Source of the DNA: Methanosphaera stadtmanae DSM 3091
Lineage (GTDB): Archaea; Methanobacteriota; Methanobacteria; Methanobacteriales; Methanobacteriaceae
DNA length: 32,000 nucleotides
Assembly: GCF_000012545.1 (NCBI RefSeq)
Contig: NC_007681.1
Span: 480,001 to 512,000 of the forward strand
Direction of reading: 5' to 3'
This document shows, one piece after another, positions 1-32,000 of the stretch (within the stretch, counting starts at the first letter, position 1; every line of letters starts with the position of its first letter). A program made the translations under genes and the position numbers. A model generated the notes under the pieces. The model made no database searches and was not told where the DNA came from. It saw only the letters and a program-made list of their open reading frames with translations.

Positions 1-1
1 T

Positions 2-133
2 GCCGTTGATGATATTGTTAAATATCATGATGATTATTATGAATTTCTATTTGGTGAAAGTTTTGGTAACAAAATTAAAGAAGATGTTGAACCATATCTC
101 AATGGTTCTAAACACATATGGGGATGGACATAA
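2..133 (+). CDS. 3' end of an upstream gene that runs off the window (unknown product)
   Basis: Frame 2 is open from the window edge to TAA at 131-133. It reads AVDDIVKYHDDYYEFLFGESFGNKIKEDVEPYLNGSKHIWGWT, which has ordinary protein-like composition, unlike the tracked 6..221 ORF in another frame. Confidence 0.35.
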   Translation, partial: AVDDIVKYHDDYYEFLFGESFGNKIKEDVEPYLNGSKHIWGWT

Positions 134-795
134 TGGACATAATTTCAGGTTTATTTTTCATGATTATGGTAGTTTTTCTTCCAATTGTGATTTTAAGCCT
201 TCCTTTTATTTTGTTAGATAAACTTCTTTTATCTGATTTTTTTTATAATAAAACAGGAATTAAAACCTATGTCATGTGGTATGGTAAAAAAAGATATCTT
301 GATAAATATGCTCTTTTCATAACTTTAGGTCTTATTAGTACAATTATAGGTGGTATGGGTTATTATGTATATTATTTAACAGGACTATTTGCTTACTTTA
401 AGATTGCAGCACTCTATGATATATGTTTAATTTATATTGGTATTTTAATTTATCTTCGTAAAAAATTCTTCTTTTATATAGATGAGGAGAAAAAAGAGGA
501 AGATAGGGTATATCCCATACCATATATTATAATTAGTATGATATGTGATGTTACAATAAATGTTGGTATCATGATTATATATGTATTATATCGTATAACA
601 CATGGTGGTATTTTAATATTTGTTATGATAATACTTGTTGTACTACTACATTTAACTGTATTTCCAGATTATATCAATAAAGTACTTCCAATAGAGATTA
701 GAACATCAGAGGGATTATCTTTATTCCTATTTTTATGCTTTTTTTTATGGGCTATAATAATGAGGGTTATATTAATAATAGGATTGGCTTTGTAG
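118..795 (+). CDS. integral membrane protein, unknown function
   Basis: 225-aa ORF with several long hydrophobic segments (ISGLFFMIMVVFLPIVILSLPFILL, GILIFVMIILVVLLHLTVF, LSLFLFLCFFLWAIIMRVILIIGLAL) separated by charged loops. There are in-frame alternative ATGs at 124 and 133. No family recognised. Confidence 0.55.
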   Translation: MGMDIMDIISGLFFMIMVVFLPIVILSLPFILLDKLLLSDFFYNKTGIKTYVMWYGKKRYLDKYALFITLGLISTIIGGMGYYVYYLTGLFAYFKIAALYDICLIYIGILIYLRKKFFFYIDEEKKEEDRVYPIPYIIISMICDVTINVGIMIIYVLYRITHGGILIFVMIILVVLLHLTVFPDYINKVLPIEIRTSEGLSLFLFLCFFLWAIIMRVILIIGLAL

Positions 796-1476
796 AAAAG
801 TTATATCCACACTATATTTTTTTTTAAATTTTAATAATGTAAAATCAGATTTTACACTTGAAATGGAATATAATTGAAAATTGGAATGTTAATAAAGTTT
901 AAATTAGTGATATGTGATATAATAAATATTAATGTTAGAAAGTAGAAGGGATATTATTACGAAACTTAAAAACAGATATTCTATAAATACTTATTTCTCT
1001 TCTAGACAACTTAAACTTTTGATTTTGTGTTGAAAAGATCTAAAAATAATTACTTATTATATTCAATTAAAGTATATTACTAAACTTAGATGGTGGATGA
1101 TACATTAAAACAAACATGGGAAATTATAGATAACAAATATATTTTTTTTTATGAATATAGGTCAGAAAGAGAATGTTAGCAAATAGTGGGATGTTCTCAC
1201 AAAATTATTCAAATTTAATACAAATTTCAAGAACATGGAATTAATAAAGACATATGGGCAGACCCCTTTATTATATCAACAGTTATGGTAGACAATGCCA
1301 CAATTGTTATAACTTAAAATAAAATAAATAATACAAGAAATAAGTTTTAACACGTATATAAAGAAGTATATGTACTTTTTATTGATTTTAATGAGTTTAT
1401 CACGTGTTGGATAGGAAAATATATAATTAAAATTAAAAATAAGATAAAATAATGTATTAAAAGGGGATTAATAATA

Positions 1477-1576
1477 ATTTGTATACTATTAAGTCTATTT
1501 TAAAAATATTTATACTTTAAATCAAGTTTTCATACTATTGTTTTCACACTATTTATTTTTCTAGTCTATTTTAAAC
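1477..1576 (-). ncRNA. crRNA-like mini-gene built from degenerate CRISPR repeats (candidate CreR/CreA-like RNA)
   Basis: The minus strand reads GTTTAAAATAGACT-agaaaaata-AATAGTGTGAAAAC / AATAGTATGAAAAC / TTGATTTAAAGTATAAATAT / TTTTAAAATAGACTTAATAGTAT-acaaat. Against the array repeat this is a disrupted repeat, an exact copy of the 3' 14 nt of the repeat, a 20-nt pseudo-spacer, and a repeat matching 22/23 over its 5' part. No expression data are available. Confidence 0.45.
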
Positions 1577-1602
1577 TCTTATTTATTCTTTTATTTTTCA
1601 TA

Positions 1603-1612
1603 TTATATTAAA
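1603..1612 (-). promoter_or_regulatory. candidate TATA box for the minus-strand repeat-like RNA
   Basis: The minus strand reads TTTAATATAA, about 27 bp upstream of the first pseudo-repeat (which starts at 1576 on the minus strand). The background is AT-rich, so specificity is low. Confidence 0.25.
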
Positions 1613-1624
1613 TTTAAATTTATT

Positions 1625-1647
1625 AATCTTATTCTTTAAATCAATAA
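1625..1647 (-). promoter_or_regulatory. candidate Cascade target site for the pseudo-spacer (protospacer-like 1644->1625 plus 5'-TTA flank)
   Basis: The minus strand reads TTA|TTGATTTAAAGAATAAGATT, against the pseudo-spacer TTGATTTAAAGTATAAATAT. The first 11 nt are identical and 16/20 match overall. The site sits between the two divergent TATA-like boxes. Confidence 0.35.
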
Positions 1648-1656
1648 AAAATAATA

Positions 1657-1664
1657 TTTATATA
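1657..1664 (+). promoter_or_regulatory. candidate TATA box of the cas operon promoter
   Basis: TTTATATA preceded by an A-rich BRE-like stretch (aaaaaataata), about 66 bp upstream of the cas6 ATG. The Shine-Dalgarno AGGAGG lies at 1719-1724. Confidence 0.4.
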
Positions 1665-1729
1665 GTATAGAAAATAAATTATAATAATAAGAAAAAATTA
1701 AAATTTTTAATTTTAATTAGGAGGTTAAT

Positions 1730-2437
1730 ATGAGACTAATAATTAAATTCAATCCATTATCTGATTGTAAATACGATGCAATTGGTAAATATGATATACA
1801 AGGTTTTATATATTCATTGTTAAAAGATACTGAATTTAAAAACTATCATGATATAAAAGGCTTTAAATTCTTTACATTTTCCAATATATTTCCAGTATGT
1901 GACTTTAAACAAGATAATTTAAAAACAATAATTATATCATCTCCAAGTAGTGCGTTTATTAAAGTACTATATTATCAATTATCAAACTTAGAAATATTTA
2001 GATTAAATAAATATTATATGGAAAAATATAAAGTTAAACTTATCAAGAATAATAAATGTTCTAATTCAATAATCACTGGAACACCTATTGTATTGTTTGA
2101 AAATAATTATGAAAATAGATATTATTCTTTTAATCAAAAATTAGATTTTAATTTTTTCTTTAATAGACTTAAAGAAAACGCTTTAAAAAAATACACTGCA
2201 TATACACAAGATGAAATAAACTTAGAATCAGATCTTTTTGATTCTTTTGAATTTAATCGAGAGGTATCTATGCGAATAATTATGAAAAACCAAACTTTTA
2301 TTATAATAGGTAGCTTATGGAAAGTTTTAGAAAAAAATATTGCTCGAGAAGATAGAAAATTTTATAATTTTTTATTTGATTGTGGTTTAGGCGAAAAAAA
2401 TAGTTTAGGAATGGGTTTCATTAATAATAGGAGGTGA
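1730..2437 (+). CDS. cas6: CRISPR-associated endoribonuclease Cas6
   Basis: 235 aa, first gene of the cas operon, with a strong SD. It has the C-terminal glycine-rich loop GLGEKNSLGMGF typical of Cas6. Confidence 0.9.
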   Translation: MRLIIKFNPLSDCKYDAIGKYDIQGFIYSLLKDTEFKNYHDIKGFKFFTFSNIFPVCDFKQDNLKTIIISSPSSAFIKVLYYQLSNLEIFRLNKYYMEKYKVKLIKNNKCSNSIITGTPIVLFENNYENRYYSFNQKLDFNFFFNRLKENALKKYTAYTQDEINLESDLFDSFEFNREVSMRIIMKNQTFIIIGSLWKVLEKNIAREDRKFYNFLFDCGLGEKNSLGMGFINNRR

Positions 2438-2444
2438 AAACGAT

Positions 2445-4262
2445 ATGTTAAATGGTATGTATGAATTAGGTAAATTCTGGATTCATGAAGAAAATATGGA
2501 AAAGATAGAAATTGTCTTGGATGCTAATAAACTCAATAATACTAAAAAAGTATTATTTGTTGATACAATAATTGATGGCAATAATATTAATTACCTTAAA
2601 ATTACAGAAGAAGAGTTTACTCTTCAAAAAAACATTAATTACATGTATAAAAAAGGATCTTCAAATGGTACAAATCTTTCACCATCCTCATTAATCACAG
2701 AACCAGAAAAAACATTTAATAAAAAATTTTTCAAATGGTTTAAGGATAATGCTAAAAAAGATGAATTTATTAACAATATCTTTCTCATGTTAGATGAAAA
2801 TAAAGAGAAAATCATGGAAGAAATAATTAATGTCTATGATAAAATAGACTCTGAAAATAATCGTAATGTTTTATTAACTATTAGATTTTCATTAAATGAA
2901 AATTTCAAGTATTTAAATGATTATGAAATTTTTAAAGAAATTCTATTAAATAAAGCTAATGAGAAATATTATAAATTAGGTTCTAAAAAAAGTAAAGGCA
3001 CATCGAAATGTTACCTTTGTGATAAAACTACAGAAGTATATGGTTTAGTTCCAAGTTCAATTGGTTTAACCTTTGCAACTGGAGATAAATCAGGTAATGT
3101 ACCAGATTTCAGCGTTTCAAATCAATGGAAACAATCTAGTATATGTCCTAGTTGTGCATTATATTTAGAGGCTGGAAAAAAATTTGTTGAAAAATATCTT
3201 AGCTTTTCTGAGTATGGTTTACGTTATTATGTAATTCCCATGGTATTTTTTAACAAAGAAAAAGTTTTAGAAGAAATATATGATGATTTATTAGATATTG
3301 AGGAACATAGAAAATATTCAGATGTTGTTAGTAAGGAAGAAGAATTTGCAGAAATAATTGAAAACTTAAATGATATTTTGGAGTTTAAGTTTTTATATTA
3401 TGAAGCAAGTAATAATTCATTTAATATCTCAGGATATGTAGAAAGTGTTCTTCCATCCTGGTTACATAAGATTTACAAAGAACAACACAATACACAAAAC
3501 TTACCAATATTTAATGAAGAACATATGAATTTAATATTTGGTGATAAAAATGTTGGAAATTTTATAACTAGAATTACTAATCAAAATAAAAAATATTCAT
3601 TAAATCAATATAACTGGTATTTAGGCTTATTAAGAGATTTCTTCTCATTTAAAAATAATAATAAATATTATATAGAGCTAGTAAATTCAATCATGAATCA
3701 AACACCAATTGATTATGAATTCCTATTAAAACAAATCATGAATGAAATTAGAAGTAATTGGCGTGATTATGATAATAAGGGAGGAATTATGCGATTTAAT
3801 GTATTTAAAGCTTTACATTTAATCATATTCTTAGATTCCTTGAACTTATTTAATGGAGGTAAAAAAATGCCTTTTGAAAATATGAATGAAACTGAAATAT
3901 TAAATATGTTAGAAAGTCCTGATAAGAAAGCATGTTTCTTATTAGGTGTATTGACAAAAAAAGTTACACAAATTCAATATTCAAAATTAGAGTCAACACC
4001 ATTTATTAATAAATTATGGGGTTTGAATATTGATAAAGATAAATTAAAACAAATATATACAATGGCTATTAATAAATTAACAGAATATAATCCTAGCAAT
4101 AACTATTTTTATAAAGAAATAGAAGAGGAAATTACACTTAATTTAATAAAAGCAGAAAATAATTGGAAATTAAAAAAAGATGAAGTAAGTTATTACTTTG
4201 TGTTAGGCTTTACAATTGGAGATACATTTGAATTAAAAGATGAGGCTGATAAAAATGAATAG
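2445..4262 (+). CDS. cas8b: type I-B Cascade large subunit Cas8b (TM1802/Csh1-like)
   Basis: 605 aa, positioned between cas6 and cas7. It has two cysteine pairs (CYLCDK ... CPSCALY) as in the TM1802-family large subunits. SD GGAGGTG lies upstream. Confidence 0.8.
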   Translation: MLNGMYELGKFWIHEENMEKIEIVLDANKLNNTKKVLFVDTIIDGNNINYLKITEEEFTLQKNINYMYKKGSSNGTNLSPSSLITEPEKTFNKKFFKWFKDNAKKDEFINNIFLMLDENKEKIMEEIINVYDKIDSENNRNVLLTIRFSLNENFKYLNDYEIFKEILLNKANEKYYKLGSKKSKGTSKCYLCDKTTEVYGLVPSSIGLTFATGDKSGNVPDFSVSNQWKQSSICPSCALYLEAGKKFVEKYLSFSEYGLRYYVIPMVFFNKEKVLEEIYDDLLDIEEHRKYSDVVSKEEEFAEIIENLNDILEFKFLYYEASNNSFNISGYVESVLPSWLHKIYKEQHNTQNLPIFNEEHMNLIFGDKNVGNFITRITNQNKKYSLNQYNWYLGLLRDFFSFKNNNKYYIELVNSIMNQTPIDYEFLLKQIMNEIRSNWRDYDNKGGIMRFNVFKALHLIIFLDSLNLFNGGKKMPFENMNETEILNMLESPDKKACFLLGVLTKKVTQIQYSKLESTPFINKLWGLNIDKDKLKQIYTMAINKLTEYNPSNNYFYKEIEEEITLNLIKAENNWKLKKDEVSYYFVLGFTIGDTFELKDEADKNE

Positions 4263-5214
4263 ATCAGAATTATTATTTTTATATGATATAAGTGATGCAA
4301 ATCCTAATGGAGATCCATTGGATGAAAATAAACCACGTATAGATGAAGAAACTGAAATTAACATAGTTACTGATGTTCGTTTAAAAAGAACAATAAGAGA
4401 TTACTTAGAAGAATTTGCAAATGAAGAACTATTTGTAAAAGAAAAAGCTGGAAAAGAGGGTGGACTTCAGGATGCTAAAACAAGAGCAGAAGATTATTTA
4501 CCTGAAGGAAATTACGAGTCATTTGATGAAGCTAAAAATGCTTTAAAAAATAATATTTTAGAAAAATGTATTGATGCACGTTTGTTTGGAGGTACAATTC
4601 CTCTTGAACTTAAATTAAAGAAAAAACAAACAGGATCCATTACTCTTACAGGTCCGGTTCAGTTTAGAATGGGTCGCTCACTACACAAAGTAGATATGCA
4701 ATATATAAAAGGAACTGGTGCTTTTGCTTCTAAAGATGGTAAAAGTCAAAAAACCTTCCGTGAAGAATACATATTGCCTTATTCTCTTATAGCATTCTAT
4801 GGAGTAATAAATGAAAATGCTGCAAAATCAACTAATTTGAGAGAAGATGATATTAATAAATTATTGGATGGAATATGGAATGGTACTAAAAACTTAATTA
4901 CAAGATCTAAATTTGGTCAAACTCCAAGATTATTGTTACAAATAGAATATTCTGAAAATAACTTCTTTATAGGTGATTTAAACAATAAAATATCAATAAA
5001 ACATGACTTTGAAAATGATAAAGAAATTAGAAATATTAATGAAATTAACTTAGTATACAGTCAATTACTTAATAGTTTATCTAAAAACACAGAAAAAATA
5101 AATAAAATCTATTATAAAGTGGATGATAACTTAAATTCAATTAATGAAGAAAGTAATTCTATTATTGAAGCTATAAACTCTTTAGGAATTGATACTGAAG
5201 AAATTCAATTATAG
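4255..5214 (+). CDS. cas7: type I-B Cascade backbone subunit Cas7 (Csh2-like)
   Basis: The N-terminus NRSELLFLYDISDANPNGDPLDENKPRID carries the Cas7 I-B/I-C signature (anPNGDP). The tracked ORF starts at 4240. The ATG at 4255 is preferred because GAGG lies about 10 nt upstream and it gives the typical ATGAATAG overlap with the cas8b stop. Confidence 0.9.
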   Translation: MNRSELLFLYDISDANPNGDPLDENKPRIDEETEINIVTDVRLKRTIRDYLEEFANEELFVKEKAGKEGGLQDAKTRAEDYLPEGNYESFDEAKNALKNNILEKCIDARLFGGTIPLELKLKKKQTGSITLTGPVQFRMGRSLHKVDMQYIKGTGAFASKDGKSQKTFREEYILPYSLIAFYGVINENAAKSTNLREDDINKLLDGIWNGTKNLITRSKFGQTPRLLLQIEYSENNFFIGDLNNKISIKHDFENDKEIRNINEINLVYSQLLNSLSKNTEKINKIYYKVDDNLNSINEESNSIIEAINSLGIDTEEIQL

Positions 5215-5225
5215 AAGGTGTTATT

Positions 5226-5933
5226 ATGAATCTAATAGTGTTTGACATTTGGGGGGATTATGCCTATTTCAGAAGAGGATATACAACAACTTCAACATTA
5301 ACATATCCATTTCCTAGTCGAACGACTATCGCAGGTTTTATTGCTGGTATACTTGGTTATCCAAGAAATTCCTATTATGATTTATTTCAGAAAGAAAATA
5401 GTAAAATAGGTTTAAAAATCATTAATCCTATTAAAAAAACCAGAATTAATTTAAATTATATTAATACTAAAAATAGCATGCTTTTATCTGAAATAAAAGG
5501 TAATGGAAAAAGAACACAAGTCCCAGCAGAATTTCTTAAAAATGTAAAATATAGAATATATCTATCTTTAGATGATGAAGAAATAATGAATAAATTATAT
5601 AATACATTAAAAGAACATAAAAGTGTTTATACACCTTATTTAGGTATAACTGAATGTTTAGCTAATTTTAGTCTTGTTGGTAAAGGTATATATTCGACTG
5701 AAAGTATTAAAGGTAATAATGTTGATATTAATTCTGTTGTATTAAAAGAAAGTGGTAATATTAAAATAGAACCTAAAAAACGTTATGGTGTTATAAAATC
5801 ACCAGGTTTTATGGAGGATGATCGTAGTGTTACTTCATTTTTAGAGTATTATTATGAATCAATGGGCAATACTATTAAACTTGAATCCTGTGAATATTAT
5901 AAAGTTGGAGAAGACAATGTTATCTTATACTGA
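5226..5933 (+). CDS. cas5: Cascade subunit Cas5 (I-B)
   Basis: 235 aa. The N-terminus FDIWGDYAYFRRGYTTTSTLTYPFPSRTTIAGFIAGILG is the classic Cas5 motif. Confidence 0.9.
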   Translation: MNLIVFDIWGDYAYFRRGYTTTSTLTYPFPSRTTIAGFIAGILGYPRNSYYDLFQKENSKIGLKIINPIKKTRINLNYINTKNSMLLSEIKGNGKRTQVPAEFLKNVKYRIYLSLDDEEIMNKLYNTLKEHKSVYTPYLGITECLANFSLVGKGIYSTESIKGNNVDINSVVLKESGNIKIEPKKRYGVIKSPGFMEDDRSVTSFLEYYYESMGNTIKLESCEYYKVGEDNVILY

Positions 5934-8304
5934 TAAAATTAATGAACTTTATTCACACCCTCAAAAGCCTTTAACAGAACATTTGTTAAATGTAGCAGAA
6001 AATTCAAGAAGTATCTTTGAAAATCTTAACATAGAAAATAATTCTTTCTATGCCTCCCTTTCTTTTTTAATTGGATTATGTCATGATTTTGCTAAATGCA
6101 CCAGTTTTTTTCAAAAACATCTATTTGGAATAGAAAATAGTGAAAAGGCATATCATAGCTTTTTATCTGCAATTTTTGGGTATTATGTGATAAAAAAGTA
6201 CATAAAAGAAAATGAAATTAAAGAAGAACTAAATTATCCTATCATAGGTTACATTTGTATAATCAATCATCATGGAAATTTAAAAGATGTTTATAATACA
6301 GAAAAATCAGAATTTAATAAAATAAATCAAATTCCACAATATCTTGATGAACAAATTAAGGATATTAAATCAAGAAACATATCTAGTCTTAAAGAATTTT
6401 ATTTAAAATACAACATTTCCATCGATGATTTTTTAGAAGAATATGAAGAAATTAAATCAGTTATTAAAAAAGATTTAAAAATAATATATCGAGAAAAAAG
6501 AATTGATAATTACTTCAATGTATTAATACTATTTTCAGTATTATTAGATAGTGATAAGTTAGATGCTTCTTACACTGAGACATATCCTAGACAAGAACTT
6601 AATGCTAATTTAGTTGACTTATATAAACAAGAAAAATTTGGTCAATATGAAGGTATTAATGAAATTCGAGAAGAAGCTTATCAAGAATTAACAAGTTCTC
6701 TTGAAAATATTGATTTAAACAATAAAATCTATTCAATTACGTTACCTACTGGTTCTGGTAAAACAATGAGTGCATTTTCTTTTGCATTAAAATTACGAAG
6801 AAAAATAAAAAACGAAAAAAATATTATACCTCGAATAATATATACCATGCCTTTTTTAAGTATTGTTGATCAAAATGAAGAAGTATTAAGAAAAATATTA
6901 AATTATTCCAATTATGATACTTCTGATATTTTAATTAAACATAATTCCACATCTGAATTATCTTATGTGGTAAATAAAAATGGAACTACGAAAATACAAG
7001 ATGATCCTACTGAAAAAGCTGAATTAGATGTAGATAAAGCTGAAATGCTACTTGAAGGATGGTATTCAGAAATAGTTATAACTACGTTTTATCAATTAGC
7101 ATATACTCTCATATCAAATAAAAATAAAGCATTAAGAAAATTTCATAATATAAGTAATTCTATCATAATAGTAGATGAAGCACAATCTATTCCAGCAAAA
7201 TATAATCAAATATTCAAAACAGCATTAGATTATTTGTCTAAAAAATTTAATGTATGGATTATATTCATGACTGCTACTCAACCAGAAATTTTCAAAGAAA
7301 GTGATGGAATATTACCTTTAATTACTAATGAACAGAAATACTTTGACTGTTTTGATAGAGTTAACTATGTATTTCATCATACACCAATGACAATTGATGA
7401 TTTTAAAGAAAAAATAGTTGATATAATTCAAGAAAATAATAAAGATATTATGATAGTATTAAATACTATATCATCATCAACAGAGATATTTGAGTATATA
7501 CAAGGGTATTTTGATGAAGAAGGTATAGAATTATACTATTTATCTGGAAATATAATTCCAAAAGAGAAACTAGAACGAATTAAAAAAATTAAAGAATCTA
7601 ATAATAGAAAAGTCATCGTTACAACACAATTAATTGAAGCAGGAGTAAATATTGATGTAGATATAATCTACAGAGATTTTGCTGTGATGGATAGTATTAT
7701 TCAAACTGCAGGTAGATGTAATAGGAATGATAAAAAAGAAAAAGGAACAGTAAATATAATACATTTAATTAATGAAAATAAAAGAGAATATAGTAGTTTT
7801 ATTTATGACTCAACACTTCTTAGGCTTACTGAAGAATTAACAAAAGATTATACAGAAATTTCAGAAAAAGATTTCAATTTAAAAATATCAAAAAAATATT
7901 ATACAGAAGTAAATAATCGTATAAGTCATGATGCATCACATAATTTAGAAAAAATAATATCAACACTTAAAATATCAAATATAACACATGAATTTAAATT
8001 AATTGAAGATGATATTGAAAAAATAGATGTTTTTATTGAAATAAATGATGAAGCAACTGAAATATGGGATAAATATAATGAAATATATTCAGATAAAAAT
8101 TTAAAAAATTATGAAAAAAAATTAAAACTTAAAAAAATAAATAGACAATTTAACAATTATGTTCTTTCTATACCCACAAATCTCATAGGAACAGTTAATT
8201 ATGATAAATTCATATTTCATGTAGGAAAAAATGATATTGAACGAAAATATAATCTAAATACGGGTTTTATAGCACAAGAAAACGAAAATGCATATATGAT
8301 ATAA
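5917..8304 (+). CDS. cas3: Cas3 helicase-nuclease (N-terminal HD domain fused to SF2 helicase)
   Basis: HD motifs (LCHDFAKC, INHHGNL, LLDSDKLDAS). Helicase motifs LPTGSGKT, VDEAQ, MTAT, TQLIEAGVNIDVD, QTAGRCNR. The tracked ORF starts at 5854. The ATG at 5917 is preferred (GGAG at 5907-5910) and overlaps the cas5 end. Confidence 0.92.
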   Translation: MLSYTDKINELYSHPQKPLTEHLLNVAENSRSIFENLNIENNSFYASLSFLIGLCHDFAKCTSFFQKHLFGIENSEKAYHSFLSAIFGYYVIKKYIKENEIKEELNYPIIGYICIINHHGNLKDVYNTEKSEFNKINQIPQYLDEQIKDIKSRNISSLKEFYLKYNISIDDFLEEYEEIKSVIKKDLKIIYREKRIDNYFNVLILFSVLLDSDKLDASYTETYPRQELNANLVDLYKQEKFGQYEGINEIREEAYQELTSSLENIDLNNKIYSITLPTGSGKTMSAFSFALKLRRKIKNEKNIIPRIIYTMPFLSIVDQNEEVLRKILNYSNYDTSDILIKHNSTSELSYVVNKNGTTKIQDDPTEKAELDVDKAEMLLEGWYSEIVITTFYQLAYTLISNKNKALRKFHNISNSIIIVDEAQSIPAKYNQIFKTALDYLSKKFNVWIIFMTATQPEIFKESDGILPLITNEQKYFDCFDRVNYVFHHTPMTIDDFKEKIVDIIQENNKDIMIVLNTISSSTEIFEYIQGYFDEEGIELYYLSGNIIPKEKLERIKKIKESNNRKVIVTTQLIEAGVNIDVDIIYRDFAVMDSIIQTAGRCNRNDKKEKGTVNIIHLINENKREYSSFIYDSTLLRLTEELTKDYTEISEKDFNLKISKKYYTEVNNRISHDASHNLEKIISTLKISNITHEFKLIEDDIEKIDVFIEINDEATEIWDKYNEIYSDKNLKNYEKKLKLKKINRQFNNYVLSIPTNLIGTVNYDKFIFHVGKNDIERKYNLNTGFIAQENENAYMI

Positions 8305-8313
8305 AGGATAAAT

Positions 8314-8814
8314 ATGATGAAAGATTCACAGATAACTGGAGTAATGATTCAGTATTATAAAATATGTAAAAGAGAACTATGGTTTTATATGAATCAAATA
8401 AATATGAACTATGATAATAATGATATTGAAATTGGAAGATTAATACATGAAAATAGTTACAAAAGAGAAAAAAAGGAAATTCGTGTAGATAACTTAGTAT
8501 TTGATTTTATACAAACAAAAGATAAGCTAACAGTATTTGAAGTAAAAAAATCAAGTAAAATTACAATCGGGGCATTATATCAATTATACTACTATTTATA
8601 CACATTAAAAAACGCAGATATAGAAGCAAAAGGAATGTTAGTATTTCCAAAAGAAAAGAAAAGAGAATCCATAGAACTAACAGAAGATATAATTAAAGAA
8701 ATTGATGATATAATTAAAGAAATTAAGAAAATATCAAATGAAACAAAACCACCTCATGAAAAACAAAAACCCTACTGTCAAGGATGTTCTTTCAGAGAAC
8801 TTTGCTTAATATAG
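8314..8814 (+). CDS. cas4: Cas4 RecB-like exonuclease
   Basis: 166 aa with an N-terminal Cys (YYKICKRELW) plus a C-terminal CQGCSFRELC cluster (4Fe-4S ligands). Located between cas3 and cas1. Confidence 0.88.
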   Translation: MMKDSQITGVMIQYYKICKRELWFYMNQINMNYDNNDIEIGRLIHENSYKREKKEIRVDNLVFDFIQTKDKLTVFEVKKSSKITIGALYQLYYYLYTLKNADIEAKGMLVFPKEKKRESIELTEDIIKEIDDIIKEIKKISNETKPPHEKQKPYCQGCSFRELCLI

Positions 8815-9800
8815 GTTGTGATACTATTAAAGAACCATTATATATTAACTCAAATGGGATATTATACCGAAAAGAGAATACACTTAAATTTAAAAATAAA
8901 GAAGTTGACACAAGTATACCAATTCACGCAATCAATGAAATAAATTGTTATGGAAAAGTTTCATTGCGATCAGGAGCAATATCATTACTACAAAAAGAAA
9001 AAATAATAATAAATTTCTTTAATAAATATGGATATTATGAAGGATCATTATACCCAAAAATAGCACTAAATTCAGGAGTAATAGTAGTGAAACAAGCATT
9101 AACATACAATAATGAAAATAAACGATGTTTTATAGCTAAGGAAATGGTAAATGGAATGAAACATAACATGATAAAAACATTAAAATATTATAAGAAAAAA
9201 GGAAAAGATGTTGATGAACACATTCAAAACCTTGAAAATGAATCAATTTTAGATGGAAATATCAATAGAATACTCTCATCCGAAGGAAAATTATGGCAAT
9301 CATACTACCCCTCATTTGATAACATCACAAAAAAATTTCCAATAGAAAAAAGAGAATTCAAACCACCAAAAAATGAAATGAACTCCTTAATATCCTATGG
9401 AAATTCATTATTATATACTACAACACTATCCGAAATCTATCATACCTACCTTCATCCATCAATAAGTTTCCTGCATGAACCTCGTGAAAGAAGATTTTCA
9501 CTTGCATGTGATCTAGCAGACATATTCAAACCATTAATAATAAGTAGAACTATATTCAAATTGGTAAATACTAATATAATTAATGAAAAACACTTTAAAA
9601 AAGATGTGGGAGTATATCTCAATGAAAAAGGAAGACAAAAATTCATACAAGAATACAATAATAAACTTAAAACAACAATAAAACATCCACAAATTAAGAA
9701 AAAAGTCTCATATAGATACTTAATAAGATTAGAAGGATATAAATTAATCAAACATATACTTGAAGATAAAACATACGAAAGCTTCAAGACGTGGTGGTAG
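8784..9800 (+). CDS. cas1: Cas1 integrase
   Basis: 338 aa with conserved Cas1 segments SEGKLWQSYY, NSLISYGNSLLY and HEPRERRFSLACDLADIFKP. The start is uncertain: the ATG at 8784 overlaps cas4 by 31 nt. Confidence 0.92.
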   Translation: MFFQRTLLNIGCDTIKEPLYINSNGILYRKENTLKFKNKEVDTSIPIHAINEINCYGKVSLRSGAISLLQKEKIIINFFNKYGYYEGSLYPKIALNSGVIVVKQALTYNNENKRCFIAKEMVNGMKHNMIKTLKYYKKKGKDVDEHIQNLENESILDGNINRILSSEGKLWQSYYPSFDNITKKFPIEKREFKPPKNEMNSLISYGNSLLYTTTLSEIYHTYLHPSISFLHEPRERRFSLACDLADIFKPLIISRTIFKLVNTNIINEKHFKKDVGVYLNEKGRQKFIQEYNNKLKTTIKHPQIKKKVSYRYLIRLEGYKLIKHILEDKTYESFKTWW

Positions 9801-10063
9801 GAATATACATATTAGTAATATATGATATTAAAATAGAACGAATAAATAAAGTATACAAATTTCTTAAAACATATTTAATATGGATTCAAAATTCAGTATT
9901 TGAAGGAGAAATAACAAAAGCACAATATAAAACAATGATTATAAAACTAAAAGAATTAACAGACGAAGATGAAGATTCAATAATTATATATAAGATACCT
10001 AAGAAATATTTAAATAAGGAAGTACTTGGAATAGAAAAAAATCCAATAGAATTTATACTCTAG
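9791..10063 (+). CDS. cas2: Cas2
   Basis: 90 aa with a GTG start overlapping the cas1 stop. ILVIYDI ... IQNSVFEGE is the typical Cas2 ferredoxin-fold signature. Confidence 0.9.
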   Translation: MVVGIYILVIYDIKIERINKVYKFLKTYLIWIQNSVFEGEITKAQYKTMIIKLKELTDEDEDSIIIYKIPKKYLNKEVLGIEKNPIEFIL

Positions 10064-10168
10064 GTCCACTCCCCTATAATTTTTACAACATTAGGGGTGG
10101 ACTATAAACAACTACTTTTTTAAACAATCACAACAGTTTAAAGAGTAAAATACGAAAAATTTTTTGGC
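10064..10168 (+). promoter_or_regulatory. CRISPR leader
   Basis: AT-rich 105 bp between the cas2 stop and the first repeat. It contains an imperfect inverted repeat (TAGGTCCACTCCCCTA 10061-10076 / TAGGGGTGGACTA 10092-10104) and a degenerate repeat-like stretch GTTTAAAGAGTAAAATACGAAAAA (10136-10159). Confidence 0.75.
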
Positions 10169-13100
10169 GTTTAAAATAGACTTAATAGTATGAAAACCGG
10201 ATTTGATTAAAACGTATTACCCAATCATATATTTCGTTTAAAATAGACTTAATAGTATGAAAACTAGATATTTCAAATTTACAATTACCATTTAAAAAAA
10301 CGTTTAAAATAGACTTAATAGTATGAAAACAAGAACGTTTTGCTTCTAATTCAGAGTATAATACTTTTGTTTAAAATAGACTTAATAGTATGAAAACCCA
10401 ATGAGGAAGAATATCTCGGTCTAGAAAAAGGAGGTTTAAAATAGACTTAATAGTATGAAAACAAGGAAATTATAATTATACTCACCAGTATGATATTAAG
10501 TTTAAAATAGACTTAATAGTATGAAAACCAATAGAGGAATAAAAACAATGTCAAGTATAATAAAAGTTTAAAATAGACTTAATAGTATGAAAACTTGAGG
10601 TAGAAATTGATAATGAGTTCATTAATGAACGTTTAAAATAGACTTAATAGTATGAAAACTATATATGGAATAATATTGAAACAGTGTTTAAAATAAGTTT
10701 AAAATAGACTTAATAGTATGAAAACAACAAATAATATGTGTCATTATACTTATAGATTTTACGTTTAAAATAGACTTAATAGTATGAAAACCTGGATAAT
10801 CAATCCCTTTAAAACTAGCCGGACTAAGTTTAAAATAGACTTAATAGTATGAAAACTTCGTAGAGGTGGTGAGTCCAACAATTTTATTTTTTCGTTTAAA
10901 ATAGACTTAATAGTATGAAAACCATCTTCCCATTCATAGTCTTGTTTAAATTCTCCATTGTTTAAAATAGACTTAATAGTATGAAAACTGATAACATTCA
11001 AAAAGATATGTGGAAAACAATCAATGTTTAAAATAGACTTAATAGTATGAAAACCACTTGAAATAAAACACATAGTACAATTTCAACTGTGTTTAAAATA
11101 GACTTAATAGTATGAAAACAGGTCATCAATATCATATTCTTTTACAAGTGTATTTCGTTTAAAATAGACTTAATAGTATGAAAACTTATGAAAACAAGTG
11201 ATGGAACAAATAAAACAATAATGTTTAAAATAGACTTAATAGTATGAAAACGATGCTTTTAAATTAATATATTTTAATATTAATTCAGTTTAAAATAGAC
11301 TTAATAGTATGAAAACATAGTGAATATACAGACCCCCTTAAAAAGCCAACAATAGTTTAAAATAGACTTAATAGTATGAAAACTGAAAATTGATTATAAA
11401 AAAGTAGGAGATGTATTTGAAGTTTAAAATAGACTTAATAGTATGAAAACTATGGAATCACGTAAAAGAGCAACGTTGGGTTATCAGTTTAAAATAGACT
11501 TAATAGTATGAAAACTAACAAAACTACTCAAAACAAAAATAACAGAAACAGAGTTTAAAATAGACTTAATAGTATGAAAACAAAATGGAGATAAAACAGA
11601 TTATAAAATGGAACTTATAGTTTAAAATAGACTTAATAGTATGAAAACCTTAGATGCAGTAGAAATGAAAATCTGTTATACTAAGTTTAAAATAGACTTA
11701 ATAGTATGAAAACCATCTTCTGTATTTGGTGGAGTAATATATTTTTCACGTTTAAAATAGACTTAATAGTATGAAAACAACTCTTTTTCACTATTTATTC
11801 CTATTTTCAAATAAGTTTAAAATAGACTTAATAGTATGAAAACGGTTTATTAATTCATCTTCAATATGTTTCATGTAATCGTTTAAAATAGACTTAATAG
11901 TATGAAAACTACCAATAAAATAGTCTTGATTTGTACTTTTAAGCTGGAGTTTAAAATAGACTTAATAGTATGAAAACAAATTATTGCTACAACAAAAGAT
12001 ACAATTACAATTACAGTTTAAAATAGACTTAATAGTATGAAAACTTTCATTATTTTGTTGTTCTTTGTTGTTGTAGTGTAGTTTAAAATAGACTTAATAG
12101 TATGAAAACAATGGATTTTGAGCATCATTATCAGGAGTAATACTTGGGTTTAAAATAGACTTAATAGTATGAAAACCAAATACTATAGATTACATAATAC
12201 TTTTAACAGAAAATGTTTAAAATAGACTTAATAGTATGAAAACTTTGTTTGAGGTGGAATTACTTGTGTATACATTGTATTGTTTAAAATAGACTTAATA
12301 GTATGAAAACTTATTTAAATGAAAGTGATATACCTAATACAACTCCGTTTAAAATAGACTTAATAGTATGAAAACGTAATGATTTCTACAGTGAAATTGA
12401 AGAATTTATAGGTTTAAAATAGACTTAATAGTATGAAAACTAATAGTGGACGTTTATATGTAAAGAATATTAAATTAGTTTAAAATAGACTTAATAGTAT
12501 GAAAACCTAGACGAGGATAAAACAATTCCAAGTGATACATGGGTTTAAAATAGACTTAATAGTATGAAAACTAATGTTGCAAGACAAATAAAAGAAGTAA
12601 TTAAGAACGTTTAAAATAGACTTAATAGTATGAAAACTGATTATATTACTGAATCAGAAGCTTTTGACTACATAGTTTAAAATAGACTTAATAGTATGAA
12701 AACTACTTCCTCTACTGCAACAATTCTATAAAAAAAATCGTTTAAAATAGACTTAATAGTATGAAAACTTTAATCTTCTAAAACATAAATAATCATACAA
12801 AAAGGTTTAAAATAGACTTAATAGTATGAAAACGCAAATGGTGTTGATACAAATAATATTCGGGAAATGTGTTTAAAATAGACTTAATAGTATGAAAACC
12901 ACCTATATGTACTAGAATTTACGCCCATTTCATAGGGTTTAAAATAGACTTAATAGTATGAAAACGCAAATGGTGTTGATACAAATAATATTCGGGAAAT
13001 GTGTTTAAAATAGACTTAATAGTATGAAAACCACCTATATGTACTAGAATTTACGCCCATTTCATAGGGTTTAAAATAGACTTAATAGTATGAAAACCCA

Positions 13101-14223
13101 AACTGGGTAGAAGCAAATACTACTGCAAACAATGTTTAAAATAGACTTAATAGTATGAAAACCATGAAAAATACATCACAAAAAATAAAACAAGTTACCG
13201 TTTAAAATAGACTTAATAGTATGAAAACTCTATTCTGTATATATTCAATTTAGGATAGAATTTCGTTTAAAATAGACTTAATAGTATGAAAACTAGTTTA
13301 GTGCCCTTAGTATTTAAAGGTTTGTTCATAGTTTAAAATAGACTTAATAGTATGAAAACGAATACAACACTTTAAATACTAGAAATGACAAATAAGTTTA
13401 AAATAGACTTAATAGTATGAAAACATCTATATTGGGAAAAAAGAAGGCACTTCTTTTAGAGTTTAAAATAGACTTAATAGTATGAAAACTTTTTATTACT
13501 TGCTGCTAAATCCCATACACGACAATAGTTTAAAATAGACTTAATAGTATGAAAACTGGATATAATATGACTGAAATAGGTCGTAATAGTAAAGCTGGTT
13601 TAAAATAGACTTAATAGTATGAAAACCGGAGATATGTGCCAATTAATTCATCACCTACCTCTTCATGTTTAAAATAGACTTAATAGTATGAAAACCAAAA
13701 TTGGATGTGGACTATAAACAGCTACTTTTTTAAACGTTTAAAATAGACTTAATAGTATGAAAACACAAATAAAACACTAACAGAGTATAGTATTGATAAT
13801 GTTTAAAATAGACTTAATAATATGAAAACTTGAACACCATGAAAAGAAATGCCCGTGTTTTTATTTTTGTTTAAAATAGACTTAATAGTATGAAAACCAC
13901 TCTCACAATCCTTATGATGAATGTATCTACTTCGTTTAAAATAGACTTAATAGTATGAAAACGTCTTATCATCAGAATTTTCATCAACAACATCTATTTG
14001 TTTAAAATAGACTTAATAGTATGAAAACCTTATGAAGGAGAAAAAGAAGTCGAATATAAAAGACACGTTTAAAATAGACTTAATAGTATGAAAACCACTT
14101 GTAACTGTACCACCACCAGTATAACATAATACGTTTAAAATAGACTTAATAGTATGAAAACCTTGAGTCAGGAAACTTTGAAATACATCATTATAGAGTT
14201 TAAAATAGACTTAATTGTAAAAC
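10169..14223 (+). CRISPR. CRISPR array: 62 repeats, 61 spacers
   Basis: The 29-nt repeat GTTTAAAATAGACTTAATAGTATGAAAAC was counted 61 times by hand, with a period of about 65-70 bp, plus a truncated terminal copy GTTTAAAATAGACTTAATTGTAAAAC (14198-14223). Spacers are 36-41 nt. One internal variant repeat occurs at 13801-13829 (G->A at 13820). The + orientation is inferred from the cas-proximal leader, the distal repeat decay and the ATGAAAAC 3' end (8-nt handle-like). Confidence 0.98.
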
Positions 14224-14371
14224 CAAAAAAAGATGTACTAACAAAAGAAAATAAAGAGAGTTAATTGTCAGAAACTTAGTTGATTTTTGAATTTTTAAAA
14301 TTTTCAATAAAAAAATAGAAATACACTTGAAATGGTTTAAATTAAAAATTTACACTTGAAATAATTCTATT

Positions 14372-15056
14372 GTGAAAAATAAGCATAAAAAAAATTCTTT
14401 GTATAAAGAGAAGATTATATATTCACATGAAAAATTTAAAAATAAAGCTTATAATACTATTTTGAATGTCAAACAACTTAAACTTCACGATTTTATAGAA
14501 GATTTTGTAGAAATTGACTATAATACATTTTTAGAGATAGATAAATCTAAATGTAAAACAAAATCAGTTACAACAGACCTTAAAGAAGAATATAGAAAAC
14601 CAATAGATACATTAATAAGGGATCACCAATTTTGTCAGTTTCACTTACAACAAAAGATAAATAGAGACCTTAAAAAGTTTATTAAAGAAAATAACTTGAA
14701 TGAAAATGAAATAAACATATTATATCAACAAAAGAAGAGGATAAATTCAATAATATATGCACAGAATATTAAAAATGCTATAAAAATGCTTGAAGATATT
14801 TTAAATAATAAAAAAAATTATTATAAACCAATAATTGAGATATGAAAAAACAATACAACCATATCTCAAAAACATAAAGAAAAATTGTGAAGATTCAAAA
14901 ATAGAAAGAACTAGTAGCCAATTAGAAAAGATGTTCCTGAAAATAATGCCAAAACACATAAAAAGAAAAATGAAAACGTTTAAAAGAGTAGAAACACGAG
15001 CAAAACTAACACTAGCATTTTGGGATTTAAAAAATATGAAAAATTATATCCACTGA
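14372..15056 (+). pseudogene. DDE transposase remnant, N-terminally truncated and frameshifted (IS256/Mutator-like motif order)
   Basis: Two overlapping ORFs (14372-14845 with a GTG start, and 14835-15056) in different frames. Motifs VTTDLKEEYRKPID...HQFCQFHLQQKINRDL and RTSSQLEKMFLKI...KTFK resemble the second-D / QxCxxH / TxNxxE region of IS256-type transposases. There is no upstream part carrying the first catalytic D. The family assignment is from memory only. Confidence 0.55.
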
Positions 15057-15202
15057 ACTTCTGACAGTGACCTACCCTAATATTAATAATTAAGTTTAAA
15101 CATAAATTTAATTAATGATAAATATTTGATAATAGATTTTATTTTTCTGTTTTTCATGTTTATTAATGTAATATAAGAATTATTCTATAATAATGAATTT
15201 TA

Positions 15203-16159
15203 ATGAGTATTAGGAGATATGTTGATTATATGAAATTAAATAATCAGGACATAGCTAAGTTAGGTGAAATTGCAACGTTACTAGAAGTTAGTGGATATCC
15301 AAAACCTGGTAATGTTCATAGAACACAAGATTTTAGTGACATGTTTTATGAGGATTTTCTAATAAGTAGTACTTCTATTAGAGAAAATTTGGAACTTGTT
15401 GCAAATAATGCTTCTACATATTATCCTGGAATGTTAAATCAGATAAATGTTGGAAGTTGTATATATGGTTGTATTAGAAATACACAGAATCTAGTAAAGA
15501 CTAATACAAATCTTGGAATAAGTATGCTTCTTATTCCAATGGCAGCAGCTTTTGGTGCAATTAAGGATGAGGATACCTTATTTAATTTTCCACATATTCT
15601 TAAAACTATTTTAGAAAATAGTTCTACAGACGATGCAATATGTTTGATTAAAGCAATATCTTTAGCTAATGCTGGTGGATTAGATAATAAGACTTCAGAG
15701 TATGATGTTAATAATAAGGATACTATAGACGATATTCGTAGAAATAATATAAACTTATACAATCTATTTGAAATGTCTGCTAGTTATGATAAGATATCTT
15801 ATGAATTAATCAATGGTTTACCAGTAATTTTAAAGTATGGTTATCCAACATATGCTAAGTATATGAATGATTATTCAAAAAATGATGTTACACTTGAAAT
15901 TTACTTAACAATACTTGCTAATGTGCCTGATACATTAATTACTAGAAAGTATGGTGATAAAGTAGCACAAAAAGTATCTAAACAAGCTAGCACCATATTA
16001 AAAAATACAAAAATAGCTTCAACAGATCGTTTAAATCAATTAAAAGAATTCGATACATTTTTAAGAAATAATAAATATAATCCTGGAACAACAGCTGATT
16101 TTACAGCAGCATCATTATTTGTAGGGTTAGTTGATAAGTATTCACAATCTGGTATATAA
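15203..16159 (+). CDS. triphosphoribosyl-dephospho-CoA synthase family protein (CitG/MdcB-like)
   Basis: 318 aa. GYPKPGNVHR near the N-terminus and NPGTTADFTAASLF near the C-terminus match the CitG-family signatures. The true start may be the ATG at 15230 (MKLNNQD). Confidence 0.7.
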   Translation: MSIRRYVDYMKLNNQDIAKLGEIATLLEVSGYPKPGNVHRTQDFSDMFYEDFLISSTSIRENLELVANNASTYYPGMLNQINVGSCIYGCIRNTQNLVKTNTNLGISMLLIPMAAAFGAIKDEDTLFNFPHILKTILENSSTDDAICLIKAISLANAGGLDNKTSEYDVNNKDTIDDIRRNNINLYNLFEMSASYDKISYELINGLPVILKYGYPTYAKYMNDYSKNDVTLEIYLTILANVPDTLITRKYGDKVAQKVSKQASTILKNTKIASTDRLNQLKEFDTFLRNNKYNPGTTADFTAASLFVGLVDKYSQSGI

Positions 16160-16182
16160 CAGTAGGGGAGGAATAATAATAA

Positions 16183-17736
16183 ATGATAGAAAAAATAATA
16201 AATGAATTACATCTTTATGAAAAAAAATTATTAGATGGTCTTGCAAAAAATTCTAATTTAACTCCAGAAGAAATAGCTAAATTAGAACAAATGCCTGTTA
16301 AAGCAGTAACAAGTGCGGCAGGAATGCTTGAGAGTAAAAATATTATCACAGTAGATAAAACATCAACAGATAATATAAGTTTATCTGAGGAAGGAAAAGA
16401 CTATGCATTAAATGGACTTCCAGAACACAGGATACTAAAAGCATTACAAGATTTTAGTAATGAAGGAAAAGATGAAGTGGGTATGGATGAAGTTATTGAA
16501 AGGGCTAAAGTATCAAAGGCTCAGATGAACTTTTCAATTGGTATACTTATGCGTCATCATTGGGCTAAAATGAACAATGGAAAATTAGCAATTACAGATG
16601 AAGGAAAAAATGCAGATATTTCAAGTCTACCTCAAGTTAAATTCCTTAAATTCCTACATGATAAGAAGCAAATCACTGAAGAAAACATACCTGAAGAATT
16701 TATTAAGGTTAGGGCTGAATTTAATAAGAGAAAAGATTTACTTAATATTAAAACATCTCAAGACTTCCATTTTATACTTAATGATATTGGAAAGAAAATA
16801 TTAGATGAAGGATTTTCCATACAAAATGAGGCAACACAACTAACACACGATCAACTAAAAACAGGTTCCTGGAAAAATCTACACTACAGGGGATATGATA
16901 TCAATGCATCAGCACCAAAGAATTATCCTGGAAAAATACATCCTCTTCAACAAACAATTGAAGAAATAAGAGATATTTTCATTGACATGGGTTTTGATGA
17001 GGCAAAGGGAACAATACTTGAATCAGCATTCTGGAACTTTGATATGTTATTCCAGCCACAAGATCATGCTGCACGTGAAATGCAAGATACATTCTATGTA
17101 AGTAATCCTTCCCAAGCATCACTGCCTGGTGGGGATTTAGTTGAAAAAACTAGAGCTGAACATGAACATGGTGGAAATACTGGTAGTGAAGGATGGAATT
17201 ATAAATGGAATGAGGATATAGCAAAACAAATAGTTCTAAGAACACATACAACTGGTTTATCTGTACGTTATCTTTCCAAACATCAACCACCACTTAAAAT
17301 GTTTTCAGTAGGAAGAGTATTTAGACGTGAAACAATTAACTATAAACACTTACCTGAATTCCATCAAGTGGAAGGAATTGTTGCAGGAGAAGATATGAGT
17401 TTTAAAAATCTACTTGGAATACTTAAAGAATTCTATAGAAAATTAGGTTTTAAAGTAAGATTTAGACCAGCATACTTCCCATACACATACTTATCCATAG
17501 AATCTGAAATTTATGTTCCAGAAAAGAAAAGTTGGATGGAACTAGGTGGATCTGGAATGTTTAGACCAGAAGTACTAGAACCATTAGGAATAAAAACACA
17601 AGTAGCAGCATTTGGTCTTGGAATAGAAAGACTTGCAATGATGAGATATGGAATAGAAGATATTCGTATGTTATATCAAAGTGATATTGGATGGTTAAGA
17701 AAACTACCAGTAACAAGAAATATTAAAAACTTCTAA
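16183..17736 (+). CDS. pheS: phenylalanine--tRNA ligase alpha subunit (archaeal type)
   Basis: 517 aa. Class II aaRS motifs FRRE...LPEFHQVEG, FRPAYFPYT, GGSGMFRPEVL and GLGIERLAMM, with a long archaeal N-terminal extension. Confidence 0.92.
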   Translation: MIEKIINELHLYEKKLLDGLAKNSNLTPEEIAKLEQMPVKAVTSAAGMLESKNIITVDKTSTDNISLSEEGKDYALNGLPEHRILKALQDFSNEGKDEVGMDEVIERAKVSKAQMNFSIGILMRHHWAKMNNGKLAITDEGKNADISSLPQVKFLKFLHDKKQITEENIPEEFIKVRAEFNKRKDLLNIKTSQDFHFILNDIGKKILDEGFSIQNEATQLTHDQLKTGSWKNLHYRGYDINASAPKNYPGKIHPLQQTIEEIRDIFIDMGFDEAKGTILESAFWNFDMLFQPQDHAAREMQDTFYVSNPSQASLPGGDLVEKTRAEHEHGGNTGSEGWNYKWNEDIAKQIVLRTHTTGLSVRYLSKHQPPLKMFSVGRVFRRETINYKHLPEFHQVEGIVAGEDMSFKNLLGILKEFYRKLGFKVRFRPAYFPYTYLSIESEIYVPEKKSWMELGGSGMFRPEVLEPLGIKTQVAAFGLGIERLAMMRYGIEDIRMLYQSDIGWLRKLPVTRNIKNF

Positions 17737-17748
17737 AAGGTGTTAATT

Positions 17749-17898
17749 ATGGTATATAATTCTTTAGAATTAAATCTTGAAGCAATTACAAACACAATTA
17801 AAATGTTGGAAAAGGAAAATAACGATGAAAATAAGGATAAAATTGCTGAACTAAAAAAGGAAAGAGATAAATTACTAAAGGAATTGAAAGTATTTTAA
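17749..17898 (+). CDS. small hypothetical coiled-coil protein (49 aa)
   Basis: ATG at 17749 preceded by AAAGGTG (17736-17742). It reads MVYNSLELNLEAITNTIKMLEKENNDENKDKIAELKKERDKLLKELKVF. It is below the ORF-track size cutoff and fills the pheS-mfnB gap on the same strand. Confidence 0.45.
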   Translation: MVYNSLELNLEAITNTIKMLEKENNDENKDKIAELKKERDKLLKELKVF

Positions 17899-17941
17899 TT
17901 ATTCTTTCTTAAATCTTTTTTTAAATAAATTTGGTGATGAA

Positions 17942-18643
17942 ATGGAATTATTAGTAAGTGCAATAAATTTAGATGAAGCTAAAGAGGCACTCGCTGGTGG
18001 TGCTGATATTTTAGATGTGAAAAATCCTAAGGAAGGATCTCTAGGAGCTAACTTTCCATGGATTATAAAAGAAATTAGTGATTATGCAGAGGATGTAATT
18101 GTCAGTACAACCATAGGGGACGTACCATATAAACCAGGTACAGTATCACTAGCAGCATTAGGTAGTGCAGTTTCAGGCTCAAATTATGTTAAAGTAGGAT
18201 TATATGGTCCTGAAAACTATGAACAAGCAGTTGAAGTAATGAATGCAGTTGTTAAAACAATAAATAATTATGATGAAAATATAACTGTTGTAGCATGTGG
18301 GTATGCTGATGCATACAGGGTGGGATCTGTTGAGCCTATAGATATACCTAAAGTAGCATTTGATTCTGGTTGTGATTTAGCAATGCTTGACACATATCTA
18401 AAAGATGGACGTAGATTAACAGATCATATGACTTATGATGAATTAAAAAGTTTTGTTGAAACATCCCACAACTATAATCTTAAAGTAGCACTGGCAGGTT
18501 CAGTTAATGCATCTGATATACCTCTTCTTGAAGATATTAACTGTGATATTATGGGTGTACGTGGGTGTGTATGTACTGGTGGAGATAGAAATAATGGAAC
18601 TATTGATAGTTTACTAGTAAGACAATTAAAAGATAACATTTAA
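17942..18643 (+). CDS. mfnB: (5-formylfuran-3-yl)methyl phosphate synthase (methanofuran biosynthesis, MJ1099 family)
   Basis: 233 aa. The N-terminus LLVSAINLDEAKEALAGGADILDVKNPKEGSLGANFPWII is characteristic of the MfnB/DUF556 family. Confidence 0.8.
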   Translation: MELLVSAINLDEAKEALAGGADILDVKNPKEGSLGANFPWIIKEISDYAEDVIVSTTIGDVPYKPGTVSLAALGSAVSGSNYVKVGLYGPENYEQAVEVMNAVVKTINNYDENITVVACGYADAYRVGSVEPIDIPKVAFDSGCDLAMLDTYLKDGRRLTDHMTYDELKSFVETSHNYNLKVALAGSVNASDIPLLEDINCDIMGVRGCVCTGGDRNNGTIDSLLVRQLKDNI

Positions 18644-18753
18644 TTAGAATTTTAGATAAAAATAATACTAATAGAAATACTAATAATATTTTTTTTAAAT
18701 TTTTTTAGTATATGACTTTTGAATGATTATTTATTAAATAAAAGGGGCGTTAT

Positions 18754-20250
18754 ATGAATAAATATATGGATAAATTAACAAAAGCAGAAGACACATATAC
18801 ATTTGATGATTTTCTTATAAAACCAGGATTATCATGTATAGAACCAAATGATGTAAAATTAGATACACAAGTATCTACAAACTATCATTTAAACACACCA
18901 GTTGTAAGTTCGGCTATGGATACTGTTACAGAAGCAAACATGGCAATATCTCTAGCAAGACAAGGTGGACTTGGTGTTATTCATAGAAATTTAACTATTG
19001 AACAAGAAATTAAAGAAATTAAAAAGGTTAAATATGCTAATGAATTAACAGTTAAAGAAGTTATATCAATATCTCCTGATGAAACAGTTTCTGAAGCACA
19101 ACAAATCATGGATATTGAAGAAATAAGTGGTTTACCCGTAGTAAATGATGATAATATTGTTGTAGGTATTATAAGTCGTAGAGATATTAAACCTTTAAGA
19201 GGTAAATACTTAAATCGTAAAGTATCCGATGCAATGACTCAGGAAGTAGTTACAATCTCTGAAAACACAACTACTGAAGAAGCATTAGATGTTGCATATG
19301 AAAATAAAGTTGAAAGGTTACCAGTAGTTTCTGATGTTAATGAACTTCTTGGTATAGTAACAATGAAAGATATTTTAGAACGTAAAAAATATCCTGATGC
19401 AGCACGTGATAAAAATGGTAGATATCTTGTTGCAGCAGCATGTGGTCCGTTTGATATTGAAAGAGCAATGGCAATAGATGATGCTGGGGCAGATATTATT
19501 GCTATAGATAGTGCACATGGACATAAAACTGATATTTTCAAATCTGTTAATGAAATGAAGAAAAATGTTGATGCAGATATATTACTTGGTAATATTGCAA
19601 CTGCAAAGGCTGCAAAAGACATGTTAGATGCAACAGAAATTGATGGTATAAAAGTTGGTATAGGTCCAGGTTCAATTTGTACCACTAGGATAGTTGCAGG
19701 TGTAGGTGTACCTCAACTTAGTGCTGTTTCAAGTGTTGCAGATGTAGCAGAAGATCATGGAATACCTGTAATTGCTGATGGTGGTTTAAGATACTCTGGA
19801 GATATAGCAAAAGCATTAGCTGTTGGAGCAAATGCAGTTATGCTAGGTAGTTTACTTGCTGGAACAACTGAATCTCCTGGGGAAATGACTATTAGAAATG
19901 GACGTAAATATAAACAATATCGTGGAATGGGTTCTTTAGGTGCTATGACTGGTGGAGTTGGAGCAGGAAAAGATAGGTATTTCCAAGGTTCAAGTAGTAA
20001 TATGAATTCCTCAAAATTAGTACCAGAAGGTATTGAAGGAGTAGTTCCATATAAAGGAGAAGCTAGTCAAATAGTTTATCAATTAATGGGTGGTTTAAAA
20101 TCATCAATGGGTTATGTTGGGGCTAAATCAATTAAAGAAATGCATGAAAAAGCAGAATTAGTTCATATAACTCCTAATGGTATGTCTGAAAGTCATCCTC
20201 ATGATATTACCATTACTAATGAAAGTCCAAACTATCATCCAAGATATTAA
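18754..20250 (+). CDS. guaB: IMP dehydrogenase
   Basis: 498 aa. TIM-barrel motifs [11 protein letters not shown] and [16 protein letters not shown], with an inserted CBS pair (ISGLPVV ... VERLPVV). Confidence 0.95.
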
Positions 20251-20310
20251 ATAAAAATAAATCTAAGCTCCTTTTATTATTTTTTTTTAAATTATTTGAG
20301 AATGTGTAAG

Positions 20311-20375
20311 AATTAATTTTTAATTAATATTTTTTTTCTTATTTTAGGTTTACTTATTTTTATAATTATTCTTTA
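20311..20375. repeat. 65-bp direct repeat, copy 1 (downstream of guaB)
   Basis: AATTAATTTTTAATTAATATTTTTTTTCTTATTTTAGGTTTACTTATTTTTATAATTATTCTTTA is identical to 27362-27426. Imperfect homology extends about 14 bp upstream (GAGAATGTGTAAG vs GAGAGTGCGAC). Confidence 0.9.
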
Positions 20376-21152
20376 GCCCCTTAGATAGATCATTGTTGAC
20401 TTAACTGTTGCAATGCCGTTTTTGTTGTGTTTATTGCTTGGTTTATTAATAATATATGTAAAATATGTCTTTTGTGAATACTAAAATATCCTTTATCAAG
20501 AGTGAAAACAAAAAAATTAGATTTTAAATGGATCTATTCTAAAAAAAAGTATTATTTATATTTTAACATTACAATGATACTTTATAAAGAAATATTATAC
20601 ATTGTATCAATAATAATAAACCTAATATAAAAGAACCCGATATCAGGATATTTGAAAACATGTTAAAAAGAAGAATATTTAAAAAACACACAGATACAAT
20701 TCAACAGAGAATATTACTCAAAAAGAAAATTAAATAATCAGTATAAATACATACAAAACACTCAATATCATATTTTTACATTATACTAAGATAATTAAAA
20801 AAAAATAAATAATAAACTAACTTATCATTTAGAAATATACTAATCATTCACAATACAACCTTTATTTTATAAATAAACACGTGAAATATTTTTATAAAAT
20901 AAAACAATAGAATTTCCCCCCCCCTTTCTTTATTTAATAAATTATATTTATTTTCTAAAACTATTTAATATTATTTTAATTAGATTAAATTTAAATATAA
21001 TCCTTCTTAAATTAATAATAACTAAGATTACTCTTAGTTAAAATCAATTTTATTTTAATTAGAAATTTAGAAATTTTTAATGAAAACTAGGGGAAATTAA
21101 GTAGATTATTTCCTCTATACAAAAAAATAATAATAGGAGGGTGTAATTTAAC

Positions 21153-24100
21153 ATGAAGAATAAAATAATACTATCTTCAATACTGTTAATAGTATTAATA
21201 CTAGGACTTTCAGCTATATCTGCAACAGACACAAACACAACAACTATCACTTCAATAGAAAAACAAACCATAGACACGACAACATCACAAACAATAGATA
21301 ATAAAGAATTAAAGTCTACTATTAAAGATACTAAAACAGAGATTACTCCAAAAAAAGAAATAAAAACAAAAGAAATTACAACACAAAACCAAAAAAATAA
21401 CAAAGAAATAAAAACAACCAACAAAACACTTAAAAAAGAATCAGAAATAAACTACTATGTATCCAATGATAAAGGATCAGATACAAACGATGGATCAATT
21501 GACAAACCATATAAAACAATCAATCAAGCAATAACACAAACCACCAAAGATAACATATACAATATACACATAACAGAAGGTAAATATACTGGTGTTGGAA
21601 ATACCAATCTTACAATAAATGGAGATTATAAAATAAACTTCATAGGAGATGGAATTAATAAAACCATTATTGATGGTGATGGTAAGTATACTATTAATCC
21701 AAATCCAGGTTATGTATGGGGAAGTTCACCAGATTGGTGGTGGTATATTAATTGTAGTGGTAACTGGGGTATGAATATTACTAAAGGTACTGGTTATATA
21801 ACATTATCTAATATGAATATTCAACACATGCTTGCTACTGGTGGAGCAGATATCTCACTTAATCCTTATGGTGGTATAACTAATTATGGTAATTTAAGTG
21901 TCAATAATGTATTGTTCTATCAGAATCTGGGTGGAGTAGGTGCTAGTATACAAAACAAAAATAATGCTACACTTACTGTAAATAATAGTATTTTCCAAGA
22001 AAATAGAAAATCTAATACTACAGGTAATTTTGGAGCAGGAATTTACAATAATGGAACAGCAAGTGTTACTAATAGTTTATTTAAAGATAATTTAGCTCGA
22101 TGGGGTACTTTAACAAATGATGGAATTATAGATATTGTTAATTGTACTTTCCGTGATGGTATATCCTATGATGGTTCAAGTACATATAAATTTGGTAGTG
22201 GAATTGCTGCAAATACTGGTGGTGCTAGTTTTAGTAATCCATATGATCTTGATGGATTAGTTACTAATGTTATAAATTGTACTTTCATTAATAATGAACA
22301 AACTGATATTTATGTAGGATTAGGTAATTTATTTGTAAATAATTGTAATTTTAATCAGAGTACTGGTATTTATACAAAAGGAAGTAGTAGTTATGGAAAT
22401 ATTAAAACAGGAATTTATAATTCAACATTTACTAATATGAAACCTTCAAATTTATTTAGTTCTCTTAGTGTAACAACAGGTACAACCTTTGCTATCTATT
22501 TAGAAAGTAGTGGAAATATTACAATACAGGGTAATGTTATAAATCTTGCAAAATATGGTTATGGTATTTATGTTAATAGTAATACTACCATAAATAATAA
22601 CACATTAAATAAGTATATTTATATAAAAGGTAAGAATAATAAAATTATGAATAATATTATAAAAACAAATGATATTTATGCAATAGAAATAATTTCTTCA
22701 GCAATCAATGGAGGTAATAATGAAATAACTAATAATACTTTATATTCTCAAGTATTCACTGGTGATAAAGCAGTATTATATTCTGATAAAAGCAATACTA
22801 TCAAAAATAATATTCCAGTAACTGGTAGTTATATTAATTTAACTGATGATAATTATAATATTTATTTTGATAAGAATGGTGTAATTAAAACAGATGTTGT
22901 TGAAAATGGTAGTACTATTACAATTATTAGTGATATTAAAAATAAGAATTTAACTTTTTCTAATATAAAAGCTCTTCTTTTAAGTAATAAAAAAGTTAAT
23001 ATTGTAAATGGTTCAATTAATATTATAAATAATGCTTCAATGATTATTCAAAATACAACAATTAAAAATAATGATAAAAATCAATATGGAATTCTAATTA
23101 ATTCACCACATAATTTTATAAAAAATAATAATATATTTGTAAAAACAACAAATCCATATAATGCTATTATAATAACACAAGATAATAATAATTTAGAATC
23201 AAATATAATTAATATTACTAGTACAACAAATAATACAGGTATTTTAATAAAATCAGCAGATAATACATTAAAAAGCAATAAAATAAATATAACTACAGAT
23301 AGTATACTTAATACAACATCAACTGGTATTGTATTAAATAGTAGTAATGAAAATTATATTTATAATAATTATATCTATATTAATACAAATAAAGATGCAA
23401 TAGGAACAGAGTTAATAAATTCAAGTAATATCACTGTTCAAAATCAGATATACATATATACATCAGAAAATGCAATAGGAACACAATTACAAGATTCTAA
23501 GAATAATAGAATAGTCATATCTAATATGAAATTAACATCAAATAAAACAGTTTATGGAATCAAGGCATTTGGAAATCCAACATTAAATAGTGATAATACA
23601 TTCATTAAGGAATATGGAGAATCCATAATAAGATCAAATAAAAGTATAACTGTATTTTTAGAAAATACAAGAAATACTAATGTAGTAGGTTTATCTGGAG
23701 GTAGTGATCATAAAACAATAGGTGACTATGCAAGAGGAATATTAACAAAAAATACTGAAAACACAAACATATTCTATTTAACATTATGTCTTTCTGCATT
23801 AACTGATACAAACCCTAATCTAATTGCAATAGAACAAATTAATTCACAAAATACCAACATTACTGCTATGACTATGAAAGAAGACTCAACATATAACAAC
23901 AAAGGAAATTTCTTAAAACTAGTAAATACTACAAACACATACATAGGATCAGCACAAGATGTTTCAAAAACAAATATAAATATAAATGATATTGCAATAA
24001 TAATGGAAAACTCAAATAATAACATTATAGAAAATATATCCATCACAACAGAAACAGATTATACAATAAATCTAACAAACTCAAATAATAATAAAATAAT

Positions 24101-27100
24101 AAATAATTATCTTAATGGTAATAATTTCAGTGGAGGAAACAGTACCATTATACAAACAAACAGTAAAAACAGTACATTATTCAACAATACTCCAGAAATA
24201 ATAATTCTAACAAATGATAATTACAATGACTACTTTATAAATCAAGTATTTGTTCTTAATAAAACAGCCGAAGCAGTATTAGGATCTAACATTTATAATA
24301 AAAATATGACATTTAATCATGCAATAACATTAAAAAATCCTAGAAATTATACAATATATAATGGAACAATATCCTTAACACATTCTACAGGAATTAGTAA
24401 CTTAACTAGTTTACAATTTAATGTAAGTGATGATAGAAAAACTGTGATAAATATTATAGATGTTATTGGAGGAAGAGTAAACCTATTTTATTCTAATATA
24501 ATACAATATAACAAAGAAAACCAAGCACAAACCATATATGTAAATAAGAATTCATTCTTAAATGCATCATATACAAATATAACATTATATGCACCAGAAA
24601 TAGATTCAGATGATTACAATAAATTATCTACAGCAGTATATTGTGAAAAAAACACTGTAATATCATATGGAAGTATCACAGTTAATACAACAAAAACAGA
24701 ACCTAATGGAAAAATAATAGGATTATATGGTGGAATTAATTCTAACTTAAATATGACAATAAATGCTAAAAACAATGCAATAGGAGTACTATATAAAAAT
24801 AATAATATTACATATCCTAGAACTCAAAAAGAAAATAATATTAACTTATATAGTAATAATCAAACAATAGGACTTTTATATACAGACATATTATTAATAA
24901 ATTATACTTATAGTAACATTCCTATTACTATAATAAATCATAATATAAACTTAACTTCACAGAATACAATTGGAATAAAACTAATTAATACTAATGTTAC
25001 AATGGCATATAATAATATAAACACTAATGGAACTAACAACACTCCAATATATATAGAAAATAATAAAAAATCTGATATATTATTTAATAATTTTATAAGT
25101 AATGTCAATGCTCAAAACATATTTAAAAATATGGGCAATATCGCAATTAAAAACAATAATATGATAATAGAAAAACAGAAAAATTTACCTCTAATTATAA
25201 TAGAAAATGCAGAAAATGCTCAAGTAATCAGTAACTTTTTAAAAACAGAAAATTTAATGGGAAAATATGCAGTAAAAACTATTAATGTAACAAATCTCAC
25301 TATAGAATTTAATAAACCTGGAACAATCATAACAAATGAAAATTATAATCAATACTTCACAAATCAAATCTTAAACTCTGATATTGATGTAATAGAGTTA
25401 GGATCTAACTTTTATAATAAAAATATGATATTTAATCATAAAGTGTTAATAGAAAATCCAAATAATTATACAATATATAATGGAACATTAATATTCACAG
25501 AAAATGCAACAAACAGTAACATAACTGGAATAAACATACATAACACTGATGATAGACAAACAAGCTTAAAAGTGAATTCAACAATAATTATGGAGGATAG
25601 TACAATCTATCAAGAAAATAATAATACTCCTGCAAAAACAATAATTATTGAAAAAGGTGGAATAAGATTAAATCATAATAATATTACAACAATTGGTAGT
25701 CAAAATGTAACAATAATTTCATTAAGTAAAATAGAAGGACAAACTAATATTCAAACGAATAATATATATGGAAAAGGATCTAATATAACAGCAATATACA
25801 TATCAAACAGTAAAAATGCAAGAACTATGTCTATAAATAGAAATAACATAATATTAAAAAGTGATAATCCAATAACAGCAATACGAAATATAAATTCTAA
25901 AGGAACTCTTAGTAGTAATACTATTATTGTTAAAACTAAGAATTATAATACCCCAATAATAGAAATAATAAATCATACAGGTAATTTTATAATACTAAGT
26001 AATTATATAGAAAGTGAAGATGTATGTGCTAAAGATGCAATAAAAGTAGTGGGAACTGGAAGAGTTACTTATGGAAGTATTAGACCAACAAATGGAAACT
26101 ACAAAACACAAATGAACATAACACTACCTTCAGAATTAAAAGTAGGTACTACTTATCCAATAATAATCAATGTAACAAGTATGCTAGATAAAGCTGTAAA
26201 TGGTGATGTAATAATTAATATTAATGGAAAAGAAACTACATTAACATTAACAGATGGAATAGCTACATACAACTACACACCAACAAAAGATGGTGAAACC
26301 ACAATAAAAATAACATATACAGATAATGAAGATAAATATCTAAACAACACCATTACTCAAACTGTAACAGTAAATAAAATAAATACTATACTCAAAGTAG
26401 ACTCAGTAAAAACAACACCAAATACACGTATAAACATACCAATAACACTAACAAATGAATTTGAAAACCCATTAAATGGAACAGTAACAGTAATAGACCA
26501 ATACAATAACACATTTGCAATAATCAATATAATTGATGGAAAAGGAACATTTACTAAAATCTTCAGAGGAAACTTCAACCAAAACCTAACATTCATCTAT
26601 GATGGAACAGAAATATACAATGCAATAAACACAACAATAAACGTGGATATACATAAACTCAGTACTACTGTAACAATAGATCCAATAAATGCACATGTAG
26701 GAGATAAAATCAATCTAAAAGCAACAGTAACAGATGAAGATGGAAATCCTGTAACAGAAGGACGTTTAGTATTCAAAGTAAATGGTAAAACAATAAAAGA
26801 TACCAATGGAAACATTATATACGCAACAATAAAAGATGGAGTAGCAATGATAGAAAACTACACTGTACCAGCAAACTGGTTTAAAATAGAATCAGAAATA
26901 AGTGCTGTGTATGGTGGAACAAATAAATACACCTCCTACAGAAGTGAAGCAATACCAATGAACATAACCAAAAAAACAGCTACAATGACAATGACAACAA
27001 ACACCACAACAACAAAACCAGGCGAAACAATAAAAATAACAGTGAAAATAACAGAAAAAGATGCTAATGTAAATGAAGGACGTGTCCTATTCAAGGTAAA

Positions 27101-27287
27101 TGGTAAAACCATGAGAGATAATGAGGGATATATAATTTACCATGAAGTAAAAAATGGACTAGTAACAATAGATTACACAATACCAGAAAATACAAGAGCA
27201 CAAGACTACACATTCACATGTGTATATGGAAACAAACTCTATGAACGTTGTGATGTAAACAGTACAATCACGGTAGTAAAAAACTAA
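21153..27287 (+). CDS. giant Asn/Thr-rich adhesin-like surface protein (beta-helix repeats plus C-terminal Ig-like repeats)
   Basis: 2044 aa. N-terminal signal/anchor MKNKIILSSILLIVLILGLSAISA, then a T/K/E-rich linker. Hundreds of residues of N-rich pseudo-repeats typical of right-handed beta-helix (pectate-lyase-like) adhesins. C-terminal repeated modules contain GRLVFKVNGKT / GRVLFKVNGKT. SD GGAGGGTG lies upstream. Confidence 0.85.
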   Translation: MKNKIILSSILLIVLILGLSAISATDTNTTTITSIEKQTIDTTTSQTIDNKELKSTIKDTKTEITPKKEIKTKEITTQNQKNNKEIKTTNKTLKKESEINYYVSNDKGSDTNDGSIDKPYKTINQAITQTTKDNIYNIHITEGKYTGVGNTNLTINGDYKINFIGDGINKTIIDGDGKYTINPNPGYVWGSSPDWWWYINCSGNWGMNITKGTGYITLSNMNIQHMLATGGADISLNPYGGITNYGNLSVNNVLFYQNLGGVGASIQNKNNATLTVNNSIFQENRKSNTTGNFGAGIYNNGTASVTNSLFKDNLARWGTLTNDGIIDIVNCTFRDGISYDGSSTYKFGSGIAANTGGASFSNPYDLDGLVTNVINCTFINNEQTDIYVGLGNLFVNNCNFNQSTGIYTKGSSSYGNIKTGIYNSTFTNMKPSNLFSSLSVTTGTTFAIYLESSGNITIQGNVINLAKYGYGIYVNSNTTINNNTLNKYIYIKGKNNKIMNNIIKTNDIYAIEIISSAINGGNNEITNNTLYSQVFTGDKAVLYSDKSNTIKNNIPVTGSYINLTDDNYNIYFDKNGVIKTDVVENGSTITIISDIKNKNLTFSNIKALLLSNKKVNIVNGSINIINNASMIIQNTTIKNNDKNQYGILINSPHNFIKNNNIFVKTTNPYNAIIITQDNNNLESNIINITSTTNNTGILIKSADNTLKSNKINITTDSILNTTSTGIVLNSSNENYIYNNYIYINTNKDAIGTELINSSNITVQNQIYIYTSENAIGTQLQDSKNNRIVISNMKLTSNKTVYGIKAFGNPTLNSDNTFIKEYGESIIRSNKSITVFLENTRNTNVVGLSGGSDHKTIGDYARGILTKNTENTNIFYLTLCLSALTDTNPNLIAIEQINSQNTNITAMTMKEDSTYNNKGNFLKLVNTTNTYIGSAQDVSKTNININDIAIIMENSNNNIIENISITTETDYTINLTNSNNNKIINNYLNGNNFSGGNSTIIQTNSKNSTLFNNTPEIIILTNDNYNDYFINQVFVLNKTAEAVLGSNIYNKNMTFNHAITLKNPRNYTIYNGTISLTHSTGISNLTSLQFNVSDDRKTVINIIDVIGGRVNLFYSNIIQYNKENQAQTIYVNKNSFLNASYTNITLYAPEIDSDDYNKLSTAVYCEKNTVISYGSITVNTTKTEPNGKIIGLYGGINSNLNMTINAKNNAIGVLYKNNNITYPRTQKENNINLYSNNQTIGLLYTDILLINYTYSNIPITIINHNINLTSQNTIGIKLINTNVTMAYNNINTNGTNNTPIYIENNKKSDILFNNFISNVNAQNIFKNMGNIAIKNNNMIIEKQKNLPLIIIENAENAQVISNFLKTENLMGKYAVKTINVTNLTIEFNKPGTIITNENYNQYFTNQILNSDIDVIELGSNFYNKNMIFNHKVLIENPNNYTIYNGTLIFTENATNSNITGINIHNTDDRQTSLKVNSTIIMEDSTIYQENNNTPAKTIIIEKGGIRLNHNNITTIGSQNVTIISLSKIEGQTNIQTNNIYGKGSNITAIYISNSKNARTMSINRNNIILKSDNPITAIRNINSKGTLSSNTIIVKTKNYNTPIIEIINHTGNFIILSNYIESEDVCAKDAIKVVGTGRVTYGSIRPTNGNYKTQMNITLPSELKVGTTYPIIINVTSMLDKAVNGDVIININGKETTLTLTDGIATYNYTPTKDGETTIKITYTDNEDKYLNNTITQTVTVNKINTILKVDSVKTTPNTRINIPITLTNEFENPLNGTVTVIDQYNNTFAIINIIDGKGTFTKIFRGNFNQNLTFIYDGTEIYNAINTTINVDIHKLSTTVTIDPINAHVGDKINLKATVTDEDGNPVTEGRLVFKVNGKTIKDTNGNIIYATIKDGVAMIENYTVPANWFKIESEISAVYGGTNKYTSYRSEAIPMNITKKTATMTMTTNTTTTKPGETIKITVKITEKDANVNEGRVLFKVNGKTMRDNEGYIIYHEVKNGLVTIDYTIPENTRAQDYTFTCVYGNKLYERCDVNSTITVVKN

Positions 27288-27303
27288 AAATAAAATATAA
27301 CTT

Positions 27304-27345
27304 AGGAGAACATATTTTCTCCTATTTCTTTTTTCATTTTTTTAT
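27304..27345 (+). terminator. stem-loop plus T-runs after the adhesin gene
   Basis: AGGAGAA (27304-27310) / TTCTCCT (27317-27323) form a 7-bp stem with a 6-nt loop, followed by TTTCTTTTTTCATTTTTTT. Confidence 0.5.
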
Positions 27346-27361
27346 CAAAAGAGAGTGCGAC

Positions 27362-27426
27362 AATTAATTTTTAATTAATATTTTTTTTCTTATTTTAGGT
27401 TTACTTATTTTTATAATTATTCTTTA
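27362..27426. repeat. 65-bp direct repeat, copy 2 (downstream of the adhesin gene)
   Basis: Identical to 20311-20375. Confidence 0.9.
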
Positions 27427-27560
27427 TATTTTTCTATTTTTTATCATGATTTTATAATTAAAGTTTAAATACTTTTTTAATAGTTATTTTATAGAATATT
27501 TGTATATAACGTTTTATAGTTATATTATATAGTAAAATATTTTTTGTTGATTTGTTATTT

Positions 27561-27968
27561 ATGGTTTTACGTGAAGATACTATTGGTCAAACTTTTTTAT
27601 TACCTGTTGATATTAGAAAATTAATTCCAGATAATCCTGTTTGTTTTTTCAGTGATAACGGGTGAATTGTGTTGATTTTAGTGATATTGATTTTCAATAC
27701 AAAGATACTCTATGTTAAAAAGCTTATTCTACAACAATGCTTCTTTGTATAATTTTAATGGGTACTATTTATTCTATTCACAGTAATCGTAAGTTAGAAA
27801 GTATGGTTCGTGAAAATATTGTGTTTATGTATTTAGCTACTTTTCAACAACCTGTTTTTAGTACTATTCTTCTTTTAAATGTGAACATAATGATTTAATA
27901 TTCTTGAAACAATTAATTATGGTCATAATAAAGATTTAATTGATTTAAAAAGTACAGACAATACCATA
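27561..27968 (+). pseudogene. IS1182/IS5-type transposase N-terminal domain relic (DUF772-like), multiply frameshifted
   Basis: Three shifting frames read MVLREDTIGQTFLLPVDIRKLIPDNPVCFF, then VDFSDIDFQYKDT, then KAYSTTMLLCIILMGTIYSIHSNRKLESMVRENIVFMYLATFQQPVFSTI, then a possible LIDLKSTDNTI. This follows the conserved N-terminal pattern of IS1182-family transposases (..LP..IP..H.. / Y.P.MLL..L.Y.Y..GI.SSRKLE....ENI.FM.L....PDF.TI). No DDE domain follows. Confidence 0.6.
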
Positions 27969-28217
27969 TAATAAGATTGCAAAATACCAAAACACAACAC
28001 ACTAATAGTAACAGCCAAAAATATAATAAATACATAATATGGAACTAAAACAACAAAAAGAACTAGTAGATCTGACTTTAAAAACAAAATAAATAATAAA
28101 AACAATGATCTAGTCAAAAATAATAATTATTGTTCATGACTAACAATGATTGTTGCATGTTCTCTTATTTTTTTGTAGGATATTTTTCTAAAAAGAGTAT
28201 TTTATGGGGGGAGAGTT

Positions 28218-28466
28218 TTATTTTCGTCTTCTTTTAACATAGATTGTGATAGTTTCAGGGTGTCGTCCATTTTCTAGAATGAATTTATTAACATTTTCTA
28301 TAGCTTCAATGTATTCATTTTTATAGATTTTTACATCATCTATCATTACATATGAGGGCATACTTTTTTGTTTTTCATTTATTGAAATTACTTTTTTTAT
28401 AAAGTCACTGTATTCTTCTTTTGTAAGCTCTTTTTTAACTTCTTTTTTAATCTTCATTTTAATCAC
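28218..28466 (-). CDS. small protein with pseudomurein-binding-repeat-like segments
   Basis: 82 aa whose start overlaps the stop of the upstream HD gene by 4 nt (ATGA). LTKEEYSDFIKKVISINEKQKSMPSYVMI and YKNEYIEAIENVNKFILENGRHPETITI resemble the PMBR pattern (Y...A..V..F...NG.LP..V.I). The assignment is from memory. Confidence 0.45.
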   Translation of the reverse strand: MIKMKIKKEVKKELTKEEYSDFIKKVISINEKQKSMPSYVMIDDVKIYKNEYIEAIENVNKFILENGRHPETITIYVKRRRK

Positions 28467-29641
28467 ATAGGTAGTGTTAGATAATCAATTAGTTTTATAT
28501 TTTTATCAATGGCTTGTTGTTTATTTTCTTTTGACATAAATAATGCTAAATCAGCATAATTATACTGTGCTTTTTTTAGAGATTCTATAATAGGGGATAC
28601 TTGTGTAAGTGGTTTTAGGCCATTGTATGTATTAACTTGTATACTCATCTTTTTAAATGAAAGTTCTTCTGGCATATCTATAATAACTTCTTCTGGGGGA
28701 ACATCTAATTTATTTGCTATTTCCTCTTCTGCTTCAGTTAAATATTTTTTATCCATATTTACTATTTTTTCAGGATTTTCAAAGTCTATTAAAGGTATAG
28801 TGTCAGTTTTTTTATATAATCTGCGCGTATCTATATTTTTCATAGTTTTTTGTGGTAATCCTTTAGTATTTCGTGTTATATTTATTAAGTCACCATCATC
28901 AAGATATTGTAGTTCTTTTTCAACAACTACTTTGTCTTTAATTAATCTGGATAATGATACTCTAAACATACTATTTACTATTCTTGTTGTATGATGTTGA
29001 TATACAGTAGGATACATGAAATATCTTGCTAGTAATGTTGATTCTGCAGCTTGAACTCCCTTTGATGATAATACAAGAGCATTATCACAGTAGGTTAAGC
29101 TATATAATAAGCGTTCCGTATCAATAACACCATAAGCAACACCAGTATAATATGAGTCTCTTGCAAGATAGTCCATTCTATCAACATCAAGGTCTCCTGA
29201 GATTATTTTTCCATACTTGGTTTTTCCATCAATTATACTTGTAACTAGTTTTGGATCGAATTTTTCATTTAATATGTCTGTAATACTTGAATCTTTTATG
29301 ATATTTTTAGTTACTGTTTCATGGTCATGTTTTAGTGCTCTTTCTGAAACATGTGAAAATGGGGAGTGACCAATATCATGAAGTAATCCACATATTCTTA
29401 GTAATTCAATGATTTCATTATCTAAATTTAGTCTTGTTGCTATTTTATTTGCTAAAAATAAAGTACCTATTGAATGCTCAAATCTAGTATGATTTGCTCC
29501 AGGATATACAAGATTTGTAAATCCTAATTGCTTTATTCTTCTTAATCTTTGCATTTCAACAGTATCTATGATTTTTAATTCAAAATCAGTTAGATGTAAA
29601 TCACCATGGATACTATCTCTTATAAATCCCATTTTCATCAA
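28463..29641 (-). CDS. HD-domain phosphohydrolase (SAMHD1/dGTPase-like, COG1078-type)
   Basis: 392 aa. N-terminus IRDSIHGDLHLTDFELKIIDTVEMQRLRRIKQLG, RFEHSIGT, LLHDIGHSPFSH and DVDRMDYLARDSYYTG. Confidence 0.85.
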   Translation of the reverse strand: MMKMGFIRDSIHGDLHLTDFELKIIDTVEMQRLRRIKQLGFTNLVYPGANHTRFEHSIGTLFLANKIATRLNLDNEIIELLRICGLLHDIGHSPFSHVSERALKHDHETVTKNIIKDSSITDILNEKFDPKLVTSIIDGKTKYGKIISGDLDVDRMDYLARDSYYTGVAYGVIDTERLLYSLTYCDNALVLSSKGVQAAESTLLARYFMYPTVYQHHTTRIVNSMFRVSLSRLIKDKVVVEKELQYLDDGDLINITRNTKGLPQKTMKNIDTRRLYKKTDTIPLIDFENPEKIVNMDKKYLTEAEEEIANKLDVPPEEVIIDMPEELSFKKMSIQVNTYNGLKPLTQVSPIIESLKKAQYNYADLALFMSKENKQQAIDKNIKLIDYLTLPM

Positions 29642-29659
29642 ACTCTTATTATTTTTTAT

Positions 29660-30226
<567 letters not shown>

Positions 30227-30469
30227 TTATACTATTTATCTGTTATTTAATATGTTTTTTCATATTATTTATAGTTTTTATTTCATTTGAATATTTTTTT
30301 TCTACTTTTAATAAAAATATGTTTATTTTTACTTTTTATTTTTGAATTTTTTTCCATTTATGTGATTTTTTTTCTAATTTATTTTAATTAATTATTTTTT
30401 ATGAATATATTCTATTTTTAAATAACTTTAAATATAATTAATGTCAAAAATTATATTGTATATAATAAT

Positions 30470-30541
30470 AGTCCTTTAGGGTAGTGGCAATCCTACGAGA
30501 CTCTGGATCTTGTGACAGCGGTTCGACTCCGCTAAGGACTA
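30470..30541 (+). tRNA. tRNA-Gln (anticodon CUG)
   Basis: A hand-folded 72-nt cloverleaf. Acceptor AGTCCTT/AAGGACT, anticodon stem CGAGA/TCTTG, loop CTCTGGA (CTG at 30503-30505), 4-nt variable loop, T arm AGCGG-TTCGACT-CCGCT, discriminator A. No CCA is encoded and a T-run follows. A TATA-like TTTAAATATAA lies about 35 bp upstream. The D stem is imperfect. Confidence 0.85.
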
Positions 30542-30581
30542 CTTTTTATTCTATTTTTAGGTTGATTATGGAGTTTTATGT

Positions 30582-31640
30582 ATGTCTGGATTTTATTCTG
30601 AAAAAATTTTTACCAATGAATTATTTGATGTATTTAAACAGGATGCTGCAATTGTTGTTTATCTAAAAAAGGAAAATAACTTGATTATTTCATCATGGAT
30701 TAATGGAGGTTATCAAGAAAATTTGAAATATATTGTTAATCAAACATTAGATGGTACAGATTATGATGAAATGGTTTCAATGGATTATTCCACATTTCAA
30801 ACAAGATGTATGGAAAAAATTAATTTAAATCCAAATGAATCAGCAGGTATGGCAACATCTGCATGTATGGATAATTATGCAATAAGTGTATATGAATATA
30901 AGGATTTAAAAGTAACTTCTATTGTAACAGCAGGTGCAGATAATAATGGAATTAAGGCGGGAGATCCTGCATCATTTTATGAACATAATAATGAATATAA
31001 TCTCGATGTTGGAACAATAAATATTATAACAATAATTGATGCAAATCTAGAACCAGGAACATTAATAACAGCATCAATAACAGCTACTGAAGCAAAAACT
31101 AGTGTACTTCAAGATTTAAAATTAGAAAGTCAGTTTTCAACACATATAGCAACAGGTACTGGTACTGATGGAATTTGTGTTATTTCCAATAAATCTAGTG
31201 AGAATCATATTGAAAATGCAGGTAAACACTCAAAGCTAGGTGAAATTATTGCAAAGTCAGTTCAAGAAGCAACAAGAAAAGCTCTCTATCTACAAACAGA
31301 AATGTGTATATCTTACCAGAAATCAGTACTTAACAGATTAAGTAGATTTAACATAGATTTTGATACATTCTACAATAAAACAGAAGGTATTACAAAGACA
31401 GATTATGCTATGAAATTCAATAATTTCAATAGTAATACAGAAAATATTGCATATATAAGTGGAATTATTGATTTAATTGATGAGACTCAAACAAATCTAC
31501 TAGAAATATGTGATGTAGTACATCCCATAAAAAATATTATTAAATTATTTTTAGATGTGGAATATGATGTAGAATTTAATTCCATTGATGATGTACTAAA
31601 CTATTTAATCGATGCAATAAACACACATCTTCTAAAATAA
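30582..31640 (+). CDS. cbiZ: adenosylcobinamide amidohydrolase-like protein (CbiZ family)
   Basis: 352 aa. The segments SSWINGGY...VNQTL, VGTINIITIIDANL, SITATEAKTSVLQDL and ATGTGTDGICVIS fit the CbiZ-family pattern as I remember it. A C-terminal extension of unknown function follows. Confidence 0.55.
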   Translation: MSGFYSEKIFTNELFDVFKQDAAIVVYLKKENNLIISSWINGGYQENLKYIVNQTLDGTDYDEMVSMDYSTFQTRCMEKINLNPNESAGMATSACMDNYAISVYEYKDLKVTSIVTAGADNNGIKAGDPASFYEHNNEYNLDVGTINIITIIDANLEPGTLITASITATEAKTSVLQDLKLESQFSTHIATGTGTDGICVISNKSSENHIENAGKHSKLGEIIAKSVQEATRKALYLQTEMCISYQKSVLNRLSRFNIDFDTFYNKTEGITKTDYAMKFNNFNSNTENIAYISGIIDLIDETQTNLLEICDVVHPIKNIIKLFLDVEYDVEFNSIDDVLNYLIDAINTHLLK

Positions 31641-31670
31641 TCTTTTTTTTTAAAAAGAAAAGGTGGGTAA

Positions 31671-32000
31671 TTATATGAGTATTATTGGTAGGTCCACATT
31701 TTTAAGTGTTGCTTCTGTAAAACTACCAATTACTCTTGAATTTGAATAATTAATTCCCTGTTTTCCCATTATAATACTATCAGCTTCACTTTTACGTGCA
31801 ATAGTCACAATATCATACATGGGACTTCCAAATAAAACCATACTTTCAACATTAATATTGTTTTTAAGAATTAAATCAACAATCTTCTTAATAAACTCAT
31901 TGGATTTAGCCTCTTGTTCATTATATGACAGATCTACTGACTGATCCATGATATTTGTAACAATGATTGTGGAATTTAATTCTTTTGCAAGTTCAATAGC
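31671..32000 (-). CDS. universal stress protein (UspA family), N-terminus beyond the window
   Basis: The reading frame stays open upstream of the tracked ATG (..AIELAKELNSTIIVTNIMDQSV..). The C-terminal ADSIIMGKQGINYSNSRVIGSFTEATLKNVDLPILI is the Usp ATP-binding tail pattern. Confidence 0.7.
   Translation of the reverse strand, partial: AIELAKELNSTIIVTNIMDQSVDLSYNEQEAKSNEFIKKIVDLILKNNINVESMVLFGSPMYDIVTIARKSEADSIIMGKQGINYSNSRVIGSFTEATLKNVDLPIILI

Follow-up and report, generated by a model that had tools for sequence, protein, structure and literature searches.

Some archaea are known to have spacers directed against other CRISPR-cas systems (Brodt et al. 2011, PMC3285040). There, a host spacer shared homology with a stretch of a CRISPR-cas locus, which was read as immunity to incoming CRISPR-bearing DNA. 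Spacer 54 of the Methanosphaera stadtmanae array described here is alike in this respect, but the earlier matches were to cas genes of other systems, whereas spacer 54 matches a non-coding leader and also fits the resident leader with an intact PAM. The self-spacer hotspots of Pyrococcus furiosus (Shiimori et al. 2017, PMC5737086) share with spacer 54 a PAM-flanked plus-strand protospacer just upstream of the first repeat; however, the P. furiosus self-spacers were fresh, exact and unfixed (0 of 200 resident spacers), whereas spacer 54 is old, shared among strains and 5 nt off. It was also reported that the viruses SPV1 and SPV2 carry cas-less mini-arrays with host-like leaders (PMC6858448), and that Fuxivirus carries a type IV-B module with a mini-array (PMC10848311). 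Elements of this kind would bring in a homologous leader while lacking homologous cas genes, and the main target of the array is a type IV-B virus family; but the sampled Methanosphaera virus showed neither array nor leader, and these elements are named here as a candidate donor class only. Finally, crRNA-like regulators (CreR/CreA and the crlRNA mini-arrays) resemble spacer 54 in that they are partly complementary to a PAM-flanked site within their own CRISPR locus. In contrast to CreR/CreA, spacer 54 lies in the main array between perfect repeats and not in a mini-array that stands alone and has degenerate repeats, carries its mismatches on the seed side (positions 4, 8, 10 and 11, with the PAM present) and not distally, and is dispensable across strains.

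The window, i.e. the whole 32,000-nt stretch of DNA that was analysed, comes from a complete genome of 1,767,403 bp, whose Cas2 has its closest named homologues in Methanosphaera, and contains a type I-B CRISPR-cas locus with the following features (window coordinates):

1730..10063, plus strand: complete type I-B operon cas6-cas8b-cas7-cas5-cas3-cas4-cas1-cas2, every frame open
10064..10168, plus strand: 105-nt leader, immediately 3' of the cas2 stop
10064..10102, no strand assigned: leader inverted repeat GTCCAC-N27-GTGGAC, seen in the fold and kept in 12 leaders
10083..10085, plus strand: 5'-TTA PAM, immediately 5' of the matched leader segment
10086..10125, plus strand: leader segment paired with spacer 54 at 35/40, consisting of the right inverted-repeat arm and the T-tract downstream
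10126..10168, plus strand: 43-nt repeat-proximal part of the leader without counterpart in spacer 54, ending in a conserved CGAAAAATTTTTTGGC-type motif
10169..14223, plus strand: type I-B CRISPR array with 62 repeats (the last one degenerate) and 61 spacers of 36–41 nt
13696..13735, plus strand: leader-like spacer of 40 nt, number 54 of 61

For comparison, 11 homologues of the leader were collected from genomes of other Methanosphaera and of relatives, giving a set of 12 with the own leader included. In all 12, the right arm of the inverted repeat ended 65–67 nt before repeat 1 (66 nt in the own leader), whereas the same arm in the context of spacer 54 lies 23 nt from the next repeat. From this constant spacing it follows that the 43 repeat-proximal nucleotides are ancestral. 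They had been regarded in a preliminary description of this DNA as extra sequence including a decayed repeat-like stretch, but they are part of the conserved leader, and the 'decayed repeat' at 10136–10159, which lies inside that conserved part, was rejected as a relic. The conserved end of the 43-nt part resembles, by eye, the repeat-adjacent T2 motif required for integration in P. furiosus (PMC13748974).

Several other arrangements were observed in this and related loci. On the minus strand at 1477–1575, upstream of cas6, there is a repeat-like mini-array that is CreR-like, and within the array spacers 41–42 are tandemly duplicated as 43–44 (12834–13068). An M. cuniculi-like split I-B locus (L088:5350-16291, and L089) was found beside an integrase element, with the leader-array upstream of cas4-cas1-cas2 and a convergent interference operon. 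In L117:14188-14690 a deletion extends from cas3 to the array, with cas6-cas8b-cas7-cas5 retained, and 7 similar places were seen. In L146 (G029:C11) two oppositely oriented arrays are joined through a broken repeat, i.e. an array inversion.

By direct comparison, 35 of the 40 nucleotides of spacer 54 were identical to leader positions 10086–10125, and the mismatches were at spacer positions 4, 8, 10, 11 and 26. Three of the five fall in the TAGGGG arm of the leader inverted repeat (10092–10097), and four lie within the first 11 nt (p ∼0.02–0.03). The final 29 nt matched at 28/29, the spacer was flanked on both sides by perfect 29-nt repeats, and the leader homology ended at both repeat boundaries. 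The 35/40 match, the 28/29 stretch and the limits at the repeat boundaries had been seen in the preliminary description; the number of the unit, given there as 55, is corrected to 54. The second-best site for spacer 54 in the 1.77-Mb genome had 12–13 mismatches, and the remaining 59 spacers tested had 9–13 mismatches at best. As a control for chance, spacer 54 was shuffled 20,000 times against the leader, for which the best result was 14 mismatches, and 40 times against the genome, for which it was 12–15. The match between spacer 54 and the leader is real and not due to chance.

For the PAM, cas2 was followed into gut metagenome contigs, which yielded 578 distinct M. stadtmanae spacers and the provirus that they target. 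When protospacers were defined as matches of a spacer to the provirus within 3 mismatches (n = 190 of 578), 5'-TTA preceded 165 of the 190, compared with a background of 3.6%. Two consecutive spacers of another strain (L079) also matched the source genome perfectly, at G000:C1:813258 and 814223, both with TTA; the stretch near 813–814 kb of the source genome is probably mobile. The TTA triplet at the leader site, earlier noted as identical to a putative PAM-like flank elsewhere, with the suggestion that the PAM be determined from other spacers, is thus borne out by a PAM measured on 190 viral protospacers. It was read on the homologous own leader and not on the true donor. Spacers of 40–41 nt made up 15 of the 578, and some of them had 0–2 viral mismatches together with TTA, which puts the 40-nt length of spacer 54 within the range of normal acquisitions. 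The repeats on both sides of spacer 54 are intact, the array adjoins a complete I-B operon, and in the features tested, apart from an exact foreign protospacer, which was not found, it is an ordinary, PAM-selected type I-B spacer. Of the two readings first proposed, that of a true spacer acquired from leader DNA of a CRISPR locus was therefore supported by the TTA frequency, by the length and by the unit-like inheritance given below.

The provirus itself showed some features of its own. In several gut strains (loci L085, L094-L104, L109-L113, L119, L121 and L127) a head-tail provirus of ∼62 kb, with integrase, MCM, terminase and portal genes, has inserted itself into cas8b, in the 5' part of the gene. 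The 7-bp core GTTGATA corresponds to window positions 2559–2565, and the gene is split into 56–67 aa and 571 aa, which looks like CRISPR inactivation by integration. The provirus encodes a type IV-B module (csf1, cas11, csf2, csf3 and a cysH-like gene) in which no array was found, and it is targeted by about one third of the spacers (190/578). A related type IV-B Csf2 with 71% identity was found in another Methanosphaera species (G002:C31:175527-176405, L151), with no Cas2 match of such a type.

Spacer 54 was present in 7 other strain arrays, identical in 6 of them and with 1 SNP in the seventh, and was missing from 5 arrays of the same trailer lineage and from a second lineage. Exact repeat-spacer-repeat contigs were also found in two animal metagenomes (runs X2 and X10). 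Deletions were frequent among these arrays; neighbours on either side of spacer 54 were deleted in some of them, and its retention among same-lineage arrays (7) was within the range of its neighbours (4–9). Spacer 54 is inherited and deleted as a normal repeat-spacer unit. Arrays with spacer 54 later gained up to ∼127 further spacers, so that it does not block adaptation. The 105-nt leader was identical in 27 other contigs, some of which may be from the same strain, including the lineage without spacer 54 that shares no trailer spacers. The cas operons were 0.1–0.6% apart among strains, and the shared trailer spacers showed 5 differences in 3,117 bases.

The donor had been left as own, paralogous or foreign in the preliminary description. 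The paralogous option fell away, because the complete genome has no other such leader; its second array has a different repeat and gave no match. For the others, the single bases are informative. Position 10 of spacer 54 has the base of 9 of the 11 outgroup leaders, and position 8 has that of the two outgroup leaders with the closest Cas2 (78–79%), whereas positions 11 and 26 carry bases of its own that are derived and unlike all leaders compared. Outgroup-type bases at 8 and 10 together with derived bases at 11 and 26 imply changes on both branches, and such a pattern points to a sister leader that is closer (35/40) than the leader of any other species (20–28/40). Since the leader is invariant, the cas operons are 0.1–0.6% apart and the trailer spacers barely mutate, five neutral changes in 40 nt would not be expected. 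We therefore favour a foreign sister leader as the donor, with some reserve.

Among the Cas2 and Cas4 records, none had an identity between ∼80% and 98%. A complete sister cassette would thus be unsampled. No match to resident cas genes was found among the 578 M. stadtmanae spacers either, and these two results favour a donor that had a leader but no matching cas genes.

The better (40/40) leader match that had been suggested earlier for the genome, its relatives or viruses was not found in IMG/VR, the JGI metagenomes, GTDB, 215 family genomes or ∼50 of the 62 kb of the main target virus, collections in which mobile DNA of Methanosphaera is scarce or near relatives are missing. In IMG/VR, neither the leader core nor the repeat, the inverted-repeat pattern or the spacer-specific bases gave more than chance coding matches, if any, and no relative of the cas8b-integrating virus was found there. 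The JGI metagenomes contained just one own leader and one copy of spacer 54, in an array; GTDB scans, in which near relatives may have been left out, gave zero or three chance matches. At 3 mismatches, 61 relatives and the 215 family genomes contained no donor, the only leader being one of 28/40 in G016. BLAST against phages and plasmids gave noise, and in the part of the cas8b-integrating virus that was covered (∼50 of 62 kb), as in a related G002 provirus, the best site had 15–17 mismatches and no array was seen. A foreign leader ∼80% alike in two metagenome runs was not counted, because its gaps fit the known L067 type, and a viral motif near L099:18420 was rejected with at least 15 mismatches and a different palindrome. 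Nor was a leader-matching spacer seen among 478 spacers of related systems, or another leader or cas match among the 578 spacers of M. stadtmanae. The leader match of spacer 54 looks like a one-off, with no second case in ∼1,050 spacers. In the degenerate-repeat search, two IMG/VR viruses (L129:5034-5060 and L130:3830-3856) were found to carry a solitary copy of the repeat family of the array, without leader or array; a unit of the RNA anti-CRISPR type is possible.

With a foreign sister leader as donor, incoming DNA carrying a sister copy of the leader (∼87% identical) would have entered the cell. Cas1-Cas2-Cas4 would have cut spacer 54 beside a TTA PAM and inserted it at the array's leader end, and subsequent acquisitions would have pushed the unit to position 54. 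The most plausible source would be a mobile element that carries a host-like leader but hardly any cas genes or none, or else a sister CRISPR cassette that has not been sampled. Once made, the crRNA of spacer 54 would also see the leader of the cell itself, with the correct PAM. In the type I-B system of Haloferax volcanii, a single mismatch at positions 1–5 or 7–10 abolishes interference (PMC3737343). Against the own leader, spacer 54 has three mismatches (4, 8 and 10) in the expected seed, with the cas frames open and the PAM intact, and Cascade should consequently not license Cas3. By this seed rule, taken from another organism, spacer 54 is probably harmless to its own chromosome; it would have been tolerated and then inherited or deleted like its neighbours. 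The mismatches at 4 and 8, earlier suggested to protect the chromosome, are indeed present, and position 10 in the seed adds to them, but the protection itself is a prediction carried over from H. volcanii.

Alternatively, spacer 54 might have been taken from an older version of the cell's own leader, which then changed and so escaped, possibly by one template-switch in which the left hairpin arm served to rewrite the right one (positions 8, 10 and 11), with positions 4 and 26 substituted separately. The geometry is that of P. furiosus, where CRISPR loci are hotspots of newly acquired self-spacers, which come from the plus strand upstream of the first spacer (PMC5737086), and two papers describe template switching as homogenising inverted-repeat arms (PMC3820800, PMC8604942). 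Positions 8, 10 and 11 all fall in a 6-nt arm, the right one, whose pairing with the left arm is perfect in the present leader, and the skew of the mismatches toward the first 11 nt is in line with escape. Lysogens with a provirus-split cas8b exist and might tolerate self-spacers. However, two more substitutions would be needed in 40 nt (5%), compared with cas operons at most 0.6% apart, and the leader is identical in the lineage without spacer 54. Deletion of a self-targeting spacer is moreover a commoner way of escape than a leader change, and deletions are frequent in these arrays. Self-acquisition followed by leader escape is rather unlikely on balance.

A further option is that a normal array spacer was domesticated as a regulatory guide, such that crRNA 54 parks Cascade on the own leader without cleavage and damps or tunes array transcription or acquisition. 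The correct PAM and the 28/29 distal match would allow this, 7 of 12 same-lineage arrays have retained spacer 54 although flanking neighbours were deleted, and the locus appears to have a CreR-like unit already. But this retention does not stand out from that of the neighbours, the spacer is dispensable, arrays that have it kept growing, and the 478 spacers of related systems contain no counterpart. Its mismatches are PAM-proximal, the reverse of the pattern of known crRNA-like repressors. We regard a regulatory role as very unlikely.

The other initial reading was that spacer 54 is a relic of an old leader and the distal 8 repeats (13736–14223) belong to an older array to which a newer one was joined. 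One more feature bears on it:

13490..13868, plus strand: spacers 51, 52, 53, 55 and 56 (and also 61), matching one caudovirus family and flanking spacer 54 on both sides

The mismatches to this family were 0, 5, 10, 6, 3 and 3 for spacers 51, 52, 53, 55, 56 and 61, with TTA for 51–53. The leader-like sequence does adjoin a repeat directly, and the sole variant internal repeat of the source array does lie distally (13801), but in one strain a variant repeat is also found on the upstream side of spacer 54. Likewise, the three longest spacers (41, 40 and 40 nt) do cluster at 13557–13735 (permutation p ∼0.005), and two of them match viruses with TTA. In five other strains, however, the cluster is interrupted by a spacer of 36 nt, which argues against a junction; the clustering may reflect a period of altered prespacer trimming. 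In the strain comparison that had been proposed, spacers 49–53 were co-inherited with 54–61 and no junction appeared between blocks around spacer 54, contrary to a separate older array. A fusion relic is hardly credible, as it requires two exact deletions, one ending precisely at the PAM, that jointly leave a spacer-sized piece, and as the 43 nt are ancestral with the arm at 65–67 nt in all 12 leaders against 23 nt at spacer 54, no strain array has a longer leader remnant in this slot, and the spacers before and after it are directed at one virus family.

These results provide a measured PAM, 5'-TTA, for the type I-B system of M. stadtmanae, and a clean, PAM-validated case of a CRISPR array remembering CRISPR leader DNA. 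As a single old spacer whose donor was not found in the collections searched, it leaves the general picture unchanged. The case predicts one of two things: a Methanosphaera mobile element that has a host-like leader and still awaits discovery, which would amount to CRISPR against CRISPR in the archaeome of the gut, or an instance on record of a leader that escaped its own array.
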